Of a stretch of DNA of 64,000 nucleotides, positions 1 through 64,000 are shown piece by piece. The notes under the pieces were generated by a model, which worked only from the letters and a program-made list of their open reading frames with translations, did no database searches and was not told the DNA's origin. Position 1 is the first letter of the stretch, and every line of letters starts with the position of its first letter. The translations under genes were made by a program, and so were the position numbers. Source of the DNA: Thermoplasmata archaeon (GTDB taxonomy: Archaea > Thermoplasmatota > Thermoplasmata > GCA-020350865). The stretch is from positions 4,685,060 through 4,749,059 of the forward strand of contig CP070751.1 in NCBI GenBank assembly GCA_020348445.1. Reading direction: 5' to 3'.

Positions 1-2130
1 GATGAAGACCTTCCGCAGGATTTGGATTGGATTATTACAGATTTTAATAGCTCCTTATATTCTATTGGTGGCCAGGGAACAAATACATTGGTTATTATTC
101 CAAAACCAAACATGTTCGGAAACGATAACGTAACTTTGTGGGTTTCGGATTCTCAGGGTCTTTCTGACTCCCAGCCCCTATGGATCAATATAACGCCTGT
201 TAATGATAAACCGTATTTCTTTCCAGAGCCTCCGGATTTGACAATAACAAAAGATATACCGTACACATTCAACTATGCTCCTTATATTCACGATATCGAC
301 AACACCATAGATGAGCTTACTATTACAACCGATGATCCGGGTCGTGCAACCCCAGGAAGTCCCATAATCACATATTTGTACCCATCCTCCATGGTTGGCC
401 AGCAGGTCTTTGTAACCTTGACTGTAAGTGATGGACTCGATAGTTCCTCTGTTGTAATCCGGATAAATGTGACCGAGGACAATGTACCTGTTTTAAAGAG
501 TGAGCTACCAGATATTATCATGTATGAGGACGAGACCAAATTATGTGTGTTCGATCTCGATGAATACTTCTACGATCCTGATGGAGATGCCGTTTATTAC
601 TCCTATGGGTACTCCCATATCAAAATAATAATCAACGACAACAACAGTGTCGATTTTATTTCAGAAACTGATTGGTATGGCCAGGAGACCGTCATATTCC
701 GTGCTCGAGACCCGAACTTTGCCATTGTCGAGGATTCGATATTGGTCACGGTTTTCCCAGTAAATGATCCGCCAATTATCTCGGGCGTGCCAGATCTGGT
801 CGTACACTACGATGCAGATTATTTCTTTGATCTCTCACCTTATATAACTGATGCAGACAACATCAACTCTGACCTCAGCTTAACATTCTTGGAATACTCA
901 AGTGGGACCTGGAATTTATCAGAAAACATCAGTGTCTCTTTGGATAATAATCTGAAGATGATGGTCAACTACTCCATTGATTATCTGGGTAATAAAATCC
1001 AGGTTCAAATCGAAGTTTTTGACGGAACTGATTCAGCTTGGGAGACGATAAATATAACGGTTTCCGAAGACTGGCCTCCTGAATTGCACACAAATATCCC
1101 TGATATTATATTTGATGAAGATGAATACCTATCTGATCATATCAATGTCAACAACTATTTCATTGATAGAGACGGCGATGCCCTGTTCTTTACATACGGG
1201 CAGGAACATGTACAGATAATAATATATGAAAGCGGCAGTGTGGATTTCTTTGCTGATGAGAATTGGTTTGGCATGGAAAACATCACCATAAGGGCAACCG
1301 ATCCCTCCGGTGCCTTGGTGGAGGATATAATAATTGTCACGGTGCTTCCAGTAAACGATGCACCAGTTATAGAAAACATACCACATCAGGAAGGGATTGT
1401 GGGCACAACATGGGTCTTGGATCTAAGGCCATATCTTGATGATGTTGACAACAACATCACAGAGTTGGAGATATTCTGCGATTCTCCATATGTAACTGTT
1501 GTGGGAACGGTCTTGGTATTCCAATACCCGTCCGATGTGACGGAGGACATAGTTCAAATAATAGTAAGGGACCCTGATTCTGCCAATGCAACCACTGCGT
1601 TCAACGTTACACTTACCAAGTTAACGGCCCCTGGAAAGGATGAGTTTGATATCATGCCTTTTATTTGGACAATAATACTGATTATAATCGTTATAATCAT
1701 GGTAATTATTCTTTATATTTATCAAAAGGGAAAGTACGAGGTGGAAGAGGTCCTTTTAGTCTTTGGTCAAAGCGGTCTTTTGATATCTCACAAGTATAAG
1801 GGTGAAGAAGCAGATATAGACAGGGATCTTATGGCCAGCCTGTTTACCGCCATCCAGGACTTTGTAAATGATGTATTTGAATCCGGGGATTCCAAGGGAA
1901 CAAGGCTTAATGTCATGGAAATAGGGGATAGAAAGGTCATGATCGAGCGGGGCAAGTATACATACCTTGCGGCAGTGTTTAAAGGTGGAACATGGAGGCT
2001 TGAAACCAAATTGAAGGCGACTGTGGAGGATTTAGAAACCGAATACAGTGATGTATTCCAAGAATGGGAGGGGGATATGGAGGACTTCAAGGGAATAGAG
2101 GAGTATCTCGATGGGCTTGTAACAACATGA
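1..2130 (+). CDS. 5'-truncated cell-surface protein: tandem cadherin/Ig-like repeats, one TM helix, cytoplasmic longin/roadblock-like domain
   Basis: Frame 1 is open from base 1 (DEDLPQDLDW...). It has repeated PVND(A/P)P ... D.D motifs typical of cadherin-like domains, a hydrophobic stretch IMPFIWTIILIIIVIIMVIILYIY, then a ~130-aa tail (EEVLLVFGQSGLLISH...MASLFTAIQDFVNDVF...KVMIERGKYTYLAAVF). Confidence 0.8.
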   Translation, partial: DEDLPQDLDWIITDFNSSLYSIGGQGTNTLVIIPKPNMFGNDNVTLWVSDSQGLSDSQPLWINITPVNDKPYFFPEPPDLTITKDIPYTFNYAPYIHDIDNTIDELTITTDDPGRATPGSPIITYLYPSSMVGQQVFVTLTVSDGLDSSSVVIRINVTEDNVPVLKSELPDIIMYEDETKLCVFDLDEYFYDPDGDAVYYSYGYSHIKIIINDNNSVDFISETDWYGQETVIFRARDPNFAIVEDSILVTVFPVNDPPIISGVPDLVVHYDADYFFDLSPYITDADNINSDLSLTFLEYSSGTWNLSENISVSLDNNLKMMVNYSIDYLGNKIQVQIEVFDGTDSAWETINITVSEDWPPELHTNIPDIIFDEDEYLSDHINVNNYFIDRDGDALFFTYGQEHVQIIIYESGSVDFFADENWFGMENITIRATDPSGALVEDIIIVTVLPVNDAPVIENIPHQEGIVGTTWVLDLRPYLDDVDNNITELEIFCDSPYVTVVGTVLVFQYPSDVTEDIVQIIVRDPDSANATTAFNVTLTKLTAPGKDEFDIMPFIWTIILIIIVIIMVIILYIYQKGKYEVEEVLLVFGQSGLLISHKYKGEEADIDRDLMASLFTAIQDFVNDVFESGDSKGTRLNVMEIGDRKVMIERGKYTYLAAVFKGGTWRLETKLKATVEDLETEYSDVFQEWEGDMEDFKGIEEYLDGLVTT

Positions 2131-2226
2131 CAACCTATGGTGATTTTCTGGAGTTGTTACTTTTTTTCCTTTAAAATTCCCAAAATTAAGCTGTAAAATC
2201 GAAAGGAGGTAATTCCAATCCGATTC

Positions 2227-3168
2227 TTAATATTCATCCACTGGGGTCATTTGAAATTTTCCTTCCTTTACACCGTATAATCTTTGTATCTTTTTTATTG
2301 AGTGCTTTTGCTTTAGATCCTTTACCATCAAAGTTGCATAAGAACCTAGGGGCTTAAAACCAATTTGCCCAAGCATATTGATTTGATGAATTCCAGCTGT
2401 CCATTCAGATAACATGTATTTTGGCTTGAGTTTAAGTTCCAGGGCCCTAATGCATCTGCTGATATCCTTCTTATTTGGGCAGCAAAGCTCTCTGATTTTT
2501 AGGATATCTTTCTCCTTACCAACCAAAGCATACCCAATTGAAGATTTCTTATCTTTAAAAACATGAACCTTACTTTGGGGCATCCAGGTCCAGGCGTTCC
2601 TCACTTGTAAGAAATTTTCGGGTCTATGGACAAAACCGTAAAGCCCTTTTGAATATTTGGTAAATATCTCGACCAATTCATTGTTTTTTATCTTGGAGGA
2701 AAGGGTGATCTTGGAATTGGACTTTGAAAGGGATTTGCATTCCCTCAATCCCCAATATGAACTTGCGAAATCTTTGTAGCCAAGTTCATTATACAAGTTA
2801 TAAGCAACTAGAGATTTTCCTGTTACCAAGAATGAATATCTTATGTTTTCACCGCTGAGTCTATCATGAGCCTCTTTCATCAATTTCATTGCCAATCCTG
2901 ATCTTGCTGCATCAGGTCTAGTACACACTCCCCAGATAAAACCAACTTTTTCTTTCCCAGATGTACATTCCGTATCTACTGTGACTATACCTACTTGACT
3001 TAAAACCTCATTTCTTTCAACGGCATAAAATGCAAAATATTCTGGAACACGCTTATCCACTTTCCGAATATTTTTCACCTCGTTTGGACTAAGAAACCAC
3101 CCAAAACATCTCACGTTTAATTCTAGGACCTGATCCCCGCCCACTTCATCATATTCAAGAATTTTCAT
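2227..3168 (-). CDS. GNAT family N-acetyltransferase (Eis-like length)
   Basis: IWGVCTRPDAARSGLAMKLM matches GNAT acetyl-CoA motif A, followed by AYNLYNELGY. ATG at 3168 chosen; the ORF track starts at TTG 3183. Confidence 0.85.
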   Translation of the reverse strand: MKILEYDEVGGDQVLELNVRCFGWFLSPNEVKNIRKVDKRVPEYFAFYAVERNEVLSQVGIVTVDTECTSGKEKVGFIWGVCTRPDAARSGLAMKLMKEAHDRLSGENIRYSFLVTGKSLVAYNLYNELGYKDFASSYWGLRECKSLSKSNSKITLSSKIKNNELVEIFTKYSKGLYGFVHRPENFLQVRNAWTWMPQSKVHVFKDKKSSIGYALVGKEKDILKIRELCCPNKKDISRCIRALELKLKPKYMLSEWTAGIHQINMLGQIGFKPLGSYATLMVKDLKQKHSIKKIQRLYGVKEGKFQMTPVDEY

Positions 3169-3206
3169 GAAATCAACAACCAAATAAAATTGATATACCC
3201 CCGATC

Positions 3207-3482
3207 TTAATATCTGACCTCAAATTTGGTAAATTCCCCTGTAAACTCCTCCCACTTCACATCTGCTCTATTTACTTTGGCATAAGGCTGCTGTGTTTTA
3301 CACCATTTAATCAGTTTCTCAATATCCTCTTTCTCACCCTCAAAAACCGCACCAACGCTACCATCCCACATGTTCTTTACCCAGCCGAAGACTCTAAAAC
3401 GCTCAGCTGCATCCCTTGTATTGGCCCTGAAGAATACACCCTGGACCTTCCCCTTGAAGGTTACAGACGCTCTCGCTTTCAT
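3207..3482 (-). CDS. acyP: Acylphosphatase
   Basis: GKVQGVFFR and GWVKN..DGSV.AVFEG signature, ~91 aa. Start trimmed to ATG 3482. Confidence 0.93.
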   Translation of the reverse strand: MKARASVTFKGKVQGVFFRANTRDAAERFRVFGWVKNMWDGSVGAVFEGEKEDIEKLIKWCKTQQPYAKVNRADVKWEEFTGEFTKFEVRY

Positions 3483-3650
3483 GCAATTGGAATATCTTAT
3501 TAAAATTAAAAGATTTTTGGTTAAGGTGATAACAAATGAATTATCTTCCTGAGTCGGCATGATGTCAACTCATAATGGAGTTGTGGATAGGATTAACAGA
3601 ACAAAATCCTATAAACGTTTATGCTTATACTGGTTGCGAGAATGATTATT

Positions 3651-4340
3651 ATGATGAATTTACACAACCATACAACTTTCTCGGATGGCAGGTTCTCCCC
3701 CAGAGAAATAATCGAGGCAGGTATTGAGGCTGACTTTGCACATATCGCAATTACAGATCATTATATGACCAATAAAGTGGATTCCATACCCTATGATGGC
3801 CTCATGAATTACATACAAGATATCCGGGTATTGAAAGAGGAATTTCAGGACAAAATCATTGTTTTATGCGGTGTGGAGATAGATGCGTGCAAAAAGCGCA
3901 CTGACTTTGCAAAGATGCCGTACGAGGATCTCAATAAACTCGACCTTGTACTTTTCGAATATGTTCAAAATGATATCTGGAACGGAATGCCATTATGGGA
4001 ACTTTTAGGAATTAGGGAAAATATCAAACCACCGGTTGGTCTTGCACATAATGATATTGGTAAAAATTTCTCGCATAGCAAATATGATGAGTTGATAGCT
4101 GTTTTAGAAGCAAACAACATTTTTATTGAGCTTTGCCCAAGCTTGAGGAACTCGAAACTCAACACCCCATTTTATCATTTTGCAGAGGGCTTCTTCGCCA
4201 GTTTAAGGGATACAAAGGTGCTCATATCCATTGGCACCGATACACATACAAACCTAAAAAATGTGGGTAATATCGGCGACGCCATGGATTTTATAGAAAG
4301 ATATGGACTTCAGGATAATCTGATAACAAAGATTTTTTAG
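3651..4340 (+). CDS. PHP-domain phosphoesterase (histidinol phosphatase-like family)
   Basis: HNHTTFSDG, ITDH, GVE, AH and GTDTH metal-binding motifs. Start could be 3642, 3651 or 3654. Confidence 0.85.
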   Translation: MMNLHNHTTFSDGRFSPREIIEAGIEADFAHIAITDHYMTNKVDSIPYDGLMNYIQDIRVLKEEFQDKIIVLCGVEIDACKKRTDFAKMPYEDLNKLDLVLFEYVQNDIWNGMPLWELLGIRENIKPPVGLAHNDIGKNFSHSKYDELIAVLEANNIFIELCPSLRNSKLNTPFYHFAEGFFASLRDTKVLISIGTDTHTNLKNVGNIGDAMDFIERYGLQDNLITKIF

Positions 4341-4957
4341 CGAGCCTTGCCCAACAATTTCCAGGTCCGAACTCCTCTTTGCACTGCTGTTATATGACCC
4401 GCGATGGCGAACCAGATCATTGCGTATTCCATTGGTGTAAAGAGCCATATTTTCCCGTTTAAAGTTATATAGGCCAGTAACTGGATCAATGGAACAATAA
4501 TGAGAACAACAAGCCTGTCCGCCCGTCCTAGTATTCCCCCGTAGTCCCTACCACAACCCAGTGCCTGAGCCTGGGTTCCCATGTAACTTGCTAAAATCAC
4601 GCCAAGCATCGCCAAAAGCCCAATGAACCAGTCACAATGGACTGAAAGCATTATTCCCCCTATTATGATAACATCAGCATACCTATCGAGGGTGTGATCC
4701 AAAAAATCTCCTCTTTTGGAGGTCTTATTCGTGAGTTTGGCGACCTTACCATCCAAGGCATCGAAAAGCGCATTGAATATTATACATAAAACCGCCAATA
4801 GTAACAACCAGATATAACTTAAATAGAAGATTATCCCGGCAAGAACCGCAAAAATGAATGCCACCCAGGTAATTGTATTGGGATTTACTCTTCTAAGCCG
4901 CTTGGCCAAGGGCAACAGGAAGGGATCCGCACTTGATCTATAATTGTTTAGAACCAT
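4337..4957 (-). CDS. CDP-alcohol phosphatidyltransferase (archaetidylinositol-phosphate synthase-like)
   Basis: DALDGKVAK...G.FLDHTLDRYAD signature with several TM helices. Confidence 0.92.
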   Translation of the reverse strand: MVLNNYRSSADPFLLPLAKRLRRVNPNTITWVAFIFAVLAGIIFYLSYIWLLLLAVLCIIFNALFDALDGKVAKLTNKTSKRGDFLDHTLDRYADVIIIGGIMLSVHCDWFIGLLAMLGVILASYMGTQAQALGCGRDYGGILGRADRLVVLIIVPLIQLLAYITLNGKIWLFTPMEYAMIWFAIAGHITAVQRGVRTWKLLGKAR

Positions 4958-5075
4958 TAAACAGACCTTCTGATTGAAATTCGGATGTAGTTATTGATTA
5001 TTCGTATTTTAAGATATTGCCAATATAAACCAACAACCTTTTTAAACCGATTACCCATTTGGGTTGGGGGATTGT

Positions 5076-6188
5076 ATGACAAAGGTTACAATAAGTATCA
5101 TAAAGGCAGATGTAGGAGGCTGGCCTGGCCACGCAACCGTACATCCGAGACTCATGGAAATCGCAAGGGATATGCTGTCTAAGGCTGTTGAAGGGGCAAT
5201 CATTTCGGACTTTCATGTTACGCACTGCGGGGACGACCTGGAGCTTATAATGAGCCATACAAAAGGGGATAACAACAAACATGTGCATGAGACGGCATGG
5301 AACATTTTCACAACGACCACGAAAGAGGCCAAGGCCCTGAAACTCTACGGGGCTGGACAGGACATGCTGTCCGATGCCTTCTCAGGTAATGTTCGAGGTA
5401 TGGGACCAGGCATTGCCGAGATGACTTTTACTGAAAGGAAGGCCGAGCCTGTTGTGGCTTATATGATGGATAAAACCGAACCTGGGGCATTTAATCTTCC
5501 CATTTTCAGGATGTTTGCTGATCCATTCAATACAGCGGGTCTTATCATAGATCCTAACCTGCACCCAGGTTTTATGTTCGAGATATGGGACATTATGGAG
5601 AGTAAAAAGGTCATGATGTCCTCACCAGAAGAGATGTACGATATTCTGGCCTTAATCGGGGCTAAGGGAAGATATGTTATAAAAAGGGTCTATCCCAAAG
5701 AGGGAGGGAAATTGCCGGCAAACGAGCCTGTGGCCGTGATATCCACTGAAAAGCTCTACAAGATAGCAGGCGAGTATGTTGGAAAGGACGACCCAGTTGC
5801 GGCGGTAAGGGCCCAATCAGGTTTACCTGCCCTTGGTGAGGTTCTGGAGCCCTTTGCATTTCCGCATCTTGTATCAGGATGGATGAGGGGCTCACATAAC
5901 GGGCCATTAATGCCAGTGAGTGTGAAGAATGCCACATGTACAAGATTCGACGGCCCTCCAAGGGTCGTGGGTCTGGGATTTCAGGTTTCGGATGGGAAGC
6001 TGGTGGGTCCAGTTGATCTGTTCGACGACCCAGGCTTTGATTACACAAGGGAAAGGGCACAGCGAGTTGCCGAGTACATGCGAAGGCACGGACCCTTCGA
6101 ACCGCACAGGTTACCTCTTGAAGACATGGAGTACACCACCTTGCCCAATGTGATGAAGAAGCTGAAAGACAGGTTCGCGAAGGTTTAG
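5076..6188 (+). CDS. fbp: Bifunctional fructose-1,6-bisphosphate aldolase/phosphatase (class V FBPase)
   Basis: ISIIKADVGG, HCGDDLELIM, MDKTEPGAFN, ADPFNTAGL, YVGKDDPV, GWMRGSHNGP motifs. Confidence 0.97.
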   Translation: MTKVTISIIKADVGGWPGHATVHPRLMEIARDMLSKAVEGAIISDFHVTHCGDDLELIMSHTKGDNNKHVHETAWNIFTTTTKEAKALKLYGAGQDMLSDAFSGNVRGMGPGIAEMTFTERKAEPVVAYMMDKTEPGAFNLPIFRMFADPFNTAGLIIDPNLHPGFMFEIWDIMESKKVMMSSPEEMYDILALIGAKGRYVIKRVYPKEGGKLPANEPVAVISTEKLYKIAGEYVGKDDPVAAVRAQSGLPALGEVLEPFAFPHLVSGWMRGSHNGPLMPVSVKNATCTRFDGPPRVVGLGFQVSDGKLVGPVDLFDDPGFDYTRERAQRVAEYMRRHGPFEPHRLPLEDMEYTTLPNVMKKLKDRFAKV

Positions 6189-6283
6189 TAGAAACATAAG
6201 TCATTGATCTTTACTCATTGTTGATTTAAATAACCACCGAGAATGGATTTAGATAGACATTGAAAAAGATAGGATGGGATAAA

Positions 6284-7087
6284 ATGGCCAGCTCGATAGC
6301 CGCCTTAAGGGGCGTTATTACATTCGCTGTTGTCCTGGTTATCTTACTAATTATTGCTGTAATCATCACTGCAATTTTATCCAGAAAAGGTAAGAAATAC
6401 CTTGGCAGAATAATAACAGGCTGTTTGCTCATTATTTTTTCTTTATCACTTATTATAGGATTTTGGAGTTTTATGGGTATTATGGGACCTGCACAGAGCG
6501 CAGAAGATGTTGCTTCCCAAGAGCAAGAGGGTAATTTTAAGGACCACGATGAAGGTGATATCGTTACCATAAGGGATACAATATCCAGAATTGATACTAA
6601 ACCCATCTCCAATAAGACATACGTTATAATCTGGTTTGACAGTTCTGGCAGTGGGGATGATGACTTCAACGTTACTTTTAGGGATGATATACGGGGTGAT
6701 TACAATGAAAAAGATGTTGTGGTCGTTTTCCTCGAGGTGGTTTATATAAACGCCACTAGCGATATCGAGATACTGAGATACCATGCCCCCGGTAAGGAAT
6801 TGGGTGCAAGATCTTTTCAGATTTACCCTTCGCTTTTTGCTGATATCTGGTTTTGGCTCCTTCTTCTCATCGGGATAGTTGAGCTTGTCCTTGGAATCCT
6901 TGGATGGAGAAAGAAGAAACCAGAGGGGGAATCTGAAGAAGAATCCTCCGAAACAAAAGGAACTGCAAAGAAAGGGAAAGATGAGCTTCCAGATGAAAAT
7001 GCCTTACTCGTAGATTCGCAGGATTCGGGTTCCCAAAAAGAGCCATTGATTACAGATAAAGAAGGATTGCCTGATGATGAAACTTAA
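6284..7087 (+). CDS. Hypothetical membrane protein (about 3 TM helices, extracellular OB-like segment, acidic tail)
   Basis: Long ORF with two N-terminal and one late hydrophobic segment. No family recognised. Start may be TTG 6260. Confidence 0.7.
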   Translation: MASSIAALRGVITFAVVLVILLIIAVIITAILSRKGKKYLGRIITGCLLIIFSLSLIIGFWSFMGIMGPAQSAEDVASQEQEGNFKDHDEGDIVTIRDTISRIDTKPISNKTYVIIWFDSSGSGDDDFNVTFRDDIRGDYNEKDVVVVFLEVVYINATSDIEILRYHAPGKELGARSFQIYPSLFADIWFWLLLLIGIVELVLGILGWRKKKPEGESEEESSETKGTAKKGKDELPDENALLVDSQDSGSQKEPLITDKEGLPDDET

Positions 7088-7124
7088 AAGAAGCGATAAA
7101 CCGCAAAGAAAGCCGCTTTTATCA

Positions 7125-8294
7125 TCAATTTTCTGAAGGTTTCACGATTCTCTTTTCTCTTTTGAAGACCAGATATTTGCTACCAAAGAAGTTCACTAGC
7201 ATCACGATTATGATGGCGATGAGCAGAACGAATCTTTCAATGGATAAAAGGGATACAAACAAGTTCACCAATGGTCCTTTATAAGAGCTCCATGCATCCT
7301 GATATGTCAACATGGTGTCGATAATCAATGTTCTTATCAACCACGCACCTAAAGCAACTGCAACGAACATGAAATACTGCTTTGTAACCTTGCTTTTTCT
7401 GCGTTCCTTATCCTGGAATGTCCACACTTTATTAAGAGCATAATTGAAGGTCACAGCAGCGCCGAATGAGATGGTCTGAGAGTACAGCGTTCCAGTTATT
7501 TGACCATAGGCATTTAGAAAGAAGCTGTAATATACGAGGGAGAACACACCCAAATCCACAAAAATCCCAAGGCCGCCAACAGCGCAGAACTTAAGAAATT
7601 GATAAAAAGAGCTGTCTTTGTGGAAATAAAGGCTCAATGCGTGGGATAGGTAGTTTTTTACAACCTTGGCACCGAGCTTGCTTTCCCCGTAGGCCCTATT
7701 CTTAAAAACGTATGGCTCCTCGACTAAATGCTCATAGTTGCCTTTAACAATTATTTCTAAACCAATTTTATATCCCTTCGGTTTTAGCTCGACACCTTCT
7801 ATTACCTCCCTCTTCAGCATGAAAAAGCCTGACATTGGATCCTTGACCTTCGTAACCGGTCTTGCGATGAGAGACGCGCATTTGGACACTATCTTTCTTT
7901 TCATGGTCCAATTCTCGATTCCCCCACCCGGAACATGTCTTGAGCCTATTACGAGTTCTGCTTCTTCATTCTGTATATGTTTCAGCATTTTGGGGAGAAC
8001 TTCTGGTGGATGACTGAGATCTGCGTCCATCACACACAGCACATCACCTTTTGCACTCTCCATGCCTTTTATTGCAGCTGAGGATAGACCGCGCTCGTTC
8101 TTTCGGACGATGACTTGGATATTATAACTGCTTTTTAGGTCTTCTGCCACTTTCGCTGTACCGTCCGGGGAGTTGTCGTCAACGATTACGAGTTCTCCTT
8201 CTATCTTATTTTCATCCAGCACCTTGAATATTCTTTTGACTAGCTGGGGGATATTTTCCTTTTCATTGTATGTTGGCACTATGATAGAAAGCAT
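7125..8294 (-). CDS. GT2 polyprenol-phosphate mannose/hexose synthase fused to a GtrA-like membrane domain
   Basis: LSIIVPTYNE, VDDNSPDGT, MDADLSHPPE, GSR, DPMSGFF; C-terminal FLKFCAVGGLG..VD and NYALNK.WTF are GtrA-like. Start trimmed to ATG 8294. Confidence 0.92.
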   Translation of the reverse strand: MLSIIVPTYNEKENIPQLVKRIFKVLDENKIEGELVIVDDNSPDGTAKVAEDLKSSYNIQVIVRKNERGLSSAAIKGMESAKGDVLCVMDADLSHPPEVLPKMLKHIQNEEAELVIGSRHVPGGGIENWTMKRKIVSKCASLIARPVTKVKDPMSGFFMLKREVIEGVELKPKGYKIGLEIIVKGNYEHLVEEPYVFKNRAYGESKLGAKVVKNYLSHALSLYFHKDSSFYQFLKFCAVGGLGIFVDLGVFSLVYYSFFLNAYGQITGTLYSQTISFGAAVTFNYALNKVWTFQDKERRKSKVTKQYFMFVAVALGAWLIRTLIIDTMLTYQDAWSSYKGPLVNLFVSLLSIERFVLLIAIIIVMLVNFFGSKYLVFKREKRIVKPSEN

Positions 8295-8355
8295 TTGTCC
8301 ACACTCGAATGTCCTCTTGCCTCGGCACGGTGTAAGAAACCCTGTGGTATAAAGT

Positions 8356-8475
8356 TTACCTGTTTTGGTTGTTTTTGCATGGCTTCCCTTGCAGGTCGTT
8401 TTTTCCACAAGAAGGACAGAACATTGCCTTCATTGGGAGATTTGTTCCACTATTTGGACAGAAGACACCTTTCAT
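8356..8475 (-). CDS. Putative 39-aa zinc-ribbon microprotein or gene remnant (not in ORF track)
   Basis: Manual translation MKGVFCPNSGTNLPMKAMFCPSCGKNDLQGKPCKNNQNR follows the FCPxCG...FCPxCG pattern with one Cys replaced by Ser. Confidence 0.45.
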   Translation of the reverse strand: MKGVFCPNSGTNLPMKAMFCPSCGKNDLQGKPCKNNQNR

Positions 8476-8647
8476 CTAATCATCCTTCCAATATATTAGG
8501 CCGCCATTTGCCTCCTAAATTCTTGAAACTCGATTCCATTATATCTCAAGGTATATTTGCATTTTCTTTAATCATTAAAAATTTTCACTAGACATTCCAG
8601 TCATCAACCAGAAAATCTTTTATCCCATTATACTTTATACCACCTAT

Positions 8648-9988
8648 ATGGATATAGAAAGAGAGGTTCTTTTAAAGATAGAACCAAAGGAAGATGAGAA
8701 CAAACACATATTAAAAGTTATAGAGAATGTGAAAGTTGAGATTCAAAGAGTAGCAGAATCACTTGGATTAAGTGTTGAGCCTATTTTGGTTGGTTCTGTT
8801 GCGAAGGACACACACTTAACAGACCCAGATATTGACATTTTCGTGATGTTTCCCCCCACAACTAAAAGACAGGATTTAGAGCTGTACGGATTGAAGATAG
8901 GCAACGCTGTTTTGAAGAAATGCGAAAAGAAATATGCCGAACACCCATATGTATATGGCTATTACGATGATCTGAAAGTTGAAATCGTCCCATGTTATAA
9001 AATCGAAGATCCTTTACAGAAAATGAGTGCCGTGGATAGAACTCCCTTTCATACCAACTACATTATTAAAAATCAAAAACCTGAGCAGAAAAATCAAGTT
9101 AGACTCCTTAAGCAGTTCTTAAAGGGCATTGGTATTTACGGGGCTGAGGCCGAAATTGAGGGATTCTCAGGATATCTATGTGAATTGCTCGTGCTGAACT
9201 ATGGTGATTTCAAGAATATTGTTGCTCATGCCAAAGATTGGAAAAAAGGTGTGGTAATCACATTTGTAAATGGAGATTTCAGGGAATTTAACGAGACCTT
9301 GATAGTCGTGGATCCAGTGGATCCCGAAAGGAATGTGGCATCCGCTTTATCTGAGGAGAATTTCGCGACTTTCATCCATGCATGCAGGGAATATTACGCA
9401 AAGCCAAGATTCGAGTTCTTCTTTCCTAATGACATCACTCCTGAGCCCATAAAGATCCTGAAAAACAAAATAGAAAGGAGGGGAACGACTTTACTTTGCA
9501 TAATTTTCGATACCCCACAGACCCTTCCTGATATATTGCATTCACAACTTCGAAAATCCATGCGGGCCATTGCGAACCTCTGCGAAAAATATGATTTCAA
9601 ATTCATAGGTTCAGATTATTTTGTAAATACTGAGGTGATGTTGTTATTTGAGTTCGAAGTATATTCCCTACCCCAAACGAAAGTACATAAAGGACCACCT
9701 GTATGGCATCCAAATGCCTCGGATTTTCTTCAAAAATGGACCTGCTCCTCGAAACTCGTTTCGGGTCCTTACATAAAAAACGGCAGTTGGTATGTGGATA
9801 TAGAAAGGGATTTTAAAAACGCAAGGGAACTTATTGAGGCAAAACTCGGCACTTTAAGCCTTGGCAGACATATAAACGGATCAGTAAAAAAAGGATATAG
9901 AATCCTTAAGGGCATAAAGATCGTTGAGGAACGTTACGCCGGGTGGTTGACCATGTTCCTTAATAAAAAATTTAGATGGGAATACTGA
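8648..9988 (+). CDS. cca: CCA-adding enzyme (archaeal class I)
   Basis: VGSVAKDTHL..PDIDIF, YAEHPY, AVDRTPFH, VRLLKQFLKG.G.YGAE..IEGFSGYLCELL, DPVDP.RNVA. Confidence 0.97.
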   Translation: MDIEREVLLKIEPKEDENKHILKVIENVKVEIQRVAESLGLSVEPILVGSVAKDTHLTDPDIDIFVMFPPTTKRQDLELYGLKIGNAVLKKCEKKYAEHPYVYGYYDDLKVEIVPCYKIEDPLQKMSAVDRTPFHTNYIIKNQKPEQKNQVRLLKQFLKGIGIYGAEAEIEGFSGYLCELLVLNYGDFKNIVAHAKDWKKGVVITFVNGDFREFNETLIVVDPVDPERNVASALSEENFATFIHACREYYAKPRFEFFFPNDITPEPIKILKNKIERRGTTLLCIIFDTPQTLPDILHSQLRKSMRAIANLCEKYDFKFIGSDYFVNTEVMLLFEFEVYSLPQTKVHKGPPVWHPNASDFLQKWTCSSKLVSGPYIKNGSWYVDIERDFKNARELIEAKLGTLSLGRHINGSVKKGYRILKGIKIVEERYAGWLTMFLNKKFRWEY

Positions 9989-9990
9989 AA

Positions 9991-10695
9991 TCAGTAAACA
10001 TTGAATCTTCCAGATAAGGATGCCTCATGATCGTTTATGTCTTTCGCAGAAATAATGTATTCATGCATCCCTTGACGAAGATCATATAAAACATATGAGA
10101 ACTCATTATCTTCGATACGGTTCATTCGACCGCTTTGGATTTCTATAAAACTCTCCCCCTCCTTTCTTTTGATCGTTATTTTAACTGTATCCTTGTCAAC
10201 CTCTACATTATCGACTATTATGACGTTAATGCTTACGTTTACATTGTAGTTTAATAGATCCACATTGGTCTCGTTTAGCTTGGTCCAATTTCCTTGGCTC
10301 CCAAAATATATTGTATCTTTTTCTATTGTTGGCGAACTAAAGTCCGAAAAAGGTGGATTACTTAATAGAATCCAGATAGCGAGCCAAGTGAACAGATACA
10401 TTATAATATTGCCTGCCCATTGTTTATTTTCAATCAAGGAAGTATCAATACCAATTAAGGGGTAAATGTGCCTTAAGAAAATAATTGCTATAAAACCGGT
10501 CAAAGCAGCTAAAGCGATGTCTGCATAAGTTAAACCAAAAGACACTACGCCCATTAATACCGCATAACCAAATGTCACGAAGAGGATTTTTGAATCTCTT
10601 ACTTCCTTTCTTAGAAATTCCTCTTCATCAAACTCGGGCATCTTGAATTCATAGGTTTCTTCTTCTTCCTTTACCTTTCTCCTTTTCTTCGCCAT
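9991..10695 (-). CDS. Hypothetical membrane protein (basic N-terminus, 3 TM helices, C-terminal Ig-like domain)
   Basis: Intact ORF with a plausible topology. No named family recognised. Confidence 0.75.
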   Translation of the reverse strand: MAKKRRKVKEEEETYEFKMPEFDEEEFLRKEVRDSKILFVTFGYAVLMGVVSFGLTYADIALAALTGFIAIIFLRHIYPLIGIDTSLIENKQWAGNIIMYLFTWLAIWILLSNPPFSDFSSPTIEKDTIYFGSQGNWTKLNETNVDLLNYNVNVSINVIIVDNVEVDKDTVKITIKRKEGESFIEIQSGRMNRIEDNEFSYVLYDLRQGMHEYIISAKDINDHEASLSGRFNVY

Positions 10696-10742
10696 AATAG
10701 TTCGGTAATGGTGCAGAGGATAAAAATGTTTTCTAAAGATTA

Positions 10743-10855
10743 AAAGCGGGCGTTAGGGAATTTCTAGTTTATAATGATAGCGAAGGACGTGAGGGGTGTT
10801 CAAGGTTAAGAAATAATTGATGTGTCAACATAACTTGAATACAACGCACGTCCGC
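10743..10855. repeat. Degenerate copies of the tRNA-Arg 3' end within a ~75-nt hairpin
   Basis: 10743-10761 matches tRNA positions 10878-10896 at 16/19. GGACGTGAGGGG at 10785-10796 equals 10882-10893. CACGTCCGC at 10847-10855 is the inverted copy of 10880-10888. The hairpin spans 10780-10855. Confidence 0.7.
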
Positions 10856-10880
10856 GTATTAAATTAATATAAAAGTTAAG

Positions 10881-10955
10881 CGGACGTGAGGGGATTCGAA
10901 CCCCTGATCCACGGCTTAGGAGGCCGTTGCCCTATCCAGACTAGGCCACACGCCC
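10881..10955 (-). tRNA. tRNA-Arg(CCT), no intron, CCA not encoded
   Basis: GGGCGTG/CACGTCC acceptor stem, ACGGC-CT CCT AA-GCCGT anticodon arm, GGTTCGAATCC T-loop. Confidence 0.97.
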
Positions 10956-11206
10956 TTTCTTTTTTATCTGTAAAGCTATATTAGATAATTAATTTTCTGA
11001 AAGCCTTGTTCGTGCTCTTATTTTCTTTTAATGTTAAAATGATAGGGTGGTAAAAAAATAAAACAATCCTTTTTTGCCGAATTCAAACTTATTGAGATTT
11101 CATTATCATAAAAAGCGTATCTTAAATAAAGTTATAAAAAATAAAAATTACCTCCTCCCCGGAAGGTTAAAGGCCCCACATGGGGACCCTTTAGGTTGAA
11201 GAACAT

Positions 11207-11359
11207 TCATCTTTTCTTCTTCTTTTTAGTGCTCTTCTTCTTCTTTGTTGTTTTCTTCTTTGTTGTCTTCTTCTTTTTGGTACCCTTCTTCTTTGTTGTT
11301 TTCTTCTTTTTGGTACCTTTCTTCTTTGTTGTCTTCTTCTTTGTTTTCTTCTTCGCCAT
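11207..11359 (-). CDS. Lys/Thr-rich basic microprotein, 50 aa (histone H1/Hc2-like composition; not in ORF track)
   Basis: Manual translation MAKKKTKKKTTKKKGTKKKKTTKKKGTKKKKTTKKKTTKKKKSTKKKKKR. GGTGA RBS just upstream of the ATG, BRE/TATA-like CAAAAG-TTTTTAAA at about 11424-11437, and a hairpin at 11169-11192 downstream. Confidence 0.85.
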   Translation of the reverse strand: MAKKKTKKKTTKKKGTKKKKTTKKKGTKKKKTTKKKTTKKKKSTKKKKKR

Positions 11360-11524
11360 CTCTCTCACCACATCCTTTTATGCATATAGGTGTGTGATTA
11401 AGTAGAGGTAATACTTTAGTGGTTTAAAAACTTTTGTAAAAAATTTACTTTTTCATCTGTTTTTTTATCATAAAAAAAACTTTTTTAAAAATTAATTATC
11501 TATGTTCTGCAGAAAAATTTATTG

Positions 11525-12229
11525 TTAACTTTGAATTATCTTAGCTTTCCCGTGCTTACATAGAATCCTTGCGTATTCCAAGGGTAATGTTATCGTATCA
11601 TCTTTTTTTAAATTGAATATTCTTTCCTCTGTTTCGAAGGAGGGAATATCCTCTAAGATTAGAATTACAGGATTTTCTTTGTGAGAATCATCGATTTGTA
11701 AGTTACTTTCATCTATCATTTTCATATCTTCTTTTGTTAGATTATTTTCTTCGAAAATACTTTCTTTAGTTAGATCTTTCTCCATGGTTTTTTGGCCAAG
11801 GGATGATGTCTTTTTTATTTCGCATGCATCTTCTTTGGCATTTAATATAATGTTCGAACGATTCTTAATTAGCACCTCAACGAGGTTATTAAAAGCATTC
11901 TTTTCCTCGATTGTCATTAGATCGATTTTTGGATTCCCTCCGTTTGCAGCAGATAATGCTAACAATACTATCTTCCTTTCTCTGAGCTCATAAATTTCCA
12001 AAATCCTTTTTTCTGACTTATGGAATTCGTCCTCAAGCATTAGGGTTCTTGGGGATGCAGGATCATTTTTACGTTCCTCAATATAATTGGATCTTAATTT
12101 TTCTATGTAGTCCATGATATTTTTAAAGAAATGCGGAGGTAGTTTTGTGAGAGTTGCAGAATTCCGTTCTTCACGATATACCTGTGCTATCATTTCAAAA
12201 TTGAATGTCTTATCTTCTCTTGGCATCAT
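11525..12229 (-). CDS. DNA replication GINS complex protein (Gins51/15 type)
   Basis: N-terminal helical A domain (YREER.S..LTKLP..F....DYI..L) and C-terminal B domain (ILEDIPSF....FNLKK.D.ITLP..YA.IL.K.GKA). Confidence 0.85.
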   Translation of the reverse strand: MMPREDKTFNFEMIAQVYREERNSATLTKLPPHFFKNIMDYIEKLRSNYIEERKNDPASPRTLMLEDEFHKSEKRILEIYELRERKIVLLALSAANGGNPKIDLMTIEEKNAFNNLVEVLIKNRSNIILNAKEDACEIKKTSSLGQKTMEKDLTKESIFEENNLTKEDMKMIDESNLQIDDSHKENPVILILEDIPSFETEERIFNLKKDDTITLPLEYARILCKHGKAKIIQS

Positions 12230-12380
12230 GCCTACATAGATAAAGTCATATTAGGAATTTTTGAATGTTAATTATTTGCTCAATTACATTCTCACCGCAT
12301 ATTTTATTTACCACTCTAACAATCTCCCGTAAGGAATTAAGTGAGAAAATAGGCCTAATAATTCACTTGGGGATAACAAC

Positions 12381-13055
12381 ATGAACGATAGTGAAAAAAA
12401 GCAAGATACAATTCCAGCTATAAACGTATACAAAGGATTACCCATGATAAAAGGCAAAGAGGGCTATGAACCCATGGAGGATAGTGAAAGAGAATATATA
12501 AAAATTGAAGATTTGATGGATAAATTAAAGGAGGACTTCAAAAGGGTATTCATTGTCGATTTAAATGGTATCAACAGAGATAAACCACAACTTGAATTGA
12601 TAAAAAGATTATCAACCAAGATGGAACTGTGGGTAGATGGCGGTTCAAGGTATGCAGAGGGTGCAATCGATATCCTCATTGCTGGATCCGAGAAAGTGGT
12701 CCTAGGTACCAAAACATTGAGGAGTATAGAGGAATTGGATAAGGCTTGTGAGCTCTCTCAAAATATCGTCCTTGGTATTGATTACGATAAAGGAATAGTA
12801 AGCCCAAAGAAGAAAATCAGAGAGATGTCAGCTCGCCAATTGGCAAATGAAGCAAAGGATATTGGAATAGAAGATCTTATTTTCAGTGATTTGGCACATA
12901 TAGCTACTGAGGATTATTTTAGCTTAGATGTGGGTAAAACGCTGCTAGATAGTGAAATGAACATCTATTTCCACGGTAGATTCGAAAGCGGTCTAGAAAG
13001 GTTCAAAGGAATGAATCTAGCAGGACTTGTAGTGGAAGTGGAAACACTGATTTAA
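12381..13055 (+). CDS. HisA/HisF-like TIM-barrel protein
   Basis: FIVDLNG, LWVDGG.R, AG.EKVVLGT.TL and LGID motifs, but degenerate, so not called hisA. Confidence 0.75.
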   Translation: MNDSEKKQDTIPAINVYKGLPMIKGKEGYEPMEDSEREYIKIEDLMDKLKEDFKRVFIVDLNGINRDKPQLELIKRLSTKMELWVDGGSRYAEGAIDILIAGSEKVVLGTKTLRSIEELDKACELSQNIVLGIDYDKGIVSPKKKIREMSARQLANEAKDIGIEDLIFSDLAHIATEDYFSLDVGKTLLDSEMNIYFHGRFESGLERFKGMNLAGLVVEVETLI

Positions 13056-13067
13056 TTTCTCGGGGAT

Positions 13068-13556
13068 ATGGCTATGAATGAACTTATGGAGGCACTTATT
13101 TATTTATTCCAAAGAAAAGGTAAAAAAGTTCTCTCCGAGAAAGAAATTATACTTTCGGCATCAATGGACCTTGGTTGGTTTACACCCGATGAGGCGAAAC
13201 AACTTGTTGATGTCTGTCTTGAATTGAAGCTTTTAACAAAAGAGGATACCGGACTTTCACCAAGCTTCGATTACAAAGATCACAATATCCCAATAGATTT
13301 CACACCTAGTAAAAACATATTGCAGTTGGAAGCTCAAGAGCCGTTGCTGTTTTCGGTTATTCGTCACATTGAGTCTAAAACCAACCTCAAGCGCAGTCCA
13401 ATTTTGGCCGAGATCAATAAAAAACAGAACTCTTTGGATGTGGAAATCGAGGTTGCTGCTATGCTTGTCGCCCAAAAATATGATGTTGACATTTTGGGAT
13501 TTCTCAGAGAAGCAGAGGTTGAAATCTTCAAAAGGGCACAAAAAAGGAACGGATAG
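13068..13556 (+). CDS. DUF2240 family protein
   Basis: SMDLGWFTPDEAKQLVD and EIN.KQ..L.VE.EVAA.L.A pattern typical of this archaeal family. Confidence 0.8.
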   Translation: MAMNELMEALIYLFQRKGKKVLSEKEIILSASMDLGWFTPDEAKQLVDVCLELKLLTKEDTGLSPSFDYKDHNIPIDFTPSKNILQLEAQEPLLFSVIRHIESKTNLKRSPILAEINKKQNSLDVEIEVAAMLVAQKYDVDILGFLREAEVEIFKRAQKRNG

Positions 13557-13564
13557 AGGGGATT

Positions 13565-14059
13565 TTATCCCTTCTTTATTTTTATGAAATCACCAAGGGT
13601 CATACCTTTTGCTTCCTCCTTGCGCTTGGGTGGGGAAATTGCGGCAACCTTCTCCTTGAGGGATATATCAAGGGCCTTTTCCAGTTTCTTTATTAACTTT
13701 TCATCTGGAATCATATCCCCTGCTTCGAGCTTTGCCACCACAGATTTTTTCTCATTGATCTTCTTACCAAGTTCCTCCTGACTCAATCCCATAGATGTCC
13801 TGGCTAAACTAATTCTCTTTGGGTAGTCCAATGCTAATTCTTCTTGGGCCTTCTCAAAAACATCCTTGGTTGTTCGCCTTTTTTCCCTGCGCTCCAACCT
13901 CTCTGTTATTGTGGGTGTGTATGTATGCTCATCTGCCCCCTTTGTCATTGGATGATCCTGTCCAAATTTTGCACATTTTGGGCATACACTGAGATTTGAG
14001 CCTTCAATTGTGATTTCCTTTAAATTAGGAACATCCACTCCACACATCTCGCATATCAT
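13565..14059 (-). CDS. mbf1: Archaeal multiprotein bridging factor 1 (Zn ribbon + HTH)
   Basis: CEMCG...VCPKCAKFG ribbon; GLSQEELGKKINEKKSVVAKLEAG HTH; TLGDFIKIK terminus. Confidence 0.93.
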   Translation of the reverse strand: MICEMCGVDVPNLKEITIEGSNLSVCPKCAKFGQDHPMTKGADEHTYTPTITERLERREKRRTTKDVFEKAQEELALDYPKRISLARTSMGLSQEELGKKINEKKSVVAKLEAGDMIPDEKLIKKLEKALDISLKEKVAAISPPKRKEEAKGMTLGDFIKIKKG

Positions 14060-14170
14060 GTTCAATCCTCGATAAGCTGAACAAAAGATATATATCATTG
14101 GTATAATATATAACTAACCGTACAGAATGATGATATAAAGACAGAAATAAATGACTTTGGGGTGCGCATC

Positions 14171-15379
14171 ATGGATGAGGAAGATGCCAAGAAGACCTCT
14201 GATAATCTCCCTGAAAGAGTAGCTGCTCTTGAGAGCCAAAACTCAGAGCTCATTAAGGACACTAAAAAGATCGAGAACGAAAAACGTTATTTAGAGAGTG
14301 AACTGACACATTTACAGGGTGAAGTTAAACGCCTTAAGGCTGAAATGGAGAGAATGAAGGCTCCGCCACTGATAATTGGCACCATAAGGGGTGTTTTGGA
14401 AAATGGGAAGGTTGTGGTAAAAAGCACCACTGGGCCTACTTTTATCGTAAACTGTGCCAGCCACATTCCACAGGAGACTGTTATCGTGGGCTCTCAAGTG
14501 GCATTGAACAAACAGACCCTTTCGATCATGAGCGTGTTACCTCCATCAAAGGATCCCCTCGTTATTGGCGCCGAGATTATCGAAAAACCGGAGGTTACAT
14601 ACGAAGAGATAGGCGGCCTAGAGGAACAGCTTCGGGAGATCAGAGAAGCTGTCGAGGAGCCCATGATAAAACCAGAGTTGTACAAGAAGGTGGGGATAGA
14701 TCCACCAAAAGGAGTGTTGCTCGTGGGTCCACCCGGAGTGGGAAAAACCCTTCTGGCAAAGGGTGTGGCAAACAAAACAAACGCAACATTCATAAGGTTC
14801 GTGGGCTCAGAACTGGTTCAAAAATATATAGGTGAGGGGGCGAGGTTGGTTAGGGAATTATTTGCATTGGCTAAGGAGAAATCCCCAACAATTGTATTCA
14901 TAGATGAGTTGGATGCTATTGGGGCCAAGAGATTGGAAGTTGCCACATCCGGTGACAGAGAGGTTCAAAGAACCCTGATGCAGCTTCTGGCCGAGCTGGA
15001 TGGCTTCGACCCCATTGGCGATGTGAAATTGATTGCAGCAACCAATAGACCTGACATCCTTGATGAGGCTTTACTTCGACCCGGTAGGTTCGACAGGATA
15101 ATCAGGATCCCCATACCGAGTTTGGAAGCCAGGATCGAGATTTTCAAGATCCATACCAGGAAGATGAACATAGCAAAGGATGTCGAAGTCGAGGCTCTCG
15201 CAGCCAAGTGCGATGGAGCAACTGGTGCTGATATAAAATCCATGTGCACCGAAGCAGGAATGTTCGCGATAAGAGAGGGCCGAGACTCTGTTGAGATGGG
15301 AGATTTTGAGAAGGCCGTGGACAAGGTGAGGGGTGGGGAGCTGCTTAAAGCCCAGGAATCGGGAGTTATGTTCGCCTAA
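14171..15379 (+). CDS. pan: Proteasome-activating nucleotidase
   Basis: Coiled coil, then OB domain, then AAA+ ([35 protein letters not shown]). C-terminal HbYX-like MFA. Confidence 0.97.
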
Positions 15380-15459
15380 CTTTTTTCTCTATAAGGCCCG
15401 TTTGAATGCGTCATTCCAATGGTTAATTATAAGAACATCCTCTTCATTTCCTGGTTCAG

Positions 15460-16527
15460 ATGCAACAGATTCTCGATGATATGGATGAGATAAAAAGGCT
15501 AGATACAGAGGACATGCTGGGCTTTGTTCAAAATTTTCCAAAACAGATCGAAGAAGCCAAGAGCATCTCAGAGAGAACAGATTTGGAGGTTTTTCAACCC
15601 CATCAGATATTAATCGCCGGTGTTGGAGGCAGCGCCATTGGTGGGGATATTCTCGCAAGTTGGCTATTTAAAAGAATAAATATTCCCATATTCGTGAACA
15701 GGGCATATAAGCTGCCGACCTTTGTGGGAGAAAAAACTCTCCTTTTTACAGTGAGTTATTCAGGAAATACAGAGGAAACTCTCAGTCTCTTTGATGAGGG
15801 TATAAAAAAGAGGTGTAGGATAGTTGCAATTACCTCAGGAGGGGAGTTGACAAGGCGCTGTAAAGCAGAAAATGTGAAGTTGATCTCCATCCCATCGGGA
15901 AAACCACCTAGGGCTTCGGTTGCCTATCTTTTCATGCCCATAGTGGTGACGTTAAAGAAGTTGGGAATCTACGATTCTGATAGGGAGGTTGCAGTTGCAA
16001 TAGATAACTTAAACGCCCTAAAAGGGAAATTGGTACCTGAAAATCCCACTGATAAAAATCCTGCAAAACAGATTGCGCAACAACTCCAGGGTGAAACCCC
16101 AATAATCTACGGATTGGCCATATTTAATGCCATTGCCAGGAGGTGGCAGACACAATTAAATGAAAATTCTAAGGTACTTGCATGGCACAGCACCTTTCCA
16201 GAAATGAACCATAACGAGATCGAGGCATGGGCCCACGACGGTAACTCCAATAAGTTCACAGCTGTGCTATTGAGGGATAACTTCAAGATGGAGGGCAGAC
16301 TGCAAAAGCGTGTTTCGTTAACAAAAAACACGATCTTAGAAAAACATGCAAAGAAGGTAATAGAGGTTGTAGCTGAGGGTGGAGAGGAAAAGGATTACCT
16401 TGCCAGGATGCTGTATTTGATGTATCTTGGTGACTTCGTGAGCATATACCTTGCGATCCTGCGTGGTGAGAACCCCACTCCCGTTTCTGCAATTGAAGGA
16501 TTTAAGAGGGATTTAGCGGGTTTCTAA
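15460..16527 (+). CDS. Bifunctional phosphoglucose/phosphomannose isomerase
   Basis: G.GGSAIGGD, SYSGNTEET, ITSGG and QLNENSK...FPE.NHNEI motifs. Confidence 0.93.
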   Translation: MQQILDDMDEIKRLDTEDMLGFVQNFPKQIEEAKSISERTDLEVFQPHQILIAGVGGSAIGGDILASWLFKRINIPIFVNRAYKLPTFVGEKTLLFTVSYSGNTEETLSLFDEGIKKRCRIVAITSGGELTRRCKAENVKLISIPSGKPPRASVAYLFMPIVVTLKKLGIYDSDREVAVAIDNLNALKGKLVPENPTDKNPAKQIAQQLQGETPIIYGLAIFNAIARRWQTQLNENSKVLAWHSTFPEMNHNEIEAWAHDGNSNKFTAVLLRDNFKMEGRLQKRVSLTKNTILEKHAKKVIEVVAEGGEEKDYLARMLYLMYLGDFVSIYLAILRGENPTPVSAIEGFKRDLAGF

Positions 16528-16627
16528 ACGCTTTTGGGATTATAGAAAAATTTAATTCCCTGTAGTTGTTTAATAAATTTGAAAAAGACGGACCTGGCTT
16601 TAAAGAAATGGTATGTAGAGGGAAACC

Positions 16628-17911
16628 ATGGATAAAGAAACCAGAGAGCTTTTGGCTAAATTGTTCACTTCCCAATTAGAGCAGCTTGCAAAGGAGAAGG
16701 ACATTGATTGTGGCTTGGAGCCTGATAGGATCGACTACCTCTCGATTCTCGGTGGTAGCGACCAAATCACAAGAGAAGATGTGGAACGTTACATCGGCGA
16801 AACCGAGACAGATTCTAAAAAAGTGGAGGAAGGCGAAGAATATTTTGGGGAAATAGAAAAAATATTAAAAGATTTTAAAAGCCAAGGCTCCATTTTCGAA
16901 AGGGCAGATGGATTGTTGCAGGGTATACAGCGCAACTTTGAAGATGGTAACCTACAAGGTACAATTTCCCAGGGTGTTGAGGGTTCTGGTCTAATAGAGG
17001 AAACTGCAGAATTGTATGATAAAGTGAGAAAGGCCTATATCATATATGCATTCAGACAATTGATAGGTGATGTCAGGGATTGCGGCATTGAGATCGGAGA
17101 GGACGAGCAACTGGCCTTGACAGCTGCAGAGCATCTCCATAAAGGTGAGAAAGAGGAATTGGATGAAATTCTCAAGCAAATAGTGGGTAAAGCTGAATAT
17201 CTAACGAGTGAGCAGGCGAAAAAGATGAAGGAATTGATATCATCTGTTGAGGAATTCATAAATCAAACGAGGGATTTGGGAGCCAATATCAAAGAGGCAA
17301 GGGAACATTATGAAAAGGCAGAGGAGGCTTTCAATACAAAGGCCTTCAAGAAGATGAACTACTTCGCAACCAAGGCAAGAAAGGCCGCAGAAGACGCAAG
17401 ATCTGATCGAATCAAGGGAATATCAGATTCATTGATCTTTGTAAGATCTATTTTGGATGATGCAAGGGAGATCGGCGCCGATGTAACAGATGCCGAGAAT
17501 ATCTATTCCAAAGCTCACACCGCTTTTAAAGAGGAGGATTATGTTCAATCCAAGGCCTTGATTAAGGAGGCCGAGCAATTGGCCCTGCAACTCCAGGACG
17601 CTCAGATTCAAAAGGCCCTGAGCCTGAGAAAGCGTCGAGTTAGTGATGAAGCTTCAACGGGCAAAGTTGTCGAGGTGGAGCCTGAGACACCCCCTGCGCA
17701 ACAAAGAAGATTTATGCGGGCTTATCCTCCGCCACCGCCATATTCACAGCCGTACCAAAGACCTGCTATGCGACCATCCACAAGACCACCTGCGCAGGGT
17801 ATGCGCAAAACCAGGTGCCCAAACTGCGGGCAGAGCTTCCCTACGAGAGCGGGAGACGGACCAAAAAAGGTTGAGTGCCCGTTTTGTGGAATGAGAGGCC
17901 TGATGCCTTAG
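16628..17911 (+). CDS. Hypothetical helical-repeat protein with Pro-rich linker and C-terminal Zn ribbon
   Basis: Repeats such as GANIKEA..YEKA..AF and GADVTDA..YSKA..AF; PPPPYSQP linker; CPNCG...CPFCG. Confidence 0.75.
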   Translation: MDKETRELLAKLFTSQLEQLAKEKDIDCGLEPDRIDYLSILGGSDQITREDVERYIGETETDSKKVEEGEEYFGEIEKILKDFKSQGSIFERADGLLQGIQRNFEDGNLQGTISQGVEGSGLIEETAELYDKVRKAYIIYAFRQLIGDVRDCGIEIGEDEQLALTAAEHLHKGEKEELDEILKQIVGKAEYLTSEQAKKMKELISSVEEFINQTRDLGANIKEAREHYEKAEEAFNTKAFKKMNYFATKARKAAEDARSDRIKGISDSLIFVRSILDDAREIGADVTDAENIYSKAHTAFKEEDYVQSKALIKEAEQLALQLQDAQIQKALSLRKRRVSDEASTGKVVEVEPETPPAQQRRFMRAYPPPPPYSQPYQRPAMRPSTRPPAQGMRKTRCPNCGQSFPTRAGDGPKKVECPFCGMRGLMP

Positions 17912-17917
17912 TTACTT

Positions 17918-20713
17918 TTATAGCGGCACTTCCCATGTTTTTTCGAATTTCGAGTGAACATAATAGCCAGATCCAGTCTTAAAATAATCCTCTTCGTTCA
18001 TCTTCTCCCACTTTTGTGAAGAGGCGTTGAAGGTCCAAATGGCATTTACATCATCTGTGAAATTGAGATTGTTCAGGCCATCTGTCCTGTTACGGTTTAA
18101 AATTGTGGGGTAGCCCACAAGGTTCCATCCTGGATAGAGTGTTATGGATTGTTGTGATGATATTTCTTCCCCGGTGATTATCAATGTGGTTCCACCGGGC
18201 TCTGTGATATGAATCCATAAACCCATTTTATGATCTATATCTTTTAAATCGTTTAGATGATCTGGCTTTTGTGTATGGTGATGTTTCCAGGGATCTTCAG
18301 TTTCAGAAGAATCGTACCACGAAACTGCATCGTACTTGCCAGAAATAGATGTTAAGACTGTATCCAATGAAGTATCGCTCTGAATCAGTGGAAGGGATAT
18401 AAGGTTCCAACCGAACTGCAAGGGGATTTCAAATGATGGGGGCAGGGGCTCGATTGTGATTTTAACAACAGATAGGTTGTTGCTATTTTGCTCATCTGTG
18501 TCCAATAATGTTGTGGAATATATCTTGTAGTCCCCGATCTCAGTGAAGGTGTAATCCCAGCTTAACTGTTGGGTTTGATCCTGACCCATAATGCCGGCGG
18601 TCTGTTTAATCACAGGTCCATACACTGTAGTTTCTTCCGGGAAATCGGCCGATATTAAAACATCATCTATAAACCAACCGTCATCAATAACTCCCTCATC
18701 TGATGTGAACCTGAACCTTACCCTAACATCATCGCGACCTATGAAATCTCCTAGTGGAATTACTGCCTTTTCAAAACTGGTGGGTCCATCTCCGTCGAAA
18801 CAGGCCATGTTTATCCATTTGACTCCATTGTATACATCGACACTGCCGTAATCATAAGATTCTTCGATTTTGTATTTGTGATAGAAGCTAAGGTTGGCAT
18901 CAGTGGCCCATTTAAGACTAAAAGATGGCGGGTGCAACAACTGTGCAGTTATATTGGAATACATGGAGCTAGAGCCGCACCACCAACTTCTTGTTGGGCT
19001 ATGTGAACTTGTTGTTACTATTTTCCAACTATCTGGCGATGATGAACCGTCCAGATCCACAACATCCCAGTTGGAAGCGCCGCCTTCCATATTATCCGAA
19101 AATATGGTCTGCCTTACAGGAGGGCCCAACTTTCTTATCTCCAGGGAGGTGTCGAACCCGAACAGGCCGTTGCGTCCGAAATTCTTTGCAGTGGATTTTA
19201 TCAAATAATTACCAAGGGGGTATTTTCCCCCATCCAAGAATGTGTCAATTGAGACCATCCCCACATCATTGAAATATGGTACATTAACAGTGAATATTAA
19301 CGAGGCTGTGACCGAGTTGTTGCCTTGGGAGGTGACGTTTGCCTTTATTATGTATTCACCACCGCTTTCTCCGCCTGGAACCGTTACACTGAGAGTCACT
19401 GAGTCAGAGGCTCCGCTGGAAAGGAACATTGTCTCAGAACTAAGGTCAATTGTCCAACCAGGAATCGCGGACGCTGATATATTATAAGTATCATCTAAAG
19501 CTCCATCATTTGTAATTGAAATCGTAAATTGCTTGGTCTCTGACTGATTGATCACCTGTGAGGCATACGGTGTGGATAAGGAGAAATGATAATCCATTGC
19601 CTGAAATGGATTGTCCGCGATTTTGCATAGATACAATGCGGCCTCGATATTATCCTCGCATACTGGGAGAACCTTGTCCTGCCGCGGATGAAAGAGATCG
19701 TATGGGATAGTTACAGCTGGATCACCCAATATAGCATCATTTATTACAGGATACAGCTCGAAGCAAAATGCATAGATGCCCATTTCTCCGTACAGCCAAT
19801 CATCGTCTGATCCGCTCGTCATGTATAAATCGCTACCTTCAATTGGTATATAACGGGATTGAGATGAGTTGGCCTTGTTGGTTATTAAATCCGACATTTT
19901 ATTTGCCACAGCCCAAAACAGGTCGTTATCTTTTGATTCATTGTATGTATATCCCCATGGATAAAGAATCAACTGGCCGTAGCTGTGATATGATATGGAA
20001 AAAACGAAGTTGTGCTGTTTTACAAAATCCCGGATTGCACGGGTCTCGTTCTCTGAGAAAGGTTCAGTGCCCCTGTAAACTTCTGATGATGTATCATCGC
20101 TTGCTCCTGCACCACCCCACATGTAATCGTAGTTCCTGTTCAGATCGACTCCATAATTGCCATCGCCGTTGTCCCTCCTGTTTTTCCGCCACCCGGCTTG
20201 TTGATGTTTATGATTAGAGGGATCGTCTTCGGGACTGTCGTATTGGCGGCCATCAGGATTCACACAGGGAACAACCCAGATTTGTCTGTTGTCCACTATG
20301 TTCGTGATGGTGGTGTTAGTTGCATAATTGTCTGTAAGATAGTTTAAGATGTACAAGCAGACCTCTATTGTCAGCCATTCCCTAGCATGGTGATTGCCAT
20401 TAAAGTAAATCTCAGGCTCGTCTTCTTCTGTGTCTGGATTGTCGGAGACCTTCATTGCCCAGATATCTCTTCCCTCGTAACTCTTTCCGATGCTCACCAA
20501 TTTCGTGATGCCTGGATGTTCGATTGAGATTTGAACAAGTTCTGCCACTGTTTCATTGAGGCTGTGATAAGAGGTCGTGCCCAGGGGTTGGGGGTCGTCT
20601 GCGGCTGCGATCTCCACAAAATCGATTCCAAGAATAGAGCTTCCCGGCATTACAAGAACGAAAATTGAGATTGTTAATGTCAGTACTCTCTGTAATTTAG
20701 TTACTGGTGCCAA
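17918..20713 (-). CDS. Secreted M14 zinc carboxypeptidase (carboxypeptidase T-like) with Ig and jelly-roll accessory domains and a conserved C-terminal GWNL domain
   Basis: Signal-like N-terminus. Zinc ligands and catalytic residues are present (HHAREW, WRKNRR, DLNRNY, SYHSYG, FELYP). TTG start. Confidence 0.92.
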   Translation of the reverse strand: MAPVTKLQRVLTLTISIFVLVMPGSSILGIDFVEIAAADDPQPLGTTSYHSLNETVAELVQISIEHPGITKLVSIGKSYEGRDIWAMKVSDNPDTEEDEPEIYFNGNHHAREWLTIEVCLYILNYLTDNYATNTTITNIVDNRQIWVVPCVNPDGRQYDSPEDDPSNHKHQQAGWRKNRRDNGDGNYGVDLNRNYDYMWGGAGASDDTSSEVYRGTEPFSENETRAIRDFVKQHNFVFSISYHSYGQLILYPWGYTYNESKDNDLFWAVANKMSDLITNKANSSQSRYIPIEGSDLYMTSGSDDDWLYGEMGIYAFCFELYPVINDAILGDPAVTIPYDLFHPRQDKVLPVCEDNIEAALYLCKIADNPFQAMDYHFSLSTPYASQVINQSETKQFTISITNDGALDDTYNISASAIPGWTIDLSSETMFLSSGASDSVTLSVTVPGGESGGEYIIKANVTSQGNNSVTASLIFTVNVPYFNDVGMVSIDTFLDGGKYPLGNYLIKSTAKNFGRNGLFGFDTSLEIRKLGPPVRQTIFSDNMEGGASNWDVVDLDGSSSPDSWKIVTTSSHSPTRSWWCGSSSMYSNITAQLLHPPSFSLKWATDANLSFYHKYKIEESYDYGSVDVYNGVKWINMACFDGDGPTSFEKAVIPLGDFIGRDDVRVRFRFTSDEGVIDDGWFIDDVLISADFPEETTVYGPVIKQTAGIMGQDQTQQLSWDYTFTEIGDYKIYSTTLLDTDEQNSNNLSVVKITIEPLPPSFEIPLQFGWNLISLPLIQSDTSLDTVLTSISGKYDAVSWYDSSETEDPWKHHHTQKPDHLNDLKDIDHKMGLWIHITEPGGTTLIITGEEISSQQSITLYPGWNLVGYPTILNRNRTDGLNNLNFTDDVNAIWTFNASSQKWEKMNEEDYFKTGSGYYVHSKFEKTWEVPL

Positions 20714-20911
20714 AATTAGCCCCCTTTTTAAAGAACAATATATAGGCCAGGGTATTTATAATTTAAGACATGCAGCCCAACTCAGATTATTTCATTAATT
20801 TTTCATTTATTGATAAGAATTTCTTTTTAAGCTCTATCTAGTTAGAAAAACGAAAAGAAAAGGCAATAAGTATTTAATTCTGCAGATGAATATGGTAATT
20901 AAGGTGAATCG

Positions 20912-21142
20912 ATGCCAAAAAATCCCACCATTCCAAAGCGATTCTGGGAGGATGCACAATGGGTCAGGAATAACTATTCAGAGCTGTTAAGAAAATACCC
21001 TGATAGATGGATTGCCGTAGTGGGTAAAAAGGTTATATGTTCAGGGAAAAATCTAAGCAGAGTAAGAAGTATAGCAAAAAGGAAGACATCCCGATCGTTG
21101 ATCTACTCGACTTACATCGGATGCGGGCATCATGTCTACTAG
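20912..21142 (+). CDS. DUF5678-like small protein (putative antitoxin partner)
   Basis: W...NY.EL..KYP.RWIAV....V..SG pattern. The stop overlaps the start of the next gene; GGTGA RBS. Confidence 0.7.
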   Translation: MPKNPTIPKRFWEDAQWVRNNYSELLRKYPDRWIAVVGKKVICSGKNLSRVRSIAKRKTSRSLIYSTYIGCGHHVY

Positions 21143-21586
21143 AATAAAATTGCATTTTGTTGAGGCTGTTTTACAGGAACTCTCTAAGGAAGAGGAATAT
21201 GAACTAACCAGATTAATGGGTTGGGTAGTATTTAGGACTACAAACCATTGGTCTGAACCCATGGATGCAATTATCGATACTGGGGCTCATACATCAATTT
21301 TACCAAAAACAATCTGGAAAGGATTACAACAGAAATACAAGATTCATATGATATTCAAGGTATCTCTACTAGACCAGAATGTAAAATACCCTGCAAGGTT
21401 GGAACCGTAACCGCGAGGTTTATCGACGAAACAAATAATACTTCAGATGAAATAAAAATGCGAGCATTTTTAGCATTAACTGATGAAGTACCGTTAATAA
21501 TAGGATTCAAGGATGTTCTATCCAGATTTAAGGTTTGTTTTGATCATAAAAGAAATAATGCTTATCTTGAAGAGTTAAAGATTTGA
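21132..21586 (+). pseudogene. Retropepsin-like aspartyl protease gene interrupted by a 1-nt frameshift near 21324-21330
   Basis: AIIDTGAHTSILP active site in the first frame. The other frame continues TEIQDSYDIQGIST...VPLIIGFKDVLSRFKVCFDHKRNNAYLEELKI-stop. The span is 455 nt, one short of 152 codons. Confidence 0.8.
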
Positions 21587-21594
21587 AAAAACAT

Positions 21595-21637
21595 TGTACT
21601 CAACCGTATAAAGATATTACTCAATCTTATAGTGTGA
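21595..21637. repeat. Direct repeat copy A (43 bp) downstream of the MNT-HEPN pair
   Basis: 37/44 aligned positions match 22704-22747 (manual alignment). Confidence 0.85.
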
Positions 21638-21696
21638 CATTTAACTCCTGTGTAATTTTATCACGTATTTATTAATCCTGATCTACCTGCAATTTA

Positions 21697-22143
21697 TCAT
21701 ATGAGTTTCCTTTTCTTGAGTTCATTTTCAATTAAATTGAAGAATTTCTCGGCGCTTGTTACTGCCTTTTTTGCCTCAAGCTGCGATATCAAACCCGAGG
21801 TATCATAAACCACCCTGTGTCGTTTTCTTCGCATTCTGTCCAAAATCACGATAATTTCCTTGGCTTTGCCACTTAAAACTGCCTCTGCGAACCTCACTGC
21901 TGAGATATGCTGAGCTTTTCCAAATGGACGATATCCCATTGAGAACATCAAAGCACGAGCACTCTGTAACATGGAATTATAGGCAATAGAGAAGGCCCAG
22001 TCAGGATTATCTTTGGATAATGATTTTGAAGTTCTTAAATCTCTTTTTGCTAAAGCCATACACTCTTTGACTCTTTTTTTATCGATGGGGATTTTTCCGA
22101 TCAATCCCTCTTTCTCCAGATCAGCAAGTTTCACTTCCTTCAC
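21697..22143 (-). CDS. HEPN domain protein (putative toxin)
   Basis: A..DL..S......DWAF..AY.SMLQSARALM pattern and Rx4-6H-like RMRRKRH..VY. Overlaps the upstream MNT gene. Confidence 0.88.
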   Translation of the reverse strand: MKEVKLADLEKEGLIGKIPIDKKRVKECMALAKRDLRTSKSLSKDNPDWAFSIAYNSMLQSARALMFSMGYRPFGKAQHISAVRFAEAVLSGKAKEIIVILDRMRRKRHRVVYDTSGLISQLEAKKAVTSAEKFFNLIENELKKRKLI

Positions 22144-22693
22144 CTACTAGGAATATCCTTGGGCTTTCAAAGACATTTTTAATGAAAGGATCTTTTCTTT
22201 TAAGTCTTCTTTTAACTTCATCTTCACTGAATATTACATAGTTGATCTCTCTGGAAAGCTTTTTTTCTAGGGTATTTAGACCTTCTATAATTCCATTCTC
22301 ATCAACTTTTCCCACAATAAACAGATCGATATCGGAAAGTAATCTTTCTTTCCCTTCAGCCCATGAACCGTATATGAAAGCCAGTTCGATGTTCTTATCT
22401 TTTTCAAGTATCTGTTTCAGTTCGTTTGCGATTCCATCTGTCTTGATGAATATCATCTTCAATTCCTCATAGATTGGGAGTTTATTGTTAATTTGGAAAT
22501 ATCTTTGATTTCCCTTTCTCCGTGACAGCAGGATCCCAAGCTTTTTCAATTTATTCAGTTCTCTTCGGACAGAGTTAAAGTTCTCCTCAATCCTCCTCGC
22601 AATTTCTCGGACGTAGAACTCCTCGTCTGGATGCGAGAAAAATAAACTAAGGATTTTACTCCTAGTTCTGGAGCCCATAAGTTCCTCAAGCAT
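22121..22693 (-). CDS. Winged-HTH plus minimal nucleotidyltransferase (MNT) protein (putative antitoxin/regulator)
   Basis: YVREIAR...NSVRRELNKL..LG HTH; FIYGS.A.G.....SDIDLFIVG MNT motif. Confidence 0.9.
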   Translation of the reverse strand: MLEELMGSRTRSKILSLFFSHPDEEFYVREIARRIEENFNSVRRELNKLKKLGILLSRRKGNQRYFQINNKLPIYEELKMIFIKTDGIANELKQILEKDKNIELAFIYGSWAEGKERLLSDIDLFIVGKVDENGIIEGLNTLEKKLSREINYVIFSEDEVKRRLKRKDPFIKNVFESPRIFLVGEGSETC

Positions 22694-22747
22694 GAGTAAA
22701 TAATGTACTCAATCGTATAAATATTTTACTCAACTTTTATAGTGGGA
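22693..22747 (-). promoter_or_regulatory. Leaderless promoter/operator of the MNT-HEPN operon; includes direct repeat copy B (22704-22747)
   Basis: TATTTATA at 22716-22723 flanked by two TTGAGTA repeats, plus a TGAGTA-N7-TACTCA inverted repeat (22693-22711) overlapping the start codon. Confidence 0.65.
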
Positions 22748-24620
22748 TATTCCAAACCTTTGTAACCCTGGAATGTATCCAATATCCTTTACCTATCTCG
22801 AAATAATCTGTGGCTTCATCGAGCTTAACCCATTTCTGGGTTGAGGCATTATAAGTCCAGATTGCATCAACATCACTCCCGAAATTCAAGGTATCCAAGG
22901 CGACAACTCGAGTTTTATTGGTTTTAGATGGGAATCCAACGAGATTCCATCCTGGATAGAGTGAAATATCTTGATTAGATGTCAGCTCATCTCCCATAAC
23001 TACTAATGTCGTACCCCCAGGATCCGTGACATGGACCCATAAACCCATCGTGTGATTGATATCATTCAAATCATTTAGATAGGAAGGTTTTGAGATATGA
23101 TGGTGTTTCCAGGGATCGTTGGTGTCTGTTATGTTATACCATTGGACGGCATCATATTGATTTTCGATGGATTGAAATACGGTCTTTAGATTTGGATCAG
23201 ATTGAGGCCTGGGTAATGAGATTAAATTCCAGCTTGTTTCCAGGTCTAAAAGAGTGCCTTTATGAAGAACGATATCTATAGTTTTGCTTTCGTCGATAAA
23301 AGGTTGGGCGTACCCTACTAAGGTATCGTTCCATGCTACTATTTTGTGTGGTGTATGGTAGGTTTTCTCACCTATATTATTTCCATCAGTATCTTGCTCT
23401 ATATATTCTGTAATAGTAAGCCATCTGATTTGGCCATTTGAATCTGTAATGAAAGTTTGGTCATAAGAGCCGTTCAGGTTGTCTTCAATTTTAACTTGGG
23501 CATATGAGACTGGATTCCCTAGGTAGTCTACGATGTTTAAGTGGAGATACCATTGGACAATTAATTTTGATGCGGAATCCTTGAATTTAGTTCTTGTTTT
23601 ATTGAAAATTGTATTTATTGTTTTAATGTAAGATCCGTCTTCAAGATGAAAATCTTCCCAATTTGAGTTCGATATCGAACAGTTTGTATAAATATCTCTT
23701 GATTTGGTTGAAAGAACACCATCTTTTCTATTATTCTCAATACGGTTATTTATTATTTTATTTTGAGATAGATGGAGAGCCCAAATACCATATTCATTGT
23801 TAGAGATAATATTGCCTTCAATAATATTATCTATACCAGCTAAAAATATACCTTCCCAATTGCAGCCAGTAATCTCGTTATTAGTTACATTATTATAATT
23901 TGATGGTCCGCAGAACTCAATACCCGCAGTATAACCATTTGAAATCTTGTTATTTGTAATGATGTTGTGTGATGTATACTCTAGTTCAAAACCCCCCTTT
24001 GTTATAATATTATCTTTGAAAAAGTTGTTCGATCCTTTTAAAAGCCATATAAGTCCGCTATTAGAAAGATCATTGGCAATGATGTTGTTCCAACTAGAAG
24101 AATCAAAATCAATAGGACCTTGGGATCCCGTAATTATATTATCAGTAATATCTATATTTGAAGATGCATAAAGATGGATACCATAGCATGAATCCTTTAT
24201 TATATTATTTGTTATTTGGATATTTAAAGAAGAATAAATATAAATACCATAGTCCCCCTCGATAATTGTGAGACCTTTTATATTCACCCAATCTGCATCA
24301 ATATAAATAACATGATCCAATAAATATCCATAAATAATCGTCGTATCTCTGTTTTGCCCAACTAGATTTATTGATTTTTTAATCACTACATTCTCCCAAT
24401 AATTTCCACTATAGACATAAACGGTATCCCCATTTTTAGCTGCATTCACTCCATCTTGAATGCTCGTGTAATCTGCCCCTCCACTGTCATCAACATAAAT
24501 CGTATCGCAACTAACATTAAGTACAATCTCAAAATGAAAATCAATGGCAGCAAATATGGCCAGAACTAGTAGAATAACAATGGATAAATTCGCTATCTTT
24601 ATCGATAACCTTTGTCGCAA
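22737..24620 (-). CDS. Secreted right-handed beta-helix (NosD/pectin lyase-like) protein with the conserved C-terminal GWNL domain
   Basis: IYVDDSGGADYTSIQD..N.A..GDTVYV.SG.Y.ENV followed by Asn/Ile-rich beta-helix coils. Start moved to TTG 24620 because GGAGG lies at 24627-24631. Confidence 0.85.
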   Translation of the reverse strand: MRQRLSIKIANLSIVILLVLAIFAAIDFHFEIVLNVSCDTIYVDDSGGADYTSIQDGVNAAKNGDTVYVYSGNYWENVVIKKSINLVGQNRDTTIIYGYLLDHVIYIDADWVNIKGLTIIEGDYGIYIYSSLNIQITNNIIKDSCYGIHLYASSNIDITDNIITGSQGPIDFDSSSWNNIIANDLSNSGLIWLLKGSNNFFKDNIITKGGFELEYTSHNIITNNKISNGYTAGIEFCGPSNYNNVTNNEITGCNWEGIFLAGIDNIIEGNIISNNEYGIWALHLSQNKIINNRIENNRKDGVLSTKSRDIYTNCSISNSNWEDFHLEDGSYIKTINTIFNKTRTKFKDSASKLIVQWYLHLNIVDYLGNPVSYAQVKIEDNLNGSYDQTFITDSNGQIRWLTITEYIEQDTDGNNIGEKTYHTPHKIVAWNDTLVGYAQPFIDESKTIDIVLHKGTLLDLETSWNLISLPRPQSDPNLKTVFQSIENQYDAVQWYNITDTNDPWKHHHISKPSYLNDLNDINHTMGLWVHVTDPGGTTLVVMGDELTSNQDISLYPGWNLVGFPSKTNKTRVVALDTLNFGSDVDAIWTYNASTQKWVKLDEATDYFEIGKGYWIHSRVTKVWNIPL

Positions 24621-24821
24621 TTTGGTCCTCCTTAATTTTTCTATTATTAAATATAATATATATGCTTTGTCTATCAAAATAACATTTTTCTATATTAAAA
24701 ATACAATTAATAATGAATACTTATGAGACCCGAGTTTCCTATCTTCGAGGTCGAGTGTTCTACTTCCGAGACTTATTTTACCTTCCTTTCCATTTGCTCA
24801 TAAATACTTTATTAAAAAATC

Positions 24822-25394
24822 CTAAGCCCGCCCATAACTTTCCCCAGAAACCACCCCTGATGCAATCAAATGCGCCACCCTAATTGGTTCAGGAAGAGCA
24901 CCTCTTATCGTGGATTGATCGATGATTCTTTTTACGTCCTCCAAGTCCATGCCAGTGAACTTGACAAAGATTGGTTTGTGCGCGGTCTTGATTTTAAAAA
25001 GCTCTCCCTTTTTTATTATGTCCAGTCTTTTTTGCCAATCTTCAAAATGCTCTTTTAGGGCCTTCTCCATGGCCTCGAAATTTGGCTCCTCCCGCGTTAT
25101 CGTGATCACTGGCAATCCGATTTTTTTATGAAGTTCATCAATATCAATAACATTAAAGCCGCCCAAGGCCACTCCGTCCAGCATCACGAGCTTCAACTGC
25201 TCCTTATATCGGGATGAGTTTATCATAGCCTCGAGCTTATCGCAGGCATCGCTTCCATCCACCTCAACCTCTGTTTTTAATACTGCCTCGATGTACGACG
25301 GTATCCTAGTTACCACTCCAATGACCGTTGTTTTTTTATCACCGAATTTGAATGGTGCGTCATCGATTCCAAGAACCCTGACCTGCGGCTTCAT
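24822..25394 (-). CDS. DUF99 family protein (endonuclease V-like fold)
   Basis: RVLGIDD, EVDG.DA, MLDG.A.GGFN..D, LPEP.RVAHLIASG. Confidence 0.9.
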   Translation of the reverse strand: MKPQVRVLGIDDAPFKFGDKKTTVIGVVTRIPSYIEAVLKTEVEVDGSDACDKLEAMINSSRYKEQLKLVMLDGVALGGFNVIDIDELHKKIGLPVITITREEPNFEAMEKALKEHFEDWQKRLDIIKKGELFKIKTAHKPIFVKFTGMDLEDVKRIIDQSTIRGALPEPIRVAHLIASGVVSGESYGRA

Positions 25395-25421
25395 ACATCC
25401 ACCTTTTTAGTCAAACAATCA

Positions 25422-25778
25422 TCATTTCAAAAGGGGGAGTTCCCCAGTAATGGGATCCACCAACTCATTTGGAGCAGGACCTATACCCAAACATGTAACA
25501 GTCTCAGGCGGAATTTCTGTTAGTCCAGCATCTGTTATAAGATAGGTTGGTAATTTCCTGGATTTAGCTACCCTTTCCAAATCGAGAAGCTCATCCAAAT
25601 CCTCCACCCTTACCACCACCTTCTTTCCCCCTTCGCTCTGCCATTTTTTGAACCAGTTGGTATATGATTTCTTTGCCTCAAAGGCACAGCCCACTGCAGC
25701 ATGGGATGCCTGGGCTGCTATCTTCCCGCATGAGAGGTCGAGGTCGTCCCTCACCGCTATTATCATCTTGTATTTCAT
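25422..25778 (-). CDS. pth2: Peptidyl-tRNA hydrolase Pth2
   Basis: R.DL.LS.GKIAAQ.SHA, KKVV, ITDAGLTEIPP.T.TCLGIGP. Confidence 0.96.
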   Translation of the reverse strand: MKYKMIIAVRDDLDLSCGKIAAQASHAAVGCAFEAKKSYTNWFKKWQSEGGKKVVVRVEDLDELLDLERVAKSRKLPTYLITDAGLTEIPPETVTCLGIGPAPNELVDPITGELPLLK

Positions 25779-25798
25779 GATGTTCACGAAAATCCATT

Positions 25799-26377
25799 TC
25801 AATAAAGCTGCCTTGCTCGAAGCTTCTCCAGCTCCTTGATCCTCTTGTCTATCTCAGAAAGACGCTTTTGGGCCTTGTGGCTCTTTTTTTGATAGTACTC
25901 CATCATATCCTTGGTCTGCACCCTTGATTTCCTCTCGAAAGCTTTTATGTCCCTTCTCAATTTGTAGCGCTCCTTTGTCAGCTTCTGGAACTCAAGTAAA
26001 GTCTTGTCCTCCAAAGGCCCTAGGTTGTACTCCACGATATCGGTCTGCGGTAAGGGGCGCTCCAACTTCGGATGCAGTTTACCAAGAAACTGATAAGCGC
26101 CACGATACCAACCCAGAATAAAGAACAGAAGCGACAACCCGCCCAAAGAAAGCCAGATATTCAATTCATTGAAACCCACCAACTGAGGACTGCCAAGGAC
26201 AAAGCCCACCAATACCGAGATAACGACGCTCATGACAGCCCCCATGACAGCCTGAAAGAATAGCCCCATCTCTGTATCGAGCTCCTCTGGCCTTGGGAAA
26301 AGCATGCGCATCAACGTAAAACCAGGCAGGAAAAAAATGAGGAGCAAACCAAAAGCTATTCGTATAAATTCCAACAT
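25799..26377 (-). CDS. DUF1616-like membrane protein with C-terminal coiled coil
   Basis: FFLPGFTL..LFP..ELD N-terminal pattern, TM helices, charged helical tail. Confidence 0.7.
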   Translation of the reverse strand: MLEFIRIAFGLLLIFFLPGFTLMRMLFPRPEELDTEMGLFFQAVMGAVMSVVISVLVGFVLGSPQLVGFNELNIWLSLGGLSLLFFILGWYRGAYQFLGKLHPKLERPLPQTDIVEYNLGPLEDKTLLEFQKLTKERYKLRRDIKAFERKSRVQTKDMMEYYQKKSHKAQKRLSEIDKRIKELEKLRARQLY

Positions 26378-26591
26378 CGTTTATCCTCTTAGAGACGAGT
26401 AAATTATTGATATTTAAAGGTTTGGGCAAGGGAGCATGTAAATTATCGTCAATAGATTCCACCATGCTCAGATGATTTACATAAGAGGATTATTGTATGG
26501 TTACACTTATACAGATAAATGATCCTTCGCAGATAACTTTTAAAAGGTCTAGGAGATTACCCTATTTACTTTGAAGTGGGAGAGGATATGA

Positions 26592-27476
26592 ATGGTTGCA
26601 AATATAATTAGTGGTAAGGAGATTGCAAAATCCATACGTGAAGAAATAAAGGTAAAAGTGGATGAACTGAAGGAAAAGGGAATCACACCAGGTTTAGCAG
26701 TTGTTTTGGTAGGTGAGGACCCGGCATCTCAGGTTTACGTTAGAGCCAAGGGAAAGGCCTGTGATAAGCTAGGCATCTACTCAGAGACCACCACATTACC
26801 TGCAGAAACAGGTGAAGATGAACTGTTAAAGCTCATAGAAAAACTGAACGCTGACGAGAAGATCCACGGCATACTCGTACAGCTACCTTTGCCCAAACAT
26901 ATCAATGAGACCAAGGTACTCATGGCAATAGATCCAGATAAGGATGTGGACGGCTTCCATCCAGTAAACGTTGGAAGGATGCTAGTTGGAGATGAATGCT
27001 TCCTCCCATGTACGCCCCATGGAGTTCAGGAGCTGCTTATCCGCAGCGGCAACGACCCAGAGGGAAAGCACGTCGTGGTAGTAGGAAGAAGCAATATTGT
27101 TGGAAAACCTGTTGCTGGAATTCTAATGCAGAAGAAGGATGGAGCCAACGCCACAGTTACCATTGCCCACAGCAGGACAAAGAACTTAACCGAGCTTACC
27201 AAATGCGCTGACATCATTGTGGCTGCAATTGGAAAACCGGAATTCATCAAGGCCGACATGGTCAAAGAAGGTGTAGTAATAATAGATGTCGGAGTAAATC
27301 AGGTGGGTGAGACACCCGAGGGAAAACGTATCCTGAAAGGTGATGTTGACTTCGAGGGAGTAAAGGAGAAGGCCTCTGCAATAACCCCAGTGCCAGGTGG
27401 TGTCGGCCCAATGACAATAACAATGCTCATGCAGAATACTGTAAAGTCAGCCCAGCAAAAACTGGGTGGTGCCTGA
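26592..27476 (+). CDS. folD: Methylenetetrahydrofolate dehydrogenase/cyclohydrolase
   Basis: PGLAVVLVG.DPAS..YV..K, DVDGFHP, PCTP.G, GRSNIVGKP, TPVPGGVGPMT. Confidence 0.97.
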   Translation: MVANIISGKEIAKSIREEIKVKVDELKEKGITPGLAVVLVGEDPASQVYVRAKGKACDKLGIYSETTTLPAETGEDELLKLIEKLNADEKIHGILVQLPLPKHINETKVLMAIDPDKDVDGFHPVNVGRMLVGDECFLPCTPHGVQELLIRSGNDPEGKHVVVVGRSNIVGKPVAGILMQKKDGANATVTIAHSRTKNLTELTKCADIIVAAIGKPEFIKADMVKEGVVIIDVGVNQVGETPEGKRILKGDVDFEGVKEKASAITPVPGGVGPMTITMLMQNTVKSAQQKLGGA

Positions 27477-27627
27477 TACAAGATGATACAAGATATTTCT
27501 AAAGGCCAGGCAAAAATACAGATTCTCAATTGGGGGCAGTTGTCAAGAATAATTCACGGCAGCTAATTTGTAATTTCAAAAGAAGGGGGGCAATCCAAAA
27601 TCGCCATTTCCTAAGAAAGGTGAAACA

Positions 27628-30600
27628 ATGACATCAATTAAAGTGAAATTAGATGGAAATGAGATTCAGGCCTCAGCTGGCCAGACTATAATTGAGGTAT
27701 GCAGGGAAAATAACATCCAAATTCCAACTTTATGTTATGACAAGCAATTAACTCCCATTGGTAATTGTGGAATTTGTGTGGTGGAAATTAGGGGATACGG
27801 CATGGTTGCCTCATGTGCAACCAGGGTGGGAGAAGGCATGACAATTGAGACGAAAAACCCCAATGTCTTATCGGCCCGCAAAAAGCGATTGGAAGAACTG
27901 CTTTCCCATCACTATGGAGACTGCATTGCACCCTGTATCATGACCTGCCCTGCTGGCGTGGACATTCAAGGTTACATAGCTTTGATTGCAATTGGGGCTT
28001 ACAAAGAAGCCTATGACTTGATGCGTGAATGCATTCCTCTCCCAGCAACAATTGGACGCATCTGTCCTCATCCCTGTGAAGGTGTATGCCGAAGAAATAT
28101 CGTTGACCAACCTTTATCCATCTGCAAATTGAAAAGATATGCGGCAGATAGCGTGATTTTAAATGGTGAGGAGCAAATCCCAGAAGTTGAATCCAAAAGC
28201 GGTAAGAAGGTTGCCGTGGTTGGTTCAGGTCCTGCTGGGCTTTCTGCTGCATATTACCTTGCCCTAATGGGTCACGAGCCCGTGATTTTCGAGTCTTTAC
28301 CCAAACCCGGAGGCATGCTTCGTTACGGAATACCCGATTACCGCCTTCCACAGGATGTCCTTGATTTGGAGATAGAGAATATTCTAAAGCATGGCATCAC
28401 CCTGAAAACTGGGATGACTCTTGGTAAGGATTTCACAATTGATTCACTCTTTACAGACGGGTATGATGCCATATTTCTTGCAATTGGTGCGCATAAGAGC
28501 TACAGCATGAGAATCGAAGGTGAAGATCTTGAGGGTGTTCATCTTGGAACCGATTTTTTAAGAGATGTAACATTTGACAAATCCCCGGATATCAAAGGGA
28601 AAAAGGTGGTGGTCATAGGGGGAGGTAACACGGCAATTGACACCTCACGCACCGCTTTGCGTTTAGGTGCAGATTCTGTAACGATCCTCTACCGCCGCTC
28701 AAGGGTGGAAATGCCTGCCAGCGATTGGGAGATAGAGGAAGCTGAGGAAGAGGGTATTGAATTACATATATTGGCTGCTCCAAAAAAAGTAATTGGAAAG
28801 GATGGGAAGGTAAGTGTCCTTGAATGCATTAAAATGGAATTGGGCGAGCCTGATGATAGCGGAAGGAGAAGACCGATTCCAATAGAAGGTTCTGAGTTCA
28901 CGTTAGATGTGGATGTCGTGATAGCCGCAATTGGACAGGTCGCAGATCTCTCCTGTTTACCTGAAGAAAGCAAGGTTGAGGTTACCACCTGGAATATAGT
29001 TGCTTACGATGATTCTCTAATGACAAAAAGAGTAGGAGTTTTTGCAGGTGGGGATTGTGTTCTTGGTGCCGCAACTGCAATTGAGGCAATAGCACAGGGA
29101 AAGAAGGCTGCTGAGTCAATTGACATTTTCCTAAAAGGTGAAGGGCAAGAGACCAAAGAAGAGCTCATCAATGTTACAAAAGGCCTGTGGGAGGATATAG
29201 ACAAAAATGAACTTGCCCATGTTGAATCCCAGGAAAGATATAAACTTCCAACTTTAACACCTAGTGAAAGAAGAACCAATTTCCAGGAATTTGAATCTGG
29301 ATTTTCTGAAAATGATGCAAAGTCCGAGGCTGCCCGCTGCCTGGAATGCGGCTGCAAAGCTGCTTTGGACTGTGAACTGAGAACCCTGGCTTCTGAATAT
29401 GAAGTATATCCTACAGACACAGTGGATGAACCCTATTATCCTGTGGATTATTCTCATCCCTTTATCGAGCGGGATCCAAACAAATGCATTGCATGCGGGC
29501 TTTGTGTTGCCACATGCAGGGAGCTTCAGGGAGTGGGGGCAGTAAGCATGTCCTACAGGGTCAACAAATTAGAGGATATTTGCGAACACTGTGGTCATTG
29601 CGTGGCTGCATGTCCCACAGGGACCCTAGTCTCAAACAAAGCCCTTGTACCCTCACACGAGGTCAGGACCATATGTCCATATTGCGGTTGCGGATGTGGT
29701 ATGTATCTGGGAGTCAGGGGAAATCGAGTTGTCAACGTAAGAGGCGATTTTAACAATCCCTCAAATTCTGGAAGACTCTGTGTAAAAGGGAGGTTCGGGT
29801 ACGATTTCATAAACCATCCTGATCGGTTGACTGATCCTCTTATGAGACAAAACGGGGAATTTGTCAAGAAAAGTTGGGAAGAGGCCTTGGATTTTGTTGC
29901 CGAGAAATTCTTAAAATACAAGCCCGAAGAGGTGGCAGTGCTTTCATCTGCAAGATGCACAAACGAGGAGAACTATGTGGTTCAGAAATTTGCCAGGGCT
30001 GTTTTAAAAACCAATAGTGTGGATCACTGCGCAAGGCTTTGCCATGCTCCAACTGTAGCGGGGCTGGTGAAAAGCTTTGGAAGTGGGGCCATGACTAACT
30101 CCATCGGAGAGGTAAGGGATGCAAAATGCATCTTCTCCATCGGCTCCAACACAACAGAGACACACCCTATAATCGGATTGGAAGTAAAGCGTGCCGTGCA
30201 AAACGGGGCCAAGGTTATTGTGGCAAATCCCAAAAGAATAGATCTTGTCAATATCGCAGACATCTGGCTTCAGCAAAGACCAGGTAGTGATGTGGCCCTT
30301 CTTATGGGGATGTGCAAAGTCATTCTTGATGAAGGCTTGGACAAACAGGATTTCTTTGAAGTGAGATGCGAAAACTTCGGGATCTTTAAAGATTCACTTG
30401 CAGATTTCACCCCCGAATTCGTGGAAAAGGCAACTGGAATTGAATGGGAGAAGATTGCCGAGGCAGCGAAAATATATGCAAAGAACTCTCCTGCTTCCAC
30501 ACTCTTTGCCATGGGAATAACACAGCATTCCCACGGAACAGACAATGTCCTTGCTGTGGCGAACCTCGCCATGCTTACCGGAAACGTGGGAAAGGAGAGT

Positions 30601-31680
30601 GCAGGGGTAAATCCACTTCGGGGGCAAAACAACGTTCAGGGTGCATGCGATCTAGGGGCTTTACCAAATGTGTATCCTGGGTACCAGCGTGTGAATGATG
30701 AAGCCGTGCAAAAGAAATTCGAGGATGCCTGGGGTGTGGAACTGGATCCCAATCCCGGTCTCACAGTTACAGAGATAATTGATGCTGCACACAAGGGACA
30801 GATCAAAGCCCTGTATATTGTTGGTGAGAATCCCATGCTCTCTGATCCTGATATAAATCATGTGAGGGAGGCACTTCAAAAACTTGAACTCCTCGTGGTA
30901 AATGATATATTCCTTTCAGAAACTGCACAATTTGCCCATGTCGTGTTTCCTGCGGCAAGTTTTGCAGAAAAAGATGGTACATATACCAATACAGAAAGGA
31001 GGATCCAGAGAATCAGAACCGCAATCGAGCCTGTGGGTAATAGCATGCCTGATTGGTGGATAGTAGGTGAGGTGGCGAGGCACATGAATGCAAAGGGTTT
31101 TGAGTTTGTCAATGCATCTGATATCATGGATGAGATCGCTTCAGTTTCACCCATTTATGGCGGTATAAGTTTCCAAAGAATAGAGGATGTGGGCCTGCAG
31201 TGGCCCTGTCCAAATACTGATCACCCCGGTACAAAATTCCTGCATGAAGATAAATTTTCAAGGGGTCTGGGTTGCTTCCAGCGTTTGGAGTACAGGCCTC
31301 CTGCTGAGCTGCCTGATGAGGAATATCCACTTGTTCTAACCACAGCGCGTATGCTGTATCACTTCCATACAGGTACAATGACCCGAAAGGTGGAGGGTTT
31401 AAATGTCATCCGCCCCACAGAAAGGGTTGAGATCAATCCTGGTGACTCGGAAAAGTTGAATATCGCTCATGATGAGAAAATCAATATAATCTCCCGCCGC
31501 GGTAAAATCACAGGGAAAGCCTTTATAACAGAAAATGTCCCCCCTGGGGTGATTTCCATGAGCTTCCATTTTGCCGAAACACCTACAAATGCCCTGACAA
31601 ATCCCGTGCTAGACCCAGTCTCAAAGATCCCTGAGCTGAAAGTGTGCGCCGTTAGAGTGGAGAAGGTGAAAGACCAATAA
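27628..31680 (+). CDS. fdhF: Single-chain formate dehydrogenase: [2Fe-2S] + GltD-like FAD/NADPH module + 2x[4Fe-4S] + Mo/W-bisPGD FdhF catalytic domain
   Basis: GNCGICVVE; CIAPC..TCP, ICPHPCE..CRR; GSGPAGL, GGGNTAID, YRRSR; CIACGLC, CEHCGHC; CPYCGCGC; CARLCH (Cys, TGC codon); LRGQNNVQG. Confidence 0.9.
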   Translation: MTSIKVKLDGNEIQASAGQTIIEVCRENNIQIPTLCYDKQLTPIGNCGICVVEIRGYGMVASCATRVGEGMTIETKNPNVLSARKKRLEELLSHHYGDCIAPCIMTCPAGVDIQGYIALIAIGAYKEAYDLMRECIPLPATIGRICPHPCEGVCRRNIVDQPLSICKLKRYAADSVILNGEEQIPEVESKSGKKVAVVGSGPAGLSAAYYLALMGHEPVIFESLPKPGGMLRYGIPDYRLPQDVLDLEIENILKHGITLKTGMTLGKDFTIDSLFTDGYDAIFLAIGAHKSYSMRIEGEDLEGVHLGTDFLRDVTFDKSPDIKGKKVVVIGGGNTAIDTSRTALRLGADSVTILYRRSRVEMPASDWEIEEAEEEGIELHILAAPKKVIGKDGKVSVLECIKMELGEPDDSGRRRPIPIEGSEFTLDVDVVIAAIGQVADLSCLPEESKVEVTTWNIVAYDDSLMTKRVGVFAGGDCVLGAATAIEAIAQGKKAAESIDIFLKGEGQETKEELINVTKGLWEDIDKNELAHVESQERYKLPTLTPSERRTNFQEFESGFSENDAKSEAARCLECGCKAALDCELRTLASEYEVYPTDTVDEPYYPVDYSHPFIERDPNKCIACGLCVATCRELQGVGAVSMSYRVNKLEDICEHCGHCVAACPTGTLVSNKALVPSHEVRTICPYCGCGCGMYLGVRGNRVVNVRGDFNNPSNSGRLCVKGRFGYDFINHPDRLTDPLMRQNGEFVKKSWEEALDFVAEKFLKYKPEEVAVLSSARCTNEENYVVQKFARAVLKTNSVDHCARLCHAPTVAGLVKSFGSGAMTNSIGEVRDAKCIFSIGSNTTETHPIIGLEVKRAVQNGAKVIVANPKRIDLVNIADIWLQQRPGSDVALLMGMCKVILDEGLDKQDFFEVRCENFGIFKDSLADFTPEFVEKATGIEWEKIAEAAKIYAKNSPASTLFAMGITQHSHGTDNVLAVANLAMLTGNVGKESAGVNPLRGQNNVQGACDLGALPNVYPGYQRVNDEAVQKKFEDAWGVELDPNPGLTVTEIIDAAHKGQIKALYIVGENPMLSDPDINHVREALQKLELLVVNDIFLSETAQFAHVVFPAASFAEKDGTYTNTERRIQRIRTAIEPVGNSMPDWWIVGEVARHMNAKGFEFVNASDIMDEIASVSPIYGGISFQRIEDVGLQWPCPNTDHPGTKFLHEDKFSRGLGCFQRLEYRPPAELPDEEYPLVLTTARMLYHFHTGTMTRKVEGLNVIRPTERVEINPGDSEKLNIAHDEKINIISRRGKITGKAFITENVPPGVISMSFHFAETPTNALTNPVLDPVSKIPELKVCAVRVEKVKDQ

Positions 31681-31729
31681 GTGGATGAGAATTCCCCAAA
31701 ATACCCCGTTTTTTAGCCAAATTAATCCA

Positions 31730-31780
31730 ATACTTTAACCAATCTGAAGCAAAAGTATATTAACATGTATGTACATGTTC
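31730..31780 (+). promoter_or_regulatory. Promoter and palindromic operator of giant gene 1
   Basis: BRE/TATA-like GCAAAAG-TATATTAA followed by AACATGTA-tg-TACATGTT (31762-31779). The block recurs at 46407-46457. Confidence 0.75.
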
Positions 31781-31826
31781 CCTATATAAAGCCTTTAGGA
31801 CGATAGGAGGTGAGGATTCACTTCAT

Positions 31827-31934
31827 ATGTCTGCAAAAGCGGATTTATCTGGAGGGGATTCTTCTGCTGAAGTGGCATATGGGGTGATTCTTCTCCAATT
31901 ACTGTACTTTAGGCTAGCAGAGAAATTTCAGTGA
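31827..31934 (+). CDS. Possible 35-aa upstream ORF in the leader of giant gene 1
   Basis: MSAKADLSGGDSSAEVAYGVILLQLLYFRLAEKFQ, preceded by GGAGGTGA (spacing to the ATG is long), ending 16 nt before the main ATG. Confidence 0.35.
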   Translation: MSAKADLSGGDSSAEVAYGVILLQLLYFRLAEKFQ

Positions 31935-31950
31935 TCTCAGAGGTGGAATT

Positions 31951-34900
31951 ATGAGGAATGGGACAAGGGGGGGTAAATCCCTCAAGAGAGCGAACACTAT
32001 CGCTGTGGCTACGATTCTCATTTTTGGAATGTTCGTTTTGGCTGTAACACCGCCAGGAGAGGAACCAGATACAATTGAAGATTGGCCTTCCGAAAATGAG
32101 TGGATTAACTACACATTTAGAGGAGAGAGAATCCGGGATTGGGAAGACAAACCCTATGAGAACGATCCCACCCATGGAATTGCCAATGTGCAGCCCGATG
32201 CTGTTGACATCGCATCTGGTGTGGATGCATCTGGTGGAGGAGCCGGCAACAATCCTGGCAACTACACATCGGTTCAATATTTTTACGATGACGTCAATGG
32301 AGATAGCGATGGATTCAACAACATAGATGATGACTGGCTGTTTCTAAGAATGAGAGTTGCTGGGGACCCAAGACATTCAGGAAAATATTACTATAAAGCA
32401 TATCATTGGGATATCCTTTTAGAGATAGACGGTGACATCTATAGTGAATTTGTTGTGGATATAAATGGAGGAGGGGGCTATTTCCAGTTTGGAACCGTCG
32501 GCGTTTACTACAACGATACTGAAGATTACGAATATGATCCAGACAATGATTGGGTGTGGCTACAGGAGGCCAGGAAGGCCAAGAACAATTTCACAAGAGT
32601 GCAAGAAATCGGCTACGGAACCGATACCGAAGATGACGACCAATGGTGGATAGAATACAGAATTCCTGTAACCGCGTTTACAGATTATGATGACAACCAG
32701 CTGCTGGGTGCAGATACCGATTTTCTATTATTTTTCAGCACATCGGCATCCATGACAAATCCACTTCAGAAGGACTGGATGGGAGAGTACGTTTTCGGCG
32801 AGCCAGCCAATATTACAGTTGAAAAGACTGTAGAGGAGGATATTGTTGCAGCTGGCGATATCTTACATTATAAAATCTATTACAATAATACTGGTGAATT
32901 CAATGCCAATCATGTATGGATAAACGACACTATTCCAGAATATACCACGTTTGTGGAGTGCTCCCCACCCTATGATTCAGTGGATGGACGAACCTACACC
33001 TGGCATTTTACAGATGTGGAATCTGGGAATCATACAGTCTATCTCAATGTTTCTGTTGATAGCGATGTTCCTGATGGAACTATACTCAGGAATGTGGTTG
33101 TGCTGAACTACACCGATGATCACGATGAAGAGAAACCAGGCTCAGAGGACGAAACTGAGAATGAAGTAGAGGGCCCGTTCATGGACTTTGCAAAGGATGC
33201 AGATCTAACATTCGCTGATCCTGGGGACACCATAAACTACACTCTTACATATGAAAACACGGGAAGTGGTGGGGCATACAATGTGGTGATAACAGACATA
33301 TTACCTGATCATGTGGAATTCGATTATAGTGTCCCAGCACCGACTTCAGTTGACGGAAATACCCTTACCTGGGAGTTTGGTGTTGTATCTGGATTCAGTG
33401 TGAATTACATCTATGTCTATGTAACTGTGGATGCTTACACAGAGAACGGAACCTATCTTGTCAACTTTGCCAACATGAGCTACGAGGATGTCAACGAGAA
33501 TCCATATCCCACCTTGGAGGATTGGGCAAATGTCACTGTTGTTGCTCCCTTGATGACCATCTCAAAGACAGCGGATGTCACAGTGGCCGACCCTGGAGAT
33601 CAGATAATCTACACCATCGATTACGAGAATACTTGGTCGGGTGACGCAACCAATGTGGTAATTGAAGATACCATAGATCCTGACACCACCTATGTCAACG
33701 CATCTTTAGCTCCATCAAACATTGCAGGAGATGTTATCACATGGAATATCGGGACCATATCCGGTGGGGGCTCAGGAAGCATAACTCTGATTGTGAAGGT
33801 AGATGTAAATGTGGAAGATGGGACTACATTGACGAACATAGTGACCCTTAACTATGATGATGCTAACGGCAATCCTCAGGATGAAGAGACAGATAGTGTG
33901 AATGTGAGTGTCACTGCCCCTGATATGACAATATCCAAGTCCGCTGATGTGAGCTATGCAGATCCAGGAGATGAAATCACCTATAACATAACCTATGAGA
34001 ATACCGGCTCAGGTGTTGCGGCACAAGTCTGGATAGTTGACACTATACCCTCATATACAACCTATGTTTCCTCCTCACCTGCGTATACCTCAGTCTCAGG
34101 AGATTCGTATACATGGCATTTCACGAATGTCAGTCAGGGCACTTACTACATAACATTAAAAGTGAAGGTGGATGTGGGAACAGTCCCCGGAACAATTTTG
34201 ATTAACAATGTTACCCTAGACTATACGGACGCAAACGGCAACCAGCCCTACGATACAGAGGACGATTCTGCCACTGTAACTGTCACGGCTCCAGATATTA
34301 CCCTGAGTAAAGAAGCTGATGTGACTACTGCAGATCCTGGTGATATCATCACATACAACATAACCTACTCGAACAACGGAAACGGATTGGCAGCTCATGT
34401 GTGGATAAATGACACCATACCTACAGATACAACATTTGTATCATCATCGGTAAACTACACTGCTAAATCAGGTGATACATACACATGGCACTTTACAGAT
34501 ATTGGTCCTGGCGCCTACTATATAATTCTAAAAGTGAGGGTAGATGTGGGTACAGAACCGGGAACGACATTAACAAACTATGTTACCTTGGAATACACAG
34601 ATGCAAACGGTAACCAACCGTACGATACTGAGCAAGATTCAGCAACTGTTACCGCCACAGCTCCTGCCATGACCATAAGCAAGAATGCAGATGTCACCAC
34701 CGCTGATCCAGGTGACCTCATCATCTACAATATCACATACTCAAACAATGGAAACGGAGTGGCAGCTCATGTCTGGATTAATGATACCATACCTGCAGAT
34801 ACAACATTTGTATCGTCATCGGTAAACTACACTGCTTCCTCCGGTGACACATATACCTGGCACTTTACAGATGTTAATCCAGGCACTTACTATATAATCC

Positions 34901-37900
34901 TAAAAGTAAGGGTCGATGTGGGCACAGAACCCGGAAAGACATTAACTAACGATGTTACCTTAGATTACACAGATGCAAACGGTAACCAGCCATACGATAC
35001 CGAGCACGATTCAGCAGCTGTAACAGCCACTGCTCCTGACATGATCATTAGCAAGAATGCTGATGTTACTACTGCTGATCCTGGCGACATCATCACATAC
35101 ACTATAACATATTCAAACAACGGAAACGGAGTAGCTGCCCATGTATGGGTAAACGATACTATACCTGGGGATACAACATTTGTATCATCATCGCCAAACT
35201 ATACTGCCTCATCTGGTGATACATACACATGGCACTTCACAGATGTTGACCCAGGCATCTTCTATATCATCCTTAAAGTAAGGGTAGATGTGGGCACAGA
35301 ACCCGGAACGATATTAACTAACAATGTTACCTTAGAATACACAGATGCAAACGGTAACCAGCCATACGATACCGAGCAGGATTCAGCAACTGTAACAGCC
35401 ACTGCTCCTGACATGACCATAAGCAAGAATGCTGATGTAAGCACTGCCGATCCAGGAGACATCATCACATACAATATAACATATTCGAGCAACGGAAACG
35501 GTGTCGCAGCCCATGTCTGGGTAAACGATACCATACCTGGGGATACAACATTTGTATCATCATCGCCAAACTTTACAGCCTCATCTGGTGATACATACAC
35601 ATGGCACTTCACAGATGTTGATCCAGGCACTTACTATATAATTCTAAAAGTAAGGGTCGATATCGGTACAGCTCCAAGTACAATCTTACATAACGAAGTT
35701 ACTTTGGATTACACAGATGCAAACGGCAACCAGCCTTATGATACCGAGACAGATTCTGTGAACGTTACAGTCACCGCTCCCGAGATAACAGTTGGTAAAG
35801 ATGCGGATGTCAGCTTTGCCGATCCAGGAGACATAATCACTTATAATATAACATACTCGAACAACGGAAACGGTGTCGCAGCCCATGTCTGGGTGAACGA
35901 TACAATACCTGATCATACAACTTTTGTATCTTCGTCCCCTAACTACACAGCTTTATCTGGAAGCAAATACACCTGGCACTTCACAGATGTCGATCCCGGC
36001 ACCTATTATATAATCCTAAAAATGAGGGTAGATGTGGGTACAGCCCCAAGTACAATATTGCATAACGAGGTTACCTTGGATTATATGGATGCAAACGGGA
36101 ATCAACCGTATGACACACAAACTGATTCTGTGAATGTTACAGTGACTGCCCCTGATATGACAATAAATAAAGATGCTGATGTTACAGTAGCAGACCCAGG
36201 CGACATCATCACATACAATATAACATACTCGAACAACGGAAACGGTGTGGCTGCCCATGTCTGGGTGAACGATACAATACCTGGAGATACAACATTTGTA
36301 TCATCATCTCCGAACTATACAGCCTCATCTGGTGACACCTACATATGGCACTTCACCAATGTCAATCCTGGCACCTATTACATAATTCTTAAAGTAAGTG
36401 TCGATGTGGGCACGGCTCCAAGTACAATATTGCATAACGAGGTTACCTTGGATTATATGGATGCAAATGGAAATCAACCGTATGACACACAAACTGATTC
36501 TGTGAACGTTACAGTGACTGCCCCTGATATGACTATAAGTAAGAATGCTGATGTAACCACGGCTGATCCTGGCGATGTCATCACATACAATATTACATAT
36601 TCGAACAACGGAAACGGTATAGCAGCTCATGTCTGGGTGAATGATACAATACCTGGAGATACAACATTTGTATCATCATCTCCGAACTATACTGCTAAAT
36701 CAGGTGACACTTTCACATGGCACTTTACAGATGTCGGTCCAGGCACATACTATATAATCATAAAAGTAAAGGTCGATGTAGGCACAGAGCCCAGGACTAC
36801 ATTGCTTAATAATGTCACATTAGATTATACTGACGCAAACGGCAACCAGCCATACGATACTGAGAGTGATTTTGCAACTGTCACTGCCACGGCTCCTGAT
36901 ATGACTATCAGTAAAAATGCGGATGTAACCACCGCAGATCCGGGTGACTTTATCATCTACAATATCACCTACTCTAACAATGGAAACGGAGTAGCTGCCC
37001 ATGTCTGGGTAAAAGATACAATACCTGCAGATACTACATTTGTATCATCATCACCAAACTATACTTCTAAATCAGGTGACACTTTCACCTGGCACTTCAC
37101 AAATGTCGATCCAGGAACCTACTATATCATACTAAAAGTAAGGGTCGACGTGGGCACAGATCCAAGAACAACATTGCTTAATAATGTCACATTAGATTAT
37201 ACTGACGCAAACGGCAACCAGCCATATGATACTGAGAGGGACTCTGCAATTGTCACTGCCACTGCTCCAGACATGACCATAAGCAAGAATGCTGATGTTT
37301 CCACCGCAGATCCAGGTGACTTTATCATCTACAATATCACCTACTCAAACAATGGAAACGGTGTGGCAGCTCATGTCTGGGTAAAAGATACAATACCTGC
37401 AGATACAACTTATATTTCCTCATCACCAAACTATACTGCTAAATCAGGTGACACTTTCACCTGGCACTTCACAAATGTCGATCCAGGCACTTACTACATA
37501 ACACTGAAAGTCAAGGTGGATGTGGGTACCGATCCAAGAACAACATTGCTTAATAATGTCACATTAGATTATACTGATGCAAACAGCAACCAGCCATACG
37601 ATACTGAGAGGGACTCTGCAACTGTCACTGCCACTGCTCCAGACATAACCATAAACAAAAATGCTGACGTCAGTATAGCCGATCCCAGTGATATAATCAC
37701 ATACAATATCACATACTCAAACAATGGAAACGGCGTGGCAGCTCATGTCTGGATCAACGATACCATACCTGCAGATACAACATTTGTATCTTCATCACCA
37801 AACTATACTGCTTCCTCCGGTGACACATTCACCTGGCACTTCACAGATGTCGATCCCGGCACATGTTGGATAATACTGAAAGTAAGGGTTGATGTGGACA

Positions 37901-40900
37901 CACCCGATGGAACCACGCTTGTAAACGAAGTAACACTTGACTTTACTGATGACAATGGTAACCAGCCTTATCCCACCCAAAATGACACAGCAATTGTTTA
38001 TGTAACAGCTCCTACTATGATCATTATAAAAACCGCAAATACCAACAAGGCAGATCCAGGTGATACTGTAGTCTATACGATCTACTATGAAAACACAGGA
38101 ACAGGTGATGCAACAAATGTTGTAATAGAGGATACTTTACCTGAAAACGTTACCTTTGAGGATGCTGATCCCTATCCAAATTCCACAACAAGTGGTAAAC
38201 TCATTTGGAATATCGGAACTGTCCCTGGCGATACAGATGGTACGATTACAGTATGGGTTACCGTGAATATCGGTTCACCCGACGGTGAACTCTTGCGTAA
38301 TTTTGTTGTCCTTGAATATGATGATGACAACGAGAATCCGCAACCAGACGAGAACGATTCTGCAGATGTCACAGTCACAGCACCCGTGATGTCATTCTCC
38401 AAGTGTGTATGTCACAGATATGCTGATCCAGGGGATTACATACAGTATAGAATACAATATAGAAATTCGGGAAGTGGAAATGCAACAAATGTCGTTATAA
38501 TAGATACTCTATCCGAAAATATGACCCTTATAAGCTCTAATCCAGCCTATGACAATGTGAGTGGAAATGTATACAAATGGTATATCGGATTGGTGGGACC
38601 CTATACCCACGGATCCATTACCATTTTAGTTCAGGTCAATGTTGGAGTTGAGGATGGCACGGTTCTTCCCAATAAAGCGACACTTGATTATTCAGATGAT
38701 AATGGCAATCCATACGATAGGGAGACTCGATGGGCCAATGTCACTGTTACTGCTCCAATCATGACCATTGAAAAATCCGCAGATGTGATAAAAGCAGATC
38801 CCAGCGATTACATCACATACACAATTGAATATGAGAACACTGGAACAGGTGAGGCAACTGGAATCGTGATTGTTGACACAATCCCGGCCTATACAACATT
38901 CATAAACTCAACTCCAGCCTTTGATTATCAAAGCGGTAATTCCTACTATTGGAACTTCTCATCCGTTGCTGGCGAAACAAATGGAATCATAACCATAGTT
39001 GTTAAGGTGAATGCTTATACAACAGACGGTACCCTTTTGACAAATACCGTAACTCTCGACTACAACGATGCCAATGGAAATCCATATGACCAAGAGAACG
39101 ACACAGCCGAAGTTACAGTCACGGCTCCAGACATGATCATAATTAAGGTTTCAGATGTGGATGACGCTGATCCAGGTGATCCTATTGAATACACTTTGAC
39201 TTACATAAATCGCGGAAGCGGTATAGCAACTGATATTGTAATAACAGATACTATACCTGAACATACAACGTACGTGGACTCCGATCCAACCTATGACCAG
39301 GTCAGTGGTAGGATATACAAGTGGATAAATATCATAAACGTTGGACCGTACTCAAGCGGGAACATCACGATAACTGTGAGAGTGAACGTTGGCACCGCTG
39401 ATGGAATCCTACTGCGTAATAAGGCAACCCTGGATTACGACGATGCCAATGGAAATCCGTACCCGCAAGAGAACGATACAGCCGATGTCACTGTTACGGC
39501 TCCTGACATGATCATCGAGAAATCTGCATACGTGATCACCGCCGATCCCAGCGATTACATCACTTACACAATCGTGTATACGAACCTTGGAACAGGCGAG
39601 GCCACGGATGTTATCATAGTGGATAAGATTCCCGCAGATACAACCTTTAAAAACTCCACTCCAATGTTCGATTCACAAAGCGGTGATTTCTTTACCTGGA
39701 ACTTCAGCTCCATTTTAGGCCTATCAAATGGGACCATAACAATAATTGTCCAGGTTGACGCATACACCCCTGATGGGAGATTGCTTACAAACATTGCAAC
39801 CCTGGATTACAACGACGCCAATGGAAATCCGTACCCACAGGAGAACGATACAGCCCATGTTACAGTAACAGCCCCGGTATTAAGATTCGGTAAATTAGCT
39901 AATGTGGCCAAGGCCGATCCCTCGGACCCAATTGTGTATGCATTGACCTACTCAAATATCGGAACAGGCGTAGCAACTGATATCGTGGTTGCCGATACAA
40001 TACCAGGGGACACAACCTTCGTTTCCTCCAATCCGTCATACAGTTATGTTATCAACGACACTTATTACTGGAATGTCAGCACACTGGCAGGGGGTGCTAA
40101 CGGGTCAATAAAAATCACTGTCACCGTGAACGCAGGAACAGGCGATGGAAAGCTCCTTCATAATTCTGCTACCTTCGATTATGATGATGCCAACGGAAAC
40201 CCATACCCGCAAAAAGAAGCCTCTGCAGATGTCATAGTCACGGCTCCTGTATTAAATATCATAAAGACAGCCGATGTAGCAACTGCTGATCCCGATGATT
40301 TGATCACATATACAATCGTGTTTATCAATTCAGGAACTGGTAACGCAACAGATGTGTGGATAGTGGATACGATTCCTGCCTATACGACCTTCTTGAATGC
40401 TTCTCCATATTATGATTACAATGAAAACGACACCTACAAGTGGTATTTTGCCTTAGTCGAGGGAAGTACAAATATAACTATAACCATTCTTGTAAAAGTG
40501 GATGTGGGAACACCTGATGAGACTCTGCTTCATAATGGCGTAATACTCGAGTATTCCGACGATAACGGCAATCCACTTGATAATGAGACAAGTAGCGACG
40601 ATGTTATAGTTACGGCTCCCATTTTGTCACTTAACAAGACTGCGGATGTTGCCACCGCCGACCCGGATGATACCATCATATACACAATAAAATATGAAAA
40701 CAAAGGAACTGGTTGGGCCTCTCTCGTTGAGATAGTGGATACAATACCAGCAGATACCACCTTTGTTAGTGCATCAACAGGTTATAACGTATCAGGAGAT
40801 GTATATACATGGATCATTGGGAACCTAGCACCAAACGGATCCGGCATCATTACAATAACAGTCAAAGTAGATATTGCTACACCCGATGAGACAACCTTGC

Positions 40901-43900
40901 ATAACGAAGTAACACTTGACTGGGCAGATGCAAACGGCAATTACTACACACCACTTAGCGCCTATGCCGATGTTCGTGTTACAGCACCTCAGATGCACTT
41001 ATGCAAACAGGCAAGTGTAGAGTATGCCGACCCAGATGATACATTTGTATATACGTTGTACGCCCGTAACTATGGAACTGGTTGGGCAACTGGAGTGTTT
41101 GTCAACGATTCATTACCTTCATATCTGACACTGGTGAATGCCACACCCATGTACACCTACACCATTGGGAATCTACTTGTATGGAATGTTGGCACCCTGG
41201 CTCCAAATGGAGGCTTCATAAGAATATATATCACGGTCAGGGTCAATGTGAGTACACCTGATAAGACCAAACTCCATAATGTGAACACCCTCGATTATGC
41301 GGACGCCAACGGCAATTACTACCCGCAAAAGAGCAAATATGCAGATGTTATTGTGACAGCACCTGTTTTATCCTTATCCAAGACCGCGAGCGTAGCTAAA
41401 GCCAATCCTGGTGATATTATCACCTATACAATCAAATACAACAACACTGGGACGGGTTGGGCCTCCCTTGTAAAGATCGTTGATAAGATACCCGCATATA
41501 CAACCTTCTTAAATGCAACTCCTGGATATACCATATCAGGTAATGAATACACCTGGATCATAGGCAATTTCTCACCAAACGGAACAGGAGTTATTGTTAT
41601 TGTAGTTAAGGTTGATATTCCAACTCCAGACGGGATAACACTGCATAATGAGGTAAAACTCGACTGGGCAGATGCAAACGGCAACTACTACCCGCAATTA
41701 TGCGCTTATGCCGATGTTATAGTGACTGCTCCCATCTTGTCCATCACAAAAACAGCAGATAAATCTACTGCCAATCCCGGTGATATAATAACCTATACCA
41801 TCATATACGAGAATTCTGGAACTGGATGGGCAACACTTGTGAAGATAGTAGATACTATACCTTCAGATACCACATTCTTGAACTCCACTCCCATATATAG
41901 TAGCTTTTCTGATAACAAGTACACATGGATCATTGGCAACCTTACACCTGGTGGAAGCGGTAACATTACAATCATAGTCCGTGTAAATGTCCCGACCCCC
42001 GACCAGGCTCTTCTTCACAATAACGCAACATTGGATTGGGCAGATGCAAATGGCAACTACTATCCGCAACTGAGCGACTATGCAAATACATTTGTTACTG
42101 CACCGATTTTGACAATTCGCAAGACGGCCAGCAAAACGACAGCCGATCCAGGAGATACCATCACATATACAATAAAATACAACAACACAGGATCCGGCTG
42201 GGCCTCCCTTGTTAAGATAGTCGATACGATACCAGCAGAAACAACCTTCGTTAGCGCAACAGGTGTTTATAACATGTCTGGAGATAACATCACATGGGTA
42301 ATAGGCAACCTCGCTCCAAACAGCTCATTTATCATTACTATCACAGTCACAGTGGATATTCCCACCCCTGACGAGACTACACTGCACAACGAAGTCACCC
42401 TTGATTGGGCAGATGCAAATGGCAACTACTACCCGCAACTCAGTGACTATGCAGATGTTATTGTGACTGCTCCAATATTATTGTTCTCAAAATCCACATC
42501 TGATATCACTGCCGATCCTGGTGATACCCTTGTTTATACATTAGAATATGAGAATGTTGGTACAGGTTTGGCCACTCTGGTTGTGATCAGGGATAACATA
42601 CCCATAGCACATGTTACATTTGTGGGTGCTTCACCAAATTACACATCTGTTTCCGGTGGAATATTCACATGGAACATAGGTAACATTACGCCAGGTGCAA
42701 AAGGCACGATAAACGTTACCGTGAAAGTGAAGGCCTACACTGCTGACAAGACAATCCTTCACAATAACGCAACCCTTTCCTGGGCAGATGCCAACGGCAA
42801 TTACTACCCACAACTGAATGATTATGCTAATGTCCGAGTAACAGCCCCAGTAATGACACTCAACAAGACTGCAGATGTTGCTTATGCAGATCCAGGGGAT
42901 ACCATAATCTACACAATCAAATATACCAACTCGGGAACTGGTTGGGCCTCCCTTGTAAAGATCGTGGATAAGATCCCAGCAGATACAACCTTCCTAAACG
43001 CAACCCCAGGCTACAACATCTCATCTGTCGATGAATACACATGGACCATAGGCAATGTGGCGCCAAACAGCACAGCAACTATTACAATCATAGTTAAGGT
43101 GGATGTCCCAACACCTGATAAGACCCTTTTGCATAATTACGCAACCTTGGACTGGGCAGATGCAAATGGAAATCCCTATCCACAGCTGTACGATGATGCT
43201 GATGTGTATGTAACGGCTCCGGTTCTTTCAATAACAAAAACTGCAAACGTGACCACCGCATATCCCAATGAACCAATAACATACACAATAGAATATGAGA
43301 ACACAGGATCAGGGTGGGCAAGCCTCATCAAGATCGTTGATACCATATCCAATGACACTACATTAAAGAGCGCAACTCCAATGTATAATTCCTCCTCTGG
43401 CAACAAATACACATGGAATATCGGAAACCTAAAACCCGGTGGCAAAGGAACCATTACCATCGTGGTGGTAGTTAAGGAAGATACTCCCGATGAAACCCAC
43501 CTATCCAATTACGTCACCCTTGACTGGGCAGATGCAAACGGCAACTACTATCCGCAACTTGATGATTATGCCAATGTAACTGTTACAGCACCCATTATGG
43601 TGCTCGACAAGACGGCAGATAAGGAAACAGCAAATCCCGGCGATCTTATAATGTTTACGATAACATATATGAATCTTGGGACAGGCTGGGCAACTGGATT
43701 CTATATCAACGATACAATCCCCTTATTTACAACCTTTGTGGATGCTGATCCATGGTATACATCTGTTCTAAACCGCACCTACCATTGGTTCATAGGCAGT
43801 GTGGCTCCAGGGGCAGTGAAATACATCAATCTGACAGTCAGGGTAGATCCTTTCACGGAGGATCAATATATTATAAGAAATCAGATCGGCAATGTTTCTG

Positions 43901-46278
43901 CAGAGGTTCCTGTTACGGCCCCGATAATGGACATAAACAAGACAACAGATAAAACTAAGGCCAATCCTGGTGATGAAATTGTCTATACAATTACGTATAC
44001 CAATACAGGAACAGGAAATGCCTCGGGGGTTTTAATAAACGATACGATCCCATTACACACAACATATGTGAGTTCAAGTATCAACTACAGCTCAAAGATT
44101 GGGAACAAGTATGTATTCTTCATAGGCCATGTTCCTGCAAACTCCACCTTCACAATAACCATCACCGTTATGGTTGATGTAGGAACCGCAGATAAAACCC
44201 CACTGCACAATGAGGTCACCCTCGATTATGCCGACGTCAACGGCAACTACTACCCACAGGAGAACGCTTATGCAGATGCTGTGGTTACTGCACCTGTTAT
44301 GTCATTATCCAAGGATGCTGATATAGCAAAAGGCACTCCTGGCGATCCAATCACCTATACCATCAAATATGAGAATAATGGAACAGGTGATGCAAGAAGC
44401 GTTGTAATTGTTGATACCCTGCCTTTGGACGTTAAGTTCATTTCGGCCTCCCCTGCACCTGATAACATATCAGGTAACATCCTGATTTGGATTATAGGGG
44501 ACGTCCTTTCCGGCGATTCTGAAAATATCACCGTAAATGTAGAGATCATACCGGGCACCTGGGATGAAACTGTTCTCACAAATATCGTGACTCTTGATTA
44601 CTCTGATGCCAATGATAATTTCATCAAGCAGCTTGAAGATTCCGTTGATGTTATCGTTACCGCGCCTGTCATGACCTTATCCAAGGAAGCAGGCGAAGTC
44701 AGTGAAAGCGCTTATGTAATAACCGATATCAGACTCAGGGTGGCAGGCGAGAAGTGGCATGATGTGGTACTTACTCTCTACTGCAATAATGTCTCAGTGG
44801 CTGTAGCACGTGTCTACAGGGAACCTGGGGATCCAGACGATCAGTCCGTGACCCTCTATAATGTATCAATAAACCTGCTTTGCGACTGCTTTTCTGCTGT
44901 TGTGGTATATACACCATTTGATGATGTGATCAACGGTCAAATTAATGGTGCTGATCCTGCTTGGCTAATCCTCAATACCGAATATGGAAAAGAGATCAGA
45001 ATCCACCACACCTTCAACTATCAACATCCAGAGGGCTGGAACTGGACAATAGATGATTTCCGCCCATATCTAATCAACCTACCCTTGACTTTGAACTATA
45101 CCATAAGCTATGAGATCCACTATGCGAACATTGGAACAGGAGATGCAACAAACGTTTGGATATATGATGTGATCCCACCTGAGACATTCCTTATAAACAG
45201 CACCCCGGCTTTTGATTCCTATATAGGAAACACGTTGGGCTGGAATATTGGCTATGTTCCCTCGGGTGGAAGTGGATGCGTCTGCCTCAATATCAGCTTC
45301 GTCTTTCCGAATGTCATTGTGAAGAACTGGTATCCAATGGGTAAGTTACTACAAAACAATGCTACAATGGACTACCATGACACCAACGGGAACTTAGTTG
45401 AACAGTTGAGCGATTCTGCCGAAGTTATCGTGTACGTTCCGTCTGAACTCAAAAAGCCAAAGAACAAGCACTATTCACCGATTTATCAGGGAGATGGCGG
45501 TGAGATTCCATCCAATATGCTGTCTTATATTGGTTATGGAAGCACATCTATAGGGGATACATATCTAGTCATCTTCTCAGAAACGGGTCAAGGTGACAAC
45601 CTAGAATCCACAGTTGTAGATAGCACAAACGAAGACAATATCGTGCATATTTACCTAAGCCAATATCAGCTAGACACCCCACCACCTGCCGAAGAAGAAA
45701 CCACAATAATTATCGATACAACACATATGATTCAAATAGAGATTCCATCTGATCCTCAGATCCATGAAGTTGTGTTCATCGAAATCGATGAAATGCTAGA
45801 TATACAGGTGATCGAATTCGGTATTGGAGCCTTAGAACCTCCAGAAATAGTGATGATAGAGCCATCAATCACCATACTAGGACCAGTTGACACAGAGGAA
45901 ATATTTACCCTTGAAGGCCAATACGAGTTAACAGTAAAGGAGGTCTCACACAAAGAAAAGGATCTTACCATCACAGTGGATATACAAGAGATATCTGAGC
46001 CCCCAGAGGTTGAATATACTGTTTTAGAGGTGGAATCAAGGGAGGATGACGAGATTTGCTTGGTTGAAAATGAGGAGACAATTGAGATAGCAGCAACAGA
46101 AATCAAGACACCCTCCTCCCTCATTGTTGAGACGCAAAATACAGCGTCCACCGAGAGTGCAGAAAATCCACAAGGGGAAAAGACGGTCTCTTATCTGAGC
46201 ATGGCACCACTTTTATTTGCTGCCATTGCCCTTTTGGCGGGTGTTTTCTGCTGGTTCCAGAGAAGAAAAAGGAGATAA
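31951..46278 (+). CDS. Giant (4775 aa) membrane-anchored adhesin-like protein: head domain, ~33 DUF11 (conserved-repeat, isopeptide-type Ig) modules, acidic linker, TM helix, basic tail
   Basis: Signal-like N-terminus. ~123-aa repeats of the form (T)AP...K.AD...ADPGD.ITY.I.Y.N.G.G.A..V...DTIP...N.VTLDY, counted by hand. C-terminus MAPLLFAAIALLAGVFCWFQRRKRR. Confidence 0.9.
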   Translation: MRNGTRGGKSLKRANTIAVATILIFGMFVLAVTPPGEEPDTIEDWPSENEWINYTFRGERIRDWEDKPYENDPTHGIANVQPDAVDIASGVDASGGGAGNNPGNYTSVQYFYDDVNGDSDGFNNIDDDWLFLRMRVAGDPRHSGKYYYKAYHWDILLEIDGDIYSEFVVDINGGGGYFQFGTVGVYYNDTEDYEYDPDNDWVWLQEARKAKNNFTRVQEIGYGTDTEDDDQWWIEYRIPVTAFTDYDDNQLLGADTDFLLFFSTSASMTNPLQKDWMGEYVFGEPANITVEKTVEEDIVAAGDILHYKIYYNNTGEFNANHVWINDTIPEYTTFVECSPPYDSVDGRTYTWHFTDVESGNHTVYLNVSVDSDVPDGTILRNVVVLNYTDDHDEEKPGSEDETENEVEGPFMDFAKDADLTFADPGDTINYTLTYENTGSGGAYNVVITDILPDHVEFDYSVPAPTSVDGNTLTWEFGVVSGFSVNYIYVYVTVDAYTENGTYLVNFANMSYEDVNENPYPTLEDWANVTVVAPLMTISKTADVTVADPGDQIIYTIDYENTWSGDATNVVIEDTIDPDTTYVNASLAPSNIAGDVITWNIGTISGGGSGSITLIVKVDVNVEDGTTLTNIVTLNYDDANGNPQDEETDSVNVSVTAPDMTISKSADVSYADPGDEITYNITYENTGSGVAAQVWIVDTIPSYTTYVSSSPAYTSVSGDSYTWHFTNVSQGTYYITLKVKVDVGTVPGTILINNVTLDYTDANGNQPYDTEDDSATVTVTAPDITLSKEADVTTADPGDIITYNITYSNNGNGLAAHVWINDTIPTDTTFVSSSVNYTAKSGDTYTWHFTDIGPGAYYIILKVRVDVGTEPGTTLTNYVTLEYTDANGNQPYDTEQDSATVTATAPAMTISKNADVTTADPGDLIIYNITYSNNGNGVAAHVWINDTIPADTTFVSSSVNYTASSGDTYTWHFTDVNPGTYYIILKVRVDVGTEPGKTLTNDVTLDYTDANGNQPYDTEHDSAAVTATAPDMIISKNADVTTADPGDIITYTITYSNNGNGVAAHVWVNDTIPGDTTFVSSSPNYTASSGDTYTWHFTDVDPGIFYIILKVRVDVGTEPGTILTNNVTLEYTDANGNQPYDTEQDSATVTATAPDMTISKNADVSTADPGDIITYNITYSSNGNGVAAHVWVNDTIPGDTTFVSSSPNFTASSGDTYTWHFTDVDPGTYYIILKVRVDIGTAPSTILHNEVTLDYTDANGNQPYDTETDSVNVTVTAPEITVGKDADVSFADPGDIITYNITYSNNGNGVAAHVWVNDTIPDHTTFVSSSPNYTALSGSKYTWHFTDVDPGTYYIILKMRVDVGTAPSTILHNEVTLDYMDANGNQPYDTQTDSVNVTVTAPDMTINKDADVTVADPGDIITYNITYSNNGNGVAAHVWVNDTIPGDTTFVSSSPNYTASSGDTYIWHFTNVNPGTYYIILKVSVDVGTAPSTILHNEVTLDYMDANGNQPYDTQTDSVNVTVTAPDMTISKNADVTTADPGDVITYNITYSNNGNGIAAHVWVNDTIPGDTTFVSSSPNYTAKSGDTFTWHFTDVGPGTYYIIIKVKVDVGTEPRTTLLNNVTLDYTDANGNQPYDTESDFATVTATAPDMTISKNADVTTADPGDFIIYNITYSNNGNGVAAHVWVKDTIPADTTFVSSSPNYTSKSGDTFTWHFTNVDPGTYYIILKVRVDVGTDPRTTLLNNVTLDYTDANGNQPYDTERDSAIVTATAPDMTISKNADVSTADPGDFIIYNITYSNNGNGVAAHVWVKDTIPADTTYISSSPNYTAKSGDTFTWHFTNVDPGTYYITLKVKVDVGTDPRTTLLNNVTLDYTDANSNQPYDTERDSATVTATAPDITINKNADVSIADPSDIITYNITYSNNGNGVAAHVWINDTIPADTTFVSSSPNYTASSGDTFTWHFTDVDPGTCWIILKVRVDVDTPDGTTLVNEVTLDFTDDNGNQPYPTQNDTAIVYVTAPTMIIIKTANTNKADPGDTVVYTIYYENTGTGDATNVVIEDTLPENVTFEDADPYPNSTTSGKLIWNIGTVPGDTDGTITVWVTVNIGSPDGELLRNFVVLEYDDDNENPQPDENDSADVTVTAPVMSFSKCVCHRYADPGDYIQYRIQYRNSGSGNATNVVIIDTLSENMTLISSNPAYDNVSGNVYKWYIGLVGPYTHGSITILVQVNVGVEDGTVLPNKATLDYSDDNGNPYDRETRWANVTVTAPIMTIEKSADVIKADPSDYITYTIEYENTGTGEATGIVIVDTIPAYTTFINSTPAFDYQSGNSYYWNFSSVAGETNGIITIVVKVNAYTTDGTLLTNTVTLDYNDANGNPYDQENDTAEVTVTAPDMIIIKVSDVDDADPGDPIEYTLTYINRGSGIATDIVITDTIPEHTTYVDSDPTYDQVSGRIYKWINIINVGPYSSGNITITVRVNVGTADGILLRNKATLDYDDANGNPYPQENDTADVTVTAPDMIIEKSAYVITADPSDYITYTIVYTNLGTGEATDVIIVDKIPADTTFKNSTPMFDSQSGDFFTWNFSSILGLSNGTITIIVQVDAYTPDGRLLTNIATLDYNDANGNPYPQENDTAHVTVTAPVLRFGKLANVAKADPSDPIVYALTYSNIGTGVATDIVVADTIPGDTTFVSSNPSYSYVINDTYYWNVSTLAGGANGSIKITVTVNAGTGDGKLLHNSATFDYDDANGNPYPQKEASADVIVTAPVLNIIKTADVATADPDDLITYTIVFINSGTGNATDVWIVDTIPAYTTFLNASPYYDYNENDTYKWYFALVEGSTNITITILVKVDVGTPDETLLHNGVILEYSDDNGNPLDNETSSDDVIVTAPILSLNKTADVATADPDDTIIYTIKYENKGTGWASLVEIVDTIPADTTFVSASTGYNVSGDVYTWIIGNLAPNGSGIITITVKVDIATPDETTLHNEVTLDWADANGNYYTPLSAYADVRVTAPQMHLCKQASVEYADPDDTFVYTLYARNYGTGWATGVFVNDSLPSYLTLVNATPMYTYTIGNLLVWNVGTLAPNGGFIRIYITVRVNVSTPDKTKLHNVNTLDYADANGNYYPQKSKYADVIVTAPVLSLSKTASVAKANPGDIITYTIKYNNTGTGWASLVKIVDKIPAYTTFLNATPGYTISGNEYTWIIGNFSPNGTGVIVIVVKVDIPTPDGITLHNEVKLDWADANGNYYPQLCAYADVIVTAPILSITKTADKSTANPGDIITYTIIYENSGTGWATLVKIVDTIPSDTTFLNSTPIYSSFSDNKYTWIIGNLTPGGSGNITIIVRVNVPTPDQALLHNNATLDWADANGNYYPQLSDYANTFVTAPILTIRKTASKTTADPGDTITYTIKYNNTGSGWASLVKIVDTIPAETTFVSATGVYNMSGDNITWVIGNLAPNSSFIITITVTVDIPTPDETTLHNEVTLDWADANGNYYPQLSDYADVIVTAPILLFSKSTSDITADPGDTLVYTLEYENVGTGLATLVVIRDNIPIAHVTFVGASPNYTSVSGGIFTWNIGNITPGAKGTINVTVKVKAYTADKTILHNNATLSWADANGNYYPQLNDYANVRVTAPVMTLNKTADVAYADPGDTIIYTIKYTNSGTGWASLVKIVDKIPADTTFLNATPGYNISSVDEYTWTIGNVAPNSTATITIIVKVDVPTPDKTLLHNYATLDWADANGNPYPQLYDDADVYVTAPVLSITKTANVTTAYPNEPITYTIEYENTGSGWASLIKIVDTISNDTTLKSATPMYNSSSGNKYTWNIGNLKPGGKGTITIVVVVKEDTPDETHLSNYVTLDWADANGNYYPQLDDYANVTVTAPIMVLDKTADKETANPGDLIMFTITYMNLGTGWATGFYINDTIPLFTTFVDADPWYTSVLNRTYHWFIGSVAPGAVKYINLTVRVDPFTEDQYIIRNQIGNVSAEVPVTAPIMDINKTTDKTKANPGDEIVYTITYTNTGTGNASGVLINDTIPLHTTYVSSSINYSSKIGNKYVFFIGHVPANSTFTITITVMVDVGTADKTPLHNEVTLDYADVNGNYYPQENAYADAVVTAPVMSLSKDADIAKGTPGDPITYTIKYENNGTGDARSVVIVDTLPLDVKFISASPAPDNISGNILIWIIGDVLSGDSENITVNVEIIPGTWDETVLTNIVTLDYSDANDNFIKQLEDSVDVIVTAPVMTLSKEAGEVSESAYVITDIRLRVAGEKWHDVVLTLYCNNVSVAVARVYREPGDPDDQSVTLYNVSINLLCDCFSAVVVYTPFDDVINGQINGADPAWLILNTEYGKEIRIHHTFNYQHPEGWNWTIDDFRPYLINLPLTLNYTISYEIHYANIGTGDATNVWIYDVIPPETFLINSTPAFDSYIGNTLGWNIGYVPSGGSGCVCLNISFVFPNVIVKNWYPMGKLLQNNATMDYHDTNGNLVEQLSDSAEVIVYVPSELKKPKNKHYSPIYQGDGGEIPSNMLSYIGYGSTSIGDTYLVIFSETGQGDNLESTVVDSTNEDNIVHIYLSQYQLDTPPPAEEETTIIIDTTHMIQIEIPSDPQIHEVVFIEIDEMLDIQVIEFGIGALEPPEIVMIEPSITILGPVDTEEIFTLEGQYELTVKEVSHKEKDLTITVDIQEISEPPEVEYTVLEVESREDDEICLVENEETIEIAATEIKTPSSLIVETQNTASTESAENPQGEKTVSYLSMAPLLFAAIALLAGVFCWFQRRKRR

Positions 46279-46280
46279 AC

Positions 46281-46304
46281 TCCTTTCTTTTTTTCATTTT
46301 TTTT
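46281..46304 (+). terminator. T-rich archaeal terminator after giant gene 1
   Basis: TCCTTTCTTTTTTTCATTTTTTTT directly after the stop, similar to the tract after giant gene 2. Confidence 0.55.
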
Positions 46305-46406
46305 ATATAAATTAACTTGTTTTTAGGGTATATTAGCGATTTTTCATGGATTTTTATTAATAATAATATTTTCTGATTTACACGAAAATTTCTTGGTAAA
46401 AATGAG

Positions 46407-46457
46407 ATACTTTAAGACGGTTAAAGCAAAAGTATATTAACATGTTTGTACATATTC
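46407..46457 (+). promoter_or_regulatory. Promoter and degenerate operator of giant gene 2
   Basis: ATACTTTAA-N8-AAGCAAAAGTATATTAACATGTTTGTACATATTC. The 34-bp core is 32/34 identical to 31747-31780. Confidence 0.75.
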
Positions 46458-46623
46458 TTAAGGACAGACCTTTAGAAAATAATGGAGAGGGGAGAGTAAA
46501 TTTGTATCTGAGAGGTAGTATAATATCATATAGTGCAGGTAATCTTAGCATATTTGGCTCTTCTTTTTACCTAGGTCTATCTTCTTTTAAAAGATCATCT
46601 AAAGAATTAAATGAGGTGAAAAA

Positions 46624-49600
46624 ATGAGGGGAAAAGGCAAAGGTGTTTTAGCAGTTAAGAAAGCAAATTCCATAGTGGTTATGACACTGCTGGTCATTGG
46701 AACACTTGTTCTGGCGGTAACTCCTCCGGGAGAGGAACCAGACCACATCGAAGACTGGCCCGATGAAAGCGAATGGATAAATTACACATTCAGGGGAGAG
46801 AGAATCAGAGACTGGGAGGACAAACCCTATGAAAACGATCCCACCCATGGGATTGCCAATGTCCAGCCAGATGCCGTGGATATTGCCTCTGGTGTGGATG
46901 CAAGTGGTGGTGGGGCGGAGAACAATCCCGGTAACTTTACTTCTGTCCAGTACGTTTATAAGGATGTTAACGGGGACAGCGTAGGTTGTGAAAATATAGA
47001 GGATGACTGGCTGTTTCTGAGAATGAGGGTTGCAGGGGATCCTAGAGCAACAGGTGGAAAGTACATGTACAAGGCATATCACTGGGACATACTCATTGAA
47101 GTCGATGGTGACCTATGGAGTGAATTTGTTGTGGATTTGAATGGTGGGGACGGATATTTCAAATGGGGTACCGTGGGAGTATACTACAACAATACAGAGG
47201 ACTACGAGTACGATCCAGACAATGATTGGGTTTGGTTGCAGGAGGCCAGTAAGGCAAAAAATAAATTCACAAGACCTGTTTTAATAGATTACGGAACCGA
47301 CACAGAAGATGATGATCAGTGGTGGATCGAATACAGGATTCCTGTAACTGCCTTCACTGATTATGACGACAACCAACTTTTGTGCTCGAATACGGGTTTT
47401 CTTTTGTTCTTCAGCACATCGGCATCACTGACCAATCCTCTTCAGAAGGATTGGATGGGCGAGTACATTTTTGGACAGCCAGCCAATATAACAGTTGAAA
47501 AGACTGTTGAGGAAGGAACTGTGGCACCAGGGGATACACTGCATTATAAAATCTATTACAACAACACCGGAGATTTCAATGCAAATCACGTGTGGGTAAA
47601 TGATACAATTCCTGAATACACCACCTTTTTAGATTGCTCCCCAGCCTACGATTCAGTGGATGATCGCACATACAGATGGTATTTTACAGATGTGGAACCT
47701 GGCAATTATACAATATATCTAAATGTGACAGTTGACGCCGGTGTTCCAGATGGAACTATACTGAGAAACGTAGTTGCACTGAACTACACAGACCATCAGG
47801 ATAACGAACTACCAGGTTCTGAGGATGAGACAGAAAATCCAGTGGAAGGGCCTGATATGACCTTTACGAAGGAGGCGGATTCTTCAACTGCCAATCCTGG
47901 GGATACTTTAACATATACCCTTACATATGAAAATACAGGCAGTGGTGGGGCGTATAATGTTGTGATAACTGACACGCTACCTGATTACGTAGAACTTGAT
48001 TATAGTGATCCAGCACCAACTTCAGAGGTCGGCAATATCCTAACTTGGGAATTTGATGTTGTACCGGGAAACAGTGTAAATTACATCTACATTTATGTTA
48101 TCGTGGATCCTTACACAGAGGACGGCACATATCTTGTCAATTACGCAACGTTGGAATATGAGGATGTTAACGAGAATCTATATCCATCATTGGAGGACTG
48201 GGCAAATGTCACAGTCACGGCTCCCATGATGACAATTTCCAAGACTGCTGATGTCGCAGAGGCCGATCCTGGAGATTATATAACCTACACTATTGAATAT
48301 GAGAACACAGGTTCCGGTGACGCAACTGATGTTGTGATTGTGGATACAATAGATCCTGATACAACTTTTGTAAATGCAACCCCGGCTCAATCCATCAAAG
48401 TTGGAGATGTAATTACCTGGAACATCGGGACCGTTTCCGGCGGTGGCTCGGGAACCATAATCCTGATAGTGAAGGTGGACGCATATGTCGAAGACGGAAT
48501 TATCCTGAGAAATACAGTGACCCTGAATTACAATGATGCCAACGGAAATCCACAGGACGAAGAATCAGATTACGTGGATGTCACAGTCACTGCGCCTGAT
48601 ATGACAATATCCAAGACTGCTGATAAAACAGAAGCAAATCCCGGAGATCAGATAACCTATACCATTGAATACGAGAATACAGGAACCGGTGACGCAACTG
48701 ATGTCGTGATTGTGGATACAATAGATCCCGACACGACCTTTGTCAGTGCAAGTCCATCTCCATCCAGTGTAGTTGGAGATGTTATTACCTGGAACTTTGG
48801 GACAGTTTCCGGTGGTGGCTCGGGAACCATAACCCTGATTGTGGAGGTAGACCCATATGTTGAAGATGGAACAGTTCTGACAAACACAGTGACCCTGAAC
48901 TATGATGACGCCAATGACAATCCACAGGACGAAGAAACAGACAGCGTAGATGTCACAGTAACTGCGCCTGGTATGACAATTACCAAGACTGCCGATGTCT
49001 CAGAGGCCGATCCTGGAGATTATATAACCTACACAATCTCCTACGAGAACACAGGTTCTGGGGATGCAACAGATGTTGTGATTGTGGACACAATAGATCC
49101 AGATACGACTTTTGTAAATGCAACACCGGCTCCATCCAGCGAAGTTGGAGATGTTTTAACCTGGAATATAGGCACTGTTTCCGGAGGGGGCTCTGGAATT
49201 ATTATACTCATTGTGAAGGTGGATGCCTATGTTGAAGATGGGACTATATTGAGAAATACAGTAACCCTGAACTATGATGACGCCAACGGCAATCCACAGG
49301 ACGAGGAATCAGATTACGTGGATGTCACTGTAACTGCACCTGATATGACTATCTCCAAGACCGCTGATGTCTCAGAAGCCGATCCCGGAGATCAGATAAC
49401 CTACACCATTGAATATGAGAATACAGGAACCGGTGACGCAACTGATGTCGTGATTGTTGATACCATCCATCCAGATACAACCTATGTCAGTGCAACTCCG
49501 GCTCCATCCAGTATAGTTGGAGATGTTATTACATGGAACCTCGGAACCGTTTCTGGAGGAGGCTCAGGAAGCATAACCTTGATTGTGGAGGTTGATGCAT

Positions 49601-52600
49601 ATGTTGAAGACGGAACTGTTCTGACAAATTTTGTTACACTTAACTATGACGATGCCAACGGCAATCCACAGGACGAAGAAACAGACAGTGTGGATGTAAC
49701 AGTCACTGCGCCTGTTATGACAATCTCCAAGACTGCAGATGTCTCTGAAGCCGATCCTGGCGATTATATAACCTACACCATCGAATACGAGAATACAGGT
49801 TCCGGTGATGCAACAGATGTGGTAATTGTTGATACCATAGATCCCGATACGACTTTTGTAAATGCAACTCCGGCTCCATCCAGCAAAGTTGGAGACGTAA
49901 TTACCTGGAATATCGGCACTGTTTCCGGTGGAGACTCTGGAATCATTATTCTCATTGTGAAGGTGGATGCATATGTTGAAGATGGAACTATTTTAACAAA
50001 CACTGTGACCCTTAACTACGATGATGCCAACGGTAATCCACAGGACGAGGAGACAGATTGTGTAAAAGTCACTGTTACTGCACCCGATATGACAATTTCC
50101 AAGACAGCTGATGTCTCAGAAGCCGATCCTGGCGATTATATAACCTATACCATCGAATACGAGAACACGGGTTCCGGTGACGCAACTGATGTGGTAATTG
50201 TTGATACCATAGATCCTGATACGACTTATGTAAATGCAACTCCGACTCCATCGAGTATAGTTGGAGATGTAATCACATGGAATATTGGGACTATCGCAGG
50301 AAGGGACGCAGGGAGCTTCTCCCTGATTGTGAAGGTGGATGCATATGTTGAAGATGGAACCATCCTGAGAAATACCGTGACCCTGAATTACGATGATGCT
50401 AACGGAAATCCACAGGACGAAGAGTCAGATTACGTGGATGTAACTGTCACTGCACCTGATATGACAATCTCCAAGACTGCAAATGTCTCAGAGGCCGATC
50501 CTGGCGATTATATAACCTACACCATCGAATACGAGAACACGGGTTCCGGTGACGCAACAGATGTCGTGATTGTTGATACCATAGATCCAGACACGACTTA
50601 TGTGAATGCAACTCCAGCTCCATCGAGCATAGTTGGGGATGTTATAACCTGGAATATCGGTTTGGTGGCCAAAGAAACCGGCGGGAGCATAGAATTGATA
50701 GTAAAAGTGGATATTGGTACACCCGACGGTACATTACTATGCAATTATGTTACTCTCAACTATGATGATGCTAATGGAAATCCACAACCTGAAGAAAGCG
50801 ATTGTGCAGATGTAACTGTTACAGCCCCGAAAATGACCTTCAAAAAATCTGCAGATGTCACACATGCAGATCCTGGGGATCCAATTGTATACACCCTGAC
50901 CTATGAAAACAAGGGAAGCGGAGATGCAACACTTGTTGTTGTTACGGACACCATACCTTCTGATGTGACCTATGTGAGCTCAAATCCAGTCTATGACAGT
51001 GTTAGTGGAAACACCTATACATGGAACATAGGAACTGTTGCAGGATATTCCAGCGGCACCATCACATTAACAGTCAAGGTAAATGTTGGTGTCGCCGATG
51101 GCACAGTGCTTCACAACGAGGCCACATTGGATTATGCAGATGCAAATGGTAACTACTATCCACAGCTTCAAGATGATGCAGACGTTACTGTCACTGCCCC
51201 TGACATGACCATTACCAAAACAGCCAATGTAAGCGAGGTGGATCCAGGGGACACTATTGTATATACCCTATTTTATGAAAACCATGGAAGCGGTGTTGCC
51301 ACAGATGTTGTTGTGACAGATACAATACCTTTGCACACGACTTTTGTAATCTCAGATCCAGTTCATGACAGCGTTAGCGGAAGGACATATACATGGAATA
51401 TCGGAACTGTTGCTGGATATGGCAGCGGGACAATAACAATAAATGTCACAGTGGATGCTGGAACACCTGATCAAACAGTATTACGCAACGACGCTACATT
51501 GGATTACGACGATGCCAATGGTAATCCCTATCCCCAGGAAACAGATTATGCCTGTGTTACAGTTACGGCCCCGGAAATGAGCATCACAAAAACAGCAAAT
51601 GTCGAAACTGCAGACCCTGGTGATCAAATAACATATACAATCGTTTTTGAAAACAGTGGAACTGGAAATGCAACCAATGTCTGGATAAATGATACGATCC
51701 CTGCCGATACAACTTATGGTTCTTCATCGCCAACTTATGATTACAACAATGGCGATACCTACATGTGGTATTATGCTCTCATTGGACCGGGTGCCTCGGT
51801 AACCATTTCCATTGTAGTTAAGGTGGATGTGGGTACTCCTGACAAAACACTTTTGCATAACTCTGTGACCCTGGATTATGCCGACGACAATGGTAATCCA
51901 TTACCACAGGAATCGGATTTTGCTAATGTCAATGTTACAGCACCTGTAATGACCATTATAAAGTCAGCTGATGTTTCTTATGCAGACCCAGGTGATACGA
52001 TTGAATACACAATAGAATATGAAAATACAGGATCCGGGTGGGCCTCACTTGTTGAGATCGTCGATACGATACCTGCTGATACGACCTTTTTAAACTCAAC
52101 GCCCTCACCTACCAGCTCCGCCGGAGATGTATATACCTGGACAATAGGTGATGTAGCACCAGGTGCAAGCGGGACCATAACAATTATAGTGACAGTGGAT
52201 GTGGGAACTGCTGACGAAACACTGCTTCACAATGTTGCCACTCTTGATTATGCAGATGCAAACGGCAATTACTATCCGCAGGAAAGTGATTATGCAGATG
52301 TCATCGTTACAGCGCCTGATCTTTCGATTATGAAGACCGCGAACATGTCATTAGCAAATCCCGGGGATACGATTGAGTACACAATCGAATATGAGAATTC
52401 AGGAACAGGATGGGCTTCACTTGTCGAGATTGTTGATACAATTCCTGCCGATACTACCTTTGTAGGCTCAACACCCTCACCGGATAGTTCTACTGGAGAT
52501 GTATATACCTGGACAATAGGAGACTTAGCACCAGGTGCAAGCGGGACTATAACCATAACCGTTACTGTGGATGTTGGGACACCTGATCGGACCCTTTTAC

Positions 52601-55600
52601 ACAATGTAGTTACCTTGGATTATGCAGATGCAAACGGGAACTACTATCCACAGGAAAGCGATTATGCAGATGTTGTAGTCACCGCCCCTGTCATGCACAT
52701 ATCCAAGACAGGTCCCGATTCTGCAACACCTGCCGAGCCAATCCAATACACCATCACGTATTCAAATACAGGATCCGGTCTTGCCACACTAGTTGAGGTT
52801 GTGGATAACCTGCCTGATTATGTTACCTTTGTTTCTGCCACACCAGCTCCCACATCGGTTTCGGGAAATACCTTGACCTGGGAAATCGGAGATGTGGCAA
52901 GCGGAGGAAGCGGTACGATTGTAGTAAATGTTAAAATCGATTTGGTTGTCCCTGATGGCGAAGAGCTGGTTAATTTTGTGACTCTGTACTACTCTGATGC
53001 AAACGGCAATCCTCTTCCACCAGAGAGGGATTCTGTTACAACCACAATAGAGGCTGGATCAATTGGTGATTTTGTATGGCATGATCAGAACATGAACGCT
53101 CTGTACGATCCTTCAGAGCCAGGTGTAGGAGGAATAACTGTTGTGCTTCAGGGAACCACAACTTACGGAGACGCAGTTTATCTGACAACTACAACAGATT
53201 CCAATGGTAACTATCTATTTGGAGGACTTGGACCCGGTGATTATGAGGTGGACCTGGACCTGAGCTGGGGCTGGGCGGTAACCACTCCGCATCCAATATA
53301 TGTCACCCTTGGCATTGGCATGGACTACCTTGATGCTGACTTCGGAATTGTGAAGGCCGAGATAGAAAAAACAGTTTCTCCAGATGTGGCAAAGATCGGT
53401 AATATCCTCCATGTGCATCTATGGGTAAAGAATCCCTTCGACTCTGGTGAGGTTGTGGATACCTTGCCATGGGAACTTGAATACATTGGAAATGCAATTG
53501 ACGATGACGGTGATGGTTTAATAGACGAAGAAAGGCAGGACGGCCTGGACAACGATGGTGACACTCTAATCGACGAGGATGTGGGCAACTTCCTATTCGA
53601 CGGTAACTATATCACAGGCGGGCTCAGCCTCGATGGTAACAAGGTCATATACCAGCTGCCTGGAAAGGGAATATTTACCATCGATTTCGACATCATTGTC
53701 GTGGTGGACCCAGAGGGCGAGAAGTATGTTACAAACCTTGCAGAGATAATAGTGGATGACGAGGTCATGGCATATGACACATACACGATTTTAATCAGAT
53801 ATTCTGGATTTGACAAGTACTTCCTGCCTATAAACGATCCACAGCCGCCACCTGAACCTGGCGAAATTGTGGTGGATGGATCGACTCCCGGCTACTTCTT
53901 CGACTACGGCGACGGTGATGGCATAATAGAGGTTGGGGAGCTTATATTCTGGGTCGTGGAGTACAACATAACAAACAAGTTCAACTACACCTGGACAAAC
54001 GTCAGAATGGAGGACAGATGGGGAGGAGAATATGGTGTCGGTGGAGATGGAGCAGACAACGATAACGACGGTTTAATCGATGAGGAAGCCTTCAACATGA
54101 TGGATGACGACGGTGATGGGAAGATCGACGAGGATATCGATGTCTTATGGCTATCGCAGGGGAGCGTCTCAATTACCCTGAGGGGAACTCCACCTCATAG
54201 CGACAAGGTTTATATGTATTGGGATGTGGGAACTCTTGCACCTGGTGAGACTGCCTTGCTGCGCCTCCCAGTTTTCACTGACAGAAATCCAGGAGACAAT
54301 GTAAACTTCCCCCAGGGCCATCAGAGCTTCAGTTCACCAGGATACTATATCATGAATTCAGGTGGTGTGGTCAAGTGGCTAGACGAAAGGGGAAAGCAGC
54401 ACAGCGCTCATACACTGAGGCTATATACAAATGCAACAAATGGAGGTGGAGATACAGCAACTGGCGTGTATTCAGAGCCAGCCAGCGTGACGGGATATGA
54501 GCTGCGGTACAATCCCACACTAATGGAGGGAGAGAGCCAGACCTTCCAGGTTGAGCTTTCAAATCCGTCAGAACTTGGAGTGACTGTTTTCTGGTATCTA
54601 GACGGTGAATTTGTTGGCCAGGGACCTACTTTCGAATTCATTGCTCAAGAAGCAGGGACATATATACTGACTGCCAAGACTGCTGGTGAATATCATCTCA
54701 CTGGAGTATCGCTAATTACTGTTGAGGCTGAAGAACATACATGGACAATACAAGTCTTGGAAGATACAGATCCGCAGGCTGTGATTTCCTCACCTCCAGA
54801 TGGCGCAACATTCTACGAGAACGACGAAATAACGTTCGATGGAAGCTCCAGCTACGACCTGGAATCTGCTATTACCTACGAATGGGATCTCGGAGATGGC
54901 TTTACTTCTTCCTTGCCTACACTAACCTATTCTTATGAGAACGAGGGAGATTATATTGTGACCCTGACAGTGACAGATTCCAAGGTACAATCAGGAACTT
55001 CGTACATGACAATTCATATTGTAGCAAGAATGCCCACTGCAATTATCGATAGTCCTACAATGTCCACATTCTACGAAGGTGACACAATTTACTTCAGCGG
55101 CCACGCAACATATCCAGGGGATGAATCCACGCTTACCTACATATGGGACTTCGGACATGGAAACCTCTTCTTTGGCAAGACCATTGATTACACCTTCTCA
55201 GATGATGGTGTGTATACAGTTAGTTTCACAGTAAAAGACTCTGAAGGGCACATGGATACAGTCTTTGTATACCTAACAATCCTGAATGTAGATCCCGAGG
55301 CTACAATTGACGCACCCCTTGAAGCAGAGGTTGAGGAAACAGTTCACTTCAATGCAGAGGCCAGTGATCCCGGTGACGATACCCTGACCTATGAATGGAA
55401 CTTTGGAGATGGAAGCTCCGCATATGGCAAGACTGTTACACACGAATATCTTGCCTCTGGTCAGTACGAAGTAACACTGACTGTCCGTGATGAGGATGGA
55501 GGCCAAAGTGTCATCACAACCATCATTACCATATCAGATAAGCCACCATCCGAACCTCCAATAGAAGAACCGGATGTTCCTGAGGATACCCCAGAATCAG

Positions 55601-55827
55601 GTAACGAGGAACCAACAAAGCCAGAGAAACCATCTTCAGAACCAGAAAAACCACCCCACTCAGGTACCAAACCAAGCGACGATCCAACAAAATCAAATAA
55701 GAACAAGGATAAGAAGCTCGATATTATAGCAGTAATTCCAGTGTATGCAATTCTTGCAGCTATTGTATTTGCAATGAACATATTGACATCTGGGACCTAC
55801 TATCAGATACGAAGAAGGAGATTTTAA
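46624..55827 (+). CDS. Giant (3067 aa) membrane-anchored adhesin-like paralog: same head domain, ~15 DUF11 modules, SdrD-B-like domain, 2 divergent DUF11-like domains with DxDxDG inserts, ~3 PKD domains, Pro/Glu linker, TM helix, basic tail
   Basis: Head domain near-identical to gene 1. GSIGDFVWHD.N.N..YD..EPG (SdrD-B-like); Y.WD(L/F)GDG PKD motifs; C-terminus IIAVIPVYAILAAIVFAMNIL...YYQIRRRRF; GAGGTGA RBS. Confidence 0.9.
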   Translation: MRGKGKGVLAVKKANSIVVMTLLVIGTLVLAVTPPGEEPDHIEDWPDESEWINYTFRGERIRDWEDKPYENDPTHGIANVQPDAVDIASGVDASGGGAENNPGNFTSVQYVYKDVNGDSVGCENIEDDWLFLRMRVAGDPRATGGKYMYKAYHWDILIEVDGDLWSEFVVDLNGGDGYFKWGTVGVYYNNTEDYEYDPDNDWVWLQEASKAKNKFTRPVLIDYGTDTEDDDQWWIEYRIPVTAFTDYDDNQLLCSNTGFLLFFSTSASLTNPLQKDWMGEYIFGQPANITVEKTVEEGTVAPGDTLHYKIYYNNTGDFNANHVWVNDTIPEYTTFLDCSPAYDSVDDRTYRWYFTDVEPGNYTIYLNVTVDAGVPDGTILRNVVALNYTDHQDNELPGSEDETENPVEGPDMTFTKEADSSTANPGDTLTYTLTYENTGSGGAYNVVITDTLPDYVELDYSDPAPTSEVGNILTWEFDVVPGNSVNYIYIYVIVDPYTEDGTYLVNYATLEYEDVNENLYPSLEDWANVTVTAPMMTISKTADVAEADPGDYITYTIEYENTGSGDATDVVIVDTIDPDTTFVNATPAQSIKVGDVITWNIGTVSGGGSGTIILIVKVDAYVEDGIILRNTVTLNYNDANGNPQDEESDYVDVTVTAPDMTISKTADKTEANPGDQITYTIEYENTGTGDATDVVIVDTIDPDTTFVSASPSPSSVVGDVITWNFGTVSGGGSGTITLIVEVDPYVEDGTVLTNTVTLNYDDANDNPQDEETDSVDVTVTAPGMTITKTADVSEADPGDYITYTISYENTGSGDATDVVIVDTIDPDTTFVNATPAPSSEVGDVLTWNIGTVSGGGSGIIILIVKVDAYVEDGTILRNTVTLNYDDANGNPQDEESDYVDVTVTAPDMTISKTADVSEADPGDQITYTIEYENTGTGDATDVVIVDTIHPDTTYVSATPAPSSIVGDVITWNLGTVSGGGSGSITLIVEVDAYVEDGTVLTNFVTLNYDDANGNPQDEETDSVDVTVTAPVMTISKTADVSEADPGDYITYTIEYENTGSGDATDVVIVDTIDPDTTFVNATPAPSSKVGDVITWNIGTVSGGDSGIIILIVKVDAYVEDGTILTNTVTLNYDDANGNPQDEETDCVKVTVTAPDMTISKTADVSEADPGDYITYTIEYENTGSGDATDVVIVDTIDPDTTYVNATPTPSSIVGDVITWNIGTIAGRDAGSFSLIVKVDAYVEDGTILRNTVTLNYDDANGNPQDEESDYVDVTVTAPDMTISKTANVSEADPGDYITYTIEYENTGSGDATDVVIVDTIDPDTTYVNATPAPSSIVGDVITWNIGLVAKETGGSIELIVKVDIGTPDGTLLCNYVTLNYDDANGNPQPEESDCADVTVTAPKMTFKKSADVTHADPGDPIVYTLTYENKGSGDATLVVVTDTIPSDVTYVSSNPVYDSVSGNTYTWNIGTVAGYSSGTITLTVKVNVGVADGTVLHNEATLDYADANGNYYPQLQDDADVTVTAPDMTITKTANVSEVDPGDTIVYTLFYENHGSGVATDVVVTDTIPLHTTFVISDPVHDSVSGRTYTWNIGTVAGYGSGTITINVTVDAGTPDQTVLRNDATLDYDDANGNPYPQETDYACVTVTAPEMSITKTANVETADPGDQITYTIVFENSGTGNATNVWINDTIPADTTYGSSSPTYDYNNGDTYMWYYALIGPGASVTISIVVKVDVGTPDKTLLHNSVTLDYADDNGNPLPQESDFANVNVTAPVMTIIKSADVSYADPGDTIEYTIEYENTGSGWASLVEIVDTIPADTTFLNSTPSPTSSAGDVYTWTIGDVAPGASGTITIIVTVDVGTADETLLHNVATLDYADANGNYYPQESDYADVIVTAPDLSIMKTANMSLANPGDTIEYTIEYENSGTGWASLVEIVDTIPADTTFVGSTPSPDSSTGDVYTWTIGDLAPGASGTITITVTVDVGTPDRTLLHNVVTLDYADANGNYYPQESDYADVVVTAPVMHISKTGPDSATPAEPIQYTITYSNTGSGLATLVEVVDNLPDYVTFVSATPAPTSVSGNTLTWEIGDVASGGSGTIVVNVKIDLVVPDGEELVNFVTLYYSDANGNPLPPERDSVTTTIEAGSIGDFVWHDQNMNALYDPSEPGVGGITVVLQGTTTYGDAVYLTTTTDSNGNYLFGGLGPGDYEVDLDLSWGWAVTTPHPIYVTLGIGMDYLDADFGIVKAEIEKTVSPDVAKIGNILHVHLWVKNPFDSGEVVDTLPWELEYIGNAIDDDGDGLIDEERQDGLDNDGDTLIDEDVGNFLFDGNYITGGLSLDGNKVIYQLPGKGIFTIDFDIIVVVDPEGEKYVTNLAEIIVDDEVMAYDTYTILIRYSGFDKYFLPINDPQPPPEPGEIVVDGSTPGYFFDYGDGDGIIEVGELIFWVVEYNITNKFNYTWTNVRMEDRWGGEYGVGGDGADNDNDGLIDEEAFNMMDDDGDGKIDEDIDVLWLSQGSVSITLRGTPPHSDKVYMYWDVGTLAPGETALLRLPVFTDRNPGDNVNFPQGHQSFSSPGYYIMNSGGVVKWLDERGKQHSAHTLRLYTNATNGGGDTATGVYSEPASVTGYELRYNPTLMEGESQTFQVELSNPSELGVTVFWYLDGEFVGQGPTFEFIAQEAGTYILTAKTAGEYHLTGVSLITVEAEEHTWTIQVLEDTDPQAVISSPPDGATFYENDEITFDGSSSYDLESAITYEWDLGDGFTSSLPTLTYSYENEGDYIVTLTVTDSKVQSGTSYMTIHIVARMPTAIIDSPTMSTFYEGDTIYFSGHATYPGDESTLTYIWDFGHGNLFFGKTIDYTFSDDGVYTVSFTVKDSEGHMDTVFVYLTILNVDPEATIDAPLEAEVEETVHFNAEASDPGDDTLTYEWNFGDGSSAYGKTVTHEYLASGQYEVTLTVRDEDGGQSVITTIITISDKPPSEPPIEEPDVPEDTPESGNEEPTKPEKPSSEPEKPPHSGTKPSDDPTKSNKNKDKKLDIIAVIPVYAILAAIVFAMNILTSGTYYQIRRRRF

Positions 55828-55829
55828 TC

Positions 55830-55854
55830 TCCTTTATTTTTTTTATTTTTCATT
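55830..55854 (+). terminator. T-rich archaeal terminator after giant gene 2
   Basis: TCCTTTATTTTTTTTATTTTTCATT directly after the stop. Confidence 0.55.
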
Positions 55855-55893
55855 CTTGTATTGAAAAGATTTTAAATCCTTTAATCTTATATC

Positions 55894-56934
55894 ATGAGCA
55901 TGAAATCTCCTTGTATTGTAGTGCCTAAGAAGAAAGGGGAAGAAGTGCGCAAGGCTCTTATCGATAAAGGATTATTGAATATAGAGCTGGCCATCAATAG
56001 AGATGAGGAATTCCTTTACCTCCCATTAGTTGGCGGTGAGAGGGGGAAAGAAGTCCTAGGATACGAGGTAATTGAACGGGACTTTCAGGTTTTGGAAAGA
56101 GGAACAAAGAGTTACAAAGAGCTATTGGATCTTTCTGATGAACTCAAATCCAAATTGCCCACCTCCTTTGATGTCGTTGGAAATGTTGCCATAATAAAAC
56201 TGCAAGATGAGGTTCTAGAATACAAAGAGATAATAGGTAAGGCTTTGCTTTCAGCCAACAAGAGCATAGAAACCGTTGCATTGGATCGGGGGGTTGTTGG
56301 TGAGGAAAGGGTAAGAAACCTGGAAGTCGTGGCAGGTCAGGCGAGTACTGAGACTGTTCACAAGGAATACGGCATTGAACTGGAAACTGACCCTGCCAAC
56401 GTTTACTTCTCTCCCCGTCTGGCAACTGAGCACTGGAGGATTGCCCAGATGGTGGAGGATGGTGATGTGGTAATAGACATGTTCTGCGGAATCGGACCTT
56501 TTTCGATTCTCATTGCCAAGAATAGAAAGCCCAAGATGATATATGCCATCGATATTAACGAGAAAGCCATTGGTTATCTTAGAAAGAATATTGAAAGGAA
56601 CAAGGTATCAAATATAGAACCTACACATGGTGATTCGAAAGTTATTGTCCCCAAACTTGAGCATGCAGATAGGATCATCATGAACCTACCCCACTCGGCC
56701 TTTGAATATCTGTCTTCTGCTTTTTCTAACATTAAAGATAAAGGGACCATTCATTACTATGAAATTCTGGGTCATGAAAAGAAGGAGGAAAGGTGGGTTG
56801 AAATAGATAAGGAAGCATCCAATCGAGGCATAAAATTAGAAAAGTTGGGTGAAAGGGAGGTCCATACCTACTCTCCAGAATCAAGCTTGTACTGTTTTGA
56901 TTTTAAGGTCAGTAAGGGGAAAGGCCATGTATGA
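55894..56934 (+). CDS. trm5: tRNA (guanine-37-N1) methyltransferase, Trm5/Taw2 superfamily
   Basis: N-terminal D1 domain, SFDVVGNVAII, VYFSPRLATE, DMFCGIGPF, IIMNLP. Confidence 0.88.
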   Translation: MSMKSPCIVVPKKKGEEVRKALIDKGLLNIELAINRDEEFLYLPLVGGERGKEVLGYEVIERDFQVLERGTKSYKELLDLSDELKSKLPTSFDVVGNVAIIKLQDEVLEYKEIIGKALLSANKSIETVALDRGVVGEERVRNLEVVAGQASTETVHKEYGIELETDPANVYFSPRLATEHWRIAQMVEDGDVVIDMFCGIGPFSILIAKNRKPKMIYAIDINEKAIGYLRKNIERNKVSNIEPTHGDSKVIVPKLEHADRIIMNLPHSAFEYLSSAFSNIKDKGTIHYYEILGHEKKEERWVEIDKEASNRGIKLEKLGEREVHTYSPESSLYCFDFKVSKGKGHV

Positions 56935-57682
56935 CCCAATAAAAAGAACAGAGACCCTGGAAAAATATGCATTTAAAGGAGAAAGCAGGGCCTATTATCG
57001 CTTCCGGCCAGCTAAGTGGTATGGAGGTATAGTCACAGGGGATGTGACCTGCTGTAACCTTCTATGCGCCTTCTGCTGGGCAGGTGATAAAATAAGGCAT
57101 CACCCAGGGCAAGTTGGTAAGTTCTATACTCCTGAAGAGGTCTTCAAGAAGCTGTGCTCAATAGGTGATAAAAAAGGATACAGATTGATGAGGCTCTCGG
57201 GTCAGGAGCCCACAATTGGAAGGGAGCATCTGTTAAAACTCCTTTCGCTCGTTGATAAAACAAAGTACAGGTTCATTCTCGAGACCAACGGAATTCTAAT
57301 CGGCCATGAAAAGGAATATGCTGAAGCCCTTTCCAAATTCAAAAACCTCCATGTCAGAGTCTCGCTGAAAGGCACGAATGAGGAGGAATTTTCTGCCCTA
57401 ACCGACGCAAATCCCGAGGGATTTTCCCTTCAACTCAAAGGACTTGAAAACCTGGTTGCAGCTGGTGTCTCCTGTCACCCTTCAGTTATGGTATCCTTCT
57501 CTGACCCAGGGAATATAAGAAAATTGGGGGAGCGTCTTGCAGCCGTGGCCCCCTTCCTAAAAAAGGAGATGGAAATAGAGGAGCTGATTTTATATCCCCA
57601 TGTTACCAAGCGTCTAAAAGACACGGATTTTAAATATAGAGTTGGACACGATCCCGGGTGTGTTCCAAAAGAATTGATTTGA
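56927..57682 (+). CDS. Radical SAM protein of an uncharacterised archaeal-type family
   Basis: CNLLCAFC (CxxxCxxC), RLSGQEP, ILETNG, VRVSLKG. Start ATG 56927 overlaps the trm5 stop by 8 nt. Confidence 0.88.
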   Translation: MYDPIKRTETLEKYAFKGESRAYYRFRPAKWYGGIVTGDVTCCNLLCAFCWAGDKIRHHPGQVGKFYTPEEVFKKLCSIGDKKGYRLMRLSGQEPTIGREHLLKLLSLVDKTKYRFILETNGILIGHEKEYAEALSKFKNLHVRVSLKGTNEEEFSALTDANPEGFSLQLKGLENLVAAGVSCHPSVMVSFSDPGNIRKLGERLAAVAPFLKKEMEIEELILYPHVTKRLKDTDFKYRVGHDPGCVPKELI

Positions 57683-57726
57683 CCTTATAGGTAGAATCCT
57701 TTAGAATAGTAATCCCATTGAAATAT

Positions 57727-58449
57727 TCAATCTACCTTTTCAAGGGCATTTCGGCCTTCATGCGATTGAATTTGCCAGATTCCTTGTTGTTCGTAGTACT
57801 CAAAAATCCCAGTGAAAACAACATCGTCGCCATATTGTATCCTCATCTCATCCCTATCCACAAACTGGGTGATGTTGAAAACAATGCAGTTCACAGAGTA
57901 ATATCCATCATCGCTTGTATTTTGAAGGGTGAACGTGAAAGCTTTGATGCTCTCTATTTCTTCGATCTTCCAGACATTGCCCCTGACCACCACCTGTACA
58001 CCCTCAAAAACCTCGGGCCTTTTGAGGATGACATTTAAAGGAATGATGTTGTTAGCTGCAGTTTGAAGAAGCTCGATTCCCTCGGAAGACATAACGTGAA
58101 TAAGAATCTCACCTTTGTAATCCTCCACAAGTCCCGAGACCCTGATCTTAGCCCCCGGAATCAATTTATCCTGATGATCAAGATTTTCCACGGCATCTGA
58201 ATCCACGTTCACTTCCACGGTTTTACCAGATTCGTAATCCACCAATATGAGTGAAAGGTCCCCGTCCTGCCAGGTCTTTACCTCTTTGATATTGCCCTCG
58301 ACCTCCACCATACTTCCAATGTACTTCGGCCCCAAATCGCCGATGGACACTGTCTTTTCCTCTATCATAACGGCATAGGCATAGATCCCGAAGATACCGA
58401 TAAGCGAAATAAGAATCACAAGTAAGATGAGCTTCGGCTTTTCCATCAT
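57727..58449 (-). CDS. Membrane-anchored protein with two OB-fold domains
   Basis: N-terminal TM helix. Two similar units: G.MVEVEG.I...PGAKIRVSGLVEDYKGE and GVQVVVRG.V...GDDVVFTG.FEYY..IWQI. Confidence 0.75.
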   Translation of the reverse strand: MMEKPKLILLVILISLIGIFGIYAYAVMIEEKTVSIGDLGPKYIGSMVEVEGNIKEVKTWQDGDLSLILVDYESGKTVEVNVDSDAVENLDHQDKLIPGAKIRVSGLVEDYKGEILIHVMSSEGIELLQTAANNIIPLNVILKRPEVFEGVQVVVRGNVWKIEEIESIKAFTFTLQNTSDDGYYSVNCIVFNITQFVDRDEMRIQYGDDVVFTGIFEYYEQQGIWQIQSHEGRNALEKVD

Positions 58450-58550
58450 GTAAAAGGGGGTATGGATGATAAGGGTAATAAAATATACTCTTTTGGGCCC
58501 CTCTCCTACTCTGTATTATATTTGGGGCGTAACTAAGAAAAGTAAAAAAA

Positions 58551-58679
58551 GCCACTGAAGGGATTTTGGAACCTAAAACTTTTTGAGACTCGCCTGCGCT
58601 GGCCAATGCTCACCAAAAAGTTTCAGCCATCCAAAAACCTCGCATTGGCCTGCTCGGCTCGCATTTTGAAAAAAGAAAG
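58551..58679. repeat. Duplicate of the tRNA-Thr 3' end (att-like) plus a 114-nt spacer with two interleaved inverted repeats
   Basis: GCCACTGAAGGGATTT at 58551-58566 equals 58681-58696. Inverted repeats at 58576-85/58614-23 (10 bp) and 58601-09/58642-50 (9 bp). Confidence 0.85.
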
Positions 58680-58751
58680 AGCCACTGAAGGGATTTGAAC
58701 CCCTGATCTGCTGATTACGAATCAGCCGCTCTACCGCTGAGCTACAGTGGC
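58680..58751 (-). tRNA. tRNA-Thr(CGT), no intron, CCA not encoded
   Basis: GCCACTG/CAGTGGC acceptor stem, GCTGA-TT CGT AA-TCAGC anticodon arm, GGTTCAAATCC T-loop. Confidence 0.97.
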
Positions 58752-58940
58752 AAATGATGTCCATACGACGTAGCTTAGCTGGCTAGTGGAGACCGAAGGT
58801 TTCCACGAAAGACCGCTGAGCTACAGTGGCATATGTATTTGATGTGAGTAGCTTAGCCGGTGCAGAGGGGCTCGCAATGGCACCTCCAAACCACTAAGCT
58901 ACAGTGGCATCGAGCTTACAGCATGAAATACCACTGAGCT
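58752..58940 (-). repeat. Tandem 78-79 nt hairpin units, each starting with the first ~19 nt of tRNA-Thr
   Basis: On the plus strand ACCGCTGAGCTACAGTGGCA occurs at 58733-58752 and 58812-58831 (exact) and 58890-58909 (2 mismatches), with an 11-nt remnant at 58930-58940. The antisense arm GTAGCTTAGC occurs at 58770-79 and 58848-57. Confidence 0.9.
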
Positions 58941-59144
58941 TAAAAGGGTTTTGTGAAAAATATGAGGTGTTTTTGGCTTTTATAATCCAATTCAATCGAT
59001 ACCCTGATTTTGCCGACGTGATAAGAGATGAGCATATTAAAGAGATTAGAAAAAATCTGATTTTCATCAATATAACTGCTCTCATCTTTCTTACCATCTT
59101 TATTAGGATTAACCACGCCCTTAATAAAAAGTTGTATCGGTAAT

Positions 59145-59732
59145 TTATCCTTCCTTTTCAATATGCTCTTTGATCAGAACATTTACAGAATTTACTAAAG
59201 TGTTGAGGCTATCCACAGCTCTCGTCAATTCTTCCCTTGTCCTTGTTTGCTCTTTATTCATCGAAATCAATGTTTCTGAAACGATCCCGTATTTTTCATC
59301 TAATTTGTTGAAATGCTCATCAGTGTGAACGGTAAGGTTATCAACCTTTTGCCCTACTTCCTCCACTTTTTGACCTACACAATCAATCTTTTGACCTAAC
59401 CGATTGAAGTGCTTTCCGGCTGTGGCATATCCCTGGAACATTTCATATGCTAAATCACCGGTCTTCACTTCAAATCTCTTGAATTCCCCCTTTGGCTTGC
59501 TGAAATTTCGCCTTACAGACTCCACATAAACCATGTCGTTCTTCAGTCTGATTTTTTCAGAGAATTCATCTATGGCTTTTCTTTCGCCTTCGCACACTAT
59601 TCTGACCTCCCCATCTGTGAGGTTCTCGATATATCCGACCAATTTTAACTTTTGAGCAGTTCTCATGATAAATGCTCTATAGCCGGCTTCCTGCACATCG
59701 CCTCTTATCTTTAAAATGGCCCTTGTTTTCAT
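59145..59732 (-). CDS. Acylphosphatase-fold protein with C-terminal coiled-coil extension
   Basis: RGDVQEAGYR...GYIENL.DG.V.IVCEG, then heptad repeats (LGQKIDCVGQKVEEVGQKVD). Confidence 0.85.
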   Translation of the reverse strand: MKTRAILKIRGDVQEAGYRAFIMRTAQKLKLVGYIENLTDGEVRIVCEGERKAIDEFSEKIRLKNDMVYVESVRRNFSKPKGEFKRFEVKTGDLAYEMFQGYATAGKHFNRLGQKIDCVGQKVEEVGQKVDNLTVHTDEHFNKLDEKYGIVSETLISMNKEQTRTREELTRAVDSLNTLVNSVNVLIKEHIEKEG

Positions 59733-59834
59733 AATCTCCAGAAGCGCCCTATTGCTTTTTAGAATTAATAAGTTTCGGTCTTAAAAGATATATTACGTCA
59801 GCGTTTATCTCAAGATAAATGTTCAACATACAGC

Positions 59835-60422
59835 TCAATTTCTTTTGGCTCGTACATACTTTTTAACCATTATATCATAAGCTTCTTGACAAACCCCGCC
59901 CTCTCTTTTTAGGTCTAACAAGACCTGTGGAGTTGAAGCGACCCACAATCCCTTTATTTTTTGCTTTTTATAGAGAACATGGGGATCGTAAACGAGTAAT
60001 CTGAAATTACCTTTGCCAACTAATCCTTTTTTCACAATTTTATCTTTCCACTTAGGAATATCGTCTTTCACAACATATATATCTGCACTTGACGGGAATA
60101 AATAATGATTGAGTAGGTTTTCAGCAAAGTATGTTGTTAGAGCATAATCCATATCAATTTTTTTTAAGAACTTGGATGGTGAATCCATAAAAAAATCATA
60201 ATGCAATGGCTTTCTTGATATGGATTCCCAGATATCCAATAGACTTTCTATTTTAACAACTTTGGTTTCTTTAACGAGTCTTCTTTTCTGTAGAGTTTGC
60301 AGATATTCGATCGTCCAGCTAGTGGAGGTTTCCGAGAGTTTTGCAACTCGGTATTTAGTGAGGGTACCATTAGGTTCATTGAGAAGAACGCGGAGGATCC
60401 GTTCCCTTTTTTCACCATGCAT
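59835..60422 (-). CDS. Winged-HTH AbiEi-like (type IV TA) antitoxin/regulator
   Basis: N-terminal HTH; C-terminal YALTTY.AE..LFPS.ADIYV...GNFRLL...VASTPQVLLDL..EGG pattern resembles AbiEi_2-type antitoxins. Confidence 0.7.
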   Translation of the reverse strand: MHGEKRERILRVLLNEPNGTLTKYRVAKLSETSTSWTIEYLQTLQKRRLVKETKVVKIESLLDIWESISRKPLHYDFFMDSPSKFLKKIDMDYALTTYFAENLLNHYLFPSSADIYVVKDDIPKWKDKIVKKGLVGKGNFRLLVYDPHVLYKKQKIKGLWVASTPQVLLDLKREGGVCQEAYDIMVKKYVRAKRN

Positions 60423-60423
60423 A

Positions 60424-60503
60424 ATATGTCGGAAAGGTTATACGTTTATAAAGGTTTCCGATATATCGGAGTTAAGAGTTATTTAAATAGGTTTCCGATA
60501 TAT
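60424..60503 (-). promoter_or_regulatory. Promoter with operator array for the AbiEi-like gene
   Basis: TTTATAAA (60445-52) is flanked by an inverted repeat (60424-35/60455-66, 11/12). Perfect palindrome TCCGATATATCGGA at 60457-70. A 15-bp direct repeat at 60452-66 and 60489-60503. Confidence 0.75.
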
Positions 60504-60566
60504 TTGTATTAATTATAAGACTCAATTATATAAACGCTTGTATCAATACATCTAAAATTAGTTTCA

Positions 60567-61448
60567 TTATTCTTTTTCCTCGGGAGTTATCTTATCTTCA
60601 GGTTCTCCTTTCGTCTTGGTTGGCTCTTTTGAACCTAACTTTCTTGAGGCCAAGATTATGGCCACCAGAGCTACAATTATGCCTAAGATTCCCGATCCCA
60701 TGGCTGTATAGACAAGATTATTGTCCGGATCCTTCTCAATTATTGTCTCTTTCTCGGTGCTCTCAAGGATTTCTATTTCTTTTGTAAGATTGTTTATCTC
60801 TAACCAAAGCTCTGCATTTTCAGATTCAAGTTGAAGCATCGAATTGTTTAATTCATTTATCCTTTTATCGAGTTGGTTTATTTGCTGTTTAAGGTCATTG
60901 ATTTGAAATTGAAGTTCTTCAAGATTAGAAGCAGTTGGGGTATAGTTTATGATTATATCGTTGAAATAGAAATTATTTGTCCCACTTTCCGAAATGGAAA
61001 GGTGTATATTATCTAACGAACAATTTAAACTCAAGAATATATCGTCATTAATTTCAGCGCCCCAATATATATCATACTCGTACAATTCGATTTCTAGACT
61101 ATAATTTGACCTTCCTCCCCCAAAGCTCGATTTTACTGTGATGTTATTGACAAATATGGGATATGTAAATTGAAGCCAAAAATGATTGGAAAATTCACTG
61201 CTATCTTCATAAATAATACCTGAACTTAAATCACCGTCAAATATTTTTGTTGCATTAGTGGGGTCACCATTTAAATAGACTCCTGAGGTAAAAGGAGTAT
61301 TAATAGCATCTGATTCTACAATTTCACCTATATCGAAAGTCTCAGCATTTGTTCCAGGTAAAACCAAACAGCTGAAAATGCCGATCATCGATAATATTGC
61401 ACAAAGTCTTCCTCTGTTTTTCATGATATCCCTCAATTTGTATATCAC
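60567..61448 (-). CDS. Hypothetical surface protein: signal peptide, beta-sandwich domain, coiled-coil stalk, TM helix, charged tail
   Basis: ILSMIGIFSCLVLPGTNA signal-like segment; heptads LQFQINDLKQQINQLDKRINEL; ILGIIVALVAIILA TM. Confidence 0.75.
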   Translation of the reverse strand: MIYKLRDIMKNRGRLCAILSMIGIFSCLVLPGTNAETFDIGEIVESDAINTPFTSGVYLNGDPTNATKIFDGDLSSGIIYEDSSEFSNHFWLQFTYPIFVNNITVKSSFGGGRSNYSLEIELYEYDIYWGAEINDDIFLSLNCSLDNIHLSISESGTNNFYFNDIIINYTPTASNLEELQFQINDLKQQINQLDKRINELNNSMLQLESENAELWLEINNLTKEIEILESTEKETIIEKDPDNNLVYTAMGSGILGIIVALVAIILASRKLGSKEPTKTKGEPEDKITPEEKE

Positions 61449-61701
61449 AATTGTTGTTAATATAATTTATTAGAAGAGGATTTAGGCGGTAGATAAAAAG
61501 AATAGGGCAAGTGATATTCCATACATTATTTATAGAAGAGGTTTTGATGTTCCGTAACGATGATTAAATAGTACTATTTCCGAAGGGCGCGCCCGTTTAA
61601 TAGTAAAAGCTGGGGATTACATTTAAATTGGGCCAAAAAACATTGCTCGGAGCAAATGTTTATATATGGGATTAATTTAATATTGTTATGAGGTTGGATA
61701 A

Positions 61702-63054
61702 ATGAATAGCGATAGGAAGAAGTTAGTAATTCGTATATTCTCGATTTTGTTGATAATTTTACTCTCGATTAAAGGATTGTTTTTAATCCCTTCTATGATA
61801 GACAACGCAACTTCTGAAGGATCGACAGAAATTAGTGGTTTCATATCATCGGATGCTGTATGGGCTTTGGAAAATAGTCCTTATATAATAATTGAAAACA
61901 CTTTAGTTGAAGAAAATGTCAATTTAACTATCGAACCTGGTGTAATCATTAAATTCAACTCAGATAAATATATACGTATTGATGGAACATTATATGCAGT
62001 AGGAACTGAATCAAATATAATTACTTTTACTTCAAATTCAAAATCACCTGAAAGAGGTGATTGGGGTAAAATACAAATCGAAAAAACCAGTAAAGATTCT
62101 ATTATAAAATATTGCAGAGTTGAATATTCATCAGAGGGAATTGATTGTAGCGCATTAATGATTTCTATAACAGATAGCACCTTTTATACCAATGGAAATG
62201 GGATTGATTTGCATGATTGCGACTCAATTATAATGAATAATGAATTTATCAACAATGAACTTGGAGTTAACGAGGGGAAAAATATAATTAACAATGTATT
62301 TATTAAGAATGGTCGAAGCATTCTCTATGGAGAAAATGTTACTAATAATATTGTTATAAATAATGATAGAGGAATTATAAATTCAAATCTTATACAAAAT
62401 AACTATATCCTTAATAATAATGGGGGTGTCGATATTGGGAGGAAAATTAAAGTCTATAATAACTATATTGTTAATAATAGTGAATATGGTATCAACATTT
62501 TAGGTTCGGCAAATGAAAATATCACGAATAATATTATTACGAATAATGAAATTGGAATAGAAATGGAACAGGGGGCAACTTCTCAAATAATGAATAACAA
62601 AATTGCTAATAATAAAATCGGAATTAATATTTACTTTAGTTCTTCTTCTAATGAAGATACAAATTTTACAATAAGAAATAATAATATCCAAGATAATATT
62701 GAGTATAATTTCCGAAATAGTGTAGAAAAAAAATATTATATGAATTATAACTGGTGGGGAACGACAGATACATCCTTAATAGATATATCTATTTATGATT
62801 ATCAAGATGATTTTGAATTAGGTAAAGTTGAATATTTACCAATCTTAGAATCACCAGTGGATGTTATACTTCAAAATATGCTCCCAATTTCAGAATTAGA
62901 TCTAAGTCAATATGATTTAGATGAACCCAAAGAGGATTCGGATGATGACTTCATAGATTTTCTTGGATCAGAATTCTTCATTGCAATTAGCGTAATTGTC
63001 ATTGTCTTAGGATTAAGTATATTCTTTTATAGAAGAAAAAGAAGAGATGTCTAG
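61702..63054 (+). CDS. AT-rich membrane-anchored right-handed beta-helix (NosD-like) protein
   Basis: W..ENSPYII....V....LTIEPGV.IKF; Asn/Ile coils; NWWGTTD; C-terminal TM helix plus YRRKRR. Confidence 0.85.
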   Translation: MNSDRKKLVIRIFSILLIILLSIKGLFLIPSMIDNATSEGSTEISGFISSDAVWALENSPYIIIENTLVEENVNLTIEPGVIIKFNSDKYIRIDGTLYAVGTESNIITFTSNSKSPERGDWGKIQIEKTSKDSIIKYCRVEYSSEGIDCSALMISITDSTFYTNGNGIDLHDCDSIIMNNEFINNELGVNEGKNIINNVFIKNGRSILYGENVTNNIVINNDRGIINSNLIQNNYILNNNGGVDIGRKIKVYNNYIVNNSEYGINILGSANENITNNIITNNEIGIEMEQGATSQIMNNKIANNKIGINIYFSSSSNEDTNFTIRNNNIQDNIEYNFRNSVEKKYYMNYNWWGTTDTSLIDISIYDYQDDFELGKVEYLPILESPVDVILQNMLPISELDLSQYDLDEPKEDSDDDFIDFLGSEFFIAISVIVIVLGLSIFFYRRKRRDV

Positions 63055-63070
63055 GGGACAACCCTATCCA

Positions 63071-64000
63071 TCAGCATCTATAATGCCCTTTTTCGTACAG
63101 CTTTTTCGAATGCTTCAAGGCCTCGATTACAGGCATGCTCTGACCTGCAAGATAAGTTATGCATGCCCCCCCGCCCGTGCTGATATGGTTGACCTTACCT
63201 TCCAAATTCAGGTTCCTTGCGGCAGCTACTGTCTCACCACCGCCAATTACTGAAAAACCCTTGGATTCTGCTATGGCATTGAAGATAATGGTCGTACCCA
63301 CCGCAAATTCCTCTATCTCAAATACACCTGCAGGACCGTTTAATATGATGTTCTTGGCTTCCAAGATTTGATTTCTGTAGTTAACAGCTGTATCCAACCC
63401 TATGTCAAATATCCTCGATTCTGCTGGTAGGTCCCCTAACGATAACCCTTTTCTTTCTCCGTTGTCATTTAGTACTAAGTCAGCGGGCACGTCTATTTTA
63501 CTGCTGTGCTCACTATCCAGGGCTTTTGCCTGCTCCGTGAGCTCCTCGTATTTACCTACCTCCTTTTCGAGGAACGAGATGTTCGGCTCTCCAAGATCAT
63601 GCCCCCTGGCAAGTAAGAAGATATTGGCAACAACACCTGTTGTGAGTACTCGATCAACTACATCATTCTCCAACATGTTTCTCATTACCTCTATGGTGTC
63701 GAAAACCTTTATCCCGCCAAGAACGGCGATACTTGGCCGCTCGTTACTGTGCATAGCCTTCTGAAGCATTGAAATCTCCCTTTCCATGACCTTTCCTGCA
63801 AGGCATGGCAGAACCTCGGTAAATCCAGTAAGCGAAGGTTGAGCCCTGTGCGCAGCAGCAAAGGCATCGTTTATAAAATAATCTCCAAGCTCAGCAAGAT
63901 GGGAAACCATGTGACTTTCTGCCTGGGATGCAAAATCCTTGCCCTTTAACAAATGCTCCTCTGCATAGAACCTCACGTTCTCCAAAAGGATCCTTTCGCC
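63071..64000 (-). CDS. pgk: Phosphoglycerate kinase (5'-truncated by the window edge)
   Basis: LLENVRF, INDAFAAAHR, VLGG.KV.D, NGPAGVFE, GGGET, HISTGGGA. Confidence 0.97.
   Translation of the reverse strand, partial: GERILLENVRFYAEEHLLKGKDFASQAESHMVSHLAELGDYFINDAFAAAHRAQPSLTGFTEVLPCLAGKVMEREISMLQKAMHSNERPSIAVLGGIKVFDTIEVMRNMLENDVVDRVLTTGVVANIFLLARGHDLGEPNISFLEKEVGKYEELTEQAKALDSEHSSKIDVPADLVLNDNGERKGLSLGDLPAESRIFDIGLDTAVNYRNQILEAKNIILNGPAGVFEIEEFAVGTTIIFNAIAESKGFSVIGGGETVAAARNLNLEGKVNHISTGGGACITYLAGQSMPVIEALKHSKKLYEKGHYRC

Follow-up and report, generated by a model that had tools for sequence, protein, structure and literature searches.

The window, by which we mean the whole 64,000-nt stretch of DNA that was analysed, carries an intact, intron-free tRNA-Thr(CGU) gene on its minus strand. 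The leader of this gene holds two tandem hairpin units built from copies of the tRNA 5′-end, and a different repeat module follows the gene at its 3′-end (Table 1). The genes adjoining the locus are ordinary housekeeping genes; the window also contains an open reading frame of 3067 aa (46624–55827, plus strand), which lies upstream of genes for a Trm5/Tyw2-type tRNA methyltransferase and a radical SAM protein. The genome is a single contig of 5.16 Mb with a G+C content of 41.5%, and its host is an archaeon, as indicated by an RNase P RNA of archaeal type (184.8 bits) together with the long introns at position 37/38 of tRNAs in its relatives. In the following, G000 denotes this genome and G001–G004 its congeners; G001 (CP070739.1) is a MAG labelled Methanomassiliicoccales archaeon, and the remaining relatives bear the label Thermoplasmata.

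Table 1. Features of the tRNA-Thr(CGU) locus, in window positions.
Feature	Position	Strand	Basis
TATA-like box TTTTAAG of the tRNA-Thr promoter, upstream of unit 2	58939–58945	-	sequence read directly
Unit 2, 78 nt, 'type B' core	58831–58908	-	repeats, fold, G001 homologue
Unit 2: 19-nt tRNA 5′ copy	58908–58890	-	
Unit 2: 29-nt core hairpin	58889–58861	-	
Unit 2: 13-nt antisense arm	58860–58848	-	
Unit 2: 17-nt spacer	58847–58831	-	
Unit 1, 79 nt, 'type A' core	58752–58830	-	repeats, fold, R1 54 bits
Unit 1: tRNA 5′ copy	58830–58812	-	
Unit 1: 4-nt linker	58811–58808	-	
Unit 1: 23-nt core CGTGG...CCACT, followed by 2 nt	58807–58785	-	
Unit 1: 13-nt antisense arm	58782–58770	-	
Unit 1: 18-nt spacer	58769–58752	-	
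tRNA-Thr(CGU), intact, no intron	58679–58751	-	ARAGORN; Rfam tRNA 73.4 bits
3′ module, 128 nt, beginning with a spacer and containing interleaved hairpins	58551–58678	-	repeats D3, I1, I2, I5
3′ module: inverted tRNA 3′-end copy	58649–58630	-	
3′ module: terminal direct 3′-end copy	58570–58551	-	

The first 19 nt of the tRNA, GCCACTGTAGCTYAGYGGT (58751–58733), recur upstream on the same strand as an identical copy at 58830–58812 and as a copy with two changes at 58908–58890, where shuffled windows give an expectation of 0.00 matches. A second sequence, CCRGCTAAGCTAC, is antisense to tRNA positions 7–19 and forms the arm of both units (58782–58770 and 58860–58848; 0.02 expected by chance). Repeat positions and shuffles thus bear out the three 5′ copies, with periods of 78 and 79 nt, that were described in the original prediction, and the core helices it named for units 1 and 2 are recovered in the predicted folds. 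The sense strand is predicted to fold at −25.2 kcal/mol for unit 1 (z −4.3 against shuffles) and at −28.2 kcal/mol for unit 2 (z −3.3), and the opposite strand of unit 1 at −34.1 kcal/mol (z −5.8). The DNA inserted between the direct repeats amounts to 59–60 nt of hairpin and spacer and holds no gene remnants. The direct repeat shared by unit 1 and the tRNA stands as first read, except that it is 24 nt long (96%) and takes in some 5 nt of the leader, and the unit 1 palindrome likewise stands, except that it also extends weakly across the acceptor strand. A partial 'third unit' at 58940–58922 had to be given up, being mostly ancestral promoter-leader that is found also in unit-free relatives.

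The TTTTAAG box is the sole A/T box at promoter distance, as originally read, and the 70 nt preceding the tRNA itself contain no comparable A/T box. The distance from this box to the first GCCACTG is constant in G001–G004, with or without units. With no A/T box separating the units from the tRNA, co-transcription of the two is likely, in agreement with what had been proposed, and RNase P probably cuts the units off the precursor. In the minimum-energy fold of the precursor (58679–58920, minus strand) the 3′ acceptor strand pairs with the copy in unit 1 and not with the true 5′-end; this predicted misfold has an ensemble frequency of only 0.0013, and we take it as a hint of a possible misfolding cost.

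The inverted repeats of the 3′ module are interleaved in the order 1-2-1′-2′, and related copies are seen behind other tRNA genes in all congeners. At tRNA-Thr its predicted fold is more stable in sense (−44.3 kcal/mol) than in antisense (−34.5 kcal/mol). The module is multi-copy within the genus, with a second copy in the own genome (4099491–4099553), and about 15 of the 57 tRNA genes scanned have a copy of their own 3′-end 97–154 nt downstream. The orthologue in G004 lacks the terminal direct copy, and the copy at tRNA-Thr(UGU) of the same genome has an extra insert of about 100 nt. The 'duplicate 3′-end' that had been offered as a pairing partner for the upstream strands is in fact the terminal copy of this separate multi-copy module.

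Upstream units of the kind seen at tRNA-Thr form a family in this genome. A strict scan of its 57 tRNA genes for upstream copies of the first 16 nt finds 5′ copies at seven tRNAs, and inspection of motifs, model matches and promoters brings the number of tRNA loci with 5′ units to about 14 (Ser, Leu, Thr, Lys, Ala and others). Each unit is tailored to its host tRNA: a direct copy of the first 12–24 nt of that tRNA, often with a few leader bases, is typically followed by a linker of 3–4 nt, the core, an arm complementary to the same tRNA and an A/T-rich spacer. The commonest core is the CGTGG-hairpin-CCACT of unit 1 ('type A'), and simple type A and type B units are uniform in size (78–82 nt). 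R1, a covariance model of type A that covers the core helix only, has 14 strong matches in the genome (E ≤ 3.3e-4), all of them beside tRNA genes. The arms were compared pairwise, as their bulges vary between units and MAFFT with RNAalifold gave no arm register. Unit 2 is only a weak R1 match (22.6 bits); on its sequence it is a divergent, 'type B' member of the family, and the only relatives found for it are at Thr genes of G001 and G002. The CGTGG...CCACT core, with an unpaired C and T at its foot, recurs at unrelated tRNA genes in several species, and core types are common to Thr(CGU) and Thr(UGU) genes. The covariance-model search thus found comparable units at other tRNA loci and in relatives, and the objection that none exist elsewhere fails. 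Matches to GCCACTGTAGC elsewhere in the genome were rejected as family members, being coding protein repeats unrelated to the units.

Some loci depart from the simple arrangement. A Ser tRNA overlooked in the first tRNA scan (4127237–4127480) has three 5′ units; the 5′ copy of the middle one and the spacer preceding it match another Ser gene (2568447–2568562), which suggests exchange between loci. The unit at 3438780–3438892 is flanked by a direct repeat of 63 nt (43 nt of leader and 20 nt of tRNA) and carries a second, unrelated hairpin in place of the tRNA-antisense arm. Across units, the direct repeat comprises 19–63 nt of tRNA and leader.

R1 matches were found in four of the five genomes of the genus (the own genome and three of the four congeners) and in only one of 146 further genomes of the class, that one belonging to another family (151 genomes in total). 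Three more full units came from metagenome contigs scanned by pattern; two of them, close homologues of unit 1, lie at PGK-linked tRNA-Thr(CGU) genes (contigs L100 and L106). At tRNA-Thr genes judged syntenic by the PGK, Trm5 or OB-fold gene, G002, G003 and G004 are unit-free, L100 has a single type A unit, and G000 has a type B and a type A unit; the 5′ flank of the syntenic gene in G001 was masked, and a second, non-syntenic Thr gene of G001 has a type B unit alone. That a syntenic gene can have none, one or two units indicates gain and loss at the DNA level within the transcribed leader. The tRNA-Lys(CUU) gene has two units in G000, one in G001 and three in G002, and copy number, which it had been suggested to compare between strains, thus varies between related genomes at both tRNAs. 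The Thr gene differs within the genus in another respect as well: a canonical 37/38 intron of about 125–160 nt, rich in small hairpins, is present in G001, G003 and the metagenome relative L100 and missing from G000, G002 and G004 (loci compared include L009, L018 and L100), and intron content therefore turns over too. Where units are shared between species they are well conserved: the G001 homologue of unit 2 is identical at 72 of 79 positions, as against 16 of 29 in the adjacent leader, and a Lys unit at 74 of 79. Pairs have been lost from the G001 arm with no compensating change. A search of the literature for units of this kind, made from tRNA ends, found no description, and these hairpin modules apparently constitute an undescribed, lineage-restricted family.

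The two strands of the units differ in character. Among 27 type A units, which are related copies so that their independence is overstated, the arms hold 14 G·U, 13 A·C, 50 Y·Y and 10 R·R mismatches and the cores 34 Y·Y and a single R·R, with no excess of G·U among the stem mismatches. In the same set of related copies, 81% of the unpaired hairpin bases are pyrimidines on the tRNA-sense strand (unit-free tRNA leaders are 50% purine), the opposite strand folds better than the sense strand in 23 of the 27 units, and apical loops are most often C(RAA)G triloops as read on the antisense strand. The core helix is maintained and covaries, with 84% of cells paired and 12 cells changed on both sides as against 5.2 in shuffles (0 of 500). 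The 3′ modules have the opposite polarity, the sense strand being more stable in six of nine and 56% of the unpaired bases being purines, and at both tRNA ends the better-structured strand accordingly runs 5′ to 3′ away from the tRNA. Such two-fold strand symmetry is expected of a DNA process and not of a sense transcript, which we regard as no more than suggestive, the 3′ set being small and heterogeneous. No replication polarity could be read from GC skew. Taken together, the lack of a G·U excess, the pyrimidine-rich unpaired bases and the better antisense fold argue against a device acting as sense RNA and favor strand-specific folded DNA, or else antisense RNA. The palindromes often run on into leader bases, and the template must therefore have been DNA or a primary transcript, not mature tRNA.

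On balance we judge it probable that the units are lineage-restricted palindromic DNA modules of about 80 nt that colonise the ends of tRNA genes and spread by way of their folded antisense strand, and that they are most likely selfish, strand-specific DNA. Of the options in the original prediction, serial insertion of a tiny mobile hairpin at the tRNA 5′-end is the one that fits, with comparable units present at many tRNAs and gained and lost. The anatomy of the units, their membership in a family, their location at tRNA genes only, their presence or absence at syntenic genes, their strand asymmetry and the covariation of the core are observed, and from these we infer a single-strand mechanism and an enzyme acting in trans. 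A 5′ module would have four parts: a direct tRNA copy and an inverted copy of the same segment enclose a conserved core hairpin, and a short A/T-rich spacer comes last. Modules would be gained, lost, duplicated and exchanged as DNA within the transcribed leader, and since the last of them is in every case followed by an unbroken tRNA 5′-end, the gene remains intact. RNase P, cutting at the true 5′-end, would take the modules off the primary transcript, in which they would be passive hairpins of the leader. Spread would use the folded single strand that runs 5′ to 3′ away from the tRNA, i.e., the antisense strand, and the stem of this strand may rebuild the double-stranded end of the tRNA gene in the manner of attC or the CTX-phage attP(+). 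The recombinase or nuclease would act in trans, and the spacer of 17–18 nt could then be regarded as a minimal 'cargo'. The covariation of the core and the conservation of the units would also be expected of a repeat family that is kept by continued copying.

Several observations count against mobile modules, among them that no enzyme could be linked to the units and no parent element was found. The own genome has no match to Cas1, and searches for tyrosine recombinases (PF00589 and an XerA model) gave only two short C-terminal fragments in 5.16 Mb, neither of them near the locus. The fragments (1864225–1864398 and 2412524–2412655) abut tRNA-Leu and tRNA-Met, as expected of integrases split by the integration of elements. 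Each of the five genomes of the genus has genes for Y1 HUH transposases (Y1_Tnp), but so do 13 of 36 other searched genomes that have no units, and one genome with a unit (G031) has no Y1_Tnp gene. An adjacent pair of Y1 HUH genes occurs in several genomes of the genus (own genome 4214534–4215446; G001 2104176–2105081; G003 C249; G002 C138) and is multi-copy in G002. The own genome also has two identical IS200-like elements of 661 nt (2860309–2860969 and 3338969–3339629), and a long hairpin in the 5′-UTR of these elements contains 10 nt (CCTGTAGCGA) that are also found when the inverted arm of the tRNA-Lys units is read in complement. This sequence fits the arm of the Lys unit better than the tRNA itself does; the match is probably due to chance, and we rejected the element as a parent, its end hairpins being unlike the unit core. 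No autonomous parent element was found in the own genome, and the suggested comparison of the cores with viral and plasmid sequences yielded no true unit in the phage, plasmid and IMG/VR collections, the pattern matches in IMG/VR being ordinary tRNAs or bare core matches. That the two arms both correspond to the host tRNA is left unexplained by simple transposition, and a single fixed crossover site is hard to reconcile with a direct copy that may end anywhere between about tRNA positions 12 and 24. Arms that match the host and a copy end that varies are accounted for by no known mechanism.

Among the alternatives, a functional pre-tRNA leader survives best. The units would then act as sense hairpins in processing, folding or stability, as decoys, as a source of small RNAs, or by competing for the 3′ acceptor strand. 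They lie downstream of the only promoter-like box, they are far better conserved between species than the neighboring leader, which could mean a host function and goes against the selfish reading, and the pairing of the acceptor strand with the unit 1 copy in the precursor fold makes interference conceivable; core covariation, unit conservation and this pairing keep a role as RNA alive. On the other hand, the syntenic gene is unit-free in three congeners and copy number varies, and the strand statistics given above are at odds with a role of the sense strand, since the unpaired positions of typical structured RNAs are not so pyrimidine-rich. The regulatory or small-RNA leader that had been envisaged is not supported, the units lacking a G·U excess, folding better in antisense and being dispensable at syntenic loci. 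Nor is the idea that the antisense arm masks the D-arm of the real tRNA: pairing of the arm with the real 5′-end is predicted at −15.4 and −11.9 kcal/mol, and the hairpins of the units themselves, at −25 and −28 kcal/mol, have roughly double that stability and would be the first to form. The uncompensated loss of pairs in the G001 arm also argues against such a role, and an Rfam scan of both strands with E up to 10 returned only the tRNA itself and chance-level matches. We therefore consider a functional leader unlikely.

It seems less probable still, and quite improbable in our view, that the hairpins are by-products of replication or repair (fold-back priming, template switching or slippage) at highly transcribed tRNA genes, with no machinery or mobility behind them. 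Palindromes that reach into leader bases, direct repeats that could expand and contract the arrays and the failure to find an enzyme would all be in keeping with such an origin; but a conserved core is shared by unrelated tRNA genes in several species and gives strong matches at tRNA genes and nowhere else, which calls for a common origin and spread. There is only a small chance that the units are genes for antisense RNAs, in which transcription of the opposite strand would yield small structured RNAs with a 3′ arm able to pair with the tRNA 5′-end. The greater stability of that strand in most units, with a z of −5.8 for unit 1, its unpaired positions being 81% purine and its C(RAA)G triloops are what such RNAs would lead one to expect. 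Strand-specific sites in single-stranded DNA predict the same signature, however; inspection by eye revealed no promoter-like box for the opposite strand within the tRNA or trailer, and presence/absence and variable copy number argue against an RNA that is needed. About equally small is the chance that the units are scars left by the serial integration and decay of larger tRNA-targeting elements (att remnants, CIME-like). Direct repeats of tRNA ends are a hallmark of the insertion of integrative elements, and integrase fragments do abut two tRNA genes elsewhere in the genome, but scars would hardly be uniform in length, homologous in their cores across tRNA genes and species and each equipped with an inverted copy, and here there are no gene remnants inside, the neighbors are housekeeping genes and the boundary of the direct copy varies. 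Finally, excision of a unit plus the next 5′ copy as a spliceable D-loop intron is hardly credible even in a genus that gains and loses the 37/38 tRNA intron, as there is no bulge-helix-bulge geometry: if the D-stem is taken as the outer helix, the 4 bp needed for the central helix do not pair (manual check), and next to GTGG/CCAC there are an internal loop and a 1×1 mismatch in place of two 3-nt bulges on opposite strands.

Returning to mobile modules, we find ~80-nt, gene-less hairpins that are tailored to their tRNA, both in the leader and behind the gene, with turnover between species and a clear strand bias. If they are mobile, they point to an unrecognised way to target and copy the end of a gene, and to an undescribed enzyme; if they act as RNA, they would add a new layer to archaeal pre-tRNA biology. 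In either case, they mislead tRNA finders and predictors of att sites and islands in these genomes. A bolder version, which we put forward as a tentative possibility, is that a recombination system not recognised before docks at the tRNA genes of this lineage; in it, tiny hairpins on the single strand that runs outward would rebuild the gene end as a double-stranded image, insert at either end with two-fold symmetry and acquire arms templated by the host tRNA. The modules might then be minimal 'empty cassettes' of an integron-like system that carries genes elsewhere in Thermoplasmata, driven by an enzyme class not yet connected with it.

The original prediction held that no standard feature class explains the array, and this holds: the intron, C/D-box, casposon, MITE and att-scar classes each miss at least one defining feature. 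Reading the opposite strand as a C/D-box RNA was rejected, although the spacers hold UGAUGU-like boxes: the 'CUGA' is simply D-loop sequence read in complement, and in unit 2 it is CUAA. A casposon-derived mini element was also rejected, there being no Cas1, and the units sitting at the 5′-end with repeats of at least 19 nt instead of a 14–15-bp duplication at the 3′-end. MITEs are likewise small, non-autonomous and multi-copy, with inverted arms and flanking direct repeats, but the direct repeat of the units comprises 19–63 nt of tRNA, far above usual target-site duplications, the arms are host-specific and no parent IS was found. Integrating elements classically land in tRNA genes, but those known to do so carry genes and their own integrase and usually use the 3′ half. 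The units share with such integrative elements the direct repeats of tRNA ends (19–24 nt here), the regeneration of an intact tRNA and the serial events, but they differ in that the inserts are of about 60 nt, gene-less and free of integrase remnants, include an inverted copy, show homology from one tRNA gene to another and lie at the 5′-end inside the leader. REP, BIME and REPIN sequences are extragenic palindromes mobilised by RAYT (Y1 HUH) transposases, and REPs and REPINs offer the closest parallel to the way in which the units persist. Like REPs and REPINs, the units are short, gene-less, hairpin-forming, clustered and persistent in a lineage, with action on one strand and conservation through continued turnover and not through host function; unlike them, they are not scattered in extragenic space without regard to the neighboring gene, as all strong matches are beside tRNA genes, and the Y1 genes present here belong to a kind that occurs in genomes with units and in genomes without.

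Integron attC sites and the attP(+) of CTX phage are folded single-strand substrates of tyrosine recombinases, and for the mechanism they are the nearest parallel. The arms of the units differ from these in copying the end of the host tRNA, and thus from one tRNA to the next, the 'cargo' is only the spacer of 17–18 nt, and the arrays lie inside a tRNA transcription unit in a genome with no intact tyrosine recombinase; at the locus, with its housekeeping neighbors, there is no IntI-type recombinase as beside attI. In architecture the two are comparable. Both can be seen as imperfect palindromes of about 60–140 nt in which a stem of conserved outer arms mimics a double-stranded target and leads through unpaired internal bases to an inner stem with a variable tip, and both show strand asymmetry, tandem arrays by a fixed site and little conserved primary sequence. 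Set beside attC, the units have a comparable layout, in which tRNA-derived arms lead to an internal loop whose unpaired C and T are conserved, then to the 4-bp GTGG/CCAC helix and finally to a top that varies.
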